From NCBI GenBank assembly GCA_963729605.1, contig CAVSNY010000006.1, forward strand, positions 64,001-128,000: 64,000 nucleotides of DNA. The letters run 5' to 3'. Of the stretch, positions 1 through 64,000 are shown piece after piece (the stretch's first letter is position 1; the number at the start of each line of letters is the position of its first letter). Under the pieces are notes generated by a model that saw only the letters and a list, made by a program, of their open reading frames with translations, was not told the origin of the DNA and searched no databases. The position numbers were made by a program, and so were the translations under genes. The DNA is from an uncultured Gammaproteobacteria bacterium. GTDB taxonomy: Bacteria > Pseudomonadota > Gammaproteobacteria > DRLM01.

Positions 1-906
1 AATGGTCAAACCCAGATGATCGGCGGTACGCTTGTTCAATGCGGCCTGTAAATCCGTCAAAGGCACGATGGATGAGGCCGCGCCATTGCCTCCCTCGCTC
101 AAAACCCGTTGCGCCAGTTTCGCGATACTCACTCCCATCGCCTTATTATCGGGGAACAATGAGAACAGCGCACCCCTTTTGGCGTGGGCGGGATTGGAAG
201 AAAATACGGCCAGATAATTATCCCAAGCCCCCTTCAGGATCAGAGGCAGTATGACTCGATCCTCCACGACCGTCGCATCCGGCAGCAGCCAAATGGCATC
301 GCTTGATTGCCGACTACTGTTGGCCAGAATATCCCGGTATACCTTGGCGGCGCCCCGGCTGTCTTCCACGGGATACGTCAGCAACCTCATCCCATGACGC
401 CTGGCGGCGGCATGCCCCAGACTCACCAGCCATTCGCTGTTGGCGCGGTTATAAACCACGCTCACATTTTTAATGTCGGGCAAGATCGCCTTGAGCCTGG
501 CAAACATCATGTCGGGGTCGGCGGCCAAACTGATACCCGAAACACCTGCGGAAATATCCTCCGGCGCGATGATCAAAGCCCCTACCACGATCGGACGGTT
601 TAATTGTAATTTTTGCGCGGCGGCAAAGCCGCCTCGTCCAAGCGCGATCACCGCTTCGGTATTTTGACGGAGTAAGATCTCTCGTAATAGATCGCGGTCG
701 TAGTTGTCGCCGATTGCATGAAAATTAATCTCGCGGGTGGCGCCCTGCTTGATGCCCTCCATAATCGCGGTGACGACCTCGCGATAGGGGTCGCGAATAT
801 CGGGATATAAAACGGCGATGGCCGCCTGCGAAACAGAGAATGGTAAACTTATTAACAAGCTTACACTTGCCAATACTGCCATCCTCACTAACGAAAAAAA
901 GGCCAT
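1..906 (-). CDS. ABC transporter substrate-binding protein (ABC_sub_bind type), partial, runs off the window start
   Basis: Not in the ORF track. Manual translation is open from ATG 906 (alt. 882) to base 1: signal peptide, then AVLYPDIRDPYREV...VIALG...PDIKNVSVVYN...DAIWLLPD...HAKRGALFSLFPDNKAMG...LNKRTADHLGL. Confidence 0.8.
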   Translation of the reverse strand, partial: MAFFSLVRMAVLASVSLLISLPFSVSQAAIAVLYPDIRDPYREVVTAIMEGIKQGATREINFHAIGDNYDRDLLREILLRQNTEAVIALGRGGFAAAQKLQLNRPIVVGALIIAPEDISAGVSGISLAADPDMMFARLKAILPDIKNVSVVYNRANSEWLVSLGHAAARRHGMRLLTYPVEDSRGAAKVYRDILANSSRQSSDAIWLLPDATVVEDRVILPLILKGAWDNYLAVFSSNPAHAKRGALFSLFPDNKAMGVSIAKLAQRVLSEGGNGAASSIVPLTDLQAALNKRTADHLGLTI

Positions 907-1105
907 TCGCTATCTATAAATTCTGGGGCGGGATTATCAATCTTGGAAACGATCACCTCACTATTGAGGCAATGAGGATTGTAGGGCTTCGGAAGAATAA
1001 ACACAATTTTAAAAGTGGTAGCCCCCCAACAATTTTTTAATTGGAGATTGCGAGTGACTCGGAAAGGGGGCGGTGCGAATACCGCCCCCGATTCCATCGC
1101 GACGA

Positions 1106-1285
1106 TTAATGCAGGGTCCTGCGCAGGCCATGTGTTTGATCGGGGACTTGGCCAGGCGTTTCGTCAATCAATATCCCCATACGGGGCTCTTGATGCTTGG
1201 CTTTACCATAAGTCGGATCTTCGGTGACTTCCAGCAACCTCAACTGCAAATCGTCGTCTTGACCACATTTACGCCGATTACTCAT
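1106..1285 (-). CDS. small hypothetical protein (59 aa)
   Basis: Strong SD GAGGAGG 5 nt before ATG 1285; MSNRRKCGQDDDLQ...RRTLH; sigma-28-like promoter upstream. Confidence 0.45.
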   Translation of the reverse strand: MSNRRKCGQDDDLQLRLLEVTEDPTYGKAKHQEPRMGILIDETPGQVPDQTHGLRRTLH

Positions 1286-1361
1286 AACCGCCTCCTCATC
1301 GCCTTTGATCCGGAGCACCGCGGCAACTAGCCTCTTAAATACCCATCACCGCTCACTCTAG

Positions 1362-1389
1362 TTATCGACCCGGTCTCGATACGGCTTTA
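1362..1389 (-). promoter_or_regulatory. sigma-28 (FliA)-like promoter
   Basis: Minus strand TAAAG-N15-GTCGATAA versus consensus TAAAG-N14-GCCGATAA; spacer is one base long. Confidence 0.35.
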
Positions 1390-1458
1390 ACGACAAAACG
1401 TCAATGCCATCACAGTTCGTCCTTAAAAAAATCATAAACTCTTGGCGGGTCGGCGATA

Positions 1459-1932
1459 TCAGGCCTCGCGGCAACCGTTTGAATCACTCGCGGCAAACCC
1501 GGGCGAAGACGCACCATTGGAGTGCGCTCTAAATCGATACGCCCTTTTCAAACAATGGGTCAACCATTCCCGCAAAAACTGATTGACACGACGTTTCTCA
1601 TAAGGCTGAAACATGTTCGGATTCGGGTAGGGATACAAAGGCTGAAAGCGTCCGGAGCTTTGGTAAGCCAGCACTTCCGCCACCCGCGCGTCTCGATAGA
1701 TGCGTATTTTCATGTTGAGCGCGGGGACGAAACGCTTATCGATGTTCATCGAATGGACAATACAAATCGTCGTGGTATAAGGACTGCGCTCCAACACCCT
1801 CACCTCGATACCGCTGATCGATTCGGCGACCAACACCGCCGCGCCGTCCACGCCTTCCAAGCCTGGCAATAACGCCATCAGCCTGGAGAAATTTTCCTCG
1901 TAGAGACCAAGCGTGTTCTGCATTACATACAT
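1459..1932 (-). CDS. DUF1249 (YqiB-like) protein
   Basis: LYEENFSRLMALLP...ERSPYTT...IRIYRDARVAEV...YPYPNPNMFQPYEKRRVNQFLREWL. Confidence 0.85.
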   Translation of the reverse strand: MYVMQNTLGLYEENFSRLMALLPGLEGVDGAAVLVAESISGIEVRVLERSPYTTTICIVHSMNIDKRFVPALNMKIRIYRDARVAEVLAYQSSGRFQPLYPYPNPNMFQPYEKRRVNQFLREWLTHCLKRAYRFRAHSNGASSPGFAASDSNGCREA

Positions 1933-2043
1933 CACATGCAAACCTTCTTGTTGTGAATCACCCTGCGTCGATCATACCATGCCGCTTTCCAATAACACTC
2001 GCATCGGACGCCTTCATCGTTAGTATCGACTTTTCCGACGTCA

Positions 2044-2820
2044 TCATTTAGATCCGGCCGCCCCATCGCCGTCCCGGCCTTGCAGGAAAGGCCGGAGCAA
2101 ATCCATGGGCACGGGAAAAATGATCGTGGAATTATTCTCGGTGGCAATGGCATTCAAGGTCTGCAGATAGCGCAGTTGCAGGGCTTGCGGCGCCTGTCCC
2201 AACACCCGCGCCGCCGCCAATAGATGCTCCGAAGCCTGCAATTCGCCTTCGGCGTGAATCACCTTGGCACGCCGTTCGCGCTCGGCCTCGGCCTGGCGGG
2301 CGATCGCGCGTATCATGCTTTCATCGATATCGACATGTTTGATCTCGACATTGGTGACTTTGATCCCCCAGGCATCGGTCTGGGCATCGAGAATTTTCTG
2401 GATATCGGCATTGAGCTTATCACGGCTGGCGAGCATATCGTCCAGATCGTGCTGACCCAATACCGAACGCAGGGTGGTTTGCGCCAACTGGCTGGTGGCC
2501 GATTCAAAATTCTCCACTTGAATGATCGCCCGCTGGGGGTCCACCACCCGGTAATAAATCACCGCGTTGACCTTTACCGACACGTTATCGCGGGAGATCA
2601 CGTCCTGGCTCGGCACATCCATCACGATGATGCGCAAATCGACCTTGACCATTTGCTGCAAGACCGGAATCACCAGAATCAGACCCGGGCCCTTGACCTT
2701 CCAATATCGGCCCAGCATGAAGATGACGCCGCGCTGGTATTCGCGCAAAACACGAAACGCCGTCGCCAACAAGGCAATGATCACACCGATCAACAGGACG
2801 AACAGGTACGAAGTTACCAT
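2044..2820 (-). CDS. SPFH/band-7 stomatin-like (slipin) protein
   Basis: N-terminal TM helix; [47 protein letters not shown]. Confidence 0.95.
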
Positions 2821-2838
2821 GATTTACTCCTTCGTTAT

Positions 2839-4170
2839 TTACTCGGCCGGCATCACCCGCAAAATCAGGCCGTCCATCGCCATCACGCGCACCCGTTGGC
2901 CCGCGCGCAAGGGCTGATCTGAACGGGCGGTCCAACGCTCGCCATGAATATGAATGGGTCCCTCTTGCTCAAAATCCTCCACCACCGTACCCACGCTGCC
3001 GATCATTTCCTCGCGGCCGCTCACCACCGGACGCCGGCGCGCCTTCAAAGCCAACGCGACCACCAACATCAAAAAAGCGAGGCTGACAATTGAGAACAGG
3101 ACAATCACCGGGAGCGATATGCCGTAACCCGCCACATCCGTCTCCAGCAGAATGATGGACCCGAACACGAAGGCGATCACCCCGCCGATGCCCAGCGCGC
3201 CAAAACTCGGCAACAGCGCCTCGCCGATCATAAAGGCCATGCCGAGCATGATCAGCGCCAACCCGGCGTAATTGATCGGCAGCGTCTGAAAGGCGAACAG
3301 GGCGAGCAACAGGGAAATCGCGCCCACCACGCCGGGCAGCACCATCCCCGGATTGGCGAATTCATAAATCAAGCCATAGATGCCGAGCAGCATCAACACG
3401 TAGGCGATGGTCGGATCGGTGATCACCGCCAGCAGACGGGAACGCCAATCGGGCTCCCTCTCTTCCATCGCCATATCGGCGGTATCTATCTGGGTCGCCA
3501 CGCCCAGCACGTTCACCGGCCGGCCGTCGATCTGCGCCAGCAAATCATCCAGGTCTTTGGCGACCATGTCGATGACGCCCAAGCGCAGGGCGTCTTCCGC
3601 CGCCAGACTGGCGGCCTCGCGCACCGCCTGCTCCGCCCATTGCGCGTTGCGTCCCCGCAGCTTCGCCAATGATTGAATATAGGCCACCGCGTCGTTGACG
3701 ATTTTTTTGGTCATGGCGTCATCACCCTGTGCGGGTTTACCGTCCGCTTCACCCCCCGCCGGCGCGGCGGGCATACCCATCTGCACCGGCGTCGCCGCGC
3801 CGAGATTGGTGGCCGGCGCCATGGCCGCGTAATGACTGGCGTACAGAATATAGGTGCCGGCGCTGGCGGCGCGCGCGCCCGGCGGCGCGACATAGGCCGC
3901 CACCGGAACCGGCGAGGCGATGATGTCTTGAATGATGGCGCGCATCGAGACATCCAATCCGCCGGGGGTGTCCAACCGCAGAATCACCAACGCCACGCCG
4001 CGGTCGGCGGCCCGTTGCAGATTGCGTTGAATATAATCGCGGGTGGCGGGACCGATCACGCCGGTGACTTGTAACAACACGGCCCGTCCGCCCGTCTCCT
4101 GCCCTTGCGAGCAGAGCGGCCAGCAACAGGCCAAAATGGACATCCATATCGCGAATCGTCGCATTAACAT
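2839..4170 (-). CDS. nfeD: NfeD family membrane-bound serine protease
   Basis: LDTPGG, RAASAG, TNLGAATP, TM helices, C-terminal OB fold (GERWTA); upstream of stomatin; SD GGAGG before ATG 4170. Confidence 0.93.
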   Translation of the reverse strand: MLMRRFAIWMSILACCWPLCSQGQETGGRAVLLQVTGVIGPATRDYIQRNLQRAADRGVALVILRLDTPGGLDVSMRAIIQDIIASPVPVAAYVAPPGARAASAGTYILYASHYAAMAPATNLGAATPVQMGMPAAPAGGEADGKPAQGDDAMTKKIVNDAVAYIQSLAKLRGRNAQWAEQAVREAASLAAEDALRLGVIDMVAKDLDDLLAQIDGRPVNVLGVATQIDTADMAMEEREPDWRSRLLAVITDPTIAYVLMLLGIYGLIYEFANPGMVLPGVVGAISLLLALFAFQTLPINYAGLALIMLGMAFMIGEALLPSFGALGIGGVIAFVFGSIILLETDVAGYGISLPVIVLFSIVSLAFLMLVVALALKARRRPVVSGREEMIGSVGTVVEDFEQEGPIHIHGERWTARSDQPLRAGQRVRVMAMDGLILRVMPAE

Positions 4171-4382
4171 GCCCTCCGCCCTTTGACGGTATACCACAAG
4201 CGATCGAGCTTGCCCAACCGCGCCGTGCCTCCCCGCTTCCGTTGTGAAGCGGGGCCGAACTTGTTAAATTGTTCCGACCACACGGGAAATGGATCCCATC
4301 GCCTTGACACCGCGGCAAGCCGCGGAGAGTCTTGAAATTAACTTTCGGTTTACCTACATCGTGACGGGCACCGCCTATTAGT

Positions 4383-5717
4383 ATGGATCCGCAAACCGCC
4401 CAAACCCCCGTAAAACCGGCCGGCACCAGCGCCGTCATATTGATCGGCGTCGCCCTGCTTGCCCTGTTACTGGGTAGTTATCAGTGGTACGAGTTGTATG
4501 AAATGCGCACCAGCGGCGCCAGCCCGCTGTGCGCCGTGTCCGAAAACCTCGATTGCGCCGCGGTGTGGACTTCACCGCTGGCCACCGCCGTACATGGCTA
4601 CACCGGCCTGCCTTTCGCGGCCTGGGGCGTAGCCTGGGGCGGTTTGGTGTTGATCCTGGCACTGCAATTGACGCGGCGGCAAATCCCCGCGGCGGAAACC
4701 ATCCTCGCCTTGCGCCTGGTCACCGGCGCCGGTGGCTTACTCTCCATCGGCTTGCTGATCTACAGCATCACCCTCGGCGTTTTTTGCCCTACCTGCCTGT
4801 TGTTCTACGTCTTTGTCGCGATCGGCGCCTATCTCGCCTTCGTCCGGCTGCGTCCCGGGCAATACCCTTGGCCGCGCGCCGCGCTGCATGATCTCGGACT
4901 GTTACTGGTCATCGTCGCGGTATTGTTATACCCCGGCCTGCAAACCCCCAAACAAGATCTGGCCTCGGCCACCCTCGCCAAAATCACCGCGGCCTCCCCC
5001 GGCCACCACGGCGTGGACTTGTCGCAAGACCCGCTGGCCAAATTCCTGCGGGACCTGGAACCGCAAGTGCGGCAAATCGTCAGCGACACCCACGCCTTGT
5101 ATCGCATCGCGCCCCGCATCGAAACGCCGGTGGACATCGACCGTATCGTCTCCGGCAATCCGCAGGCGCCGGTGCATCTCATCGATTGGGTGGATATCCG
5201 CTGCCCTCATTGCCGCAGCCTCGATGAGGCACTCAATGAAATCCGCGGCGTCACCCCCAACACCAGCTGGACCGAGGAATCCCGGCATTTTCCCCTGGAC
5301 AGCGAATGCAACCCCGGCATCTCGCGCAGCGACGGCAGCGGCGTGGCCTGCCTCAGCGCGAAATTGCTGATCTGCCTGGCCGGCTCGCCCCAAGGCAACC
5401 TGGTGCGCACCGCTCTCTTCGACGATCAACGCACACTCACCACGGAGCGGGTTTGGGAGATCGCCGCGAAGCACCAGACGCAACGCGCCCCGCTGGAAAA
5501 ATGCGTCGCCTCGCCGGAGACCGCCGCCACCTTGCGGAGCGACATTCAACTCGCCAACCGGCATGGCATCGAAGGCACGCCGTTGCTGGTGATCAACGGC
5601 CGGCAGGCGCCCCCCTTTCCGCCCTTCATCTTCGCCATGATCATCGCCGCGGGCGACAGCAACGCGGCGGGCTTTCAAGTATTGCCGCCGCCCCGCCCCG
5701 AAGTCCTGGCCCGCTAG
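4383..5717 (+). CDS. VKOR (vitamin K epoxide reductase) - DsbA/thioredoxin fusion
   Basis: VKOR loop cysteines CAVSENLDC..V.TS and FCPTC; DsbA-like CPHC, HFPLDSECN and GIEGTP cis-Pro motif. Confidence 0.88.
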   Translation: MDPQTAQTPVKPAGTSAVILIGVALLALLLGSYQWYELYEMRTSGASPLCAVSENLDCAAVWTSPLATAVHGYTGLPFAAWGVAWGGLVLILALQLTRRQIPAAETILALRLVTGAGGLLSIGLLIYSITLGVFCPTCLLFYVFVAIGAYLAFVRLRPGQYPWPRAALHDLGLLLVIVAVLLYPGLQTPKQDLASATLAKITAASPGHHGVDLSQDPLAKFLRDLEPQVRQIVSDTHALYRIAPRIETPVDIDRIVSGNPQAPVHLIDWVDIRCPHCRSLDEALNEIRGVTPNTSWTEESRHFPLDSECNPGISRSDGSGVACLSAKLLICLAGSPQGNLVRTALFDDQRTLTTERVWEIAAKHQTQRAPLEKCVASPETAATLRSDIQLANRHGIEGTPLLVINGRQAPPFPPFIFAMIIAAGDSNAAGFQVLPPPRPEVLAR

Positions 5718-5719
5718 CC

Positions 5720-6982
5720 GTGGACGCGCCCGCCCCGCCCGCCGCCAGTTGCGCCGCCCCCGAAGCGAGACACATCCTCAGCGTCGATGAGGCGCAACGA
5801 CGGATCCTGAGCCTGCTGACGCCGATCACCGAACGGGAAACCGTCGGCCTCTACGACAGCCTCGGCCGCATCACCGCCCACACCGTGCGCGCCCCGCGCG
5901 GCGTGCCTCCCTTCGACAACTCGGCGATGGACGGCTACGCACTGCGCGGCGCCGACATCCCCGCCGAGGGCGAACGCGAATTGCGCATCGTTGGCACCGT
6001 CCTGGCGGGCAAACCCTACGCCCGCGCCCTCGGCGCCGGCGAATGCGTGCGCATCATGACCGGCGGCGTCCTGCCCGAAGGCGCCGACAGCGTGATCATG
6101 CAGGAAGAGGTTATTCGCATCGACGACATCGCCGTGATCCGCGCCGGCCATAAGCCCGGCGAACATGTGCGCCACGCCGGCGAAGACATCGCCCAGCACG
6201 ATCCGGTCATCGATGCCGGCAAACGCCTCGCCCCGGCCGATCTCGGCGTGCTCGCCTCGCTGGGCTTCACCCATTGCGAGGTATTGCGCCGTCCACGCGT
6301 CGCGTATTTCTCCACCGGCGACGAACTGCGCCCGCTGGGTGAGCCGCTGTCCACCGGTTGCCTCTACGACAGCAGCCGCTACACGCTCTACGGCCTGCTA
6401 CAGCAATTGGGCGTCGTTCCCGTCGATCTCGGCATCGTGCCCGATCAGCGCCAGGCCTTGCGCGACACCTTGCTGCGCGCCGCGGCCGAGGCCGATGTCG
6501 TCATTTCCACCGGCGGCGTCTCGGTGGGCGAGGCCGATTTCGTGCGCGACACCTTGGGCGCGGTGGGCGAAATCCACTTCTGGCGGGTCGGCATGAAACC
6601 GGGGCGGCCCTTCGCCTTCGGCCGCATCGAACAAACCTGGTTTTTCGGCCTGCCGGGCAATCCGGTCTCCACCATGGTGACCTTCCTGCAATTCGTGCAG
6701 CCGGCCTTGCGCCACCTGATGGGCGAACAGCGCACCCACGGTTACCGGCTGCGCGTACCCTGCATCACCGCGCTCAAAAAGGCGCCGGGCAGAATGGAAT
6801 TTCAGCGCGGCATCTTAACCAGCGACGCCGACGGCCAGGCCGTGGTGCGCAGCACCGGCGCGCAAGGTTCGGCGATATTGAGCTCGATGAGCAAGGCCAA
6901 CTGCTTCATCGTACTGCCCGCGGAATGCGGCGACCTCCCCGCCGGCGCCGTGGTGGAAGTGCAAGTCTTCACATTGTTATAG
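5720..6982 (+). CDS. moeA: molybdopterin molybdotransferase
   Basis: PPFDNSAMDGYA, RIMTG, STGDEL, STGGVSVG, MKPGRP, GLPGNPVS; GTG start 3 nt after the VKOR stop. Confidence 0.95.
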   Translation: MDAPAPPAASCAAPEARHILSVDEAQRRILSLLTPITERETVGLYDSLGRITAHTVRAPRGVPPFDNSAMDGYALRGADIPAEGERELRIVGTVLAGKPYARALGAGECVRIMTGGVLPEGADSVIMQEEVIRIDDIAVIRAGHKPGEHVRHAGEDIAQHDPVIDAGKRLAPADLGVLASLGFTHCEVLRRPRVAYFSTGDELRPLGEPLSTGCLYDSSRYTLYGLLQQLGVVPVDLGIVPDQRQALRDTLLRAAAEADVVISTGGVSVGEADFVRDTLGAVGEIHFWRVGMKPGRPFAFGRIEQTWFFGLPGNPVSTMVTFLQFVQPALRHLMGEQRTHGYRLRVPCITALKKAPGRMEFQRGILTSDADGQAVVRSTGAQGSAILSSMSKANCFIVLPAECGDLPAGAVVEVQVFTLL

Positions 6983-7169
6983 CGCGCGATTCATTACCCG
7001 GCGGCGAACCGGCACGACCCCGGTTGCAACTCACGCTTATCCTTCCGCCATCCCCTTTCCGCCGGTCAAAGTTGCAAGCCAATGTAAAAATTACTTGGCT
7101 CGGCATGCCAACAATACCGCGGCGAAAAAAATCAGACCGTATTTTCATCGTCCTGCGATGAGCGAGTCA

Positions 7170-7185
7170 TGGAATGGATATTGCT
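7170..7185 (+). promoter_or_regulatory. sigma-54 (-24/-12) promoter candidate
   Basis: TGGAATGGATATTGCT (GG-N10-GC) about 80 nt upstream of ATG 7267. Confidence 0.55.
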
Positions 7186-7266
7186 GATGCCTAACGCGTC
7201 GTTGCCTAGATTTACCAATGGATTTTAGCTTCCCCGAATGAGGGACTCGTTACAAGGAGTGTACTT

Positions 7267-8653
7267 ATGCTGACGCCACTGCGCCGCGCGACCGCGTTCA
7301 CCCTCCTGCTCTGCTGCTCGTTAACCGCCCGCGCCGGTGATGATAGCCAGACCTATCTACCGGTGATCTCCGATAAACCCTTCAAGGACGTGATGGCCGA
7401 AGACAAGGCCGCCAAGTCCAAGATCATGAAGACCCAGAGCGGTCTGCTGGAAAAGCGTTACGATCTACGCGACCGGCCGCTGGGGCAGGCGAAAATGTCC
7501 GGCGGACGCAAGGCCGTGCAGGACGGCGTCCGCGTAAAATTATCGGATGGCATGACTTGGGATCGCCTGACCCAGATGACACCCCAGGAAATCCGCGATC
7601 AAGGCGTTTTTCCCGCAGGCTTTCTGCCGCTGCCCCACGTCAAACATGCGGCAGGCGGCATGGTGTTTCCAAAAAACGAGATCAAAGCGATCAAGGACCT
7701 CGAAGGGCGCTCCTTGGAACGCTTCGATGTCGAATTCGATCTACCGGAACAGTTCACTCCGGAATTTCCGCCACCGATTTTTCTGACCACGCGCCCTGAA
7801 TTGGGCGACGTCTCGCAAGGCAAACTGCTTTCGATCGACAATTATTTCGATTTGATGCTGGGGATTCTTGACCCCGGTTCAGATAGAGGGCTTGCGGCTG
7901 TTGCTGACCCCGTTTCCTCAACAACAATTCAATCAGACCGGCGACCGAAAAGTCGAAAGACCGAGCCTGGGCGTCGCCTGTCTGGATTGCCATGCCAATG
8001 GCCACACCAATGCCGCCTTTCATCTCAACCCGGACAACCGGCCGCAAGAGGCCCGCTTTCGCATCGAGACACCCAGTTTGCGCGGCATGTTCAATCAGCA
8101 GATCCACGGCTCCAAACGCTCAATACGCTCAGTGGAGGACTTCACCGAGTTTGAACAGCGCACGGCGTATTTCGACGGCGATCAAGTGACCGCGCAGAAA
8201 AAGGGCGTGCACCTGCCCAACCGGGCCGACCAAGTCGCGCTGATGGCGCAGATGCAAAATATCCTCGACTTCCCGCCCGCGCCCAAGCTGGATGTGTTCG
8301 GCAAACTGGATATGGCCAAGGCCGATGCCCGGGAACTCAAGGGCCAGGAACTCTTCTTCGGCAAAGCGCGCTGCGCGGAGTGCCACACGCCGCCCGCTTA
8401 CCTCGACAACAAAATGCATGACCTCAAGGTGGAGCGTTTTTACAAGGAACAAACCATCAATGGCCAGCGTCTCCATGCCGAGGGACCGATCAAGACCTTC
8501 ACTTTACGCGGAATAAAAGATTCGCCGCCCTATCTGCACGACGGCCGCTTGCTCACGTTGGCGGATACGGTGGAATTTTTCAACCTGGTGCTGGGTCTCG
8601 GCCTGACCGCCGAAGAGAAAGAGTCGCTGGTGGCGTTCATGCTGACCTTGTAA
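7267..8653 (+). pseudogene. secreted di-heme cytochrome c (CCP/MauG-like), split by a +1 frameshift near 7864-7868
   Basis: ORF 7267..8154 (signal peptide, N-domain) and ORF 7868..8653 (CLDCH, ETPSLRG, CAECH, KTFTLRGI..SPPYLHDGR) join as ..LGI/LTPVQ.. when one base is removed from GGGATTCTTGACC. Could be a real lesion or an assembly error. Confidence 0.8.
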
Positions 8654-8781
8654 AAAATCCTCTTGAGCCTATCCGCCCCGGCCTGTACGTACACCGAGGC
8701 AGTGGCCGTCCCGCGTGGAGGGTCCACTACCTCGGCCACGTATCACAACGCCGATTCGAGCGGATAGGTGCGACCTGACCG

Positions 8782-10359
8782 CTAGGTCTCCGCATCCAAC
8801 GCCTGCAACAGCTTTTCCAATTCCGGCAAACGCACGGGCTTGACCAGATGTCCATCACACCCGGCGTGCCGCGATGCGAGTCGGTCACTTTCCTGGCCCC
8901 AGCCGGTCAAGGCGATGATCATCATGGACTTCCCCCAGGACTGGGCACGGATGCGCCGGGTCGCTTCACGGCCGTCGAGCCGCGGCATGCCGATGTCCAT
9001 CAAAATCAAATTGGGCTGGAATTGCTCGGCCTTTTCGACGGCCTCGAGGCCGTCGAAAGCAGTACGGACATCATGGCCCATCATTTCCAGCAACATCGCC
9101 ATCGACTGCGCCGAATCTTGATTGTCATCCACCACCAGGATGCGCTTTTGGCGGCTCGCCGTTTGATTTTTAACGGTGGCGGATTCGGCGGTAGGCGTCT
9201 CTCCCCGCTCGCCGTCCAGCACCGGCAGCCTGACCGTGAAAGTGCTGCCTTTACCTATTCCTTCGCTCGTCACCTCGATGATACCCCCATGCATCTCGAC
9301 CAAGGTCTTGGCCAGCGCGAGTCCGATGCCCAATCCCTGCACCAAACCTTCGGCCTGGGAAAACATCTGGAAGATATAAGGAAAGGCCTGCGGATCGATG
9401 CCGATGCCGGTATCACGTACCGAGACTTCCACCTCGGCGCCGCATAAGCGGGTGGTGAGCCAGATGGTGCCGCCGGGCTCGGTGTATTTGACGCTATTGG
9501 TGAGAAGATTAGAAAAAATCTGGGCGAGGCGCATTAAATCGCCGTCGATAAACACCGGCGTTTCCGGCAAGCTTACGGTGAGCTCGTGCCCTCGCGCCGC
9601 GCTGATCGGCCGCACGGTCTCCAAGGCGGAGGCTATCACCTCATTCAGCGAGACCCGCGAGCGCTGCAAAGCCAATTTGTTCTGACGGATGCGCGCGGCA
9701 TCGAGCAAATCGTCGATGAGCCTCACCAGATGGGAAAACTGGCGATCCATCATCGCCTGCAGTTGTTGGAGCGTCTCCGGATCGTTATCGGCGGACCGCA
9801 ACAATTCCAGACCGTTGCGCAAGGGCGCGAGGGGATTGCGCAACTCGTGGGCGAGCAGCGCGAGAAATTCATCTTTACGGCGATCCGAATCCCGCAACTC
9901 CAATTCGACGCGTTTGGAATCGGTGACATCGCGGGTGGTCCCGGCGATGGCTTCCACCCGCCCATCCTCGGCGAACACCGGCACGAAAATATAATCGTAA
10001 AGACGCCGGCCGTGGGTGCCCGTAAAAGGAACAACGCCGCGTATCGGCCGCCGCGTTATGATGACCTGCTCGATTTCCCGATCATGCATCGCCGCATGCT
10101 CCGGGGGATAACCGAGCTCAAGGCAATTCTTGCCGATCGCTTCGCTCCAGGGCCGCCCCCACATCGCGAGCAGCGCCTCATTGGCATAGGTGAAACGATG
10201 ATTCAAATCGAATACGTAGATGAGGTCCGGCGTATTCGACAATATCGTCTCATACAAGCGAAGACGTTGCTCCGAATCAAGCGGGGTTTGCGCGAACGGA
10301 TAAGCCGGCCCACGCTTGCCCGCCTCCGGTGAGGACTCTTCGACAATCCTTTCGCCCAT
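8782..10359 (-). CDS. PAS hybrid sensor histidine kinase/response regulator
   Basis: PAS; FLALLAHELRNPLAP H-box; NSVKYT, DTGIGI, GLGIGL; C-terminal REC (VVDDN, MDIGMP, KP). Confidence 0.93.
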   Translation of the reverse strand: MGERIVEESSPEAGKRGPAYPFAQTPLDSEQRLRLYETILSNTPDLIYVFDLNHRFTYANEALLAMWGRPWSEAIGKNCLELGYPPEHAAMHDREIEQVIITRRPIRGVVPFTGTHGRRLYDYIFVPVFAEDGRVEAIAGTTRDVTDSKRVELELRDSDRRKDEFLALLAHELRNPLAPLRNGLELLRSADNDPETLQQLQAMMDRQFSHLVRLIDDLLDAARIRQNKLALQRSRVSLNEVIASALETVRPISAARGHELTVSLPETPVFIDGDLMRLAQIFSNLLTNSVKYTEPGGTIWLTTRLCGAEVEVSVRDTGIGIDPQAFPYIFQMFSQAEGLVQGLGIGLALAKTLVEMHGGIIEVTSEGIGKGSTFTVRLPVLDGERGETPTAESATVKNQTASRQKRILVVDDNQDSAQSMAMLLEMMGHDVRTAFDGLEAVEKAEQFQPNLILMDIGMPRLDGREATRRIRAQSWGKSMMIIALTGWGQESDRLASRHAGCDGHLVKPVRLPELEKLLQALDAET

Positions 10360-10768
10360 GATCTCTCCTTTACTCACGACTGGCATAACATAGTTATTGA
10401 GAAGCAGTCATCGCCAAGCTATGACTCGAATTCGAGATCTAACTTTCCCTTCCAACCTCCCTAGTTTGGGGTGGCCGCGGCTCATTAGTGTAGCTGAGTG
10501 ATTTTCACAAGGCGAGTAACCGGATTGTTTGGCGACGGCCGGCAAAATCCCGTGATTCAGACATCGCAATAACCGTCAATCCGCCAGCCACGCGCACGAC
10601 GGAAGGGGATCATTCAAAATAGTTTGACAGCAAGAGCGGCTACTGAAAACTGTATTATATATATAGCAATTCCGCTGCGCGGAACCGAATCCGCCGTCCC
10701 GCTGTAGTGATTGACAGCCCATGCAATAGCGATGAGCATATCCGTACGCCAAACTCACCGCCTCATAC

Positions 10769-11308
10769 ATGCGCATATACAAGCTCATCGGTTTCATCGT
10801 GTTGTTGAGCACGTCGTCGCTCGCGAGTCATGCCTCGTCGGTGGCCGGCGCTTACGCGGCCATGGGTATCACACCGACCGAGACTCCGCGGCCGGCGCCC
10901 AGTTTCGTTTTGACCGATCTCAATGGCATTGAAACACGCTTGGCTGATTTGAAAGGCAAACTGATCTTGCTCAACTTCTGGGCGACTTGGTGCGAGCCCT
11001 GCCGCAAAGAAATGCCGGATCTGGAAAGGCTGTGGCAAACATACCGGCATAAAGGATTGGTGGTGTTGGCGGTATCCGAGGACGGCGGCGATACCCGATC
11101 GGTGACCCGTTTCGTCGCCAAGCACCGGCTGAGTTATACCGTGTCAGTGGATCGTGACGGCGAGCTGGCGACCCGCTACCAGGTATCCGGTTTGCCGGCG
11201 ACCTACTTGATCGACCGGCAGGGCAACATCGTCGCCAGCGTACTGGGCAGCAAGGATTGGGCCGGCGCCGAGGCCGGCGCGCTGATCGAACATCTCCTGG
11301 AGAAATGA
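10769..11308 (+). CDS. TlpA/ResA family thiol-disulfide oxidoreductase
   Basis: Signal peptide, LLNFWATWCEPC, GLPATYLIDRQG. Confidence 0.92.
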   Translation: MRIYKLIGFIVLLSTSSLASHASSVAGAYAAMGITPTETPRPAPSFVLTDLNGIETRLADLKGKLILLNFWATWCEPCRKEMPDLERLWQTYRHKGLVVLAVSEDGGDTRSVTRFVAKHRLSYTVSVDRDGELATRYQVSGLPATYLIDRQGNIVASVLGSKDWAGAEAGALIEHLLEK

Positions 11309-11410
11309 CCATAGGCGGTCGCGAGGCATAGCGCCGCATTGCCGCATCTGTCGGACCGCGCGGGAATCACGCCCTTGAAACAGGGCTCGAATAAACGCTC
11401 TATCGATACC

Positions 11411-12349
11411 TTACTGCGCTATGTTCGCCGGCAGTTCGCCCAAACCCTGGGAATGGATATGGAGCGACGCGGCGATATTGTCCAACACCTTCTGACGTTC
11501 AGCGATATCGCTGGTGAGTAACGTGACATTTACGTCCTGCATCCAGTCGCCGTAGGCGATGCCGACGGCGATGTATACCTCGCGCAGATCGGCATTGACG
11601 TCCAAAGGCCGATCGAAATCCAGCGTCCGCGCCGCCGGTTCGTTTAAGGCGTTATCATCGACATCGACTTTGACGCGGCGGGTACATTCGCCAACGCCAT
11701 CAACCTCGGCGCAATAATCGGCCTTGATCGAAAAGATTTTACCGGCGAGATCCGGCACTTCGGGCGAAGTGATAGGGTCATCGTTCGAAGCGGCGGCGAA
11801 GGCCGGCTTACCGTAGGCATCGCCCGCCAAGCGCACCAGCGATACCCGTAATCCACAGTAGCGGCCCGGCGCCACGGCGAGGTCGCCCAGCGGCAGGATG
11901 AATCCGTCCTGGGTGACGATGTCGATCACATTCGGTTTGTCCAAGGAGCGCCCACCCACCGGTTCGGCGCCGTGTCCGGCGTGCGCCTCCGCCGTGCCGA
12001 TCAACGTGTCGACCATGCGACGCGGCAATTGCACCAGGCTCGTACACGGCACCAATTCCAACCGGTCAAGCACCAGGTAGGCACGATACAGCGAAAGGAA
12101 CCGGCCGTTTTCATCGCGTATATCGTGGTGTTCAAGCTGGGTCTGATCATAGCCGCCCTGTACCGCCGCGCTGTTTTGCACGCCGGTCGAATCGAGCGGT
12201 ACGCCGCCCGGTTCGGTTTCGCCATGTACCTCGGCGAGATGGAGGACCAAACCGGATTGCATGCCCTCTTCATCACCGCCCGGACAGCCGGCCAGTGCGA
12301 GCACGGTGATGAACATCACGAGATAGCCGCTACGGCGATTAAAAGTCAT
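11411..12349 (-). CDS. hypothetical lipoprotein with His motif (AHAGH)
   Basis: Lipobox LAGC; ATG 12349 overlaps the stop of the upstream barrel gene; four further Cys. Confidence 0.7.
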   Translation of the reverse strand: MTFNRRSGYLVMFITVLALAGCPGGDEEGMQSGLVLHLAEVHGETEPGGVPLDSTGVQNSAAVQGGYDQTQLEHHDIRDENGRFLSLYRAYLVLDRLELVPCTSLVQLPRRMVDTLIGTAEAHAGHGAEPVGGRSLDKPNVIDIVTQDGFILPLGDLAVAPGRYCGLRVSLVRLAGDAYGKPAFAAASNDDPITSPEVPDLAGKIFSIKADYCAEVDGVGECTRRVKVDVDDNALNEPAARTLDFDRPLDVNADLREVYIAVGIAYGDWMQDVNVTLLTSDIAERQKVLDNIAASLHIHSQGLGELPANIAQ

Positions 12350-13232
12350 AAGCCACCCCAACCCGTAAAATAGACTCTTCTTCCTGCCGGCCATGGAGAT
12401 TTTCGATGGCGGGAATCTGATAACTCGCGTTGAAAACCAAATCCTCGACCGGTGTCCAGGCGATGCCCGGGCTCGCCATGACCAGCACGCCGCCGGAATC
12501 GGCATCAGTCACACCGTCATATTGGTCCTGCTCTTTCCAACGGCCGTCCAGGCTGAATTGCAAAGCGAAGCGCTGATGCAGTGCATATTGGGTATGGCCG
12601 GTGAGCAAGATTACGTCGCCGGCCCGATAACCTTGATAACCGTCGCTCACCGCGTGTTGGACGACCGCGCTCGTGTAAAAAAACCACGGCATCCGATAAT
12701 GGCCATACCAGGCGCCGACACTCGGGATGGTCGCACCCGCGCCCGGTTGCGCGTCGAAATCTATCGGTTCACCATGGCTCCGCTGCTCGGAAGAAGTCGG
12801 CAAACGCACGCCGAACTGCATGCCCCAGAGATTCCGCACCGGAAATCCCCCGCCCCCGCCGATGAACCAGCGCGCGGACAGATCGAGATCGCCGACGCCG
12901 CTCGCCTGCTCGCGCGAGAGATCGTAGCGCCGCACCTCCTTGGTGACCAGCGGCAGGCTGGCGGCGATCATCCAGGTTTTGCTCGGCGCATAGCTGAAAC
13001 TGTAGGTGAGACGCCGCTCGTCGATGACGTGCTCGCTGACCGCGGGCTCACCGACTTTTTCACTGCGTTCGAGATACTCCACGCTCGCGCGCATACGGCC
13101 GGCGAAGGGTTTTTCAGTACCCATGGTGGTGATGGTTGGATCGCCGCAAAGGCAGGTTGCACAAGCAAGAACCGCTTGCGTCTGCAACAAGGCGCTCGCG
13201 GCTAAGCCGATAACGATAAAACGACGCGGCAT
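12339..13232 (-). CDS. outer-membrane beta-barrel transporter (MetA/SphA-like) with N-terminal CxxCxC
   Basis: Signal peptide ending AVLA, then CATCLCG; SGVGDLDL, GVRLPT, QPGAG; C-terminal VGVAYDF barrel signal. Confidence 0.75.
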   Translation of the reverse strand: MPRRFIVIGLAASALLQTQAVLACATCLCGDPTITTMGTEKPFAGRMRASVEYLERSEKVGEPAVSEHVIDERRLTYSFSYAPSKTWMIAASLPLVTKEVRRYDLSREQASGVGDLDLSARWFIGGGGGFPVRNLWGMQFGVRLPTSSEQRSHGEPIDFDAQPGAGATIPSVGAWYGHYRMPWFFYTSAVVQHAVSDGYQGYRAGDVILLTGHTQYALHQRFALQFSLDGRWKEQDQYDGVTDADSGGVLVMASPGIAWTPVEDLVFNASYQIPAIENLHGRQEEESILRVGVAYDF

Positions 13233-13517
13233 AACATTCGCCTGATTTTTATTGATGACCCCGATTAAGCGTGACCCGCGGCCTCGTTTATCTCCACCGA
13301 GATACGTCGTGCCACCCCATCGGATGATGGCGCGCATTATCGTCGCGCCCGCCGCTCTTGAGAATGCGACATGTTGTCGCAGCGCGAGCTGAATATCATT
13401 ATTCTCGGCGATTTTCCGCCGATTGATGTCGGGTTGCGACAACATGTCGCATTCCCAGCGTGACTGCGCTTGAATACGCTGCTGGGCTCCATAACTAACC
13501 TAGAAGGGGTAAACCAG

Positions 13518-14177
13518 ATGAAATTTCCGATCGCGTTCATTCCTGCGGTGGCGCTACTGTTGGCAGGCACGCAGTCTGCCGAGGCCCACGTAACTTTCGT
13601 CGCGAACAATGCTTATGCCGGCAAGAGTTATATCGCCACCGCCAATATTCCCCACGGTTGCACCGATCTCAACGGTACCGCATATGATACCGTCAAGATC
13701 GAAATCAACATCCCCGCGGGTTTTACCGGCACGCGGCCACAAGATTCGACGTTCGGCCCCGCCGTTATCGAGAAAGACGCCAACGGCAACGTCAGCAAAT
13801 TGATATGGACCAAAACGGCGGCGGCCCTAGCGGAAGACAGCCATTTTTATCAGGTCAGCTTCAGAGGCACTTTGCCGAACACGCCGCTGCAATCGCTGGA
13901 TTTCGTCACCACCCAGACCTGCGGCGGCAACACCACCAAAATCTGGGAAGGCGCCGACGTACCCAAACTCCGCATTCTGCCCGCACGCGCCGCGGGTTGG
14001 AATAAATACACCGCCCAGACCACGATCGACGAGGCCACCATCAAAGCGTTCTTCGCCGATGCCCACATCGTCTGGTCCAACGGCGCCTCTTACAGCGCCA
14101 ACGCCGTGACCGCGGGCCTGATCACCAATAAATTGACCACGATCCCGCTCGGCGCGGAATTCTGGGTCAAATATTGA
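13518..14177 (+). CDS. YcnI/DUF1775 family copper-binding protein
   Basis: Signal AEA|HVT (N-terminal His), IPHGC, I.IP.G, F.TTQTC..W pattern. Confidence 0.75.
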   Translation: MKFPIAFIPAVALLLAGTQSAEAHVTFVANNAYAGKSYIATANIPHGCTDLNGTAYDTVKIEINIPAGFTGTRPQDSTFGPAVIEKDANGNVSKLIWTKTAAALAEDSHFYQVSFRGTLPNTPLQSLDFVTTQTCGGNTTKIWEGADVPKLRILPARAAGWNKYTAQTTIDEATIKAFFADAHIVWSNGASYSANAVTAGLITNKLTTIPLGAEFWVKY

Positions 14178-14193
14178 TCGTAAGGAGACAGTC

Positions 14194-14427
14194 ATGACTC
14201 GAATCCTTTTGAGCGCCTTGTTTGGCGTGGTGCTGACGGCGTGTAATAGTTCGCAGGATGCAGCGTCCGGCGACAACAATGTCCCGAGCGGGACCGGCAA
14301 CAACGGCAATCCAACCACGTCCGACCCCACCGGTTTCAATCCAACCGCCTTCGATCCCACCGCCATGATTTTGGACACACCTCCCACCGACGGCAAGTTA
14401 CCCGCCGAACTGGCGCCTCCTGTCTGA
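14194..14427 (+). CDS. small lipoprotein with Pro/Thr repeats
   Basis: SD AAGGAG; lipobox LTAC; DPTG/NPTA/DPTA repeats; ends DGKLPAELAPPV. Confidence 0.7.
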   Translation: MTRILLSALFGVVLTACNSSQDAASGDNNVPSGTGNNGNPTTSDPTGFNPTAFDPTAMILDTPPTDGKLPAELAPPV

Positions 14428-14435
14428 CCGGCGCA

Positions 14436-14464
14436 GGTGGACTCAAGATGGACTTGAGTCCACC
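14436..14464 (+). terminator. 12-bp perfect hairpin after the lipoprotein gene (terminator or REP-like)
   Basis: GGTGGACTCAAG-ATGGA-CTTGAGTCCACC; no poly-T tail. Confidence 0.5.
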
Positions 14465-14712
14465 CCTTCCACCGCGGCTTCATATTGCTCGCGCCCGCAA
14501 ACCTAACCTCAAGGAAATCGCGTATCCGGACTTCACAGCCGTATACACTTTAGCAATACCGATATCGCAACGGCTTTTTAAGCAGACCGTTTTGCCGGAC
14601 TTTACCGGACTGGCGTCACCGATGTACTTCAAGCGGCGTTACGTAGTATCTTCCGATCATTCGTCCGTTGCCTCTTGACTCGTGAACCGGTTAATTTTTT
14701 TCGCTGAACAGT

Positions 14713-16332
14713 GTGAGTGATCCATCCCAAAAAATCTCCGCCGCCATCGCCTGGGCGCCGCTGCGCAATCCGGTGTACCGGATGTTGTGGCTGGCCTCGC
14801 TGGTCTCCAACATCGGCTCGTGGATGCATGAGGTCGGTGCCGGCTGGTTGATGACATCGCTGGCGCCCACGCCGCTGATGGTGGCGCTGGTGCAAGCCGC
14901 CACCACCGCGCCGGTGTTCCTGTTGGCGCTGCCGGCGGGGGCGCTGGCCGACATCATCGACCGGCGGCGGTACTTGATCGTCACCCAGATTTGGATGATG
15001 ACCACCGCGACGCTGCTGGGCGGCTTGACGCTGGCCGGCTTGACGACCGCGCCGCTGTTATTGTTATTTACCTTCGCCCTCGGCATGGGCACCGCGATGA
15101 TGATGCCGGCCTGGGGCGCGGTCACGCCGGAGTTAGTGCCGCGCGCCGAGCTGCATGCGGCCATCAGCCTCAACACCATCGGCATGAATATCGCGCGCAC
15201 CATCGGTCCGGCGTTGGCGGGTTTGATCGTCGCGGCGGCCGGGCCGGGCGCGGTTTTCGTACTCAATCCCCTGTCGTTTCTTGCGGTGATCTTCGCGCTG
15301 AAGAGCTGGCGGCGCGCGCCGCGGCAAAGCGAGTTGCCCGCCGAACGGTTGTTCGGCGCGGTGCGCGCCGGCCTGCGTTACGCGCGGCATTCCATCGAAC
15401 TGCGGGCGGTGTTGTGCCGTGGCGCCGGTTTTTTTGTCTTCGCGAGCGCCTCCTGGGCCTTGCTACCGCTGATCGTACGCCAGGAACTCAACAGCGGTCC
15501 CGGCACCTACGGATTGTTTCTGGCGTGCATGGGTATCGGTGCCATCGCCGGCGCGCTGCTGCTGCCGCAAGTGCACGGCCGGCTGTCGCGGGACCACCTG
15601 GTGGCCGGGGCCACCCTACTCTATGCCCTGGCCATGCTGGCGCTCGCTCACAGCGGCCATGTGTACACAGCGGCGCTGGCCATGCTGTTGACGGGACTGG
15701 CCTGGATCAGCGTGGTATCGTCGCTGATGACCGCTACCCAGACCGCCCTGCCGGGCTGGGTGCGGGCGCGCGGCCTCGCGCTGTTCTGGGTGGTCTTCAT
15801 GGGCGGCATGGCGGCGGGCAGCGCCTTGTGGGGGCAGGTCGCTTCCTGGTTCGGCATCCCCGCGGCGCTGACCCTGGCCGCACTCGGCGCGGTGATCGGA
15901 ATGGCCGCGACCTGGCGCTTCCGCATCGGACTACACGACATCGCCGACCTTTCGCCGTCGCTGCACTGGCCTACCGCCACGACCGCCGACACCCTCGATA
16001 TGGATCGCGGCCCGGTGATGGTGACGGTGGAATACCGCATCGATCCGGCGCGAATCGGCGAGTTCAGCCGCATCATGCGGCAAATGCGCAGGGCCCGGCG
16101 ACGCGACGGCGCCTTCATGTGGGAACTGTTCAGCGATATCGAAGACCCCGGCCGCCAAGTAGAATGTTTCATGGTCGAATCGTGGATCGAACATTTGCGT
16201 CAGCACGAACGCGTCACGTTCGCCGATCGCGACATCAGCAACCGGGTGCGTACTTTTCACCTCGGTACCGAATCGCCCAAAGTGACTCATCTGGTCGCGA
16301 GCGGCTGGCCGCCGCGCGAATTCATTTCCTGA
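14713..16332 (+). CDS. MFS transporter (MFS_3/DUF894 type) with C-terminal soluble domain
   Basis: LWLASLVSNIGSWM, AGALADIIDRRR, about 12 TM helices, GPVMVTVEYRI...RRRDGA..W...EHLRQHER. Confidence 0.92.
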   Translation: MSDPSQKISAAIAWAPLRNPVYRMLWLASLVSNIGSWMHEVGAGWLMTSLAPTPLMVALVQAATTAPVFLLALPAGALADIIDRRRYLIVTQIWMMTTATLLGGLTLAGLTTAPLLLLFTFALGMGTAMMMPAWGAVTPELVPRAELHAAISLNTIGMNIARTIGPALAGLIVAAAGPGAVFVLNPLSFLAVIFALKSWRRAPRQSELPAERLFGAVRAGLRYARHSIELRAVLCRGAGFFVFASASWALLPLIVRQELNSGPGTYGLFLACMGIGAIAGALLLPQVHGRLSRDHLVAGATLLYALAMLALAHSGHVYTAALAMLLTGLAWISVVSSLMTATQTALPGWVRARGLALFWVVFMGGMAAGSALWGQVASWFGIPAALTLAALGAVIGMAATWRFRIGLHDIADLSPSLHWPTATTADTLDMDRGPVMVTVEYRIDPARIGEFSRIMRQMRRARRRDGAFMWELFSDIEDPGRQVECFMVESWIEHLRQHERVTFADRDISNRVRTFHLGTESPKVTHLVASGWPPREFIS

Positions 16333-16508
16333 TCATCGATAACGACCGGCGTCGCGCGCGGCGGTCAGACTCCCCGAATAAAATCCGTTTACAAGATCGA
16401 ATACTATAATCAACACAGCGGCGACGAAAACTGGTTTGAGTTCTGTTCGCCAGACCGCTATTGCGAATAAACCCGATTTGGTACGAAGCACGGCGAGAGG
16501 AGTAATAC

Positions 16509-18554
16509 ATGGCGATCCGGCTCCGCGTACTGCTGCTGGAAGATTCGGAGGACGACGCGGAATTGCTGCTGCGCCAGTTGCGGCGCGGCGGTTATGATCC
16601 CGTTTACACCCAGGTACAAACCGCCGAGGCGATGACGGCCGCATTGGCCGAGCACACTTGGGACATCGTCCTTTCCGACTATTCCATGCCCGGTTTCAGT
16701 GCGCCGGTCGCACTGGCCCTGCTGCAGAAAAGCGGAATAGACCTGCCCTTCATCATCGTATCCGGCACCGTCGGCGAAGATTTGGCGATAGCGGCCATGA
16801 AGTCCGGCGCCCATGATTTCATCATGAAAGGTCAATTGAAGCGATTGATACCCAGTATCGAGCTGCGTATGCGCGAAGCCGCCGCACGCCGGGAATATCA
16901 ACAGGCGCAGAAAAATTTGCGTTTGAGCGAAGAACGTTTCCGCCAGTTGGCCGAGAGTATCACCGAGGTGTTCTGGATGACCGATCCCGCCAAAAATGAA
17001 ATCCTCTATATCAGCCCCGGCTACGAGAAAATCTGGGGACGGACCTGTGAAGATTTGTATGCGAACCCCGCCGCGTGGATGGAAGCGATACATTCGGACG
17101 ATCGTGAAAGAGTCATGGGGGCGGCGAGGACCAAGCAGGTCTTGGGCAGTTACGATGAGGAATACCGGGTGATCCAGCCCGATGGCACGCTGCGCTGGAT
17201 CCGCGACCGCGCCTTTCCCATCAAGGACGAAACCGGACGGGTCTACCGGGTCACCGGTATCGCCCAAGACATCACCGACCGCAAGCTCGCGGAAGACCAA
17301 CTGCGTAATGCCAAGGAGTTTTCCGAGACCCTGATTCAAACCGCCAATGTGATCATTCTCGGCCTGGACATCGACGGCAACATCGACATCTTCAACGAGA
17401 CCGCCGAAAAGATCACCGGTTATACCCTCGCGGAATTGAAACACAAAAATTGGTTTGAGATTCTCACCCCCAAGGAACGTTATCCGCGGGTTTGGGAAGA
17501 ATTCAGCCGCCTCACCAGCGGTGGCATACCCCAGGTCTTCGAGAATCCCATCCTCACCAAAACCGGCGAAGAACGCCACATCATGTGGCAGAACAACCAA
17601 GTGAGAGCCAACAACGAAATCATCGCCACCATCTCCTTCGGCAACGACATCACCGAGCGCAAGCAGGCGCAGGAAGAATTACAACGCCGGCATGAGGAAC
17701 TCATGGCCACCAACCGCCGCCTCGAAGAGGTCAACAATCAATTATTGCAGGCCGAAAAGATGGCCGCCATCGGCCAAATGGCCGCCGGGGTCGCCCATGA
17801 AATCAACAATCCGGTGGGTTACGTCCGCTCCAACCTGGACACCTTGCAGAATTATGTCAGCCAGCTGCTGCGGATAGTGGACGCCTATACCGAAACGGAA
17901 GGCATGCTGAACACCCACCGGTCGCTATTCGAACCCATCCACCGTCTGAAGGAGAGCATCGAGCTGGACTATCTCAAGAACGACGTCGTGGAATTGCTAA
18001 AAGAATCCAAGGAAGGGGTAAACCGGGTACAACAGATCGTGAGGGATCTCAAAAGTTTTTCCCACGTCGACGAGGAGGATTGGCTGTGGAGCGATTTGCA
18101 CGATGGTTTGAACAGCACCTTGAACGTCGCCCACCACGAACTCAAGTACAAGGCGCAAGTGATCAAGGAATACGGCGATATCCCGCAGATTCAATGCCGC
18201 CTGTCCCAGCTCAACCAGGTCTTCATGAATCTCCTGATGAACGCGGCCCATGCCATCAACGACCGCGGCACCATCTGGATACGCACCGGGGCCGACGCCG
18301 ATTGGGTATGGGTGGAAATCGAAGACAGCGGCAAGGGGATAGCGCCTGAAAATCTGAGCCGGATCTTCGACCCGTTCTTCACCACCAAACCGGTGGGCAA
18401 GGGTACCGGACTCGGGCTCTCGCTTTCTTACGGCATCGTCGCCAAACACCACGGACGGATCGAGGTCGATAGCCAACCGGGCAAGGGCGCGCGGTTCCGG
18501 ATCTGGTTGCCGCAGCGCCATCACGACCCTGAGCAAGAAATCACGCCGATTTAG
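16509..18554 (+). CDS. REC-PAS-PAS histidine kinase
   Basis: [14 protein letters not shown] receiver, two PAS/PAC domains, [29 protein letters not shown]. Confidence 0.93.
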
Positions 18555-18783
18555 TGATTTTGCCCGACTCTCGCGCCGCGCGGCGGCGATCCGCCGTCCC
18601 TCATGTCATTCCGGCGCCTATTTCCGGCAACTATTCCCGCTCACCGCGATAAAGCGGACCCGCGTCCGCTACCCAAGCGGCGCGGGAATCGGTACCATAC
18701 CCCGCCGCCATGGCGCGGGCGGGACTCTCTATAAACTATATAAACAAACGCGCGCGGCCTCGGCGACATCGACAACTCGACTC

Positions 18784-19485
18784 ATGTGGAAACGCTTTCT
18801 TCGCTTCTTAAAAATCCCGGTGCTGATCCTGGCGGCGGCCTTCGTCGGCTACGAACTGTGGGTCGCGGCCTGCGTGGCCTGGTGGGTCAAACACAATCCG
18901 CAGTCCAGCGCCTTCATGGAAGACCGGCACGCGGTGTTGCGCGAGAAAAATCCGCGGGCCGAACTCAAACAGCGCTGGGTGCCTTACGCACGAATCTCGC
19001 CCCACCTCAAACGGGCGGTGATCGCCTCCGAAGACGCGACCTTTACCCAACACGGCGGTTTCGATTGGCAAGCGCTGGAGAAAGCCTTGAATAAAAACTT
19101 AAAGAAAGGCCGCATCGTCGTCGGCGGGTCCACGGTCAGCCAGCAGCTCGCGAAAAATTTATTCCTGTCCGGCAAACGGACCGTGTGGCGCAAGGCGCAG
19201 GAGGCGTATATCACCGTGCTGCTGGAGCTGATGATGGATAAGCGCCGCATCCTGGAAATCTATCTGAACATCATCGAATGGGGCAACGGTATATTCGGCG
19301 CCGAGGCCGCCGCGCGGCATTATTTCGGCGTGGGCGCCGCCGCGCTTACGCCCCGGCAGGCCGCCCGCCTGGCGGCGATGATCCCCAATCCCCGCTACTA
19401 CGACCGCCATCGCCAAACCCGATATTTGCAGTACCGCACCACGGTCATCCTGGCCCGCATGCCCGGCGCCGCGATTCCACGGTAA
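18784..19485 (+). CDS. mtgA: monofunctional peptidoglycan transglycosylase
   Basis: ASEDATF..H.GFD, GGSTVSQQLAKNLFL, RKAQE, KRRILEIYLN.IEWG.GIFG. Confidence 0.95.
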   Translation: MWKRFLRFLKIPVLILAAAFVGYELWVAACVAWWVKHNPQSSAFMEDRHAVLREKNPRAELKQRWVPYARISPHLKRAVIASEDATFTQHGGFDWQALEKALNKNLKKGRIVVGGSTVSQQLAKNLFLSGKRTVWRKAQEAYITVLLELMMDKRRILEIYLNIIEWGNGIFGAEAAARHYFGVGAAALTPRQAARLAAMIPNPRYYDRHRQTRYLQYRTTVILARMPGAAIPR

Positions 19486-19502
19486 ACCGGCCGGCGAATG
19501 GT

Positions 19503-19736
19503 TTACCGGCTTTGCCGCGCCAGCGCCTGATCGCGCTGGCGCGCGGAATCCAGCAAGACCGCCTCGACCCCTTTGCTCTTGTCCAAGGCCTGCGTTTGTT
19601 GAGTCCATACATGCTCGGGCGATTTTTTCTCGGCCACGGGATTGGCATGTTCGGCGGCGGGCGCGCTGCCGCGCTGGGAACAGGCCGCGCCGGCGGCCAC
19701 GCTCAAGATCAACACACTCATTTTTATTTTATGCAT
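19503..19736 (-). CDS. small hypothetical lipoprotein
   Basis: MHKIKMSVLILSVAAGAAC lipobox; HVWTQQTQALDKSKGVE. Confidence 0.65.
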   Translation of the reverse strand: MHKIKMSVLILSVAAGAACSQRGSAPAAEHANPVAEKKSPEHVWTQQTQALDKSKGVEAVLLDSARQRDQALARQSR

Positions 19737-19887
19737 CGTTGTCTTCTCCAACCGGTCAACCGTCATGCGCGGCGCTCCCGCGCAAAAAACTATCGCCCAC
19801 TCGCTATCGGCCCCATCGCTCATCCCCTAAACCGGGCGCAGCGGGTACACTAAGCGGATGCTCAACATCCATCGACTCTAGCGCGGC

Positions 19888-20976
19888 ATGAAGACCTCCG
19901 ACTCCAATCCCGCCCTGCCCCTGCTGGGGCTGGTGATCCTGGTTGCGATCATCGCCGCCCTGTTGCTCGGCAAGGGCCGGTCCGACACCGACCCCGTCGT
20001 CGAACAAGAGGGCTGGCGCGCCACCACGCCGTTTCAGATCCCGCGCCGCGCCCTGGCCGCGGCGGCCACCACCAGCCACGTCTACGTCATCGGCGGCATG
20101 GACGACGAGGACCGCTACGTGGCGGAAGTGGAATACGCGCCCATCCTCGCCGACGGGCGGCTGGGTCCTTGGCGCTACACGGAACCGCTGGGCGAACCGC
20201 GTTTTTATCTCGCGGCGGCGGTGCACAACGGTTATCTCTACGCCATCGGCGGGGCCAACGGCGAACGCGGCAAAGACAACATCCCCAGCGCCACGGTCGA
20301 ACAGGCCCGTATCCTGCCCGACGGCAGCCTCGGTCCCTGGCGGCGCGCGGCCTATCTCACCACACCGCGGCGCGGCCTGCAGGCCGTGGCCTACGGCGAT
20401 CGGCTCTACGCCATCGGCGGCTACAACGGCGCCTTTCTCAAATCCACGGAACACACGCGAATCACCGCCGACGGCGGGCTGATGGAATGGCGGTTGGACC
20501 CGCAGCAAGCGGTAGTGGATCGCTACATCCACTCCGCCACGCATTACGGCGACAAACTCTATTTGCTCGGCGGCCACGTGCAGGGCGCGGATACCATGAG
20601 TTATGGCGATGTGGAGATGAGTTCGCTTAACGCGGACGGCGGACTTTCGCCTTGGCAAATACAAAAATCCATCTTGCGGACGCCGCGTTTCATCGCCTCC
20701 GCCTTCGCCATGAACGGTTACATCTATATGCTGGGCGGCCACGACGGCGGCAACCGTTTGCAGGGCGTGGAGTTCGCGCAATTGGACGCGCGCGGCGGCG
20801 TGGGCGCATGGTCGCCGGCGGCGCCGCTCATCGAGGGCCGCAGCGCGACCGCGCTGGCGACGAATGGCGATCGGGTTTACGTGTTCGGCGGCATGGGGCG
20901 CACGGGCGCGCTCAACAGCGTGGAAATGGCCCGGCAGTTGAACCAGGGCCGTTTGGGTCACCGGCGCGGCGAGTAA
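19888..20976 (+). CDS. membrane-anchored Kelch-repeat beta-propeller
   Basis: N-terminal TM; six Kelch repeats (YVIGG, YAIGG, YAIGG, YLLGG, YMLGG, YVFGG). Confidence 0.85.
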   Translation: MKTSDSNPALPLLGLVILVAIIAALLLGKGRSDTDPVVEQEGWRATTPFQIPRRALAAAATTSHVYVIGGMDDEDRYVAEVEYAPILADGRLGPWRYTEPLGEPRFYLAAAVHNGYLYAIGGANGERGKDNIPSATVEQARILPDGSLGPWRRAAYLTTPRRGLQAVAYGDRLYAIGGYNGAFLKSTEHTRITADGGLMEWRLDPQQAVVDRYIHSATHYGDKLYLLGGHVQGADTMSYGDVEMSSLNADGGLSPWQIQKSILRTPRFIASAFAMNGYIYMLGGHDGGNRLQGVEFAQLDARGGVGAWSPAAPLIEGRSATALATNGDRVYVFGGMGRTGALNSVEMARQLNQGRLGHRRGE

Positions 20977-21054
20977 TTCCGCTTAGGAAGCGCATCATCG
21001 CTGTAATACGATGGAGGAATGCAGCACGCGCGCCCTGAATTTTCAGAGTACTTT

Positions 21055-22704
21055 TTAAAAATGCGCCCAATCGACCTGGGGACCGGTCTCCTCCAGCCAG
21101 CGGGTAAGCTGTTCGGCGGTCAGGGGCCGACTGATGTAATAACCTTGCGCGAAGTCGCAGCCCAGGGCGGACAACAAACACCAAGTCTTGTAAGACACCA
21201 CGCCTTCCGCAACGGTCTTTAAACCGAGGTTATGTGCGAGATCGACCGTGGCGTGCACGATCACGCTGTCATCATTATCCTCGCTCATGTTGAGGATGAA
21301 GGATTTGTCGATCTTGAGTTCATGCACCGGCAATTGCTTGAGATAGGTCAGCGACGAATAGCCGGTGCCGAAATCGTCGATGGACAGCTTGATGCCGAAG
21401 CCGTGCAATTGATCGAGCACTTTGAGGGCGTGCTGCGGATCGGTCATCACCGCGCTCTCGGTAATCTCCAAATCCAGCCATTCGGGTTTGGCGCTGCAAC
21501 CGCTGAGTACATCCAATAATTGATCGGGCAGATCCTCGTCCTGCAGATTGCACACCGAGAGATTGATCGCGACGTTCAAGGGATAACCGCTGGCCCGCCA
21601 TTTCGCGCATTGCGCCATGGCGGTGCGGGTCACCCACAAACCCAACGGCCGGATGAAGCCGGACTGTTCGGCGAGATGGATGAAACTGTCGGGCGACAAT
21701 AAATCATAGTGGGGATGTTGCCAGCGCACCAAGGCCTCGACGCTGATCATCCTGCCTGACTTCATGTCCACTTTCGGCTGGTAGTGCAGCACCAGTTCGT
21801 TATTTTCCAGGGCTTGGTGCAGTTCGCTTTTGAGTTTGAGATTATTGGGGCTGCGAGGCTGTTCCGGGTGGTAGGTGGCCTGCGAGTCGTGGGAATCCTT
21901 GGCCGTGCTCATGGCCAGGTCGGCGTGCTGGATTAAGGCCTGGGCGTCTTTGCCGTGGGCCGGATACAGCGCGATGCCGAGACTGGCGCTGAGCTGTATC
22001 CGCTGTCCCTCCACCTCCAAAGGTTCGCGCACCGCCTGCAATAACTTGGCGGCGACTTGTCTGGCCTGATCGACGGATTCGGTGGTGGGCAACAGCACCG
22101 CGAATTCATCGCCGCCCAGCCGCGCCACGGTATCCGATTCGCGCAGTTCGCCGGACAGGCGCGATGCCAATTGCTGCAACACCCAATCACCGGCGTAGTG
22201 GCCGTATTGATCGTTGACGTCGTGAAAATCGTCGAGATCGATGATGAACAATGTGAAGGGACTGCCGAGACGCTTGCCGGTGAGTATGCTTTGGTGCAGG
22301 CGGTCGTAAAACAAGATGCGGTTGGGCAAACCGGTCAGGGAATCGTAGACCACCTGATATTCCAAGGCCGCGCGTTTGGTGACCCGTTCGCCGACGTCGC
22401 GAATCAGCAAAATAAAAAAACTGCCTTTATCGCACAAGGACTCGCTCAACACCACCTCCACCGGGATGGTGGTGCCGTCGCGGCGATGGGCCTTGGCTTC
22501 GTAGCTGTTCTCCAAAGGCCGCGAGGACTGGCTGAGTTCGGCGGCCAGGTACAGCCCCGGTATCAGCAATTCGATATTGCGGCCCTTCACATCGCTCAAG
22601 TCATAACGGAAGATTTCTTGGGCAACGGCGTTAAGCGATTCGATGGCGCCCTGATCATTAATGATGACTATGCCATCGTAGCGAGACTTGAGGGCTTTTT
22701 TCAC
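21055..22704 (-). CDS. PAS-GGDEF-EAL diguanylate cyclase/phosphodiesterase
   Basis: DSLTGLPNR, RLGGDEF, YQPK, EALVRW, IDDFGTGYSSL, VAEGV. Confidence 0.95.
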   Translation of the reverse strand: MKKALKSRYDGIVIINDQGAIESLNAVAQEIFRYDLSDVKGRNIELLIPGLYLAAELSQSSRPLENSYEAKAHRRDGTTIPVEVVLSESLCDKGSFFILLIRDVGERVTKRAALEYQVVYDSLTGLPNRILFYDRLHQSILTGKRLGSPFTLFIIDLDDFHDVNDQYGHYAGDWVLQQLASRLSGELRESDTVARLGGDEFAVLLPTTESVDQARQVAAKLLQAVREPLEVEGQRIQLSASLGIALYPAHGKDAQALIQHADLAMSTAKDSHDSQATYHPEQPRSPNNLKLKSELHQALENNELVLHYQPKVDMKSGRMISVEALVRWQHPHYDLLSPDSFIHLAEQSGFIRPLGLWVTRTAMAQCAKWRASGYPLNVAINLSVCNLQDEDLPDQLLDVLSGCSAKPEWLDLEITESAVMTDPQHALKVLDQLHGFGIKLSIDDFGTGYSSLTYLKQLPVHELKIDKSFILNMSEDNDDSVIVHATVDLAHNLGLKTVAEGVVSYKTWCLLSALGCDFAQGYYISRPLTAEQLTRWLEETGPQVDWAHF

Positions 22705-22876
22705 GAGTGTGGTCCTTTATCCGAGCTGCGCTGAGGCGCTGAGGCGCCACGTCCCGACATGGCGTATGTAACCGTAAGTCATAAAACGGCGGGGGGATGA
22801 AAATCTTTAGCTTGGGACGGCTAGGGCTTTTACTAAAATCGGCGCCGGCCGCGGTGAAAACGACGAATCGGCCGGC

Positions 22877-25543
22877 TCACGCCGTGGCCTGGGCCTGCTG
22901 GGCGATCAAGGCCTTGAGTTCGGGGATACAGGAACCGCAATTGGTGCCGGCCTTGAGCGCCTGGCCGATGGCCTCGGCCGTCACCAGACCCTGCTGACGG
23001 ATGGCGCGGCTGAGGGTGTTGCTGCCCACGCCGAAACAACTGCACACGATGCGGCCGGCGTCCGGGCGGTCCTTGGGCGGCACGCCGGTGAGCAGGCTCA
23101 GCCGATCCTGCGGGGTCAAGGTTTCCTGCGCGAATAATTGCCCCAGCCAACTGCGCGGCGGCAGCTCGTTGCCCGGGGCGACGAACACGCAACTCTCCAC
23201 CCGCCGCCCCACCAGGCGCACACCGCGATAACGTCCGGCGCCGGCGTCGAGGTATTCCACCCATTCCTTGCCGGCCTGTTCTTCGCTGCAAAGCAGCGCG
23301 CGCGCCCAACGACCCCAATCGTCGGCAACGGTTTCACCGGCCAGTTCGTAACGCCAGAATTGCTGGCCGGGCGCCATCACCCAATATTCCAGCGCGGGGA
23401 GTTGCAGCCGGCGCCGTGACAAGATGAAGCCCTGCCATTTAGGTTGGTAGGCTTCCACCTGCACCGGCGTGTGTTTCAACTCCGGCTGGCCGGACACGGG
23501 ATCGGACTCGGGGTTGACCAGGGCGTCCACCCGGCCGCGCGCGGCGAACTGGTCGGTCCAATGCATGGGCACGAACACCTGGCCCGCCTGTTGTCCGTCG
23601 TTGCAGACGGCGCGGGCGAACATCTCGCCCCAGCGGCTGCGCAGACGAAGCAGCGCGCCGTCTTTGACGCGCAAACGCGCCGCGTCGCGCGGATGCAATT
23701 CCGCGTAGGGTTCCAAGGTATGCGCGGAAAGCCGCGGCGACTTGCCGGTGCGGGTCAGGGTGTGCCAGTGATCGCGTACCCGGCCGGTGTTGAGCACGAA
23801 GGGGTATTCAACGTCGGTGGCATGCACCGGCGCGCGCGGCGTCACCGCCACCAAACGGGCCATGCCGCTGGCGGTGAAGAAGCGGCCGTCGCCGAACAGC
23901 CGCGACGTGCCCGCCGGTTGCGCCGCGCTCACCGGCCATTGGATCGGCTGCAAGTCGGCGTAGGCCGCGTCACTCAACTCGGCGAGGCCGGAGAGATCGA
24001 AGTCGCGCGTGCCGTGATTTTCAAAACCGCTCAAGGCGGCGTGTTCGCGGAACACCGCGGCCGCGCTGTCATAGTCGAAGGCCGCGCCGTGACCCAAACG
24101 CCGCGCCACTTCGCTGACCATCCGCCAATCGGCTTTGGCCTCGCCCGGCGGCGGCAGAAAGGCGCACTGGCGCGAGATGCGCCGCTCCGAATTGGTGACC
24201 GTGCCTTCTTTTTCACCCCAGGCCAGCGCGGGCAGCAAGACATGGGCGAGCGCGGTGGTGTCGGTGCGGGCGATGCAATCGGACACCACCACCAGTTCGC
24301 AGCGCCGCAAGGCGTCGCGCACCCGGTCGGCGTCGGGCATGCTCACCACCGGATTGGTGGCCATGATCCACACCGCCTTGATGCGGCCGTCGCCGATGGC
24401 TTGAAACATGTCCACCGCCTTCAGGCCCGCTTGAGTGGCGATGCGCGGCGCCTGCCAAAAACGGCGCACGCGATCGACATCGGCTTCGGCGAAATCCATG
24501 TGCGCGGCGAGTTGATTGGCGAGGCCGCCGACCTCGCGCCCGCCCATGGCGTTGGGCTGACCGGTCACCGAAAACGGCCCCATGCCGGGCCGGCCGATGC
24601 GGCCGGTCGCGAGGTGGCAGTTGATGATGGCGTTGACCTTGTCGGTGCCGCTGCTGGATTGATTGATGCCTTGCGAATAGACCGTCACGGTCTTTTCGGT
24701 GCGGGCGAACAGGCCGTAAAACTCCGCCACGGCTTCTTCATTTAAGCCGCAGGCCGCCGCGACGGCGGGAATGGTCGCGGCGCCGTCGCGCGCCGCTTGC
24801 AACGCCTGTCCGTAATTTTCGGTGTGGCCTTCGAGAAAATTGAAATCGGCGCGGCCGTTCTGGAATAAATAGGCGAGCAGACCATTGAACAAGACCGCGT
24901 CGCTGCCGGATTTCAGAGGCAGGTGCAGATCGGCGATGTCGCAGGTCGCGGTGCGGCGCGGATCGACGACGATGAGTTTGCGTTTGGGATTCTGCTCTTT
25001 CGCGGCGCGGATACGCTGAAACAACACCGGATGACACCAGGCGGTGTTGGAGCCCACCAGCACCAGCAACTCGGCCTGCTCCAGGTCTTCATAATTTCCC
25101 GGCACGCTGTCGCTGCCGAAGGCGCGTTTATGGCCGGCCACGCTGGACGACATGCACAAACGCGAATTGGTGTCGATGTTGGCCGAACCGATGAAACCTT
25201 TCATCAGCTTGTTGGCGACGTAATAATCCTCGGTGAGCAGTTGCCCGGAAACGTAAAAGGCCACGGCGTCGGGCCCGTGCCGGTCGATGATGCGGCGGAA
25301 GCCGGCGGCGACATGTTCAAGCGCCGCATCCCAACTCACGCGTTCACCACCGACCTGCGGATACAGGAGGCGGCCGTCGAGATCGACGGTCTCGCCCAGG
25401 GCGGAACCTTTGGAACACAAACGGCCGAAATTGGCGGGGTGCTGCTCGTCGCCTTTGATGCCTACGCGATAAGTCTCTCCCGGCGTGGCCAACACGCCGC
25501 AGCCGACACCACAATACGGACAGGTCGTGCGCACCGCTGCCAT
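22877..25543 (-). CDS. nasA: assimilatory nitrate reductase catalytic subunit
   Basis: TCPYCGVGC..RLCSKG, SGQLLTEDYY, DTNSRLCM, TGQPNAMGGRE, C-terminal CSCF..GTNCGSC. Confidence 0.95.
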   Translation of the reverse strand: MAAVRTTCPYCGVGCGVLATPGETYRVGIKGDEQHPANFGRLCSKGSALGETVDLDGRLLYPQVGGERVSWDAALEHVAAGFRRIIDRHGPDAVAFYVSGQLLTEDYYVANKLMKGFIGSANIDTNSRLCMSSSVAGHKRAFGSDSVPGNYEDLEQAELLVLVGSNTAWCHPVLFQRIRAAKEQNPKRKLIVVDPRRTATCDIADLHLPLKSGSDAVLFNGLLAYLFQNGRADFNFLEGHTENYGQALQAARDGAATIPAVAAACGLNEEAVAEFYGLFARTEKTVTVYSQGINQSSSGTDKVNAIINCHLATGRIGRPGMGPFSVTGQPNAMGGREVGGLANQLAAHMDFAEADVDRVRRFWQAPRIATQAGLKAVDMFQAIGDGRIKAVWIMATNPVVSMPDADRVRDALRRCELVVVSDCIARTDTTALAHVLLPALAWGEKEGTVTNSERRISRQCAFLPPPGEAKADWRMVSEVARRLGHGAAFDYDSAAAVFREHAALSGFENHGTRDFDLSGLAELSDAAYADLQPIQWPVSAAQPAGTSRLFGDGRFFTASGMARLVAVTPRAPVHATDVEYPFVLNTGRVRDHWHTLTRTGKSPRLSAHTLEPYAELHPRDAARLRVKDGALLRLRSRWGEMFARAVCNDGQQAGQVFVPMHWTDQFAARGRVDALVNPESDPVSGQPELKHTPVQVEAYQPKWQGFILSRRRLQLPALEYWVMAPGQQFWRYELAGETVADDWGRWARALLCSEEQAGKEWVEYLDAGAGRYRGVRLVGRRVESCVFVAPGNELPPRSWLGQLFAQETLTPQDRLSLLTGVPPKDRPDAGRIVCSCFGVGSNTLSRAIRQQGLVTAEAIGQALKAGTNCGSCIPELKALIAQQAQATA

Positions 25544-25553
25544 GGGCAACTCC

Positions 25554-25910
25554 TCAACGCGCGGCGCGCGCGCCGGCCAGTTGCAGATACACCACGCCGT
25601 CTTCCACTTTGACGGGATAGGAACCAGTCTGGCCTTGGTCGGGGGCCACCGCGCAGCCGCTGTTCAACTCGATGCACCAGTTGTGCAGCGGGCAGGCGAC
25701 CTTATGATCGAAGACGATGCCTTGCGACAACGGCCCGCCTTTGTGCGGACAACGGTCGTCGAGGGCGAAGACGTGATCGTCGCCGGCGCGGAACACCGCC
25801 ACGTCGCCGCGCGCCGTGCGCACCACCCGCGCGCCGAGGCGCGGGATGTCTTCCAGCCTGCCCACTTCCAACCAATCGTCCATCGTCAACACCGTTGCTG
25901 CACTGCTCAC
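25554..25910 (-). CDS. nirD: nitrite reductase small (Rieske) subunit
   Basis: CPHKGGPLSQG..VACPLHNW; lies between nirB and nasA. Confidence 0.93.
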   Translation of the reverse strand: MSSAATVLTMDDWLEVGRLEDIPRLGARVVRTARGDVAVFRAGDDHVFALDDRCPHKGGPLSQGIVFDHKVACPLHNWCIELNSGCAVAPDQGQTGSYPVKVEDGVVYLQLAGARAAR

Positions 25911-25986
25911 ATCACACCTTTCATTACTATTGATCCGGCATCAAATACATCTGATTTAGGGCATCCCTCTGCCGACGGGGCCCTTT

Positions 25987-26071
25987 CCCCTCTCCCCTAC
26001 CCCTCTCCCGCTAGGGGAGAGGGGATGCATTTAAGTGACTGTGGAGTTTTTTCCCCTCGGCACTTGGGAGA
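25987..26071. repeat. BoxC-like palindromic repeat between nirB and nirD
   Basis: CCCCTCTCCCCTACCCCTCTCCCGCTAGGGGAGAGGGG plus a degenerate copy at about 26051; same motif at 41035-41223 and 49217. Confidence 0.7.
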
Positions 26072-26117
26072 TGGACGTTGCTTTCAAAATCCAATCCGAC
26101 ATCGTGTCGGCGCTTGC

Positions 26118-28559
26118 CTATTGCGCCACCTGCTTGAGCGGTACGAACTCGTGACGATCGACGCCATGCTCCGCGCGCTCGGCCCAGGGATCCACCTGCG
26201 CCAATTTCTGCGAGTCGAGGAAGCGCCGGTACAATTCCTTGCGGCCCGCCGCGTCTTCCACCACGCGTTGTTTCACATACGACAATCCCACCCGTTCGAT
26301 CCACGGCGCGGTGCGTTCGAGATACTGCGCTTCTTCGCGGTAGACCTGCATGAAGGCGCCGCAGTATTCCATCACTTCTTCTTCGGTCTGCACTTTGCAC
26401 AGCAGATCGGTGACGCGCACCTTGATGCCGCCGTTGCCGCCGACGTGCAGCTCGTAACCGGAATCGACGCACACCACGCCGTAATCCTTGATGGTCGCCT
26501 CGGCGCAATTGCGCGGACAGCCCGACACGGCGATCTTGAATTTGTGCGGCGTCCACGAGCCCCAGGTCATCTTTTCGATCTTGATGCCGAGACCGGTGGA
26601 GTCCTGGGTGCCGAAGCGGCACCACTCCGAACCCACGCAGGTCTTCACGGTGCGCAGTGATTTGCCGTAGGCGTGACCCGACACGAAGCCGGCTTGATTG
26701 AGATCGCCCCACATCCGCGGCAGGTCTTCTTTTTTCACGCCCAATAAATCGATGCGCTGACCGCCGGTGATCTTCACCGTCGGCACTTGGTATTTGTCCG
26801 CCACCTCGGCGATGGCGCGCAGTTCCGCCGGTGTGGTCACCCCGCCCCAGATGCGCGGTACCACCGAATAGGTGCCGTCCTTTTGGATGTTGGCGTGGGC
26901 GCGCTCGTTGATGAAACGCGATTGATAGTCGTCCTGCACTTCGTTCGGCCAGGCCGCGATCAAATAGTAATTGAGCGCGGGGCGGCATTTGGCGCAGCCG
27001 TCCGCTGAACGCCATTCGCAGAAATCCATCACCGCGCGGATGCTGGTGAGGTGTTGCTCGCCGATCGCTTTGCGCACTTTTTCGTGGGTGTGATCGGTAC
27101 AACCACACATGGGTTTTTCTTTCGGCGAGGCCGAATAATCACCCACTGTGTTGGCGAGCAATTGTTCGACCAGGCCGGTGCAGGAACCGCAGGATGCCGA
27201 GGCCTTGGTGTGAGCGCGCACGTCGTCGAGAGTGAACAAGCCTTTCTCGGTGATGGCCTTGACGATGGCGCCTTTGCACACGCCATTGCAGCCGCAGATC
27301 TCGGCGCTGTCCGCCATCATCGCCACGGCGCTTTGGCCGCCGTGGCCGGAGTCGCCGAGATGGGCCTGGCCGAACAGCAGACCGGCGCGGATGTCCGAAA
27401 CGTCGGCGCCGTCGCGCATCAACTGGAAATACCAGGCGCCGTCCACGGTGTCGCCGTAGAGCACCGCGCCCTCGATCTTGTTGTCCTTGAGCACTAACTT
27501 TTTATAGACGCCGTGGCCGGGGTCTTTATAGACGATGTCCTCGCAGCCTTCGCCACCCACGTAATTGCCGGCGGAGAACAAGTCGATGCCGGTCACCTTG
27601 AGTTTGGTCGAGGTCACCGACCCCCGGTAACGGGAGTAACCGAAACCGGCGAGGTGGTTGGCGCAGACCTTGGCCTGCTCGAACAACGGCGCCACCAAAC
27701 CATACGAGGTGCCGCGATGCTGCACGCACTCGCCCACCGCGTAGACCCGCGGATCGTAGGTCTGCATGGTGTCGTTGACGATCACCCCGCGTTCGCAATG
27801 CAGGCCGATCTTTTTCGCCAGTTCGGCGTTGGGGCGGATACCCACCGCCATCACCACCAGATCGGCCTCGACCTCGCTGCCGTCTTTAAACCGCACGCCG
27901 CGCACGCGGTCGTCGCCGATGATCGCGGCGGTCTGCGCGCCCATCAAAAATTTAAGGCCGCGTTGTTCCAGCGACGATTTGAGCAGCATGGCAGCGGGTT
28001 GGTCCAATTGTCTTTCCATCAAGGTATCGAGCAGGTGCACCACGCTGACTTCCATGCCCTGCTTAAGCAGGCCGTTGGCGGCTTCGAGGCCCAGCAAACC
28101 GCCGCCGATCACCACCGCGCGGCGCTGCTGTCGGCTGGCCGCCAACATGGCATTCACGTCGTGAATATCGCGGAAGCTGACCACGCCCGGCAACTCGTGC
28201 CCCGGCACGGGGATGATGAAGGGATTGGAACCGGTGGCGAGCAGCAGGCGGTCATAAGGCGCCACCGTGCCATCTTCGGCGATGACCTGGCGCCGTGCGC
28301 GATTCACCTCCACCACCTTCTTGCCTTTATGTAAGGTGATTTGATTATCGCGATACCATTGCTCGTCGTTGAGCATGATGTCGTTGATGGTCTTCTCGCC
28401 GGCCAGCACCGGCGACAATAAAATGCGGTTGTAATTGCCGTACGGCTCGGCGCCGAACACAGTAATCTCATAACGCTCGGGGGCCAGCGCCAGCAGCTCT
28501 TCCAAGGTCCGCACGCCCGCCATGCCGTTACCGATCAATACCAACTTCTCTTTCGACAT
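26118..28559 (-). CDS. nirB: NAD(P)H nitrite reductase large subunit
   Basis: IGNGMAG, GGGLLGLEAA, ICGCNGV, CGSC, VKTCVG...SGCPRNCAE siroheme motif; likely start MSKEKL at 28559. Confidence 0.96.
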   Translation of the reverse strand: MSKEKLVLIGNGMAGVRTLEELLALAPERYEITVFGAEPYGNYNRILLSPVLAGEKTINDIMLNDEQWYRDNQITLHKGKKVVEVNRARRQVIAEDGTVAPYDRLLLATGSNPFIIPVPGHELPGVVSFRDIHDVNAMLAASRQQRRAVVIGGGLLGLEAANGLLKQGMEVSVVHLLDTLMERQLDQPAAMLLKSSLEQRGLKFLMGAQTAAIIGDDRVRGVRFKDGSEVEADLVVMAVGIRPNAELAKKIGLHCERGVIVNDTMQTYDPRVYAVGECVQHRGTSYGLVAPLFEQAKVCANHLAGFGYSRYRGSVTSTKLKVTGIDLFSAGNYVGGEGCEDIVYKDPGHGVYKKLVLKDNKIEGAVLYGDTVDGAWYFQLMRDGADVSDIRAGLLFGQAHLGDSGHGGQSAVAMMADSAEICGCNGVCKGAIVKAITEKGLFTLDDVRAHTKASASCGSCTGLVEQLLANTVGDYSASPKEKPMCGCTDHTHEKVRKAIGEQHLTSIRAVMDFCEWRSADGCAKCRPALNYYLIAAWPNEVQDDYQSRFINERAHANIQKDGTYSVVPRIWGGVTTPAELRAIAEVADKYQVPTVKITGGQRIDLLGVKKEDLPRMWGDLNQAGFVSGHAYGKSLRTVKTCVGSEWCRFGTQDSTGLGIKIEKMTWGSWTPHKFKIAVSGCPRNCAEATIKDYGVVCVDSGYELHVGGNGGIKVRVTDLLCKVQTEEEVMEYCGAFMQVYREEAQYLERTAPWIERVGLSYVKQRVVEDAAGRKELYRRFLDSQKLAQVDPWAERAEHGVDRHEFVPLKQVAQ

Positions 28560-28601
28560 CTGTTCCCCGCTCACAAAAATACCGGCATCTGCCCTTAAGG
28601 G

Positions 28602-28617
28602 AGCAACATGCATGCCA
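28602..28617 (-). promoter_or_regulatory. sigma-54 promoter of nirB-nirD-nasA
   Basis: TGGCATGCATGTTGCT; NtrC-like TGCACCA half-sites at about 28703 and 28726. Confidence 0.8.
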
Positions 28618-28867
28618 GCAATTGGGGCAAGGCCCGCAAGCCGGCTAAGGCGTTGATGGCTATTAACGAGGCCGGCTAAATAAGCGCTGTGCTCGCCCGG
28701 CATGCACCAACATCGCATCGGCGTATGCACCAAATGGCTACCCGAGGGGTGAGCCGAGCCCACATTTAGTGCGCCCGGTTTACAAGCCGTTAACGCCTGG
28801 ACGCCGCGCCGCGCACTGTGGCATGGTGATACGCGCACCGCGTTATAAATTTTTAAGACCAAAGAAC

Positions 28868-29584
28868 ATGAAACCGATTTATATCTTCCGGCACCTCGTC
28901 TGCGAAGGCCCCGGTTATTTCGCTGAGTTTCTCGAACGGCAACAGATGCCTTACCGGATCGTCGCCATCGATCAGAGCGAAGCCGTCCCAACCAATCTCG
29001 ACGCGATGAGCGGGCTGGTGTTCATGGGCGGCTCCATGAGCGTGAACGATCCCTTGCCGTGGATCGCCGCGGAGCTCAAGTTGATTCAACAAGCCCATGA
29101 AAACGGCATGCCGGTGCTGGGCCATTGTCTCGGCGGACAATTGATCGCCAAGGCCCTCGGTGCCCAGGTACGCGCCAATGCCGTAGCGGAGATCGGCTGG
29201 CACCCCGTGGAAAAAACCGCCGCGGATTCGGCATGGCTTACGAGTCTGCCGCCTCGCTTCGAGGTGTTTCATTGGCACGGCGAGACCTTCGATATCCCCG
29301 CCGGCGCCACCCGTTTATTGCGCAGCGCCTGGTGCGAGAATCAGGCCTTCACCCTCGACTCGCTGCTGGCCTTCCAGTGCCATGTGGAAATGACCGCGCC
29401 CATGGTGCGCGAGTGGGCGGACCTCGGTCGTGAAAGCTTGGCGAAACCTAGCGCCAGCGTGCAGAGCTACGAGGCGATCGTCGCCGCGGCGGAGGAACGC
29501 GCGAGAAACTTGCAGACCATCGCCGAGGCGTTTTATCTACCCTGGCTGGCCCGGGTGCGGGCGCGGGCGGCGGGCCGGGTTTGA
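28868..29584 (+). CDS. class I glutamine amidotransferase (GMP-synthase-like)
   Basis: HLVCEGPG, MGGSMS, GHCLGGQL, HWHGETF, QCHVE catalytic triad. Confidence 0.9.
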   Translation: MKPIYIFRHLVCEGPGYFAEFLERQQMPYRIVAIDQSEAVPTNLDAMSGLVFMGGSMSVNDPLPWIAAELKLIQQAHENGMPVLGHCLGGQLIAKALGAQVRANAVAEIGWHPVEKTAADSAWLTSLPPRFEVFHWHGETFDIPAGATRLLRSAWCENQAFTLDSLLAFQCHVEMTAPMVREWADLGRESLAKPSASVQSYEAIVAAAEERARNLQTIAEAFYLPWLARVRARAAGRV

Positions 29585-29624
29585 TTTGCCGATCTATCCG
29601 CGCGCGGCCGACAGCTCGCGCAAC

Positions 29625-30206
29625 TCACCCGGCCGCGGCCAAGTCCTGCGGGGTATTGATGTTGACGAAGGCGCGGGGTTCATCGCTGAAATCCACCGGC
29701 ACATGGCGGCATTGCTGTAACCAACCCATCGCCGATCCGTCACTGTTCGCAAGATAAGCGCTCAAGTCGGCTTCAAGGTCACGATTCAATAAGACGCAGA
29801 GGGGTTGCATCCGTCCCGCGCCGAAAGCCACCGCGGCGTCGGCCGGTTCCGCCTCCAAAGCGGCGGCGAGACGTCCCACCAAGTGGCCGGATAGAAACGG
29901 CGTATCACAGGGCGCCACCATCAAATAAGGGGTCTTCACCTGCGCGAGGCCGCTGGCGATGCCGGCCAGCGGCCCGCAATAATCAGCATGGTGATCGACT
30001 ACTACAGGCCGGCCCCAGCTCCGATAGCGGGGCAGATGGCGGTTGGCGCTGATCAGCAACGTCCCCACTTGCGGCGCCAGCGCCTCGATGACATGGGCGA
30101 TCAGCGGCCGGCCTTGGAACATCAGCAAACCCTTGTCCGCGCCGTTCATGCGCCGGCCGCGGCCGCCGGCGAGGATGAGGCCGGTAATGTCATCGCGGGG
30201 GATCAT
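29625..30206 (-). CDS. mobA: molybdenum cofactor guanylyltransferase
   Basis: LAGGRGRRM.G.DKG, GPLAGI, PCDTP, NINTPQD. Confidence 0.93.
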   Translation of the reverse strand: MIPRDDITGLILAGGRGRRMNGADKGLLMFQGRPLIAHVIEALAPQVGTLLISANRHLPRYRSWGRPVVVDHHADYCGPLAGIASGLAQVKTPYLMVAPCDTPFLSGHLVGRLAAALEAEPADAAVAFGAGRMQPLCVLLNRDLEADLSAYLANSDGSAMGWLQQCRHVPVDFSDEPRAFVNINTPQDLAAAG

Positions 30207-30233
30207 GCGGGCTCAAGTACAGGGGCTACTCAT

Positions 30234-30764
30234 TCACTCGCGGCGCAGGCGAGGCAACAATTGCACGAAGTTGCAGGGCTTGTGGCGGCTGTCGAATTGA
30301 TCTTTGAGGATGGCGTCCCACGCCACCTGGCAAGCGTGGGTGGAACCCGGCACGCAGAAAATGAAAGTGGCGTTGGCGATACCCGCCATCACCCGGGATT
30401 GCACGGTGGAGGAACCGATCTCTCGATGGGAAACGGCACGGAATACTTCGCCGAAGCCGTCGATGATTTTATCCAGTAAAGGAGCGATGGCCTCCGGGGT
30501 GCGATCGCGGTCGGTCAAGCCGGTGCCGCCGGTGACGATCACCGCCTGCACCGCCGCGTCGGCGATCCAACGCGAGACCAGGGCGCGAATCTGATAAACA
30601 TTGTCCGGCAGTATCACCTTCTCCACCAGCCGATGCCCCGCGGCGCCGAGCCGTTCGGCCAGCAAACGCCCGGAGGTATCGGTGTCCTCGGTACGGGTGT
30701 CCGAGACGGTAAGCACCGCAATATTGATAGGAATGAATTCAAGCGTTTCGCTGGCACCCGCCAT
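30234..30764 (-). CDS. moaB: molybdenum cofactor biosynthesis protein B
   Basis: AVLTVSDTR, TGGTG.T.RD.TPEA, GFGEVFR, QSR, PGS..AC, PCNF. Confidence 0.93.
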   Translation of the reverse strand: MAGASETLEFIPINIAVLTVSDTRTEDTDTSGRLLAERLGAAGHRLVEKVILPDNVYQIRALVSRWIADAAVQAVIVTGGTGLTDRDRTPEAIAPLLDKIIDGFGEVFRAVSHREIGSSTVQSRVMAGIANATFIFCVPGSTHACQVAWDAILKDQFDSRHKPCNFVQLLPRLRRE

Positions 30765-31133
30765 GACTGACCACCTCATTGCACTGTAAAAATAATTTTC
30801 TCAAACATCCGTATTTCGCGGCGGATCATTGTAGGGCGTCCCGTGCCGCGCGGCTATGGGTAGGCGGGCGGATAAAGGTCGACGGCGCGTCTCGATCACA
30901 CTGAAAGCGGACACACGGGCTATGCGTTCTTAAACATCAGCGATAAATACATCGCGGGATGACATATATGTCCTCTTCGGGTAGGGCACGCAATGTGCCG
31001 AGAGCGGATATATGAACGCTGCCGCGATATCGTCCATCTAAGCCGGCGATCCCCGTAATCTCCGGCCATTCAGACTCGCCGACGTAATCGAAACTTTAAC
31101 CAAGAGTGCCGTCTATGCCTAAAGCAATTTCCT

Positions 31134-31191
31134 GTGTTACCGATATTGATTTAGTAATACTTGAGTGCTATCTTAAAAATTACTGTGTCAC
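31134..31191. promoter_or_regulatory. two tandem NikR-like operators
   Basis: GTGTTA-N15-TAATAC (31134-31160) and GTGCTA-N15-TGTCAC (31165-31191), upstream of porin/DUF4198 genes. Confidence 0.55.
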
Positions 31192-31215
31192 GACTTATCC
31201 GGGAAGGAGCATCTT

Positions 31216-31494
31216 ATGGCATGTGATACCACCCCAAACTATCGTGGCCCGCGAATTAAAGCCGCCTTTGAACGCATGGTCCAAGATTTATTGAGAGCGA
31301 GAGAAGCAAATTGTCATGCCCCGACAAAATGGACAGATTCCCCATTAAACCGGGAAGAGCGTAGACCAGGGAAGGTCGTCCCTTTTGCGTCAGGGCGTTG
31401 GGAATCCGGGCAAAAATCAATCATGAAAACGCCTGCCGGTGCGCCGGCAACGCTGCATTCCAACCGGCCACACCCTACACGGGGCACGCGGTAG
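31216..31494 (+). CDS. small hypothetical protein (92 aa)
   Basis: SD AAGGAG before the ATG; directly follows the operator pair; no family recognised. Confidence 0.4.
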   Translation: MACDTTPNYRGPRIKAAFERMVQDLLRAREANCHAPTKWTDSPLNREERRPGKVVPFASGRWESGQKSIMKTPAGAPATLHSNRPHPTRGTR

Positions 31495-31778
31495 TCTTCT
31501 TGTAAAAGTGCAATATTAAAAATTCAAAGCATCTTAAATCTATGACGCGAGGCCAAGGCCTTAAATTATCCGCGATTATAAGAATTCATCCTGACTTGGC
31601 CCATCTCCATAACAGGTTTCAATGCCTTTTAGTTGGCGAGGGTGCCCCGCCGAACGAATAACACGATAATTTACCAAATAGCACCCGGAATGGTAGAGTG
31701 AACGCCCCTGCGGAGGCTATTCAAAAAATACATACGGTTTCAGCAGGCTATTATCCAACACACTACTAGGGAGGCGCC

Positions 31779-32880
31779 ATGGCTCGCAAAAAAACGTATC
31801 TTGTCGTTAAACAACTCATCGGCGGAATATCGGCGTTAGGATTAGCCCTGCAATCTGGGTTAGTCGGCGCTCAAGAGGGGGAAACGGATCAATCCGTCGG
31901 GCATACAGCGAAGGTTCTGCAACTTTCGGGCGAAAACCCCATCACCTTCGGCGCCGGTTTGACCATGGTAGGCCAGGGCATGCGCGGCGACACCGACGAT
32001 TCCGGCCTCACCTACTCGGCCGACCTCGCCTTTACCGGCGATTTCGGTGATCGCGGCACGGCATTTATCTACATCAACACCGCGCAAGGCACCGGCATCG
32101 ATACCGGCGCGGCCACCGGCCCCAACGCCGACAATGAAACCGGCGACTTGGCCGCGGAAGGTTATAGCGAAACCCGCATCGCCGAGGCCTGGTATGAACT
32201 CCCGCTCAATGAGATGACCCGCGTACGTTTCGGTAAGATCGACCCCACCGGCATCTACGACGGCAATATGGTCGCCAACGACGAAACCACCCAGTTTCTC
32301 GCCGACACCTTCGTCAACAATGCCGCCATCGCCTTCCCCGGCTACACCGGCGGCATCAATCTCGCGATCACCCCCAATGAGGCCTGGTCGGTCAACGTCG
32401 GTGTATTCGAATCCAGCGGCGATTTCGACGGTTCATTGGGCAACTCGTTCATCATCGGCGAAGTCGGTTTCGCCAACGAACTCGCCGGCCGGCCGGGAAA
32501 TCTGCGCCTCACCAGCTGGTCTGAAGACTCCACTAAAAATAAAGGCTACGCCCTCAGCGTCGACCAAAGCGTCAGCGACAGCGTGACGCTGTTCGCGCGT
32601 TACGGCAATCAGGACGATGAACAGGATTTCGACAACGCCTTCAGCCTGGGTGGACAACTGGCCTTGGGCGACAACACCCTCGGCGCCGGTTATTCGCTGC
32701 TCACCACCACCGGCCTCGCCGGCCCGGACGACGAGTCGCAGATTGAACTCTATATACAGCCATACCGTGAATAAAAATCTGCACGTGACACTGGACCTGC
32801 AATCGATCAGCAACCCCGGTTTCAACAGCGCGAACGATGACGTCTTCGTTTACGGTGTCCGCGGCCAGGTCGATTTTTAA
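31779..32880 (+). pseudogene. OprB-like carbohydrate porin family protein, +1 frameshift at about 32754
   Basis: IAEAWY, FGKIDP..YD.N..ANDETTQFL, LFARYG; removing one A in CTCTATATACAGC gives ELYYSHTVNKNLHVTLDLQ..NPG...GVRGQVDF with terminal Phe. Confidence 0.8.
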
Positions 32881-32924
32881 ACTTGAAATAACCGGCGAAT
32901 GTTCATTCAGCGAGGACTATTAAT

Positions 32925-33713
32925 ATGAGAAAAATGACCGTGGCAAAGGCGCTGTCCGGCCTTATCGGCATCACCATGGCGGGCGCGGCCAGCGCGCATT
33001 TTCAAATGGTGATCCCCTCCAGCGACATGGTAAGCACCCCCGCCGAGCGGAAGCTCAACCTGGACGTGAAATTTTGGCATCCCTTCGAAGGGCACGGCAT
33101 GGACATGGAATCACCCGCCAAATTCGGTGTATGGATCGACGGCGAAACCGTGGATCTGCGCAATAGCCTGAAGCCACAGACCTACACCGACGTGGAAGGG
33201 AAGAAGCATAAGGGTTTCCATGCCGACTACAGCCTTAAAAAACCGGGCGATCACATTTTCTTCATCGAACCCAAACCCTATTGGGAACCGTCGGAAGAGG
33301 CCTTCATCGTTCATTACACCAAAGTCGTGGTCAACGGCATGGGCCTGGAAGAAGGGTGGGATGAAGAACTCGGTCTCAAAACCGAAATCATACCGCTCAC
33401 CCGTCCTTACGGCCTGTATGCCGGCAACGTCTTCCAGGGAATAGTGAAGGTCAACGGCAAGCCCGTGCCTTTCACGGAAGTGGAAGTGGAGTATTACAAC
33501 GAAGACGGCAAATTGAAGGCATCCGCGGGGCCTTTGATCACCCAAGTGATCAAGGCCGACGCCAACGGTATCTTCACCTACGCCATGCCCAAGGCCGGCT
33601 GGTGGGGATTCGCCGCGCTGAATGAAGATGAAAAGAAAATGAAGCACGAGGGCAAGGACTACCCGGTGGAAATCGGCGCCCTGCTGTGGGTCAAGACCCA
33701 CAATATGAAATAG
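32925..33713 (+). CDS. DUF4198 periplasmic nickel/cobalt uptake-associated protein
   Basis: ASA|[39 protein letters not shown]. Confidence 0.88.
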
Positions 33714-33724
33714 GTCATACTACA

Positions 33725-33764
33725 TTTGGCTCGGCGGGGCCGATAAACATCTCGCCGAGCCAAA
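33725..33764 (+). terminator. hairpin after the DUF4198 gene
   Basis: TTTGGCTCGGCGGG...CTCGCCGAGCCAAA. Confidence 0.55.
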
Positions 33765-33854
33765 CGTCCCGCGGTTTCCTATACTGGTCTCAAGCCGGGT
33801 CGACAATAGAGCATGACCCCGGCTTCTTCAACGCCAACTCGAAGGAGTACCACC

Positions 33855-34220
33855 ATGATTAAACGTCCTATGCTCGCCATGTTCTGGAACGCGGTCCTGC
33901 TCCTCGGCTGGTCGGGTTACGCCGCCGCCCACTCCAGCTTGCATCACTCGGACCCGGCCGCCAACAGCACGGTCGCCTCGCCGCCCGTGGTGCAACTCTG
34001 GTTCAGCAAACCTCTGGAAGCGTCATTCAGCAAAGTGAACGTCGTCGACGGGCAAGGCAAGACGGTGGACAAAGGCGATGGCGCGGTCAAAGGCGAAGAC
34101 GCCAAACTACTGGAAACAAGTCTGCCCCCCCTGGCGGCGGGCACCTATAAAGTCATTTGGCGCATCGTGGCGATGGACGGGCACAAGTCCAAGGGCGAAT
34201 ACAGCTTCACCGTCAAATAA
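33855..34220 (+). CDS. copC: copper resistance protein CopC
   Basis: AAA|HSSL..SDPAA, L.FSKPLE, GTYKVIWR..AMDGH..KG...FTV. Confidence 0.9.
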   Translation: MIKRPMLAMFWNAVLLLGWSGYAAAHSSLHHSDPAANSTVASPPVVQLWFSKPLEASFSKVNVVDGQGKTVDKGDGAVKGEDAKLLETSLPPLAAGTYKVIWRIVAMDGHKSKGEYSFTVK

Positions 34221-34232
34221 AGGCCGCCCACG

Positions 34233-35261
34233 GTGATCGACAATCCCGTCTCCGTCGCCGTCACGGCGATCGAGTTGGTCATCCTCGCCGCGGCCATGGG
34301 CGCCGTGGCCGGCGCATTGTGGATATTACCCGCCGGCAACAACACCTCATCGCCACAAAATCCGCCGCATCTGTATCGCCGGCTTAGCACGTTGTTAGGC
34401 TTGTGCCTGGTCGCCCTCACCTTCACCAGCCTTGCCGGCTTGCTGCTGCGCACCGCCAGCATGAGCGAGCTGCCGGTGTGGAGCGCCTTCCCGGCGCTGG
34501 GTACGGTACTCTTCAAAACCCATTTCGGGGAACTGTGGTTATGGCGGGCCGCGGCGCTGCTGGGCCTGTGGATCATCTGGGCGCTGCAACGACGTAATCC
34601 GTCATCACGCAGCCTGTCGGCCGGCGGATTCATCGCCCTGGCCGCCATCATCTTCACGCTCAGCGGCTCGGGTCACCCCGGCGACGACGGTCTGCTGTCC
34701 CTCGCCAATCTCGCCAACACCCTGCACATCATCGGGGCCTTTTTGTGGGGCGGCGGCATCATCGCCATGATGGTGATCATCCTGCCCGCCCTGCTGCGCG
34801 ACCGTACGGCCGCGCGCGAACTCATCGCACTGACCAGCTTGCGCCTGTCCACCCTGGCCGGCATCGCCCTGGCCATGGTGCTGGTGCCGGGCATATACAA
34901 CGCCTGGCTGCTGGTCGGCAGCTGGCGGGGCTTATGGGAAAATCTCTACGGGCAATTACTGCTGGCGAAGATCGTACTGGCCGGCGCCATGGCCGGCCTG
35001 GGCGCGCTCAATCGCTATGTGTACGTTCCGGCCATTCAGCGCCACGCCGGATTGCCCGAACCGCGCATCCTGCTGCCTCTGCCGCGCTTCATGCACACCC
35101 ATGACAACGCCGGCTCTCCAAAACACTTCCTCAAAAGCCTGCGCGTGGAAGCGGCCCTGCTGATCGGCGTACTCGCCTTCGCCGCCGCGCTCTCGCAACA
35201 GACACCGGCGGCCCATGATGAACATGATATGGCTGAACACACCGACCCGGCCTCCGAATAA
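34233..35261 (+). CDS. copD: copper resistance D family membrane protein
   Basis: TM helices, T.FGELW, SGSGH, LHII...WGGG, YGQLLLAKI, GALNR; follows copC. Confidence 0.88.
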   Translation: MIDNPVSVAVTAIELVILAAAMGAVAGALWILPAGNNTSSPQNPPHLYRRLSTLLGLCLVALTFTSLAGLLLRTASMSELPVWSAFPALGTVLFKTHFGELWLWRAAALLGLWIIWALQRRNPSSRSLSAGGFIALAAIIFTLSGSGHPGDDGLLSLANLANTLHIIGAFLWGGGIIAMMVIILPALLRDRTAARELIALTSLRLSTLAGIALAMVLVPGIYNAWLLVGSWRGLWENLYGQLLLAKIVLAGAMAGLGALNRYVYVPAIQRHAGLPEPRILLPLPRFMHTHDNAGSPKHFLKSLRVEAALLIGVLAFAAALSQQTPAAHDEHDMAEHTDPASE

Positions 35262-35442
35262 TTGAAACGCCGTCGGCGGCGTCTTCATCTTAAAACCGCA
35301 GAGACCAGACACGGAGATCACGAGGACACGGAAATCAGGAAAGTGTGGCATTGGGCGAGCCAATCCGCAGCGTGACTTCGACACGGTAGTTGATCTCCCC
35401 GTAATCTCCGCGCCCCGTGGTCAACGGCTTTTTTAGGTTTAA

Positions 35443-36657
35443 TCAACAACCACCGTCGAGCAATTCCACCCAATGCCGCACCTGTACCGCGGCCCCGCTT
35501 TGCAAATGCAGCTGACAGCCGATGTTGGCGGTGACGATGAGGTCGGGCGCGCCGGCTTGCAGCGCGGTGAGTTTATTGGCGAGTAATTGTTGCGAGAGTT
35601 CCGGCTGCAGGATCGAATAGGTGCCCGCCGAGCCACAGCAGAGATGTCCGTCCGCCACCGCGGTGAGTTGATACCCGCAACGGCGCAACACATCTTCGAC
35701 CACGCCGTTGACTTGTTGTCCATGCTGTAAAGTGCAGGGCGCGTGAAACGCCACCTTGCGGCCGCGGCCGTTCACGGTCAGCGTTTCCACCTGCTCACCC
35801 GCGAGAATCTCGCCGAGGTCTTTGGTCAAGGCGCTGATACGCGCGGCCTTGGCCGCGTAAACAGGATCATCGTGCAATAATGCGCCGTAATCCTTCACCA
35901 CCGCACCGCACCCGCTCGCCGTCATCACGATGGCCTCCGCGCCCGCCTCGACGTGGGGCCACCACGCATCGATGTTGCGGCGCATGAAATTGCGCGCATC
36001 GTCGTGCGCCGAGAGATGATGGCTGAGCGCGCCGCAACAGCCGGCATCCACGGCGCGGATCAAACTAATGCCCAGCTTGTCCAAGACCCGCGCCGCCGCC
36101 GCGTTGGTATTGGGCGCCGCGGCGGGTTGCACGCAGCCGTCGAGCACCAGCATCTTGCGCGCGTGGCGCGCGACCGGCCAAGCCGCCGCGGCCTGCACCG
36201 CCGGTATTTTCTTGCGCAAGGCCGCCGGCAAAAAAGGCCGCAGCGCACGGCCGATGCGCAACAGCGCGGCGAAACGTTGCGGATAAGGAATCAGCGCGCG
36301 CAACACGGCGCGCCGCGCGCGTGCGCCGAACGAGCGCGGTACCTTTTCCTCCACCATCGCCCGGCCGATGTCGACCAGCCGGCCGTAACGCACGCCCGAC
36401 GGACAGGTGGTTTCACAGGAGCGGCAGGTGAGACAGCGGTCGAGATGCAGCTGAGTCTTCTCCGTGACCGGGCCGCCCTCCAGCACCTGCTTGATGAGAT
36501 AGATGCGGCCGCGCGGACTATCCAGTTCATCGCCGAGCAATTGATAAGTGGGACAGGTGGCGGTGCAGAAACCGCAATGCACGCAGGAACGCAGGATGGC
36601 ATCCGCCTCCCGGCCTTCGGGCGTGTCTTTTACCGCATCGCTGAGTGACGTCTGCAT
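35443..36657 (-). CDS. glcF: glycolate oxidase/dehydrogenase Fe-S subunit
   Basis: CVHCGFC.ATCPTY, DSPRGRI, CLTCRSCETTCPSGV, CCG domains. Confidence 0.95.
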   Translation of the reverse strand: MQTSLSDAVKDTPEGREADAILRSCVHCGFCTATCPTYQLLGDELDSPRGRIYLIKQVLEGGPVTEKTQLHLDRCLTCRSCETTCPSGVRYGRLVDIGRAMVEEKVPRSFGARARRAVLRALIPYPQRFAALLRIGRALRPFLPAALRKKIPAVQAAAAWPVARHARKMLVLDGCVQPAAAPNTNAAAARVLDKLGISLIRAVDAGCCGALSHHLSAHDDARNFMRRNIDAWWPHVEAGAEAIVMTASGCGAVVKDYGALLHDDPVYAAKAARISALTKDLGEILAGEQVETLTVNGRGRKVAFHAPCTLQHGQQVNGVVEDVLRRCGYQLTAVADGHLCCGSAGTYSILQPELSQQLLANKLTALQAGAPDLIVTANIGCQLHLQSGAAVQVRHWVELLDGGC

Positions 36658-36692
36658 AATTTAAGCTTTACACGATCGCTAATGACTGGTGA

Positions 36693-37745
36693 TTACAACG
36701 CCGCATACATCCGCCCGCGATTGAATATCCCTTTGGGGTCGAAGGCCTGCTTCACCCGTTGCTGCAAGGTCAGCAGCGCGGGCGGCAAGGGATGGAAACG
36801 TTCATCGCCCGCACCGCCGCGAAACAACAGCGCATGGCCGCCGGCCTGTTCAGCGGCCTTGCGCACAGTAGCGGCGTCGGCCGCGGTTTTCAACCAACGC
36901 AGCGCTCCGCCCCACTCCAGCAGCCAGTCACCGGCGAGGGCCAGCGGCGGCGTCGCGGGCGGCACCGATAGCCGCCACAGCAGCGTAGCATCATCGAAAA
37001 ACGCATGGCGCTGCTCGCGCACCCGTTGCCAGAACTCGGCGGCGTCATCGACGATCTCGCCGCCGATCTGCCGGTGCGCACTCTCGACCGCCGACGCGGC
37101 GCCCGACAGCCGCACGTACAACACACCGGCGGCCACACAGGTCGCCGAGACCGGCAGCGGCCGCCCCGCCCAGCGATTCATCTGCGCGATCGCGTCGACG
37201 CCGGGCAGCGCGAGGGTGAGCTCGTACGCGGGCCGCGGCAATACTTTCAAGCTCACATCGAGGATCACGCCGAGCGTGCCCAGCGCACCCGTCATCAGCC
37301 GCGACACATCATAACCCGCGACGTTCTTCATCACCTCGCCGCCGAAATGCAGCACCTCACCGCGGCCGTTGATGATGGCCATTCCCAGCACGAAATCGCG
37401 CGCCGCGCCCGCATACGCGCGCCGCGGCCCCGACAGACCGCAGGCGATGGTCCCGCCCAGCGTCGCCGCGTCGCCGTAATGCGGCGGCTCGAAGGCGAGG
37501 ATCTGCTTGTGCTCTTCCAGCGCGGCCTCGATCTCGCGCAGCGGCGTGCCCGCGCGCGCCGTGAGCACAAGCTCGGTCGGCTGATAATGGACGATGCCGC
37601 GATGACCCGTCACATCGAGCGGCTCGCCTTCTGCCGCGCTGCCGAGAAAGGCCTTCGTCCCGCCGCCAACGATGCGCAGCGGCGCCGCGCGCGCGAGCGC
37701 ATCGCGCACCTGCGTCTCAAGCTGGGAGGTCAAATCCTTGTACAT
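36693..37745 (-). CDS. glcE: glycolate oxidase FAD-binding subunit
   Basis: GGGTK, YQPTELV.TARAGT, SGPRR, GGEVMKNVAGYDV, FDP.GIFN.GR. Confidence 0.95.
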   Translation of the reverse strand: MYKDLTSQLETQVRDALARAAPLRIVGGGTKAFLGSAAEGEPLDVTGHRGIVHYQPTELVLTARAGTPLREIEAALEEHKQILAFEPPHYGDAATLGGTIACGLSGPRRAYAGAARDFVLGMAIINGRGEVLHFGGEVMKNVAGYDVSRLMTGALGTLGVILDVSLKVLPRPAYELTLALPGVDAIAQMNRWAGRPLPVSATCVAAGVLYVRLSGAASAVESAHRQIGGEIVDDAAEFWQRVREQRHAFFDDATLLWRLSVPPATPPLALAGDWLLEWGGALRWLKTAADAATVRKAAEQAGGHALLFRGGAGDERFHPLPPALLTLQQRVKQAFDPKGIFNRGRMYAAL

Positions 37746-37774
37746 GAGCACACAGCAGGACGTGCGATCCACAT

Positions 37775-38085
37775 CCCCCGTAGACGCAGCCGAGCATCGC
37801 AGATCAGGAGAGAACAGGCCCGCAGGGGCGCGGCAAGGATGCCGCGCGTTTTCCGACAGGCCAGGGAGGGCCTGTCGGAAAACCCCTCTCCTGATCGAGA
37901 AGCGCAGGGTACCCGCAGGGCAAGTCTCCGGGCGGCCTTTCTTTTGGTTACTTTTCTTTGGCCGCGCAAAGAAAAGTAACTCGCCCGCGGTGCGAGAACC
38001 GCATTAAATAATGCCTTCTGGTCAACGTTTTTTGGGGACGCAAAGAAAAGCAGATCGCTCGCGGTGCGAACGGCGTAGTCGAGAA
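37775..38085. repeat. multi-hairpin intergenic element (MITE-like) between glcD and glcE
   Basis: Nested inverted repeats including TTTTCCGACAGGCC/GGCCTGTCGGAAAA and GTTACTTTTCTTTG/CAAAGAAAAGTAAC. Confidence 0.7.
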
Positions 38086-38106
38086 TACGTTTACATAGCG
38101 CTTGCA

Positions 38107-39600
38107 TCAAAATCTATCCAACTCCGGAAAGCGTACCTGCCCGGCATGCACATGCATCGCCCCGAACTCCGCGCAGCGATGCAGCGTCGGCACCGCCTTG
38201 CCCGGATTCAGCAAGCCCGCCGGGTCGAACGCCGCTTTGATCGCGTGAAATTGCTGCAACTCCGCCGGCCGGAACTGCACGCACATCTGATCGATCTTCT
38301 CCATGCCGACGCCGTGCTCGCCGGTGATCGTGCCGCCGACCGCGACGCAGAGCTCCAGTATCTTGCCGCCGAATTCCTCTGTGCGTTGCAGCTCGCCCGG
38401 CTTGTTGGCGTCGTACAAGATCAATGGATGCAGATTGCCGTCGCCGGCATGAAACACATTGGCGACCGGCAGATTGTATTCATGCGACAGCTCGGCGATG
38501 CGCCGCAACACCGCCGGCAAATGCCGACGGGGGATGGTGCCGTCCATGCAATAATAATCGGGCGCGAGGCGGCCCACCGCGGGAAACGCCGCCTTGCGGC
38601 CTTTCCACAACATGGCGCGTTCGTGCTCGTCGCGCGCCGTGCGCACTTCCACCGCGCCACACAGCGCGAGAATGTCGTGGATGTGCATGATGTGCTCGGA
38701 CACCTCTTCATTGGTCCCGTCGACCTCGCACAGCAGAATCGCCTCGGCGTTGAGCGGGTATCCGGCATGTACGAAATCCTCGGCGGCCTTGATCGCGAGC
38801 CGATCCATCATCTCGAGGCCAGCCGGGATGATGCCCGCGGCGATGATCTCGCCCACCGCCGCGCCCGCCTTCACGACGTCGTCGAAGGCCGCGAGCACGA
38901 CCTGCGCGCGTTCGGGCAGCGGCAGCAGCTTCACCGTCACCTCGACGATGACGCCGAGCATGCCCTCCGAGCCGTGGAACAACGCGAGCAAGTCATAACC
39001 CGGCGCATCGAGTGCGTCGCCGCCGAGGGTCAGCCGCTCGCCCTCGGCGGTGACGATCTCGAGCTTCAGCACATTGTGCACGGTGAGCCCGTATTTGAGG
39101 CAATGCACGCCGCCCGAGTTCTCGGCGACGTTGCCGCCGATGGTGCAGGCGATCTGCGACGAGGGATCGGGCGCGTAATAAAGGCCGTGCGGCGCCGCGG
39201 CCTGCGAGATCGCGAGATTGCGCACGCCGGGCTGTACGCGCGCGGTGCGGTTGAGCGGATCGATCGCGAGGATGGATTTGAACTTGGCGAGGCTCAGCAC
39301 CACACCGTGCTCGTGCGGCAACGCGCCGCCCGACAGGCCGGTGCCGGCGCCGCGCGCCACCACCGGCACGCCGCGGGCGTGACAGAGCCGCATCACGGCC
39401 TGCACCTGTTCGATCGTGCTCGGCAGCACGACGATCATGGGCAAACGGCGATAGGCCGAGAGGCCGTCGCATTCGTAGGGACGCAGGTCTTCCTCGTCGC
39501 AGAGCACGGCCTCGCGCGGCAGCAATGCGCGCAGCGCCGCCAGCAACGCATCCTTCTCGGCGCCCGTGTATTTCACCGTCGGCTGTTCATGCATGCTCAT
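38107..39600 (-). CDS. glcD: glycolate oxidase subunit D
   Basis: YECDGL, RGAGTGLSGG, YAPDPSSQ.ACTIGGN.AENSGG.HCLKYG, HAGDGNLHP, GEHGVG. Confidence 0.96.
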   Translation of the reverse strand: MSMHEQPTVKYTGAEKDALLAALRALLPREAVLCDEEDLRPYECDGLSAYRRLPMIVVLPSTIEQVQAVMRLCHARGVPVVARGAGTGLSGGALPHEHGVVLSLAKFKSILAIDPLNRTARVQPGVRNLAISQAAAPHGLYYAPDPSSQIACTIGGNVAENSGGVHCLKYGLTVHNVLKLEIVTAEGERLTLGGDALDAPGYDLLALFHGSEGMLGVIVEVTVKLLPLPERAQVVLAAFDDVVKAGAAVGEIIAAGIIPAGLEMMDRLAIKAAEDFVHAGYPLNAEAILLCEVDGTNEEVSEHIMHIHDILALCGAVEVRTARDEHERAMLWKGRKAAFPAVGRLAPDYYCMDGTIPRRHLPAVLRRIAELSHEYNLPVANVFHAGDGNLHPLILYDANKPGELQRTEEFGGKILELCVAVGGTITGEHGVGMEKIDQMCVQFRPAELQQFHAIKAAFDPAGLLNPGKAVPTLHRCAEFGAMHVHAGQVRFPELDRF

Positions 39601-39686
39601 CTATCGCGCACTTTAAAGATCGGCATTGGACGCATTATGCCTCAGCCGCCGCATCGGCGCAGCGTGAAAGGTCCGCGGCCGGCGGT

Positions 39687-41012
39687 TCACCGCGGCGGCC
39701 GCAGCCGCCGGAACACCGTCGCGAGTGCCTGCTCGTCGCCGACGTTGCCCGGAAAGATCACGACCGGCATGTCGGGAAACCGCGGGTGATCCGCCGGGCA
39801 GCGCACCACCGAGCAGCCCGCGAGGATCTGGCCGAGCACGCGCGCGCTCTTGAGCGCGAGGCCGCTGCTCAGCACGTCGTTCGAAGTGATGCCGCCCTTG
39901 CTGATCAAAAAACCGAGCTCGGCCGGCAGCGCGCGCACGACGTCCATCAAAAAGGCCGAGACGCGTTCGCCGAACGCGAGACGCGTCTCCGTATCGGCGA
40001 AGCGCATTTCGGTGCGGCTGGTGTAGATCACGGGCGTAAGATCGGAACGATGCGCCTCCGCCGCGGCCTGTTCGACCTGCCGCAACAGGGCCGTGCGCTC
40101 GCCGTCGATGCGCGCGACGTCGATCTCGATCGGCACGGCGTCCGGCTCCTTCAGCAACTGTTCCAACTGCAAGGTGCTCTTGCGCACATGCGAGCCGACG
40201 ACGACCGCACCCGCGCGGCCGCCGCGCACGTAGTTCGCCATGGCCTCGGCGGCGACCGGCTGCGGCGGCAGCGCCGCGAGCGCGGTGAGCAGGCTCGCGG
40301 CGCTGCGGAACAAGAAGCGCTTGCCCTCGGCCGCGGCGCGTTTGATCTCGGCGGCGAAGTGGTCGAGATCGGCCTGGCGTTCGGCGTCGACCACGCCGCA
40401 GCGGTTGCCGTGCAATTGCAGCAGCCGCGGCAACAGCCCGCCGCGCACGTCGGCCAGCAGAAAACGTTCGACGTCCTGCGCGGCGATGCGGCCGCGGGTC
40501 TTTTCTTCGACGTAGGCCGGCAGATAGCTCGTGGTGTAGCCGAACACCGAGTCGCGCGCGAACTCGGTCTCGTGGGTCGGCACCGGGCGGCCATCGACGA
40601 TCAAATAGTGAATGCTGTCGCGGGTGATACGGCCGCCTTCGAAAAACGCCGGCACCAGGAAGTGCGCGTCGAAGGGGCCGAGCTCCTCGGCAATCACATC
40701 GGTCTCGACCGGATAATGGCCACGCAAGGTCGAATCGGAACGGCTCACCAGCACGGGATTGATCGCGCGGCCCTCACCGCGCAAGCCATCGAGCGCGGTC
40801 TTGAGATTGCGGCACACCTCGCGCGTCACCGCCGCCGCGCGCGGCGCATCCATGCCGCGGGTGTTGGTGAGCACGAAGAACAGCGGCGCGGCGTCGAGCA
40901 AGGCCGCCCGCAGCGTGGCCACGTCCCAGCGCGTCAGCAGCAGGCAGCCGTGTACGGTCTGCGAGCCGGTCGGGTCGTCATCGAGGACGATGATCTTTGT
41001 TTGTTCGCTCAT
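39687..41012 (-). CDS. DUF1537 four-carbon acid-sugar kinase family protein
   Basis: KIIVLDDDPTGSQTVH, SRSDSTLRGH, PAFFEGGR.T, VGSH, KGGITS.D, FPGNVG. Confidence 0.9.
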   Translation of the reverse strand: MSEQTKIIVLDDDPTGSQTVHGCLLLTRWDVATLRAALLDAAPLFFVLTNTRGMDAPRAAAVTREVCRNLKTALDGLRGEGRAINPVLVSRSDSTLRGHYPVETDVIAEELGPFDAHFLVPAFFEGGRITRDSIHYLIVDGRPVPTHETEFARDSVFGYTTSYLPAYVEEKTRGRIAAQDVERFLLADVRGGLLPRLLQLHGNRCGVVDAERQADLDHFAAEIKRAAAEGKRFLFRSAASLLTALAALPPQPVAAEAMANYVRGGRAGAVVVGSHVRKSTLQLEQLLKEPDAVPIEIDVARIDGERTALLRQVEQAAAEAHRSDLTPVIYTSRTEMRFADTETRLAFGERVSAFLMDVVRALPAELGFLISKGGITSNDVLSSGLALKSARVLGQILAGCSVVRCPADHPRFPDMPVVIFPGNVGDEQALATVFRRLRPPR

Positions 41013-41034
41013 GGATAAATCACTCTTCTCCAAC

Positions 41035-41223
41035 TCCCCCCGCTCCCGCGGGCGGGGAGAGGGGCGGGGTGAGGGTTCCGAAAGAATCTTCACTGCGCGA
41101 GGAGCACCATTTCTTTTCCGTCCCTCACCCGGCCCTGCGGGCCACCCTCTCCCGCCCGCGGGAGAGGGGCAGCGCGATAGCGGTGTGCCCTCTTTAGCTA
41201 CCCTCTTCCGCGTGCGGGAGAGT
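41035..41223. repeat. cluster of BoxC-like palindromic repeats
   Basis: CGGGGAGAGGGGCGGGGTGAGGG (reverse), CCCTCACCCGG..CCCTCTCCCGCCCGCGGGAGAGGGG, CCCTCTTCCGCGTGCGGGAGAG. Confidence 0.75.
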
Positions 41224-41283
41224 GAAAAGCAATGCAGCGTTGGGTACGTTCACAAACATGAACCCAAGCCCTTTGGCTCGAGC

Positions 41284-43512
41284 TCAACCGCGCCCCATCA
41301 AGCCCTGCACGCGCGCCGTCATGGCCTCGGCGGTGATGCCGTTGAAGGCCATGATCTCGCCGGGCGAGGCCGTGGTCTCGCCGCGCTGCCAGCACACCAC
41401 GTCGCGGCGCGGCGCGCGCGTGCGCAGCAACACCGGTTCGAGCGAGGCGCTGGGGCCGCCGCTCACCGCGAGCAACGCATCGCCGTCGAATAGCGCGTTG
41501 AACTGATCGTCATCCATGAATTCATTATCGGGTTCGGACACGGTGTTCCACGCGACGTCGGTGGGACGATACAGACGGCGCGGATTCACCACCGCGACGA
41601 TGCGCACGCGATAGCCGGCCTGCTCCAATTGCACCTTGGCCTCGAACACCGGCAGCAGCACCATGTCGCCGGTCACCGCGAGCACCACGCTGCCGCGCGT
41701 GCCGCTGGTGCTTTCGTACAACATGATCGCGCCGCGCTCGACGGCCTGCTCGCCCTGCGCCAGCGTGGTGTAGACCGGCAGCGGACTCTTCGAGGCGATG
41801 ATCACCACGCCTTTGTTGTAGCTGTTGGTGCCCCATTCGAACGCGGCCTGGATCATATTGGCGTCGACCGGGAACAGCGGATAGACGTTGCCGTTGCGCA
41901 TCATGGCCGCGAAATAGTTTTCGATCTCGGGGCGCTGATGGGTCCAGCCGTTGCGGCCCTGCTCGAGCGCGCCGGCCGTGAACATGCAGACGATGGACGG
42001 CGTCCGGCGGCGCAGCTCGGCCATGGCCTGGGTCACCGTTTGAATGATGGGCCAGCCGTTGATCGCGAAGCTCTCGTACGACAGCCACAGCGCCCGCGAG
42101 CCGAACAGCGCGAGGCCGGCGGCGAGACCCGCGCAGGCATCCTCGTTGAGCGGCTCGTAGACCTGGCCCGCGGCGCTCTGATTGTAGAGCTCGTCATTGG
42201 TCGGGTGGCGGATCTTGAGCGCGTCGTTGATGTTCTTCATGCCCGAGGCCTCGTTGCCGTCGGCGTTGGTGACGACGTAGCGCGGATCGCGCCGGCCCAC
42301 CTCGGCCACCAGCGCGCCCATCGCGGTGGATGGCACGGCCTTGTCGCCGAGCGCGTATTCGAGCGCGGGCAGCGTGCCGAGCGGTGCGATGTCGAGCATG
42401 TGTTCAGTCACCGAGGTCTTCACCGCGGGGCCGCCGCCCGCGCGGCGGAAGTTGTCGCGCACGATACTCCACGCTTGCGGCGGCAGGGCGCGGCGTTGCA
42501 GGCCGTCGATGATGTGCTGCTTGTCGAGCGTGTCGGCCGGATAGAGGTTGTGCGACTTCGCGCCCAGCGCATGCACACCCGCGCCTTTGAGCTGCTTGAT
42601 GATGAAGCAGGTCAGCGTGCCGCCGAGCGCCGACTTCGCCGCGCGGTCCATGCCGCGCAGCACCGCGGCCGTGAAGGCCAGACGCTGCGGCAGCGAGAAG
42701 CGCGTGCTGTCGACGTACGCGCCCTGCTGGCCGCTGTCGTCGTAGGTCTTGGCATCGACCAGAATCACTTCTTTGAAACCGTGGCCGCGCCAGTAGGCGA
42801 TCATCTCGTCGTCGCTCATGGTCGAGACCATGGAGTGATGTTCCTGGCTGTAGCCGTTCCAGATCAAGGTCGGCAGGAAATTGGTGGCGCGCGGATACGC
42901 GGTGTTGAAGTGCATCATCGCCGACAAAATATAGGGCTCGCCCATGCCGCCGTCGCCGAGCGTGAACGGGAATAACGTGCCCGGGTGCAACAGCGCGCCG
43001 GCCATCGCGAAGTGCTGGCCCTGGCCGAGCGGCCCCGCGGGCGCGAGGATGCCGGGGATCGCGCCCGACAGATGGCCGAGCAGGCCGTGTTTCTCGCGGA
43101 AGCGGTCGCGGAGCTGTTGCACGGTCTTGATGCCCATCGCCTCCAGCGAGGTGTCGAGGAACATGGCGCTGTAGAAACCCGGCGCGTGATGACCGACCTC
43201 GGTGACGATGTTGGTGTGGCCCAGCATCACCAGCGCGGCATAGGCCTCGGCGCTGCTCGCGAAGCCGCCCGGGTGGCCCGAGGCCTTCGCGCCACAGACT
43301 TGCAGCGTGAGATAGCGCAGGGCGTCGGCGCCGAGCAGGGTCTGATAAATCGCGCGCGGGTCGGCGGTGTCGGCGATCGCGGTCGCACCCTCGCCGATCA
43401 CGGCGCCGTCGGCGTGCCGGCCATGGTCCGGCCAGGGCTCGCCGAAATACTGGATACCCGCGCAAAAATCGGGCGCGGCGGTGGCAAGAATCTCGGTAGT
43501 GGCGCGGCTCAT
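41284..43512 (-). CDS. ThDP-dependent phosphoketolase/transketolase-like enzyme (742 aa)
   Basis: SGHPGG, GHHAPG, GPLGQG, ThDP motif GDGG..E...WN, EPLNE, SYESFA, EQGRNGWTHQ; start MSRATT with SD AGGAG. Confidence 0.85.
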   Translation of the reverse strand: MSRATTEILATAAPDFCAGIQYFGEPWPDHGRHADGAVIGEGATAIADTADPRAIYQTLLGADALRYLTLQVCGAKASGHPGGFASSAEAYAALVMLGHTNIVTEVGHHAPGFYSAMFLDTSLEAMGIKTVQQLRDRFREKHGLLGHLSGAIPGILAPAGPLGQGQHFAMAGALLHPGTLFPFTLGDGGMGEPYILSAMMHFNTAYPRATNFLPTLIWNGYSQEHHSMVSTMSDDEMIAYWRGHGFKEVILVDAKTYDDSGQQGAYVDSTRFSLPQRLAFTAAVLRGMDRAAKSALGGTLTCFIIKQLKGAGVHALGAKSHNLYPADTLDKQHIIDGLQRRALPPQAWSIVRDNFRRAGGGPAVKTSVTEHMLDIAPLGTLPALEYALGDKAVPSTAMGALVAEVGRRDPRYVVTNADGNEASGMKNINDALKIRHPTNDELYNQSAAGQVYEPLNEDACAGLAAGLALFGSRALWLSYESFAINGWPIIQTVTQAMAELRRRTPSIVCMFTAGALEQGRNGWTHQRPEIENYFAAMMRNGNVYPLFPVDANMIQAAFEWGTNSYNKGVVIIASKSPLPVYTTLAQGEQAVERGAIMLYESTSGTRGSVVLAVTGDMVLLPVFEAKVQLEQAGYRVRIVAVVNPRRLYRPTDVAWNTVSEPDNEFMDDDQFNALFDGDALLAVSGGPSASLEPVLLRTRAPRRDVVCWQRGETTASPGEIMAFNGITAEAMTARVQGLMGRG

Positions 43513-43598
43513 GACTGCATCTCCTGGAAAATCGATCTCACCCCAGGGTGGGGATGGACACACCATACCCGGCGGCCGCAAATCCCACAATACAGAAT

Positions 43599-43619
43599 AT
43601 TTTTCATAATATGAAAAAT
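43599..43619. promoter_or_regulatory. IclR-type operator palindrome
   Basis: Perfect ATTTTTCATA-A-TATGAAAAAT between the divergent ThDP-enzyme and iclR genes; weaker similar site at about 43582-43598. Confidence 0.75.
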
Positions 43620-43636
43620 GCTTTATGCTAGACCCC

Positions 43637-44395
43637 ATGAAAGACCAAACCCCCTCGGGCATCCAAGTCATAGACCGCGCCGCTCGCCTGCTGGCGGCCA
43701 TCGCCGCCGCCGGCGGGCCGGTCTCCCTCAAGTATCTGTCGGCGGACACCGGCCTGCACCCCTCCACCACCTTCCGGATCCTGGCGGCCTTGCAGCAACA
43801 CGAACTGGTGGAAAAAGGCCCCGACGGCAATTACACCCTGGGCCGCGGCCTCGCCCGCCTCGCGCAACGGCTGCCCGCCCGCCCCGACCTGCGGGAATTG
43901 GCCAAACCCATCATGAATGAACTGCGTGACCGCACCGGAGAAACCGTCAATCTCACCGTGCGCGAAGGCGACGAAGTGGTGTATGTGGAACGCGTGTTGC
44001 CCAATCGCATGATGCGGGTCGAGCAGGTCATCGGCAGCCGCGCGCCGTTGCACGTCACCGCCGTGGGCAAACTCCTGCTCGGCGAAGACAGCGAAGAGGC
44101 CTGCCGCGATTACGCCCGCCGCACCGGCCTGCCGAAATACACCGCCAACACCCTGGTCAGCCAAAAGAGCCTGCTGGCCGACATCAAACAGTGCGTCGCC
44201 CGCGGTTATGCCCGGGATAACGAAGAGGCGGAGCTCGGCGTGGGCTGCGTCGGCGTGCTGGTACGCGACACCCGGGGCGAGGCGGTCGCCGGCTTATCCA
44301 TTTCCGCGCCGCGGGAGCGTTTAAAAGAGGATTGGATCCCTTTGCTGCAAACCGCCGGCAGGCGCTTGTCCCGTCATCTGGGTTATTCGGATTGA
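43637..44395 (+). CDS. IclR family transcriptional regulator
   Basis: IQVIDRAARLL, GLHPSTTFRIL HTH, TGETVNL, G.RAPLH.TAVGK, GYA.DNEE.E.GV.C. Confidence 0.95.
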   Translation: MKDQTPSGIQVIDRAARLLAAIAAAGGPVSLKYLSADTGLHPSTTFRILAALQQHELVEKGPDGNYTLGRGLARLAQRLPARPDLRELAKPIMNELRDRTGETVNLTVREGDEVVYVERVLPNRMMRVEQVIGSRAPLHVTAVGKLLLGEDSEEACRDYARRTGLPKYTANTLVSQKSLLADIKQCVARGYARDNEEAELGVGCVGVLVRDTRGEAVAGLSISAPRERLKEDWIPLLQTAGRRLSRHLGYSD

Positions 44396-44564
44396 ACCAT
44401 CGGCCGCGGGCTTATACGATTCAGGCAGACCGTTAGAATTAATTCGTCTAAAATTTCCCGTTAACGCCACGAGATTTTTATTATAATTTCGAGTCATAGA
44501 ATCGTGAACGGCGCTTATCGCCGCGGCCACAACCCTATTGGACTCAACCTGGAATCAACGCACC

Positions 44565-45266
44565 ATGGCGCACAACCTGCAGTCAGTATCCACCCCCCCG
44601 GTTCCCGGCACCGTGGACATCCAGGCCCTCAACGAAAAATACGCACCACTCAGCTTCGAAGCGCGGATTCGCGCCCTCTATCAGGATTTTGATCCCGCCC
44701 AGGTGATGGTGACCTCGTCCTTCGCCGCCACCTCGGCCTATTTTCTACACATCATCTCGCGCATCCGTCCGGAGCAAACCATCTTTTTCATCAACACCGG
44801 TTATCACTTCCCGGAAACCTTGACTTATAAAGACGCGTTGATCCGGCAATACCATCTCAAGGTCACGGACGTAACGCCGGAGGAGTGGAAACACGAATTC
44901 ACCGCCAAGGAAAAAACCTATGCGACCGATCCTGATTTCTGCTGCTCGATAAACAAGGTCGAACCGCTGGAAGAGGTGAAAAAGAATTTCAAGGTCTGGG
45001 TCTCCAGCCTGATGCGCTGGCAAACCGAACACCGCGCCGGTCTCAATGTGTTCGAGGAGCGCGGCGGCATCATCAAGTTTTACCCCATGATCGACGTCAG
45101 CAAAGCGGAGCGCGACACCTACATCAGCGAACACGACCTGCCCCTCCACCCGCTGGTGGCCCACGGCTATTCCTCCATCGGTTGCTCCCACTGCACTAAG
45201 CCGGGCGACGACCGCGGCGGGCGCTGGGTGGATACCCCCAAAACCGAATGCGGCCTCCATCTGTAA
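44565..45266 (+). CDS. cysH: APS/PAPS reductase, Fe-S (APS) type
   Basis: TSSF, NTGYHFPET, CC..NKVEPL, GY.SIGCSHCT, GRW, KTECGLH. Confidence 0.88.
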   Translation: MAHNLQSVSTPPVPGTVDIQALNEKYAPLSFEARIRALYQDFDPAQVMVTSSFAATSAYFLHIISRIRPEQTIFFINTGYHFPETLTYKDALIRQYHLKVTDVTPEEWKHEFTAKEKTYATDPDFCCSINKVEPLEEVKKNFKVWVSSLMRWQTEHRAGLNVFEERGGIIKFYPMIDVSKAERDTYISEHDLPLHPLVAHGYSSIGCSHCTKPGDDRGGRWVDTPKTECGLHL

Positions 45267-45416
45267 GTTCGTCGCGCCGGACACACCGCGCCTCAGCGGC
45301 GCAAAGGGCCTGACCGTCAAGGCTTGACCACGGTGTGCATCGCGTTTCACTGTCGTCACCTCCCTGGCAGGAGGTGCAAACAGCCGAGAAACGTCGTCTT
45401 GATAAGCCCGTGATGA

Positions 45417-46313
45417 GTGACGTATGCTGAACTCCGCAATCCACCAAGCCGGTTGTTCACCTTGCCTGTTCAGTACCGCGTTTCTATCGTTGCCTTCGCT
45501 CTGTTCCTGACCGCCTGTTCCGGAATGGTGACTCAGCGCCTCGGCGCCAGTCTGGGCAACGCGATCGTCAATCAAGACGACCCCGCCACGGTGCGCGACG
45601 GTGCGCCTGCTTATCTGCTGCTGGTGGATGGACTGATCGCCGACCGGCCCGATGACCGCGGCTTATTGATCTCCGCCGCGCAACTCTATAGTTCCTACGC
45701 CATGGTGTTTGTCGAAGACCCGGCGCGGGCGCAGGTCATGACCGCTAAAGCGCGAGCTTATGCGCGGCGCGCCTTCTGCGCCGATCAGCCGCGGCTTTGC
45801 GAATTGGACGGCGGCCCGCAGCCGCCCTTCGCCGCCGGCCTCCAGAACGTCACGTCATCACGGCTGCCGGCCTTGTACGCCTACGCCACCAGTTGGGCGG
45901 CCTGGATCAAGGCGCGCGGCGGCGAACCGCTGGCCTTGGCCGATGTACCGAAAGTCGAGGCGATGCTGGCGCGGGTGGTCGAGCTGGACGAAAGTTATGC
46001 GCGCGGTGAGGCGCAACTCTATTTGGGCATTTTGCGCAGCCAGATTCCGCCGGCCCTGGGCGGACGTCCCGAGATCGGACAGCGGCATTTCGAAAAGGCC
46101 ATCGCCATTTCCGAAGGACGCAATCTATTCGCCAAGCTGGAATACGCGCGCCATTACGCGCGGCTGGTCTTCGACCGAGCACTGCACGACCGCCTGCTGA
46201 ACGAAATCTTGACCGCCGATCCCACCGCCCCCGGCTACACCCTCGGCAACGTGCTGGCGCAACAACAGGCACGAATACTGCTGGAAGGCTCCGCCGATTA
46301 TTTTGAGGAATAA
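45417..46313 (+). CDS. TatT-like TPR lipoprotein of a TPAT transporter
   Basis: Lipobox LTAC; DDP.TV.DG.PAYL, YAM.FV, PP.LGG.PE....HFE.AI, F DR.LHDRLL; upstream of dctPQM. Confidence 0.85.
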   Translation: MTYAELRNPPSRLFTLPVQYRVSIVAFALFLTACSGMVTQRLGASLGNAIVNQDDPATVRDGAPAYLLLVDGLIADRPDDRGLLISAAQLYSSYAMVFVEDPARAQVMTAKARAYARRAFCADQPRLCELDGGPQPPFAAGLQNVTSSRLPALYAYATSWAAWIKARGGEPLALADVPKVEAMLARVVELDESYARGEAQLYLGILRSQIPPALGGRPEIGQRHFEKAIAISEGRNLFAKLEYARHYARLVFDRALHDRLLNEILTADPTAPGYTLGNVLAQQQARILLEGSADYFEE

Positions 46314-46316
46314 GTC

Positions 46317-47321
46317 ATGTTGAAAGGGATTTTCGCCGCCGCGTTGTGCCTGCTTTTCCTCAGTCAACCCAGCGGGGCGGCGACCACATTAAAAATCGCC
46401 ACCATCGCCCCCGACGGCACCAGCTGGATGCAGGCGCTGCGCAAAGGCGGGGACGACATCGCCAAACGCACCGAGGGCCGGGTGAAATTGCGTTTTTTCC
46501 CCGGCGGGGTGATGGGCAACGATAAAAGCGTATTGCGCAAAATCCGTCTCGGCCAATTACACGGCGGCGTGCTGGTGAGCGGCGGCCTCACCGAGGTCTA
46601 CCCCGATATCGCGCTGTACAATATTCCCTTCCTCTTCCGCTCCTATCAAGAAGTCGATTACGTGCGCGAACGCATGGACCCCTTGTTGTTACAGGGCCTG
46701 GCGGAGCGCGGCTTCGTCAGCTTCGGCTTCAGCGAGGGCGGCTTCGCTTATTTGATGTCCAATCAAGCGGTGCGCAGCCTCGACGATTTGAAAAGCAAAA
46801 AGGTCTGGGTGCCCGATGACGACCGCATCAGCCGTATCGCGATTGAATCGCTCGGCGTCACGCCCATCCCCTTGCCGCTCACCGATGTCCTGCCCAGCTT
46901 GCAGACCGGACTCATCGATACCATCGCCGGTTCGGCGATCGGCGTGGTCGCGCTGCAATGGCAGCCGCAGGTGAAGTACCTGGTGGATGAACCGCTGGTG
47001 TATCTCTACGCCACCATGGCGGTCGACCGCAAGGCCTTCGAGCGCGTCAGTGCCGCCGATCAAGCCATCGTGCGCGAAGTCATGAGCGGCGTGTTCCGTA
47101 AACTCGATCAACAAAACCGCAGCGACGACGCGGCCGCCCATCGAGCCTTGAAGACGCAGGGCATAAAATACGTGGCGCCCACGGCGGAGTCTCTGCAAAA
47201 CGAGGCGAAGATCCGCGCCGAAGTGGAACAGCGCCTGCTGCAACAACGCATTCTCTCGCCGGAACTGATGGAGAGTTTGAAGACCCATCTCAATAAACAG
47301 CGGCAGACGGCCGCACCCTGA
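46317..47321 (+). CDS. dctP: TRAP substrate-binding protein
   Basis: LKIATIAPDGTSW, FPGGVMG, LRKIR.GQL, LQTGLID. Confidence 0.92.
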   Translation: MLKGIFAAALCLLFLSQPSGAATTLKIATIAPDGTSWMQALRKGGDDIAKRTEGRVKLRFFPGGVMGNDKSVLRKIRLGQLHGGVLVSGGLTEVYPDIALYNIPFLFRSYQEVDYVRERMDPLLLQGLAERGFVSFGFSEGGFAYLMSNQAVRSLDDLKSKKVWVPDDDRISRIAIESLGVTPIPLPLTDVLPSLQTGLIDTIAGSAIGVVALQWQPQVKYLVDEPLVYLYATMAVDRKAFERVSAADQAIVREVMSGVFRKLDQQNRSDDAAAHRALKTQGIKYVAPTAESLQNEAKIRAEVEQRLLQQRILSPELMESLKTHLNKQRQTAAP

Positions 47322-47340
47322 AGCGGCGCCGCTAACGGCC

Positions 47341-47856
47341 ATGCCCAACACCCGTTCCCCCAGCAGTTGGTTGCAGCACGGTAAAAAAATCATCGCCCGT
47401 ATCGAAGACGGCGTGCTGGTTCTTTTGTTGACGGTGATGATAGGCACCGCCACCGCGCAGATCGTGCTGCGTAATGTCTGGGACAGCGGCCTGATATGGA
47501 GCGACCCGCTCACCAAGGTGCTGGTGTTGTGGATCGGCCTGGTGGGGGCGATGGTCGCCAGCCGCCAGAACAACCATATTCATATCGACGTGTTGTCGCG
47601 TTTCCTGCCGGCCCGCGCCAAGGCGGCGAGTGAAGCGCTCAATTCGCTGTTCGCCGCCGCGGTCTGCGGCGTGCTCGCTTATCACGCCGGGCGTCTGGTG
47701 CTGCTCGACAAAGAAGCGGCGACCGTCGCCTTCGGCACCGTGCCGACCTGGGTCTGCGAATTGATCATCCCCTTCGGTTTCGGCGTCATCGGTTTGCGTT
47801 ACGCCGTGCTGGCGCTGAGCGACGCCGTCAGTTTGATGACCGCGAAAAAATCATGA
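47341..47856 (+). CDS. dctQ: TRAP small permease
   Basis: Four TM helices, QIVLRN, LW...GA..A....HI.ID. Confidence 0.9.
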   Translation: MPNTRSPSSWLQHGKKIIARIEDGVLVLLLTVMIGTATAQIVLRNVWDSGLIWSDPLTKVLVLWIGLVGAMVASRQNNHIHIDVLSRFLPARAKAASEALNSLFAAAVCGVLAYHAGRLVLLDKEAATVAFGTVPTWVCELIIPFGFGVIGLRYAVLALSDAVSLMTAKKS

Positions 47857-49133
47857 TCGTCGCCGCCGCCCTGCTCCTCGTCCTGCTCGCCCTGCTCGGC
47901 GCGCCGCTGTTCGCGGTGATCGCCGGCGGCGCGCTGTTGGCGTTTTATCAAGCCGACACCGATCTCGCGGTGATCGCCGCGGAATTCTACCGGCTCGCCG
48001 AAATGCCCATGCTGGTCGCCATTCCGCTCTTCACCTTCGCCGGCTATTTGTTGAGCGAAAGCCAGGCGCCGGCGCGCCTGGTGAAACTGAGCCAGGCTTT
48101 GCTGGGCTGGCTGCCCGGCGGCCTCGCCGTGGTGGCCCTCGTCACCTGCGCGTTTTTCACCGCCTTCACCGGCGCCTCGGGCGTGACCATCGTCGCCCTC
48201 GGCGCCTTGCTGTTTCCGGCGCTGGTGCAGGCCGGCTATCCGGAGCGTTTCAGTCTCGGCCTGATCACCACGTCGGGCAGCCTCGGCATGTTGTTCGCGC
48301 CCGCCGTGCCCTTGATCCTCTACGCGGTAATCGCGCAGCAACTCAACGTCGGCCGCAGTTTTACCATCGACGAGATGTTCATCGCCGGACTGTTGCCGGG
48401 CCTGCTCATGCTGAGCCTGCTCGCCGCCTGGAGCCTGTGGGTCAACCGCCATCTGCCGCGCCATCCCGTATCTTGGCGCGAGGCGGGCGCCGCGCTTTAC
48501 GCCGCGCGTTGGGAACTGCCGCTGCCGTTGATCGTCTTGGGCGGTATCTATAGCGGTTATTTCGCGGTATCGGAAGCGGCGGCGGTCACCGCCCTCTATG
48601 TATTGATCGTGGAAGTGCTGGTCTATCGCGAGATCCCGCTCCGGAAACTGCCGCGCATCATGCGCGACGCCATGGTGCTGGTCGGCGCGTTGCTGATCAT
48701 TCTCGGCGTCTCGCTGGCCCTCACCAATTATTTCATCGACGCCGATATTCCGGCGCGGATCTTCGCCACGGTCAAACACTATGTGAGCGATCCGTTGACC
48801 TTTCTGCTGCTGCTGAATCTGCTGCTGCTGTGTCTGGGTATCTTGCACGACATCTCGGCGCTGGTGATCGTCGTGCCGTTATTATTGCCGGTGGCCGTCG
48901 CCTACGGCATCGATCCCGTCCACTTCGGCATCATCTTCATCGCCAATATGCAGATCGGTTATTTTTTCCCGCCGCTGGGCCTCAATCTCTTCATCGCCAG
49001 TTACCGCTTTAAAAAACCGGTGATGGAACTGGTCCGCGCCACCTTGCCGTTTCTGATCATCCTGCTCGGCAGCATATTCATCATCACCTATTGGCCCGCC
49101 TTGTCGCTGGCACTGACGAGCAAGGGATCTTGA
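47853..49133 (+). CDS. dctM: TRAP large permease
   Basis: AIPLFTFAG, GASG, GIDP.HFG, PP.G.NLF; ATGA overlap with dctQ. Confidence 0.93.
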   Translation: MIVAAALLLVLLALLGAPLFAVIAGGALLAFYQADTDLAVIAAEFYRLAEMPMLVAIPLFTFAGYLLSESQAPARLVKLSQALLGWLPGGLAVVALVTCAFFTAFTGASGVTIVALGALLFPALVQAGYPERFSLGLITTSGSLGMLFAPAVPLILYAVIAQQLNVGRSFTIDEMFIAGLLPGLLMLSLLAAWSLWVNRHLPRHPVSWREAGAALYAARWELPLPLIVLGGIYSGYFAVSEAAAVTALYVLIVEVLVYREIPLRKLPRIMRDAMVLVGALLIILGVSLALTNYFIDADIPARIFATVKHYVSDPLTFLLLLNLLLLCLGILHDISALVIVVPLLLPVAVAYGIDPVHFGIIFIANMQIGYFFPPLGLNLFIASYRFKKPVMELVRATLPFLIILLGSIFIITYWPALSLALTSKGS

Positions 49134-49216
49134 TCGATCTCTATCGATCTCTTTATCCCCTCGGGCGCGACGATGGAGGCAAGTGGAGAGAATGAACGAT
49201 CCGCCGGCGCGTTGCT

Positions 49217-49252
49217 CCCTCTCCCTGACCCTCTCCCGCCGGGGAGAGGGGA
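49217..49252. repeat. BoxC-like palindromic repeat
   Basis: CCCTCTCCCTGACCCTCTCCCGCCGGGGAGAGGGGA between the convergent dctM and nasD genes. Confidence 0.7.
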
Positions 49253-49295
49253 CGTGTTTAACAAAACCGGCATTGACGAAACCCGCTCATGACCA

Positions 49296-50090
49296 TCACG
49301 CCGCCTCTTCCGGCCGGCGCTGGCGCTGATAAAGAAACTTGAGCACGGCGGCGCGATGCTGGTTGTAGGCGGCGTCATCGGCCAGATCCACCCGTTTACG
49401 CGGCCGCGGCAACTTGACGTCGACGATTTCACCGATGGTGGCGGCCGGGCCGTTGGTCATCATGATGATGCGATCGGAAAGCAACACCGCCTCGTCCACG
49501 TCATGCGTCACCATCAGCACGGTGTTCTTGAGGCGGGCATGAATTTCCATCACCGAGTCCTGCAAGCTGGCGCGGGTCAGGGCGTCGAGCGCGCCGAAGG
49601 GTTCGTCCATCAGCAGCAGCTTGGGTTCCATGGCCAGGGCGCGGGCGATGCCTACCCGCTGTTTCATGCCGCCGGATATCTCGGTGGGGCGTTTGTTCAA
49701 AGCATGTTCCATATGCACCAGCGCCAAGTTCTCGCGCGTCCATTCATCGCGTTGCTGTTTGGTCTTGGTGGCGCCGAATACCTTGTCCACGCCCAGCCGC
49801 ACGTTCTCATACACCGTCAGCCAGGGCAGCAACGAATGATTTTGAAACACCATCGCCCGTTCCGGACCGGGTCCGGCGATTTCCCTGCCGGCGCACAACA
49901 TGGCGCCGCTGCTCGGCAAAATCAGCCCCGCGACCAGATTGAGCAGCGTGGATTTACCGCAGCCCGAGTGACCGATGATGGAGACGAATTCCCCCTGTTC
50001 GACCGACAGGTTGATGTCGCGCAGGGCATGGAAGCGGCCGCGCTTGGTGTCGAAGATCATCTCCACCTTTTCCAGTTGCAGATATTTCAC
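49296..50090 (-). CDS. nasD: nitrate/nitrite ABC transporter ATPase (NrtD-like)
   Basis: GHSGCGKS, VFQNHSLLPW, ISGGMKQRVGIARAL, DEPFGALD. Confidence 0.9.
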   Translation of the reverse strand: MKYLQLEKVEMIFDTKRGRFHALRDINLSVEQGEFVSIIGHSGCGKSTLLNLVAGLILPSSGAMLCAGREIAGPGPERAMVFQNHSLLPWLTVYENVRLGVDKVFGATKTKQQRDEWTRENLALVHMEHALNKRPTEISGGMKQRVGIARALAMEPKLLLMDEPFGALDALTRASLQDSVMEIHARLKNTVLMVTHDVDEAVLLSDRIIMMTNGPAATIGEIVDVKLPRPRKRVDLADDAAYNQHRAAVLKFLYQRQRRPEEAA

Positions 50091-50161
50091 GGTGATGCAC
50101 CTCTAGTTAAGTTGTCAAAGCGGACCGGGCGCGTGATCGCGCGCGTCGGTCCCCTGCTCGA

Positions 50162-51052
50162 TCATTCGTAATTGAAACGGCGCGCCAGCAGCAGCAGGGC
50201 CTGTTCCAACAATAAACCGATGATGCCGACCACGAAGATGGCGATGATGATGTGGGCGACGTTGAGGTTGTTCCACTCGTCCCACACCCAGAAACCGATA
50301 CCGACACCGCCGGTGAGCATTTCGGCGGCGACGATCACCAGCCACGCCACGCCGAGGCCGAGGCGCACGCCGGTCAGCGTATAAGGCAGCACCGCCGGGA
50401 AGAGTATCTTGGTGAAGATCTTCCACTCGGAGAGATTCAGCACCCGCGCCACGTTCATGTAGTCCTGCGGCACCTTGGTCACCCCCACCGCGGTGTTGAT
50501 GATCATCGGCCAAATGCTGGAGATGAAGATCACCCACACCGCCGCCGGTTGCGCCTCCTTGAACACCAGCAGACCGATGGGCAGCCAAGCCAGCGGCGAC
50601 ACCGGCCGCAGCAGCGAGATGATGGGCGCGGTCATGCCGTTGAAGAAGGCGAAGCGGCCGATCATGAAACCCAGCGGTATGCCGATCAGCGCCGCCATGC
50701 CGAAGCCCAGCCCCACCCGCTCCAGCGAATGCAGGATGTTCCAGCCTATGCCCTGGTCGTTGGGACCGTTGACATAGAAAGGATCGCTGAACAGCGCCAC
50801 CGCCGCGATCCAGGTTTCGTGCGGACCCGGCAGACCCTCGCTGCCCTTGCTGACCAAGGCCCACAGCAACACGAACAACACCAGGCCCAACACCGGCGGC
50901 ACGGCCACCCGCACCAGCCAGCGGCTACCCTCCGCGAGTCGCGAGCTCCGCGGCGGCGCCGGCAGAGGCGCCGGCGGAATGATCACCGCCGTTGTCTCGG
51001 GCCGATCGGGCGGCGGCGTCTCCAAGGTCTTTTTCATCGCGATTACCGTCAT
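50162..51052 (-). CDS. nasE: nitrate/nitrite ABC transporter permease (NrtB-like)
   Basis: DPFY..GPND.GIGW, LRPVSPLAWLP, WLVIVAAEML. Confidence 0.92.
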   Translation of the reverse strand: MTVIAMKKTLETPPPDRPETTAVIIPPAPLPAPPRSSRLAEGSRWLVRVAVPPVLGLVLFVLLWALVSKGSEGLPGPHETWIAAVALFSDPFYVNGPNDQGIGWNILHSLERVGLGFGMAALIGIPLGFMIGRFAFFNGMTAPIISLLRPVSPLAWLPIGLLVFKEAQPAAVWVIFISSIWPMIINTAVGVTKVPQDYMNVARVLNLSEWKIFTKILFPAVLPYTLTGVRLGLGVAWLVIVAAEMLTGGVGIGFWVWDEWNNLNVAHIIIAIFVVGIIGLLLEQALLLLARRFNYE

Positions 51053-51063
51053 CTTGTTCTCCT

Positions 51064-52332
51064 TTACACCTTGATCTTGAAACTCGCCGCGTATTGCGCG
51101 GGATTCTTACCATCCCAGGTCACGCCGTCGATGAATTTGGCGGAACGCATCGCGTCTTTGGGTACCGGGACCTTGAGCTGGGCCGCGGCCTGCTTGTACA
51201 AATCGATCTGATTCACCTTCTTCGCCACCGCGAGATAATCCGGATCGGCGGTGAGCAGGCCCCAGCGGCGGTGCTGGGTGAGGAACCACATCGCGTCGGA
51301 CAGATAAGGGAAGTTCACCGCGCCGTCGTTGTAGAACTTCATGTAATTGGGGTCATCCCACTTCTTGCCGATGCCGTTGTCGTAACGGCCGAGGAAGCGG
51401 CCTTCGATCACCCCTTCCGGCGCGTTGACGTAGGATTTGCTGGAGATGATCTTCGCGACCTTGGGCCGGTTGACGGTGGCATCGATGTGCATCGACGCTT
51501 CCATCACCGCCATCAGCATGGCGCGCGCGGTGTTGGGATATTTCTGCACGAACTCCGCCGTGGTACCCAGCACCTTCTCGGGATGGTCTTTCCATATCTC
51601 CTGGGTGGTGACGGCGGTGAAACCGATCTTGTCGAAGATGGCGCGCGCGTTCCACGGTTCGCCGACGCAAAAGCCGTCCATGTTGCCGATCCGCATATTC
51701 GCCACCATCTGCGGCGGCGGCACCACGATGGTCTTCACGTCATTGAAGGGATGAATGCCGTTGGCCGCCAGCCAGTAATAAAGCCACATGGCATGGGTGC
51801 CGGTGGGAAAGGTCTGGGCGAAGGTGTATTCGCGTTTCTCGCCGTCCACCAGTTTTTTCAGCGAGGCGCCGTCGGTCACGCCTTTTTCCTTGAGCTGATT
51901 GGCGAGGGTGATGGCCTGGCCGTTGTGATTGAGGCTCATCAGTATCGCCATGTCCTTCTGCGGGCCGCTCATGCCGAGATGCACACCGTAGATGAGGCCG
52001 TACAGGACATGCGCCGCGTCGAGTTCGCCGTGAACCAATTTATCGCGCACCGCCGCCCAGCTCGCCTCTTTGGAAACGGTGACGTTGAGGCCGTATTTCT
52101 TGTAGAGGCCCAGTTCATGGGCCATCACCACGCTGGCGCAATCGGTGAGGGGAATGAAGCCGATGGTGAGATTGGTCTTCTCCGGTTTGTCGGAGCCGGC
52201 CGCCCAGGCGCCGGAACGCAGCCACGACGGCACCGCGCCCATCATCGCCGCGCCGCCGACCGCGACGCCCACCCCTTTCAAAAAACCGCGCCGCGATAAT
52301 CCCCGCTTGTCTTGATCTTGTTTGTCACTCAC
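51064..52332 (-). CDS. nasF: nitrate/nitrite ABC substrate-binding protein (NrtA/CmpA family), Tat signal
   Basis: SRRGFLK, GFIPLTDCA, TFPTGTH, PPPQMV, GEPWN, HPEKVL; GTG start 52332. Confidence 0.9.
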   Translation of the reverse strand: MSDKQDQDKRGLSRRGFLKGVGVAVGGAAMMGAVPSWLRSGAWAAGSDKPEKTNLTIGFIPLTDCASVVMAHELGLYKKYGLNVTVSKEASWAAVRDKLVHGELDAAHVLYGLIYGVHLGMSGPQKDMAILMSLNHNGQAITLANQLKEKGVTDGASLKKLVDGEKREYTFAQTFPTGTHAMWLYYWLAANGIHPFNDVKTIVVPPPQMVANMRIGNMDGFCVGEPWNARAIFDKIGFTAVTTQEIWKDHPEKVLGTTAEFVQKYPNTARAMLMAVMEASMHIDATVNRPKVAKIISSKSYVNAPEGVIEGRFLGRYDNGIGKKWDDPNYMKFYNDGAVNFPYLSDAMWFLTQHRRWGLLTADPDYLAVAKKVNQIDLYKQAAAQLKVPVPKDAMRSAKFIDGVTWDGKNPAQYAASFKIKV

Positions 52333-52366
52333 CGTTGTCACCTCGATTAGTTTTAAAATATTGGTC

Positions 52367-52452
52367 AAAATAAAAGGCGTCGATCCGCATGACGAAATAC
52401 ATCCCATGCCGATAGACGCCTTTGTCTGTGAGGCGCACCGCCGTTGGTCCGC
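52367..52452 (-). promoter_or_regulatory. ANTAR (NasT) dual-hairpin antitermination leader of nasFED
   Basis: Minus strand GCGGAC-CAACGGCG-GTGCGC and AGA-CAAAGGCG-TCT; the second hairpin overlaps a terminator ending GACGCCTTTTATTTT. Confidence 0.85.
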
Positions 52453-52501
52453 CGTAGTATTCGTTGATCGCGGGCATAAAGCGCCGCGTCATTCATGAAA
52501 G

Positions 52502-52517
52502 AGCAAGAGCTATACCA
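52502..52517 (-). promoter_or_regulatory. sigma-54 promoter of nasFED
   Basis: TGGTATAGCTCTTGCT; NtrC-like TGCACCA half-site at 52614. Confidence 0.75.
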
Positions 52518-52716
52518 ATCTTCCACATACCGTTCAAAAAGCTGAATAACAGCGGCTTACGTCGGCCGGAGCCGGTACGGTGCCGCGATATCGAATCCGG
52601 TTCGTATCGGGCTTGCACCAAAATATCGCCCCGTTTCGCGGCGCGGTCCTCTTGTAGTGCGCCCGCGTTGAATTGGGATACGGTGATAAACCTGTTTACG
52701 CCCCATAAACCGTCAT

Positions 52717-52748
52717 AAAAAAAGGGCACGCCCAATCGAGCATGCCCC
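52717..52748 (-). terminator. intrinsic terminator of the porin gene
   Basis: GGGCATGCTC-GATT-GGGCGTGCCC-TTTTTTT. Confidence 0.8.
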
Positions 52749-52784
52749 AATAGCGGAGTCTGATGCGCACCAAAACCGTCAAGA

Positions 52785-54002
52785 TCAGAAAGCGACTTGT
52801 CCCATCAGCCAGATTTTGTCGGTATCTACTTTGCCGGCCAGATCACCGGCACTGTAACTGGCGTATTTCGCGGTGACGGTATAGAGCTTGCCGAATTTCT
52901 TGGCGGCTTGAAAATTGAGTTCGGTGCCGTAGTCACCGCCGCCGCTGTCGGCGCTGTAGTCGTGATAGACCGCGAGCAGATCGATTCCCAGCAGCGCACC
53001 GCCCACGCTCAAATAGACGTCTTCCAAACCCGCCGCCGGCGTGGTGAGAAACTGATCGGCCCAGCCGTTGAAGGCATGCAAGGTGGCGAGGGGGGTCTGC
53101 ACGGCGCGGATGCCGTCGCCTTCCAGCAGTTCATAACCGAGCTTGGCGGTCACGCCATTCAACGTTCCGCCCAACTCGGCGAACAGGTAGTTGAGATCAT
53201 AGCTGGCGGGATTGTCGGCATAATCGCTCTGTTGCGCCCACTCCACGGTGTACAACAGCTTGGCTTGTTCTCCGAGTTTGCTGCCGCCGGTGAAACGCAG
53301 GCCGGCGGTTTGGGTGGATGAACCCGCGCCCTGCGCGTAGTCCAGCAAATAGACGTAGGCGCTGAGGGTACCGGCGGCCCAACCGCCGTAACTGGCGTTG
53401 AGCAGATCGGAGGACATATCGACGTTGAGGCCGGTGATGCGGTTGACGTTGCTCAAGTGGGCGTAAGTGACGGTGGTGTCCGGCAAGGATTTATTGACCA
53501 GCGCAACCGCGTCGAAGGTCTGCTCGTTCTGCCGCCAGCCCACGTTGCCGATGAAGCGCTGATTGTCCAACAGCAGACGCTGCCGTCCCAATTTCACCAC
53601 CGTCGCGGGTAAGGCACTCACGCTGAGATAGGCCTGATTGACTTCGGAACCCTCGGGGTCCAGCACCGACGAATACTGGGTCTTGCCGTTGGCGCCGCTG
53701 TTGTAATCGTCGTCGCCGACGGCGGTGATGTTCTCGAATTCCAGAAAGCCGCTGACCCCGTGAAAGGGATCGGTCAGATAACCCAGGCGGCTGCGCACGG
53801 TCGAGGCGGTCGCCTCTTCCAGGGCGTTGTCCTGGTCGACATATTCATAACGATAACGCACGTCCAGCGCTACCTTGCCGCCGGTCAGCGATTCACTGAA
53901 GGTGGCCGCCGCCTGCGCCGTGGGCGACAGGCCGCTGATCGCGGCGATCCCGCCCAGCAACGCCGCACCGTAAGTTACCCGATAAGAAACCCCGTTTTTC
54001 AT
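52785..54002 (-). CDS. alginate-export (AlgE)-family outer-membrane porin, probably for nitrate/nitrite
   Basis: Signal peptide, RYRYE.VD, EVNQAY, GRQR..LDNQRFIGNVGWRQNEQTFD, TPLATLHAFNGWAD, terminal Phe. Confidence 0.85.
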   Translation of the reverse strand: MKNGVSYRVTYGAALLGGIAAISGLSPTAQAAATFSESLTGGKVALDVRYRYEYVDQDNALEEATASTVRSRLGYLTDPFHGVSGFLEFENITAVGDDDYNSGANGKTQYSSVLDPEGSEVNQAYLSVSALPATVVKLGRQRLLLDNQRFIGNVGWRQNEQTFDAVALVNKSLPDTTVTYAHLSNVNRITGLNVDMSSDLLNASYGGWAAGTLSAYVYLLDYAQGAGSSTQTAGLRFTGGSKLGEQAKLLYTVEWAQQSDYADNPASYDLNYLFAELGGTLNGVTAKLGYELLEGDGIRAVQTPLATLHAFNGWADQFLTTPAAGLEDVYLSVGGALLGIDLLAVYHDYSADSGGGDYGTELNFQAAKKFGKLYTVTAKYASYSAGDLAGKVDTDKIWLMGQVAF

Positions 54003-54044
54003 TAGCCACTCCTCGTTATAATTGATAAGCGTTAGTACATCTTC

Positions 54045-54125
54045 AAAAAAAAACGCCCAACCATGCCGCGTTGCCGCGGCGCTGATTGGACGTCTTTGTC
54101 CCGGCGCGGACCGGCGTTGGCCCGC
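54045..54125 (-). promoter_or_regulatory. ANTAR dual-hairpin leader/attenuator between nasT and the porin
   Basis: Minus strand GCGGGC-CAACGCCG-GTCCGC and GGA-CAAAGACG-TCC, overlapping a terminator with a T9 tail. Confidence 0.88.
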
Positions 54126-54175
54126 TGTTTTTATTTCTCTCTCCAGCGTCGCGGAGAGAGCTCAAATAATCGGTG

Positions 54176-54751
54176 TCAGCCCAGCAACTCCTCGGCCTCG
54201 ATGACGCTCTCCGCCACCTCGATGAGACGTTTGTTGCGATTCATCGCCAGCTTGCGCAGGGCGTGATAGGCCTCGTCTTCACCGTAACCCCGCCGCTTCA
54301 TCAAAATGCCCTTGGCGCGCTCCAGCAGTTTGCGCTCGGCGAGACTGCTCTTGGCCTTGGCCAGTTCCCCGCGCAATTCTTGAAACTCCTCGAAGCGCGC
54401 CACCGCGGTTTGCAGGATCGGCTTGATGCGATGCGGCTGCAAACCGTCCACCACATAGGCGCTCACCCCGGCCTTGACCGCCGCGGAGATGGTCTCCTTG
54501 GCGTCGTCCTGGCAAAACATCACGATCGCGCGCGGATCATTACGGCTGATCACATGCAGATGTTCGAGCATGTCGCGATCGGGCGATTCCATGTCGATGA
54601 TGATGACGTCCGGCTGCGCCTCGCGCACCTTGGCGTAGAGATCGGTGCCGGACTCCAATACGGCGGTCACGTTATAACCGGCCGTCGTCAAGGCTTGCAC
54701 CACCTGCGACGACCGCGTCACGTCTTCGTCCACCACCAACACCCGCAACAT
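54176..54751 (-). CDS. nasT: ANTAR-domain response regulator
   Basis: REC-like IIDMESPDRD, AGVSAYVVDG; ANTAR LAERKLLERAKGILM...EAY..LRK.AM. Confidence 0.92.
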   Translation of the reverse strand: MLRVLVVDEDVTRSSQVVQALTTAGYNVTAVLESGTDLYAKVREAQPDVIIIDMESPDRDMLEHLHVISRNDPRAIVMFCQDDAKETISAAVKAGVSAYVVDGLQPHRIKPILQTAVARFEEFQELRGELAKAKSSLAERKLLERAKGILMKRRGYGEDEAYHALRKLAMNRNKRLIEVAESVIEAEELLG

Positions 54752-54790
54752 TCAACACCCGCCCTTGCCTCATCGTGACGCAGTGCATTT

Positions 54791-54806
54791 TGCAAGGCCT
54801 ATGCCA
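54791..54806 (-). promoter_or_regulatory. sigma-54 promoter of nasT
   Basis: TGGCATAGGCCTTGCA about 40 nt before the nasT start. Confidence 0.8.
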
Positions 54807-55180
54807 TGGCCCGCGATCCGGCTTCGAGGCTAATGCGCATCAAGGGATTAAGCGCGCATCCCGCTACAGCGTTGACCGCGGCCGGGATACCCCTGCACTG
54901 TTATCGCCCAATCCGGCATGATGACGCTCCGCGACGACGCATCCCTCGCAGGATCATGCCCTCCCGGAGAGAGGCCGGCGGCGCTTGCATTAAATTGGGC
55001 TTGCCGCCATCACGTCACTGAAAAAATTGATCGACACATTACTTTTGCTGCCGACCCTCGCGGCTCATGGCGGAAGCCGTGACGTTGACCACCCAGGGTT
55101 TCGCGCGGGGCGCGCGACGCCGGTGCCGGCGGCGATCTCCATCCGGCATCGGCGGATTTGAATCGCCCGGTGGCTAATTT

Positions 55181-55337
55181 TTAAGGAACCTCTGATTTAT
55201 TCAGAGGTTCCCGCGGCACACGGATGTGCCGCCATTTTCAATGATGTTAACCATTGAAAATGGCGGGCAGCGAAAATCACATTTTCGCTGCCCGTGCCCT
55301 GAAAATTCCAGGATGGAATTATTCAGCGCTTCCTTAA
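55181..55337. mobile_element. 149-bp MITE-like element with TIRs, flanked by TTAA
   Basis: TTAA-GGAACCTCTGATTTATTC ... GAATTATTCAGCGCTTCC-TTAA (14/18 TIR identity); internal hairpins; no coding capacity evident. Confidence 0.7.
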
Positions 55338-55453
55338 AATTTAAAATTTTAAAATCTTGCCGCGCCCAGACCGCATTCAGCCCGGCGGATTGCTCCAAAT
55401 CGCGGAACGCCGCGGCATGACCTCGGGGCAGCCGAGCGCGCCGCGGCGGCGAA

Positions 55454-56152
55454 TCAGGGTAAATCGAAAAAGAGCGCTTCGCCGTGTGACTCGGAGGTGA
55501 GGATGATGTCGGGTTCCTCGCGCAGTGCCGCGCCGTCGCCGTCGGCCAAGGGATGGCCGTTGAGGGTCAGCTTGCCGCGCACGACATGGAGGTAGGCGTT
55601 ACGGCCGCTTCGTACTTGATAACTCACCCGCTTACCGCTGTGCAGCCGGGTCAGGAATACCGAGGCGTCTTGATCGATGGTGAGCGATCCCTCGCGCCCA
55701 TCGGCCGACGCCACCAGACGCAAGCGGTCGCGGCTTTCCTCGGGTGCGAAGGCCTTTTGTTCATAACCGGGCGGCAAATTCCGCTGAGTGGGCAACAGCC
55801 AGATTTGCAGAAAATGCACCGGCTGCTCCCGTGAGGCATTGTATTCGCTGTGGACGATCCCGGTGCCGGCCCTCATTCGCTGCACCTCGCCGGGACGGAT
55901 GATCGAACCCGTGCCCAAGCTATCCTTGTGCTCAAGCGCGCCCTCGATCACATAACTGAGGATTTCCATGTCGCGGTGGCGGTGGCTGGCGAATCCCCCG
56001 CCCGGCGCCACCCTGTCCTCGTTGATCACCCGCAACGCCGAAAATCCTTCGTAGCGGGGATCGTAATAATCACCAAATGAAAAGCTGTGGTAACTGTCCA
56101 GCCAATCCAAGCGGCTGTGGCCGCGCTGCCGCGCCTTTCGCAGGCTTATCAT
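55454..56152 (-). CDS. pirin family protein (YhhW-like)
   Basis: [40 protein letters not shown]. Confidence 0.93.
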
Positions 56153-56271
56153 CGTTACAACTCCTACAGGACACTTCATTAGTTACTACTTATTGATTGC
56201 AGTAACAATATACTTGACACCCTCCGCATTAAATTGGAATTATCTGGCAGACACATTCAAATTATTTCAAT

Positions 56272-57180
56272 ATGCGACTCACCCTCGACGCCTTATCCAT
56301 ACTCGACATCATTGATCGCAAAGGCAGTTTCGCCGCCGCGGCCTCGGCCCTCCATCGCGTACCGTCCGCCATCACCTATACCGTCCAAAAATTGGAACAC
56401 GACCTGGGGATCACCCTGTTCGATCGCCAGGGCTACCGCGCGACTCTCACCACCGCGGGCCGTGAACTCCTGAAGGAAGGTCGTCACCTGCTGCAGGCCA
56501 TCGACGCGCTGGAGGCCCGGGTCAAGCGGGTCGCTACCGGCTGGGAAGCGGAATTGCGCATCGCGGTCGACGATGTCATTCGCTTCGAGGCCGTGCTGCC
56601 GCTGCTCGCGGAGTTTTACGCCACCGAGTCCGGCACACGGCTGCGCCTGGCCCGGGAGATATACGGTGGTAGCTGGGACGCGCTGCTCACCGGCCGCGCC
56701 GACCTGGTCATCGGCGCCGCCGGTGACGCCCCGCCAGGCGGCGGTTATAAATCGCGTCCTTTCGGACGTACCGAGCTGGTCTTCGCCGTCGCGCCCGACC
56801 ACCCTTTGGCCGACCGGCCTGAACCGCTCTCCGAAGAAGACATCCGGTGTTATCGCGCCGTGGCCACCGCCGACAGTTCACGAACCCTGCCCCCACGCAC
56901 CTCGGGCCTGCTGTCGGGGCAGGACGTGTTAACGGTAGCGGACTTCACCGCGAAGGTGGCCGCGCAACGTGCCGGACTCGGGGTCGGCCATCTGCCCAGG
57001 TGGATTGCCGAGCAAGAAGCGGCGGCGGGGCATTTAATCATCAAAAAAACCCAAAACGGCCCCATCTCATTTCCGCTCGCCGCCGCCTGGCGCAGCAATC
57101 ACGAAGGCAAGGCCTTGACTTGGTTCGCGGCCAGGGTCACCACACCGCCCTATGCCGCGGCGCTTACCGGTATGCCTTGA
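56272..57180 (+). CDS. LysR family regulator (YhaJ-like), divergent from pirin
   Basis: GSFAAAA.ALHRVPSAITY.VQKLE, GWEAELRIA. Confidence 0.93.
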   Translation: MRLTLDALSILDIIDRKGSFAAAASALHRVPSAITYTVQKLEHDLGITLFDRQGYRATLTTAGRELLKEGRHLLQAIDALEARVKRVATGWEAELRIAVDDVIRFEAVLPLLAEFYATESGTRLRLAREIYGGSWDALLTGRADLVIGAAGDAPPGGGYKSRPFGRTELVFAVAPDHPLADRPEPLSEEDIRCYRAVATADSSRTLPPRTSGLLSGQDVLTVADFTAKVAAQRAGLGVGHLPRWIAEQEAAAGHLIIKKTQNGPISFPLAAAWRSNHEGKALTWFAARVTTPPYAAALTGMP

Positions 57181-57252
57181 AAAAATGGATCACCGCCGCT
57201 CAAGTACTCTTTCGCGATGACGTCATATATACCGGTATCGGTTGGGATAATC

Positions 57253-57347
57253 CGTAAAATTTTCCGACGATTGGGCCGGCCATGCCGAGAGCGGCGCCAA
57301 TAAAGGTAGAGCCCAGAAATACATAGATTTGTGGCATTGAATTTGCT
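57253..57347 (+). promoter_or_regulatory. PEP-CTERM-type enhancer box plus sigma-54 promoter
   Basis: CGTAAAATTTTCCGACG (57253-57269) and TGGCATTGAATTTGCT (57332-57347). Confidence 0.7.
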
Positions 57348-57443
57348 ATTAAAAAGATTGGCCAATGATGGCATTGAATATTTTTTGGGCTTAAACCTCG
57401 AAATGGATGTTTGAAATAAGCCGTGAATTGAGGTTGACGCCCG

Positions 57444-58178
57444 ATGTTAAGTTGTAAATCACTGGTCTATAGCATGTGCATGGCGGCCGGCTTGGCGGTA
57501 TTCGCCGGCGGCGCGCACGCCATCCCCTTTCAAATCACCTCCCAGCTCACTGGTGACCCGCGCCTGGAAAATCCGGATGGAATCGTGGTGAACATCACCG
57601 TTGATGCCGATACCACCTCCAATCAAGCCACCTGGACCGTGGACCTGAACTCCCCGGTGGCCCATCCCAACATGAAATTACATGAGCTTTATTTCAATAT
57701 GCTGGGATCGGCGGGCGATTATGTCTTCAGCAATTTCTCGCCGGCATCCTGGAGCGTACAGCTCAACGACAATGTGAAAGGCGCCGGCAGCGGCGGTTCG
57801 ACTTTTTTATTTGAAGCGCTCGATCCGCAGGGTGGTCCCAAAGTTGATATTACCAACAGCGTATTGCTCACGTTCAAGATGACCAAGGTGGTCGGCAACT
57901 TTAACCCGCTCGATTTCATCAACGCGCCCAAAACCACGACCAGCGCCGGCTTCAATTCCCAGGTGGGCGCGCATTTGCAAAGTCTGACTACATCCAAAAT
58001 CGGCAAGTTAACCACCGCCGACAGCGGTTTCGCCACGGGGGATTTTTCATACGATCCGCCCGTACCGCCCCTGGCCGTGCCCGAACCCAACATCGCGCTC
58101 CTGATCGGCGGCGGCCTGCTGGGAATGGCCTTGATCCGCCGCCGCAAATCATCGTCACGGCAACACACCTCCAATTAA
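57444..58178 (+). CDS. PEP-CTERM sorting domain protein
   Basis: Signal peptide AHA|IP; C-terminal VPEP-TM-RRRK. Confidence 0.92.
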   Translation: MLSCKSLVYSMCMAAGLAVFAGGAHAIPFQITSQLTGDPRLENPDGIVVNITVDADTTSNQATWTVDLNSPVAHPNMKLHELYFNMLGSAGDYVFSNFSPASWSVQLNDNVKGAGSGGSTFLFEALDPQGGPKVDITNSVLLTFKMTKVVGNFNPLDFINAPKTTTSAGFNSQVGAHLQSLTTSKIGKLTTADSGFATGDFSYDPPVPPLAVPEPNIALLIGGGLLGMALIRRRKSSSRQHTSN

Positions 58179-58225
58179 CGGCGGAACATCGCCGCTCCGC
58201 TGACGGCAATCGCCGTCATTCGGAC

Positions 58226-58259
58226 AAAAAAAAGCCTCGCTAAATAGCGAGGCTTTTTT
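58226..58259. terminator. bidirectional intrinsic terminator
   Basis: A8-GCCTCGCTA-AA-TAGCGAGGC-T6 between convergent genes. Confidence 0.9.
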
Positions 58260-58277
58260 ATTTGATACCAGGCGAAC

Positions 58278-58481
58278 TTATTGGGGAACGACGTTCACCG
58301 CGCTCGGGCCTTTGGCGCCGCGCTCGGTTTCAAAGCTCACGGTCTGCCCTTCCGCCAAGGATTTGAAGCCGCTGGCCTGGATCGCGGAGTGATGGACGAA
58401 TACGTCGGCACTACCGTCGGAAGGCGCGATGAATCCAAAACCCTTGCTGTCGTTAAACCACTTAACTGTACCTGTAGCCAT
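58278..58481 (-). CDS. cspA: cold-shock protein
   Basis: [22 protein letters not shown]; paralog identity uncertain. Confidence 0.95.
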
Positions 58482-58727
58482 TCTGATTACCTCTATAAAA
58501 AATAAATGAACAATGTATTAGTGTGCAGATTGCTGCTGAGAAATTACGGAGGGATTACACTCTACACTGCGAGGAACTACCGAAACTGCTACAAGACAAA
58601 AAGCTGCAACTGGGCTGATCTTATACCCTTCCCACTGATAAAGCCAGTTATTTAATCTCTACAAGAGATAAGGACGGCTTTATTGACCACTTCGCCCGCG
58701 ATGAAAAAAGATCCCGTGCGGCCGCGC

Positions 58728-59393
58728 TTACCCGCGCTTACGCGCCAGGGTCACCCCATCACCGATCGGCACCATGCAGAGATCGACGCGATCATCGCCG
58801 AAGATAAATTCGTTGAAGCGGCGTATCGCCACGGTCGCCTCGCGCCGGTCATCCGGGTTGGCGACGCTGCCGCCCCACAAGACATTATCGACGGCGATGA
58901 GCCCGCCCGGCCGCAGCAAACTCAAGCAGTGTTCGTAGTAGTTGCGCAGATTAAGCTTATCCGCGTCGATAAAGGCGAAATCAAACGTGCCGGCTCCGCC
59001 GTCGCCGAGCAACTCATTCAGGGTGTCGAGCGCCGGCGCCAAACGCAGCTCGATTTTCCCGTCAACACCCGCCTGCCGCCAATAACGCCGCGCCACCGCC
59101 GTCCACTCCGCGCTGACATCACAAGCGATCAAACGCCCCTCTTCGGGCAAGGCCTCGGCCATCAGCAAGGCGCTGTAGCCGGTGAAGGTGCCGATCTCGA
59201 TGATGCGCCTGGCGCCGATGAGCTTGACCAGCAACGCCATGAACTGGCCTTGATCGGGAGAGATTTGCATCACCCCCATCTCCAGCCGGTTGGTTTCATC
59301 GCGCAAGGCCCGATGCAAGGGCGTGTCGCGCATGGAAACCGACAACAAGTATTCATAGAGGGTTTCGTTCAGATTCAGCGTCTGTTTTCCCAT
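58728..59393 (-). CDS. class I SAM-dependent O-methyltransferase (COMT/CCoAOMT-like)
   Basis: MQISPDQGQF, EIGTFTGYS, FIDADK, DNVLW.G, PIGDG. Confidence 0.93.
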   Translation of the reverse strand: MGKQTLNLNETLYEYLLSVSMRDTPLHRALRDETNRLEMGVMQISPDQGQFMALLVKLIGARRIIEIGTFTGYSALLMAEALPEEGRLIACDVSAEWTAVARRYWRQAGVDGKIELRLAPALDTLNELLGDGGAGTFDFAFIDADKLNLRNYYEHCLSLLRPGGLIAVDNVLWGGSVANPDDRREATVAIRRFNEFIFGDDRVDLCMVPIGDGVTLARKRG

Positions 59394-59477
59394 AAGTACA
59401 CCTAGTTGTGGAAAAGAGAAAGTGCGCGTCCATTGGCTCATGCGAACCGCCGCAACGCGCACCGGTTTTTCCCTATC

Positions 59478-60053
59478 TTAATCCCGAATCGCCTCGACTT
59501 CGAACTTCAACACCATCTCGTCGCCTATCGCCGGCAACGCGTATTTCACGCCGAAATCGGAACGTTTGATCTTGGCGCTGGCATCGAAACCGCAGACGAA
59601 GGCCTTTTTGGTCGGGTCCATGGGATTGATGCCGCAATTGATGCTGGCCACCTCGAGCTGTACCGGCTTGCTGACCCCCATCATGGTCAACGTACCCTGC
59701 ACCGTCGCGGTCTTGTTATCGCGGATAGTCACCTTGCTCGACTTGTAGGTGATCTCCGGAAATTCCACCACGTTAAGAAAATCCGGCGAACGCAGATGAT
59801 CGTCGCGTTTCTTGAAGCCGGTATCGATGGAGGCGGCGTCGATGGTGACATTCACCGAACCGGTCTTATTGGCCTGATCGAGGGTAAGCTTGCCGCTGGT
59901 CGTGTTGAAACGGCCGTGCATCGTCGAAAAACCGAGATGGTTGATGCTGAAATGCGGATAGGTATGCGTCGGGTCGATGGTGTACGACTCCGGCGCGCTG
60001 AACGCGCTCAACGGCAGAAACATAAAAGCGGCGGCGGCAATCAATTTACGCAT
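59478..60053 (-). CDS. YceI family lipid/polyisoprenoid-binding protein
   Basis: YTIDPTHT, HLGFS..GRF, SIDTG..RDDHLRS.DF, IKRSDFG. Confidence 0.93.
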   Translation of the reverse strand: MRKLIAAAAFMFLPLSAFSAPESYTIDPTHTYPHFSINHLGFSTMHGRFNTTSGKLTLDQANKTGSVNVTIDAASIDTGFKKRDDHLRSPDFLNVVEFPEITYKSSKVTIRDNKTATVQGTLTMMGVSKPVQLEVASINCGINPMDPTKKAFVCGFDASAKIKRSDFGVKYALPAIGDEMVLKFEVEAIRD

Positions 60054-60203
60054 GAACAATCTCCTGGTTTGCGGGTTGAATGAGTGAAGCGTTTAACGGT
60101 CTGCCGGGAGAGGCAGGTTCTTGTGACGCATGATAACGGCTGGGTATTAGCCGGATAAATCGGCATAATAGAAAAATATTGTTTCTATAAAGAGACTAAT
60201 CGA

Positions 60204-61118
60204 ATGGCTGATTTCGACGATATGTTGTTGTTTGGGAAGCTGGTGGACCTGAAAAGTTTTACCGCGGTCGCCGAGGCCACGCGATTGTCACGCTCCTTGG
60301 TCAGCAAGCGCATCACCCAACTCGAACACCGGCTGGGCGTGCCCCTGGTCAACCGCACCACGCGACGAGTGGATCTGACCGACGCCGGCAAGACCCTCTA
60401 CCGTTATTGCAAGCAGATCGAACAGACCTGGCACGAGGCCGAGGCCGAACTCGCGGAGATCCGCCGCGCGCCGCGCGGGCTGTTGCGCATCAATGCGCCG
60501 GTGACCTTCGGCCAACTGGCGCTCCCCGAGGCGATCGTGGCCTTCCTCAGCGAATATCCGGACGTCAGGGTGGAACTCAGCCTGGCCGACCAATACGTCG
60601 ATCTCATTGAAGGCGGTTACGACCTGGCCGTGCGCATCGGCGACTTGCCCGACTCCACCCTCAAGGCGCGCAAGGTCGGCGCGACCCGCCTGCAGGTATT
60701 CGCCCATCGCGATTATTTGGAGAAACACGGCACGCCGCTCACGCCGCAGGACCTGCGCCGCCACAATTGCCTGGTCTACCATCACATGCGCGGCGGTCCC
60801 AACGAATGGCGCTTCGAGGGGCCGTCCGGCAGCGAGACCGTCACCGTGTCGGGCAACTTCAGCGCGGCCAACGGCGTACCGCTGTACCGGGCGGTCAAGG
60901 CCGGCCTCGGCATCGCCCTGCAGCCGCTGTTCGTGCTGGACGAAGCCCGCGACCCCGACATCGTCCACCTGCTGGAAGAATACTGCCGGCGTGAAATCGG
61001 TATTTATGCCGTCTATCCGCCCGGCCGCAAACCGCCGGTGAATACCCGCGCCTTCATCGACGTGCTGGCGCGGGTGTTGTCGCATAAAAAAGGGACGGAC
61101 GATGATCAAACCGAATAA
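60204..61118 (+). CDS. LysR family regulator (CrgA-like), divergent from yceI
   Basis: SFTAVA, VSKRI..LE..LGV.L.NRTTR, GLLRINAP, VDLI..GYDLAVRIG. Confidence 0.93.
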   Translation: MADFDDMLLFGKLVDLKSFTAVAEATRLSRSLVSKRITQLEHRLGVPLVNRTTRRVDLTDAGKTLYRYCKQIEQTWHEAEAELAEIRRAPRGLLRINAPVTFGQLALPEAIVAFLSEYPDVRVELSLADQYVDLIEGGYDLAVRIGDLPDSTLKARKVGATRLQVFAHRDYLEKHGTPLTPQDLRRHNCLVYHHMRGGPNEWRFEGPSGSETVTVSGNFSAANGVPLYRAVKAGLGIALQPLFVLDEARDPDIVHLLEEYCRREIGIYAVYPPGRKPPVNTRAFIDVLARVLSHKKGTDDDQTE

Positions 61119-61299
61119 TTACCGACACCGTAAGGGTCATGACTGAGATGTTCTCTTTTTTACTGACGGCGCATGGTTTCGAGGTATGGCTGCATCGGAT
61201 AAAAAATCCGCAATGCGGATACCATACCGTCGGGCCGGCGCGATATACCGCCGCCGGAAACGCCATCGCGGTTCAGCGGTCACAACGGCGAATCACCCT

Positions 61300-62259
61300 A
61301 TGAGTTTACAAACGGCCATGACCTCGGACACATCCTCGCCCGCCGCCACGCCGCCGCTTAACCAAGGCTGTGAATACCGCGAACGGCTCGGCCCCGCGGC
61401 GGACGGCCAACTCTTGCTCGATTACCTCTGTTGCCACTATCGCCATTCCTCGCCGGCGGAGTGGGCGGCGCGGATTGCCGCGGGCTTCGTGTCGATCGAC
61501 GCGGTAACCGCGCAGGCCGACCAGGTATTGCGCAGCGGCGGCGAGCTGGTCTGGCGCCGTCCGCCGTGGAGCGAACCCACCGCGCCGACCTCCTTCACCG
61601 TGCTCTACGAAGACCGCGATTTGCTCGCGGTCGGCAAGCCGGCCGGTTTGCCGACGCTGCCCGGCGCCAATTTTCTGCAAACAACGCTGCTTTATCAGGT
61701 ACAGCGTTATGCGCCCGATGCCGCCCCGCTCCACCGCCTGGGCCGTTGGACATCGGGGCTGGTATTGTGCGCCCGTAACCACGCCGCCCGGACCGAATTG
61801 ATGCGGCAATGGTCGGCGAAAGAAATCGGCAAGCGTTACCGCGCCCTCGCCGGCGGGCGGCCGGCGTGGAGAGAACGGATCATCACCACGCCCATCGGGC
61901 CCGTGCCGCACCCCGTGCTCGGCACGCTGCACGCCGCCACCCCCGCCGGCAAAGCGGCCGTATCGCGGGTGCGGGTGCTTGAATATCGCGCGGAGGGCTT
62001 TCTGGGCGATGTCTGGATCGAGACCGGCCGGCCGCATCAGATTCGCATCCATCTCGCGGCGGCAGGCCACCCGCTGGCGGGCGATCCGCTGTATAACGCG
62101 GGCGGTTTACCCGCGCCGGACAGCCGGGCCCTGCCGGGCGATCCGGGTTATCAACTCCATTCCGCCGAGCTGAGCTTCCGCCATCCCGGCACGGGACGCC
62201 GGCTCGTCGTCGAATGCGAACCGCCGCCGTCATTGCGACTTGCCGCCGAGGCGCCGTAA
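61300..62259 (+). CDS. RluA-family pseudouridine synthase homologue, catalytic Asp replaced by Gly
   Basis: KPAGLP, HRLGRWTSG, KRYRAL, TGRPHQIRIH...GHPL.GD..Y, LHS. Confidence 0.88.
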   Translation: MSLQTAMTSDTSSPAATPPLNQGCEYRERLGPAADGQLLLDYLCCHYRHSSPAEWAARIAAGFVSIDAVTAQADQVLRSGGELVWRRPPWSEPTAPTSFTVLYEDRDLLAVGKPAGLPTLPGANFLQTTLLYQVQRYAPDAAPLHRLGRWTSGLVLCARNHAARTELMRQWSAKEIGKRYRALAGGRPAWRERIITTPIGPVPHPVLGTLHAATPAGKAAVSRVRVLEYRAEGFLGDVWIETGRPHQIRIHLAAAGHPLAGDPLYNAGGLPAPDSRALPGDPGYQLHSAELSFRHPGTGRRLVVECEPPPSLRLAAEAP

Positions 62260-62501
62260 ATTACCTTGGCCATGAGCGAAACGGACCGAGCGCGCCACCT
62301 GTCCGATTGACGGCGCGGCTTGGCCTCCCCTGGTCATTCGGCGCCGCGGGTTACCATGTCCGAGGTCGTCGAGATAGATCACGCGGCCGCGCCTGGTGAC
62401 AGGCGATCAAAATCCTGCTTTAGTGGCGGCCGGCGGTACGCGGCTCGAACCGACACGATAATGTAGCGTCCGTCATTTTTAAAACTAAGGAGGGCGACAA
62501 C

Positions 62502-63533
62502 ATGATGCGGATTCACAAAACCCGGCGGATGGCGGCGGGAATGATTACGACGGCATTTTGCTTCAGCGCGGTTCACCTCGTTCATGCCGAGGAGGTGCCG
62601 CCGGCCTCATCCGACAAACCGGTCGTGGAACAGATCGTCGATCTTCAAACCAAACTGGCCAAGGGACCTCATGCCGGCTTTCGCTCCAACCACGCCAAGG
62701 GCATCATGGCCAGCGGCACGTTTACTCCGGCGGCCACCGCCGCCGGCCTGAGCAAAGCGCCGCATTTACAAACGGCCAGCAGTCCGGTCATCGTCCGCTT
62801 CTCGAACGCCACCGGCGTACCGACCATCCCGGACGCCAGCCCCAACGCCAATCCACGCGGCATGGCCATTCGCTTTCAACTCGCCGATGGCGGCCATACC
62901 GACATCGTCGCCATCTCGGTCAACGGCTTTCCCGTCGCGACGCCCGAGGAATTTTTAGGTTTGCTCAGCGCGGTCGCCGCCAGCGGTTCCGGCGCGACGC
63001 AACCCGCCCCGATCGAAACGTTCTTGGAGACTCATCCCGCCGCGCTGAGATTCGTCACGACACCCAAACCCGCCCCCGTCAGTTTCGCGACGCAGACCTT
63101 TTTTGGCGTGAACGCCTTCGCCTTCAGCAACGCCAAGGGCGAAACCCGTTTCGGCCGTTATCGCATCGTGCCGGTGGCCGGCGCGCAGGCCCTTACCGAA
63201 GAACAAGCGGCGAACGCGGCGCCCAATTATTTAATGGATGAATTGCCGGCGCGGCTAAAACAAGGAGAGGTAAAATTTCGCCTCTTGGTCCAGTTGGCCG
63301 AAGAAGGCGACGTGATCGATGACCCCACCGTGATATGGCCGGACAGCAGGCCACAGGTGGAGTTGGGCGTGTTGACGCTGGAAGCGGCGCTGCCCGACAG
63401 CCAGCAAGTGGAGAAAACCATCATGTTTAGCCCCTTGAATCTACCGGACGGAATAGCGGGTTCGGCCGATCCGATCCTGGCCGCGCGGCCCGCGGCTTAC
63501 GCCATCAGTTTCGGACGTCGTTTCGCCGAATGA
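62502..63533 (+). CDS. secreted catalase-related peroxidase (SrpA-like)
   Basis: Signal peptide, R.NHAKG, RFS, RGMAIRF, DPT..WP, R..AY..S proximal Tyr. Confidence 0.9.
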   Translation: MMRIHKTRRMAAGMITTAFCFSAVHLVHAEEVPPASSDKPVVEQIVDLQTKLAKGPHAGFRSNHAKGIMASGTFTPAATAAGLSKAPHLQTASSPVIVRFSNATGVPTIPDASPNANPRGMAIRFQLADGGHTDIVAISVNGFPVATPEEFLGLLSAVAASGSGATQPAPIETFLETHPAALRFVTTPKPAPVSFATQTFFGVNAFAFSNAKGETRFGRYRIVPVAGAQALTEEQAANAAPNYLMDELPARLKQGEVKFRLLVQLAEEGDVIDDPTVIWPDSRPQVELGVLTLEAALPDSQQVEKTIMFSPLNLPDGIAGSADPILAARPAAYAISFGRRFAE

Positions 63534-64000
63534 ATATATCCACGGCGTCGCGTTGTTATGCAACGCATGGACACTGACGCGCGAGAAAATCATAAAACTG
63601 AAGCGCCGCGGGCTGGGTAGCCAAACCCAGCCCTATCGCCACCCTCCCATTGCCGTGATTGGTGCGGTTATCATTTTATCTACCTCGCCGGTTCGTTCAT
63701 GCATAGGTGGCTTAGCTGGAATTCGACCTACGGGACTGCGGCAACGAACCGAGTTGTGCAATCACGTCGAACTCGTGGCGGTCACTGAACTGAACGCCGA
63801 TGGCCGCTGCGCAACTTGTCGTCGATATGATGGGACGCGGTAATCGAACAGGCCAAGACGACTGGTTGGCTGGGCGCGCCAACCCGGTTCGAACCTTGGG
63901 CGCATCAAGCGGCATTACATGTTGAAACGAGAGACCGGAAATCGTGATCTCATCGCGGAAGAGGAATCGCAGCTCAATAAAAAAGGGTTGCATCGCTGCA

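Follow-up and report, generated by a model that had tools for sequence, protein, structure and literature searches.

A conserved gene trio in Gammaproteobacteria, encoding an IclR-family regulator, a phosphoketolase-like ThDP enzyme and a DUF1537 kinase, works with a probability of roughly 0.7 in Calvin-cycle-linked glycolate/glyoxylate metabolism. Because the trio lies beside glycolate oxidase genes in Rubisco carriers, it probably recycles Rubisco-derived glycolate. If this is true, the glycolate wasted by Rubisco is probably recycled by a previously undescribed route; full-text searching of the literature found no description of the module.

The window, a 64,000-nt stretch of contig CAVSNY010000006.1 from an uncultured gammaproteobacterium, was examined with profile searches. 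All six genes and the palindrome were found where the preliminary description had placed them. The genes for the ThDP enzyme, the kinase and GlcD, GlcE and GlcF occupy the minus strand, and the IclR gene diverges from them on the plus strand (Table 1); the start sites of the ThDP gene and the kinase gene were corrected. For the ThDP gene, the most likely start codon is ATG 43512, which is preceded by GGAGAT and gives a protein of 742 aa; homologues of this protein are 721–747 aa long. The longer 848-aa open reading frame, extending to 43830, overlaps the IclR gene. For the kinase, 41015 is the most likely start, in agreement with the N-terminal consensus of its orthologues. The annotated flanks within the window contain CopCD, CysH and one TRAP transporter, which is located 2 kb from the module.

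Table 1. Features of the module in the window and the matches or observations behind each assignment.
Feature	Position	Strand	Basis
IclR-family regulator	43625..44395	+	IclR_C 150 bits, HTH_IclR 53 bits (Pfam); ATG 43638 may be the true start
Perfect 10+1+10 palindrome ATTTTTCATA-A-TATGAAAAAT	43599..43619	.	Read from sequence; presumed IclR operator
Phosphoketolase-like ThDP enzyme, 742 aa	41284..43512	-	Weak XFP 48 bits, XFP_N 35 bits, Transket_pyr 32 bits (Pfam)
12-pair hairpin, from the ThDP-gene stop codon onward	41259..41286	-	Terminator-like scan; T-run weak
DUF1537 (four-carbon acid-sugar) kinase, 442 aa	39687..41015	-	SBD_N 190 bits, NBD_C 131 bits (Pfam)
glcD, glycolate oxidase FAD subunit	38107..39600	-	NF008408 871 bits, slightly below the 897 cut-off
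glcE	36693..37772	-	NF008439 530 bits vs 284 cut-off
glcF, Fe-S subunit	35443..36657	-	NF008434 685 bits vs 333 cut-off

A survey of homologous neighbourhoods favoured the grouping proposed in the preliminary description. The ThDP gene is adjoined by the IclR gene and by the kinase gene, each in 69 of the 69 loci whose flanks are long enough (for the divergent IclR orthologue, at least 900 nt upstream), and the trio often forms one operon with glcDEF. The 39 long loci, which extend at least 4.5 kb past the kinase, comprise 24 with the complete glcDEF set and 4 with part of it; glcD comes directly after the kinase in 21 of the 39, and a glc gene was seen in 14 of the 18 shorter loci. No glc gene lies within reach in 11 of the 39 long loci, which counts against the glycolate chain considered below. 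At two loci (L004 and L029), a co-oriented TRAP transporter separates the kinase from the glc genes, and organic-acid TRAP transporters occur in or beside the module at 9 of 80 loci. A class-V aminotransferase of the type present in the source genome adjoins the module in 5 loci, and no other gene family recurred in more than 6 loci.

Co-occurrence with Rubisco was also borne out. The ThDP gene is present in 39 genomes of an even sample of 400 from the class, and 36 of these carriers, spread over 26 families, are Rubisco-positive, the three exceptions being genomes that are 81–86% complete. None of the 199 high-quality Rubisco-negative genomes in this sample carries the gene. Rubisco was found in 44 of 50 carrier genomes, and GlcF in all 50 versus 54 of 80 Rubisco-positive non-carriers, the first 80 among 128 that are at least 97% complete. 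Thermithiobacillus tepidarius and Sulfuritortus calidifontis are examples of carriers that can be cultured. In the source genome (94.5% complete), Rubisco and PGP are each encoded by two genes, and tblastn identified the GlcDEF of the operon as the sole copy there.

The regulator shares a two-domain IclR architecture, a divergent gene and a palindromic putative operator with the glyoxylate-responsive regulators BhcR, AllR and IclR. Its top NCBIfam model is BhcR, but the score of 180 bits is under the cut-off of 350, and the putative operator consensus TTTCAYNNNRTGAAA is the module's own. The KdgR model gave 133 bits, and the matches to solved structures (PDB) were 1mkm with 104 bits, AllR (1tf1) with 97 bits and IclR (2o99) with 88 bits. 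The best family match to a glyoxylate-responsive regulator and the high rank of AllR and IclR among solved structures were counted toward the leading explanation. Of 75 homologous intergenic regions, 56 contain the TTTCAYNNNRTGAAA core with at most one mismatch, versus 0.23 expected from shuffles, so the palindrome is more than chance; the core lies a median of 77 nt from the start codon of the ThDP gene.

In the leading explanation, the operon would be glyoxylate-responsive and would serve Calvin-cycle autotrophs in the salvage of glycolate that comes from Rubisco and possibly also from import. GlcDEF oxidizes glycolate to glyoxylate, as follows from its equivalog-level family membership, and the ThDP enzyme would then add a C2 ketol unit from a ketose phosphate of the Calvin cycle, such as Xu5P, F6P or S7P, to glyoxylate to form 3-oxo-tetronate, a keto-acid sugar with four carbons. 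The DUF1537 kinase, whose family points to the reaction type and whose substrate is presumed, would phosphorylate the terminal hydroxyl of this product, and the resulting beta-keto-acid phosphate would lose CO2 to give DHAP, which would go back to the cycle. No dedicated decarboxylase for the last step is encoded; the reaction may be spontaneous or catalysed by the housekeeping class II aldolase, the nearest homologue of 2-OtnC-type decarboxylases. The IclR protein would bind the conserved palindrome, with glyoxylate or glycolate either releasing or activating it. The chemistry put forward in the preliminary description, namely ketol transfer to glyoxylate, phosphorylation and decarboxylation to DHAP, appears plausible, and we propose the whole chain from GlcDEF to DHAP under IclR control, as written, only tentatively. 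One CO2 would be lost per glycolate in this chain, which is worse than in the glycerate pathway.

The kinase had been regarded as kin to OtnK (3-oxo-tetronate kinase), and this assignment was rejected: its match to E. coli YgbK has an E-value of 1e-4 across 157 aa, versus 40% full-length identity to the 2-oxo-tetronate-kinase type. Outside the family, its closest relatives, with 36–41% full-length identity, are kinase domains that form fusions with L-threonate dehydrogenase-like, F_bP_aldolase-like or apionolactonase domains; in the kinase-F_bP_aldolase fusion P0399, the kinase portion matched at 40% identity with an E-value of 5e-91. By these alignments, the kinase belongs to a 2-oxo-tetronate-kinase-like branch. 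This placement counts against the ketol-transfer chain, since ketol transfer to glyoxylate yields the 3-oxo isomer. The sections of PMC12540250 and PMC12994016 on the fused-kinase branch describe oxo-tetronate kinases and the decarboxylation of their products to DHAP. The same sections outline the L-threonate/D-erythronate pathways (three-step with LtnD, 2-OtnK and 2-OtnC; four-step with OtnI, 3-OtnK and 3-OtnC), which the module resembles in that a DUF1537 kinase would act on a C4 keto-acid sugar before decarboxylation to DHAP, and in the 40% identity of its kinase to 2-OtnK-type kinase domains. It is unlike them in that an LtnD-like dehydrogenase, OtnI and either OtnC type are missing from the loci and the source genome, in having a ThDP enzyme and GlcDEF instead, and in being limited to Rubisco-bearing genomes (36/39 carriers).

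An unlikely alternative is that the operon encodes an oxidase, a kinase and a decarboxylase that together process a 2-hydroxy acid sugar, in the manner of the three-step L-threonate/D-erythronate route. In this scheme, an imported or by-product D-2-hydroxy acid (D-erythronate, D-threonate or D-glycerate) would be oxidized by GlcDEF to the 2-oxo acid and then phosphorylated by the 2-OtnK-like kinase, and the ThDP enzyme, taking the place of 2-OtnC, would decarboxylate the resulting phosphate to a triose phosphate or to a unit that can be transferred. In the cited sections of PMC12540250 and PMC12994016, the closest relatives of the kinase come after a 2-oxo-tetronate-making dehydrogenase and before a decarboxylase, and the operon would fill all three slots with none missing. 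The organic-acid TRAP transporters described above, including the one in the window, are consistent with import, and sugar acids are also sensed by IclR-family regulators, in line with the KdgR score. In the transketolase superfamily, 3-hydroxy-2-oxo acids serve as donors, which was also counted for this alternative. However, GlcE and GlcF score approximately two-fold above the glycolate-oxidase equivalog cut-offs, and GlcDEF is present as a sole copy in a genome with duplicate Rubisco and PGP genes. The long loci without a nearby glc gene count against this pathway as well, and sugar-acid catabolism would leave the restriction to Rubisco-positive genomes unexplained.

The preliminary description had noted none of the usual glyoxylate-consuming genes in the operon or the window. 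This held for the annotated flanks and, in a genome-level search of the source genome, for gcl, malate synthase, tartronate semialdehyde reductase (best match 61 bits versus a cut-off of 341) and oxc, but not for glyoxylate use as a whole: the genome has GcvP (glycine cleavage), a MOFRL glycerate kinase and a class-V aminotransferase, so a plant-like C2 cycle could take glyoxylate. The lack of OtnC was confirmed in the source genome and extended to the carriers, with 0 of 50 genomes above the cut-off; the source genome has no 2-OtnC-like paralogue either, its two PF01116 proteins being a canonical FBA and a degenerate copy. As supporting evidence, the absence of gcl (0/50 carriers) lost its weight and is uninformative because gcl is rare across the class sample (4/400). 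Malate synthase is not rarer among carriers (17/50) than among non-carriers (19/80), which does not bear out a module complementary to this enzyme. The known phosphoglycolate-salvage routes (C2 cycle, glycerate pathway, malate cycle and oxalyl-CoA route), as far as the relevant parts of PMC7486775 set them out, likewise have the oxidation of glycolate by GlcDEF as their starting point in Calvin-cycle autotrophs; the source genome differs in being without detected gcl, tsr, malate synthase and oxc, and the conserved partner genes of the module are part of none of these routes.

It is also quite improbable that glyoxylate is assimilated by other ThDP chemistry, in which it would be decarboxylated to hydroxymethyl-ThDP and then ligated to an acceptor, either glyoxylate to give tartronate semialdehyde, as by a non-homologous Gcl, or GAP to give a tetrose phosphate; the product or an isomer, e.g. 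hydroxypyruvate or glycerate, would then be the substrate of the kinase. The comparative support for such a scheme equals that of the leading explanation, and its carbon efficiency would be better, given the established stoichiometry of the glycerate pathway. The lack of gcl in the carriers and the source genome agrees with it but says little, as stated above. The missing tartronate semialdehyde reductase argues against it, no conserved reductase or isomerase gene is seen in the loci, and with GAP as the acceptor the invariant kinase would be without a role. Moreover, all active-site His residues that hold the dihydroxyethyl-ThDP intermediate (listed in PMC10547157) are kept in the ThDP enzyme, including the full set for the second hydroxyl, which a hydroxymethyl intermediate would presumably not need. 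The retention of these residues also speaks for the leading explanation.

Profile comparisons place the ThDP enzyme in an isolated sister family of phosphoketolase. It scored 103 bits against the NCBIfam phosphoketolase model with a cut-off of 777, is far under all NCBIfam phosphoketolase cut-offs and shares ~23% identity with canonical phosphoketolases. At 50% clustering, the family matched P0123 with 919 bits, followed by a wide gap to the next full-length relatives at no more than 94 bits, and orthologues from distant lineages are 70–90% identical. The family profile gave 120 bits to PDB phosphoketolases, consistent with the three-domain ThDP fold family of Xfp (xylulose-5-P/fructose-6-P phosphoketolase, e.g. 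PDB 3AHC), and at most 40 bits to solved transketolases. Transketolase nevertheless belongs to the same superfamily, and the ketol transfer proposed for the ThDP enzyme is transketolase chemistry. The GHPG of the enzyme resembles what we take to be the transketolase N-terminal motif, and its Tyr and Asn positions presumably hold other residues in transketolases.

In alignment to phosphoketolase (PK), the GDG...N Mg/ThDP motif, the Mg site and the ThDP-activating Glu are conserved, and equivalents of Xfp His64, His97, His142, His320, His553, Tyr501, Gln546 and Asn549 are all kept; Tyr479, Gln518, Asn521, His525 and Lys575 correspond to PK Tyr501, Gln546, Asn549, His553 and Lys605. Unlike phosphoketolases, the enzyme has GHPGG for GHWGT, Asn for Gln321 and Arg for His548, is ~50 residues shorter at the C-terminus, and is partnered by a DUF1537 kinase gene, with ackA absent from all 80 ThDP loci searched. 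The family-invariant Arg520, at the PK His548 position beside the acceptor-site Asn, could be a carboxylate binder. According to the portion of PMC11648648 concerned, acceptor binding in phosphoketolase is limited by Tyr501 and Asn549. Because these PK-type residues are kept, the enzyme may be an acetyl-phosphate-forming lyase and not a ketol transferase, and sequence alone does not decide between the two. That it is a true divergent phosphoketolase, turning Calvin-cycle ketose phosphates into acetyl-phosphate as carbon overflow or an acetyl-CoA source with the kinase and glcDEF merely co-regulated, is very unlikely: phosphoketolases are its closest solved and curated relatives, five active-site residues match and the public annotation reads 'phosphoketolase', but its score and identity are low, ackA is missing from the loci, the invariant kinase partner, GlcF link and IclR control would be left unexplained, and the source genome already has a second phosphoketolase-like gene that directly adjoins ackA.

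The five co-directional genes of the operon, which encode the ThDP enzyme, the DUF1537 kinase and the three glycolate oxidase subunits GlcD, GlcE and GlcF, lie on the minus strand, and the single plus-strand gene of the region encodes the divergent IclR regulator. GlcF and GlcE exceed the cut-offs of the NCBI glycolate-oxidase equivalog models about two-fold. The regulator carries the HTH_IclR and IclR_C domains of Pfam and its best NCBIfam model is BhcR, at 180 bits (cut-off 350). The genes that flank the operon in the window (CopC/CopD, CysH and a TRAP transporter) are unrelated to it.

Features of the operon and its surroundings, in coordinates of the window
Feature	Position	Strand	Description
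glcF	35443-36657	minus	NCBIfam glycolate-oxidase equivalog, 685 bits, cut-off 333
glcE	36693-37772	minus	NCBIfam glycolate-oxidase equivalog, 530 bits, cut-off 284
glcD-glcE spacer	37773-38106		~330 nt
glcD	38107-39600	minus	equivalog, 871 bits, marginally under cut-off of 897
DUF1537 kinase	likely start 41015	minus	next upstream of glcD; Pfam SBD_N 190 bits, NBD_C 131 bits
Hairpin	41259-41286		12 pairs, from the ThDP stop codon
ThDP enzyme	ATG 43512	minus	742 aa, first gene of the operon; Pfam XFP 48 bits, XFP_N 35 bits
Palindrome	43599-43619		between the ThDP and IclR starts
IclR regulator		plus	divergent
TRAP transporter	46317-49133		DctP, small subunit, DctM

The long ORF of the ThDP gene (848 aa) runs into the IclR gene, and we placed its start at the internal ATG because this codon is preceded by GGAGAT and yields a protein of the same length as the homologues. 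The start of the kinase was likewise placed at 41015. The palindrome between the two divergent starts reads ATTTTTCATA-A-TATGAAAAAT, and 56 of 75 intergenic regions contain its core TTTCAYNNNRTGAAA with no more than a single mismatch, where 0.23 would be expected. Within the operon, the glcD-glcE spacer holds two copies of a ~35-nt repeat (cgcaccgcg.gcga...cttttctttgcg) and short hairpins, and is possibly a REP- or MITE-like insertion; a 126-aa ORF across this spacer was treated as non-coding since no Pfam family matches it and direct repeats occur there. The hairpin starting at the ThDP stop codon lies in a spacer of ~270 nt ahead of the kinase start and might serve as an attenuator or influence processing or stability.

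To survey the locus, one genome per species was scanned, which gave 360 stretches encoding a relative; the best 80 of these 360 were fetched with flanks and their neighbours were called by tblastn with the proteins of the window. Among these best 80, the divergent IclR gene was present in 69/69 loci having at least 900 nt upstream, and the kinase gene lay directly downstream of the ThDP gene in 69/69 loci having at least 1.5 kb. The set of glcD, glcE and glcF was complete in 24 of the 39 loci with at least 4.5 kb past the kinase, partial in 4 and absent from 11, with glcD immediately after the kinase in 21 of the 39; a glc gene was also visible in 14 of 18 shorter loci. The linkage of the ThDP and kinase genes to glcDEF, which the preliminary description had proposed to survey, is conserved. 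Clustering of all ORFs of the loci yielded no further family in more than six loci, the family concerned being glcD fragments at contig ends, and a class-V aminotransferase was an occasional neighbour (5 loci). A public protein of 1191 aa (P0393) is an apparent ThDP-kinase fusion, but we read it as a frameshift read-through rather than a Rosetta-stone fusion: its ThDP match ends at residue 657 and an Arg/Gly-rich stretch replaces the last ~80 residues before the kinase begins, most likely through a frameshift or assembly error in the source contig.

Named carriers of the ThDP gene include Thermithiobacillus, Sulfuritortus, Sideroxydans, Gallionellaceae, Thiobacillus, Sedimenticola, Thiogranum, Acidihalobacter and Nitrotoga. 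In a class sample of 401 genomes drawn evenly, the gene (E <=1e-100) was present in 39 of the 400 genomes scored, across 26 families, over which the two-enzyme module is kept at 70-90% identity, and Rubisco (E <=1e-90) was present in 164 of 401. When the two tables were compared, 36 of the 39 carriers were Rubisco-positive and the remaining three were 81-86% complete; the module thus occurs in about one fifth (36/164) of the Rubisco-positive sampled genomes. All 35 high-quality carriers have Rubisco, so that none of the 199 high-quality Rubisco-negative genomes holds the ThDP gene, in agreement with the co-occurrence predicted beforehand. No P value is given because related genomes are not independent. 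In a set of 50 carrier genomes, mostly MAGs, Rubisco was detected in 44 and GlcF in all 50 (49 above the cut-off), and GlcF was detected in 54 of 80 Rubisco-positive non-carriers, which were the first, in table order, of 128 such genomes at least 97% complete. In view of these comparative data, the module very likely acts either after glycolate oxidation or jointly with it in Calvin-cycle autotrophs.

Homologues of the ThDP enzyme are publicly named 'phosphoketolase'. The enzyme clears only the domain thresholds of Pfam XFP and XFP_N, and it passes neither the best NCBIfam phosphoketolase model (103 bits, cut-off 777) nor the transketolase model TIGR00232 (32 bits, cut-off 682). Against solved structures in the PDB, the profile of its family reaches 120 bits with phosphoketolases and at most 40 bits with transketolases. 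A library of 1.8 billion proteins clustered at 50% returned just 385 matches, many of them fragments; one full-length relative scored 919 bits (56% identity), and after a gap came canonical phosphoketolases at 94 bits or less. We aligned the enzyme with five canonical phosphoketolases, taking the active-site residues from the list in the accessible part of PMC10547157. By that list, H80, H108, H147, H321 and E457 align with phosphoketolase His64, His97, His142, His320 and Glu479, and Y479, Q518, N521 and H525 with Tyr501, Gln546, Asn549 and His553. Eight of these nine residues do not vary among 25 family members; across alignment A1, H147 and Q518 are only near-invariant. The GDG...N motif for ThDP/Mg and the ThDP-activating Glu (E457) are kept as well. 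This conservation leaves the catalytic machinery for a dihydroxyethyl-ThDP intermediate intact. Where phosphoketolases have GHWGT, Gln321 and His548, the family invariantly shows GHPGG, Asn and Arg520. The residues are compatible both with dehydration of the dihydroxyethyl-ThDP intermediate, as in phosphoketolase, and with its transfer, as in transketolase.

The genomic context favours a product other than acetyl-phosphate, since no ackA homologue was found in any of the 80 loci and the other phosphoketolase-like gene of the window's own genome abuts ackA. This second divergent gene (L092:4323-7951; G000:C6 ~132.3-136.0 kb) lies some 4-8 kb, or more narrowly about 5.5-8 kb, past the window end. 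Its product of 827 aa reaches 140 bits with the NCBIfam phosphoketolase model (cut-off 777), shares 26% identity with the operon enzyme and is likewise remote from canonical phosphoketolases. The gene sits directly upstream of acetate kinase, as in the classical xfp-ackA pairing.

The SBD_N and NBD_C pair of the kinase is far over the cut-offs and identifies a DUF1537 four-carbon acid-sugar kinase, in which neither the N-terminal DDDPTGS motif nor the DSTLRG motif varies among 20 orthologues. The orthologues are ~75% identical over the lineages of the ThDP carriers and bear the public name 'four-carbon acid sugar kinase family protein'. The only NCBIfam match is D-threonate kinase (64 bits, cut-off 450), and the protein is barely alignable to any solved DUF1537 structure. 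The kinase had been likened to OtnK, a kinship that did not hold up: BLASTP against E. coli K-12 YgbK/OtnK gave just 30% identity over 157 aa (E 1e-4), which falls short of orthology. The nearest relatives outside the family, found in a search among longer proteins, are 36-41% identical over ~98% of the length. They are kinase domains fused to NAD_binding_2 dehydrogenase and F_bP_aldolase domains (plant LTD and bacterial two-domain forms) or, in others, to D-apionolactonase domains. The kinase shares 40% identity (E 5e-91) with the kinase portion of P0399, a kinase-F_bP_aldolase fusion protein, and 36-38% with plant LTD proteins. According to the accessible part of PMC12540250, the kinase domain of LTD shares 32% identity with Arthrobacter 2-OtnK and 18.5% with E. 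coli 3-OtnK, and 2-OtnC is an F_bP_aldolase-type enzyme; the same scheme appears in PMC12994016. The tie of our kinase to 2-OtnK passes through this 32% identity of LTD rather than a direct comparison with the Arthrobacter enzyme. Taken with the fused relatives, it would place the kinase in a branch whose members phosphorylate keto-acid sugars before a decarboxylation to DHAP.

A decarboxylase to follow this kinase was not found. As the preliminary description had noted for the window, OtnC is lacking: it was above the cut-off in 0/50 carrier genomes, and in the window's own genome the protein with a class II aldolase fold proved to be MtnB (176 bits), with a score of only 57 bits to OtnC. No 2-OtnC-like paralogue was found in that genome either, where the closest homologue of the aldolase-like part of P0399 is the canonical class IIB FBA (29% identity, E 1e-31). 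A degenerate class II aldolase-like protein of 373 aa (L094:1492-2613; G000:C2:190294-191415; PF01116 127 bits, under all NCBIfam cut-offs) was rejected as the missing enzyme because it resembles the 2-OtnC-like domain less than the canonical FBA does. In pairwise alignment it has AIQYAP where P0399 has HLDHAT, and the metal-binding H-x-D-H stretch seems to be lost. Its gene lies beside one for a NuoL/DabB-like membrane protein, ~10 kb from one Rubisco gene.

The window's own genome, an assembly of 3.48 Mb, carries two genes for the Rubisco large subunit, two phosphoglycolate phosphatase genes, GcvP and a MOFRL glycerate kinase; its single GlcDEF is the operon copy. The assembly is 94.5% complete, and our searches of it detected neither gcl nor malate synthase, nor a tartronate semialdehyde reductase, an oxalyl-CoA decarboxylase or a GlxK-type glycerate kinase. 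The accessible part of PMC7486775 lists four phosphoglycolate-salvage routes, three of which are accordingly missing from this genome; a C2 cycle is possible. The genome also encodes a class-V aminotransferase, a 74% identical orthologue of the module's neighbour in other loci. On one contig, ~16 kb separate the other Rubisco gene from the gene of a second GlcD-like FAD oxidase (G000:C6:391098-392411), which shares 38% identity with GlcD. Carriers had been expected to lack gcl and glcB, an expectation that lost its force: gcl is absent from all 50 carrier genomes but occurs in just 4 of 400 class-sample genomes, so we dropped it as an argument, and malate synthase occurs in 17/50 carriers versus 19/80 non-carriers, with no complementarity to the module.

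Our best explanation is that the ThDP enzyme would join glyoxylate and a ketol unit into 3-oxo-tetronate, whose phosphate would yield DHAP and CO2, as first proposed in the preliminary description. This chemistry fits the substrate class of the kinase family and its fate (DHAP and CO2), and also the intact machinery for dihydroxyethyl-ThDP, the lack of ackA in the loci and an acceptor-site Arg that could suit a carboxylate. Against it weigh the retained phosphoketolase-type Tyr and Asn, a kinase that would belong to the 2-oxo branch and not to the 3-oxo one, the missing decarboxylase and a C2 cycle that may operate. In the strongest rival reading, an oxidase, a kinase and a ThDP decarboxylase would act in turn on a C4 or C3 2-hydroxy acid; no step would then be missing, but neither the restriction to Rubisco-bearing genomes nor the single-copy GlcDEF is explained. 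We tentatively suggest, with a probability of roughly 0.3, that the module is a fifth natural phosphoglycolate-salvage route, in which a new ThDP enzyme, from a sister family of phosphoketolase, couples glyoxylate to a Calvin-cycle sugar phosphate and a new DUF1537 kinase drives the product to triose phosphate, and which was overlooked because the ThDP enzyme is annotated 'phosphoketolase'.

Little is known about the fate of 2-phosphoglycolate in chemolithoautotrophs. We found no description of the ThDP family or of the IclR-ThDP-kinase module in the full-text literature. The accessible text of PMC7486775 indicates that this salvage has been studied in depth in one organism and that several autotrophic orders lack malate synthase. 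If the module assimilates glyoxylate, it would explain how many sulfur-, iron- and nitrite-oxidising bacteria achieve this salvage, bring a new reaction into ThDP enzymology and offer photorespiration engineering a short bypass without ammonia release or reductant cost. Even if the chemistry differs, the label 'phosphoketolase', now borne by thousands of database entries, probably misstates their function.

A TRAP transporter was an occasional neighbour of the module (9 loci) and lies between the kinase and glc genes in two loci (L004 and L029). The TRAP transporter of the window is 2 kb from the IclR gene; another TRAP system, different from it and mutually orthologous among loci, follows the kinase in L004, L012, L029, L039 and L054. 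Glycolate or an acid sugar would be our guesses for the substrate.
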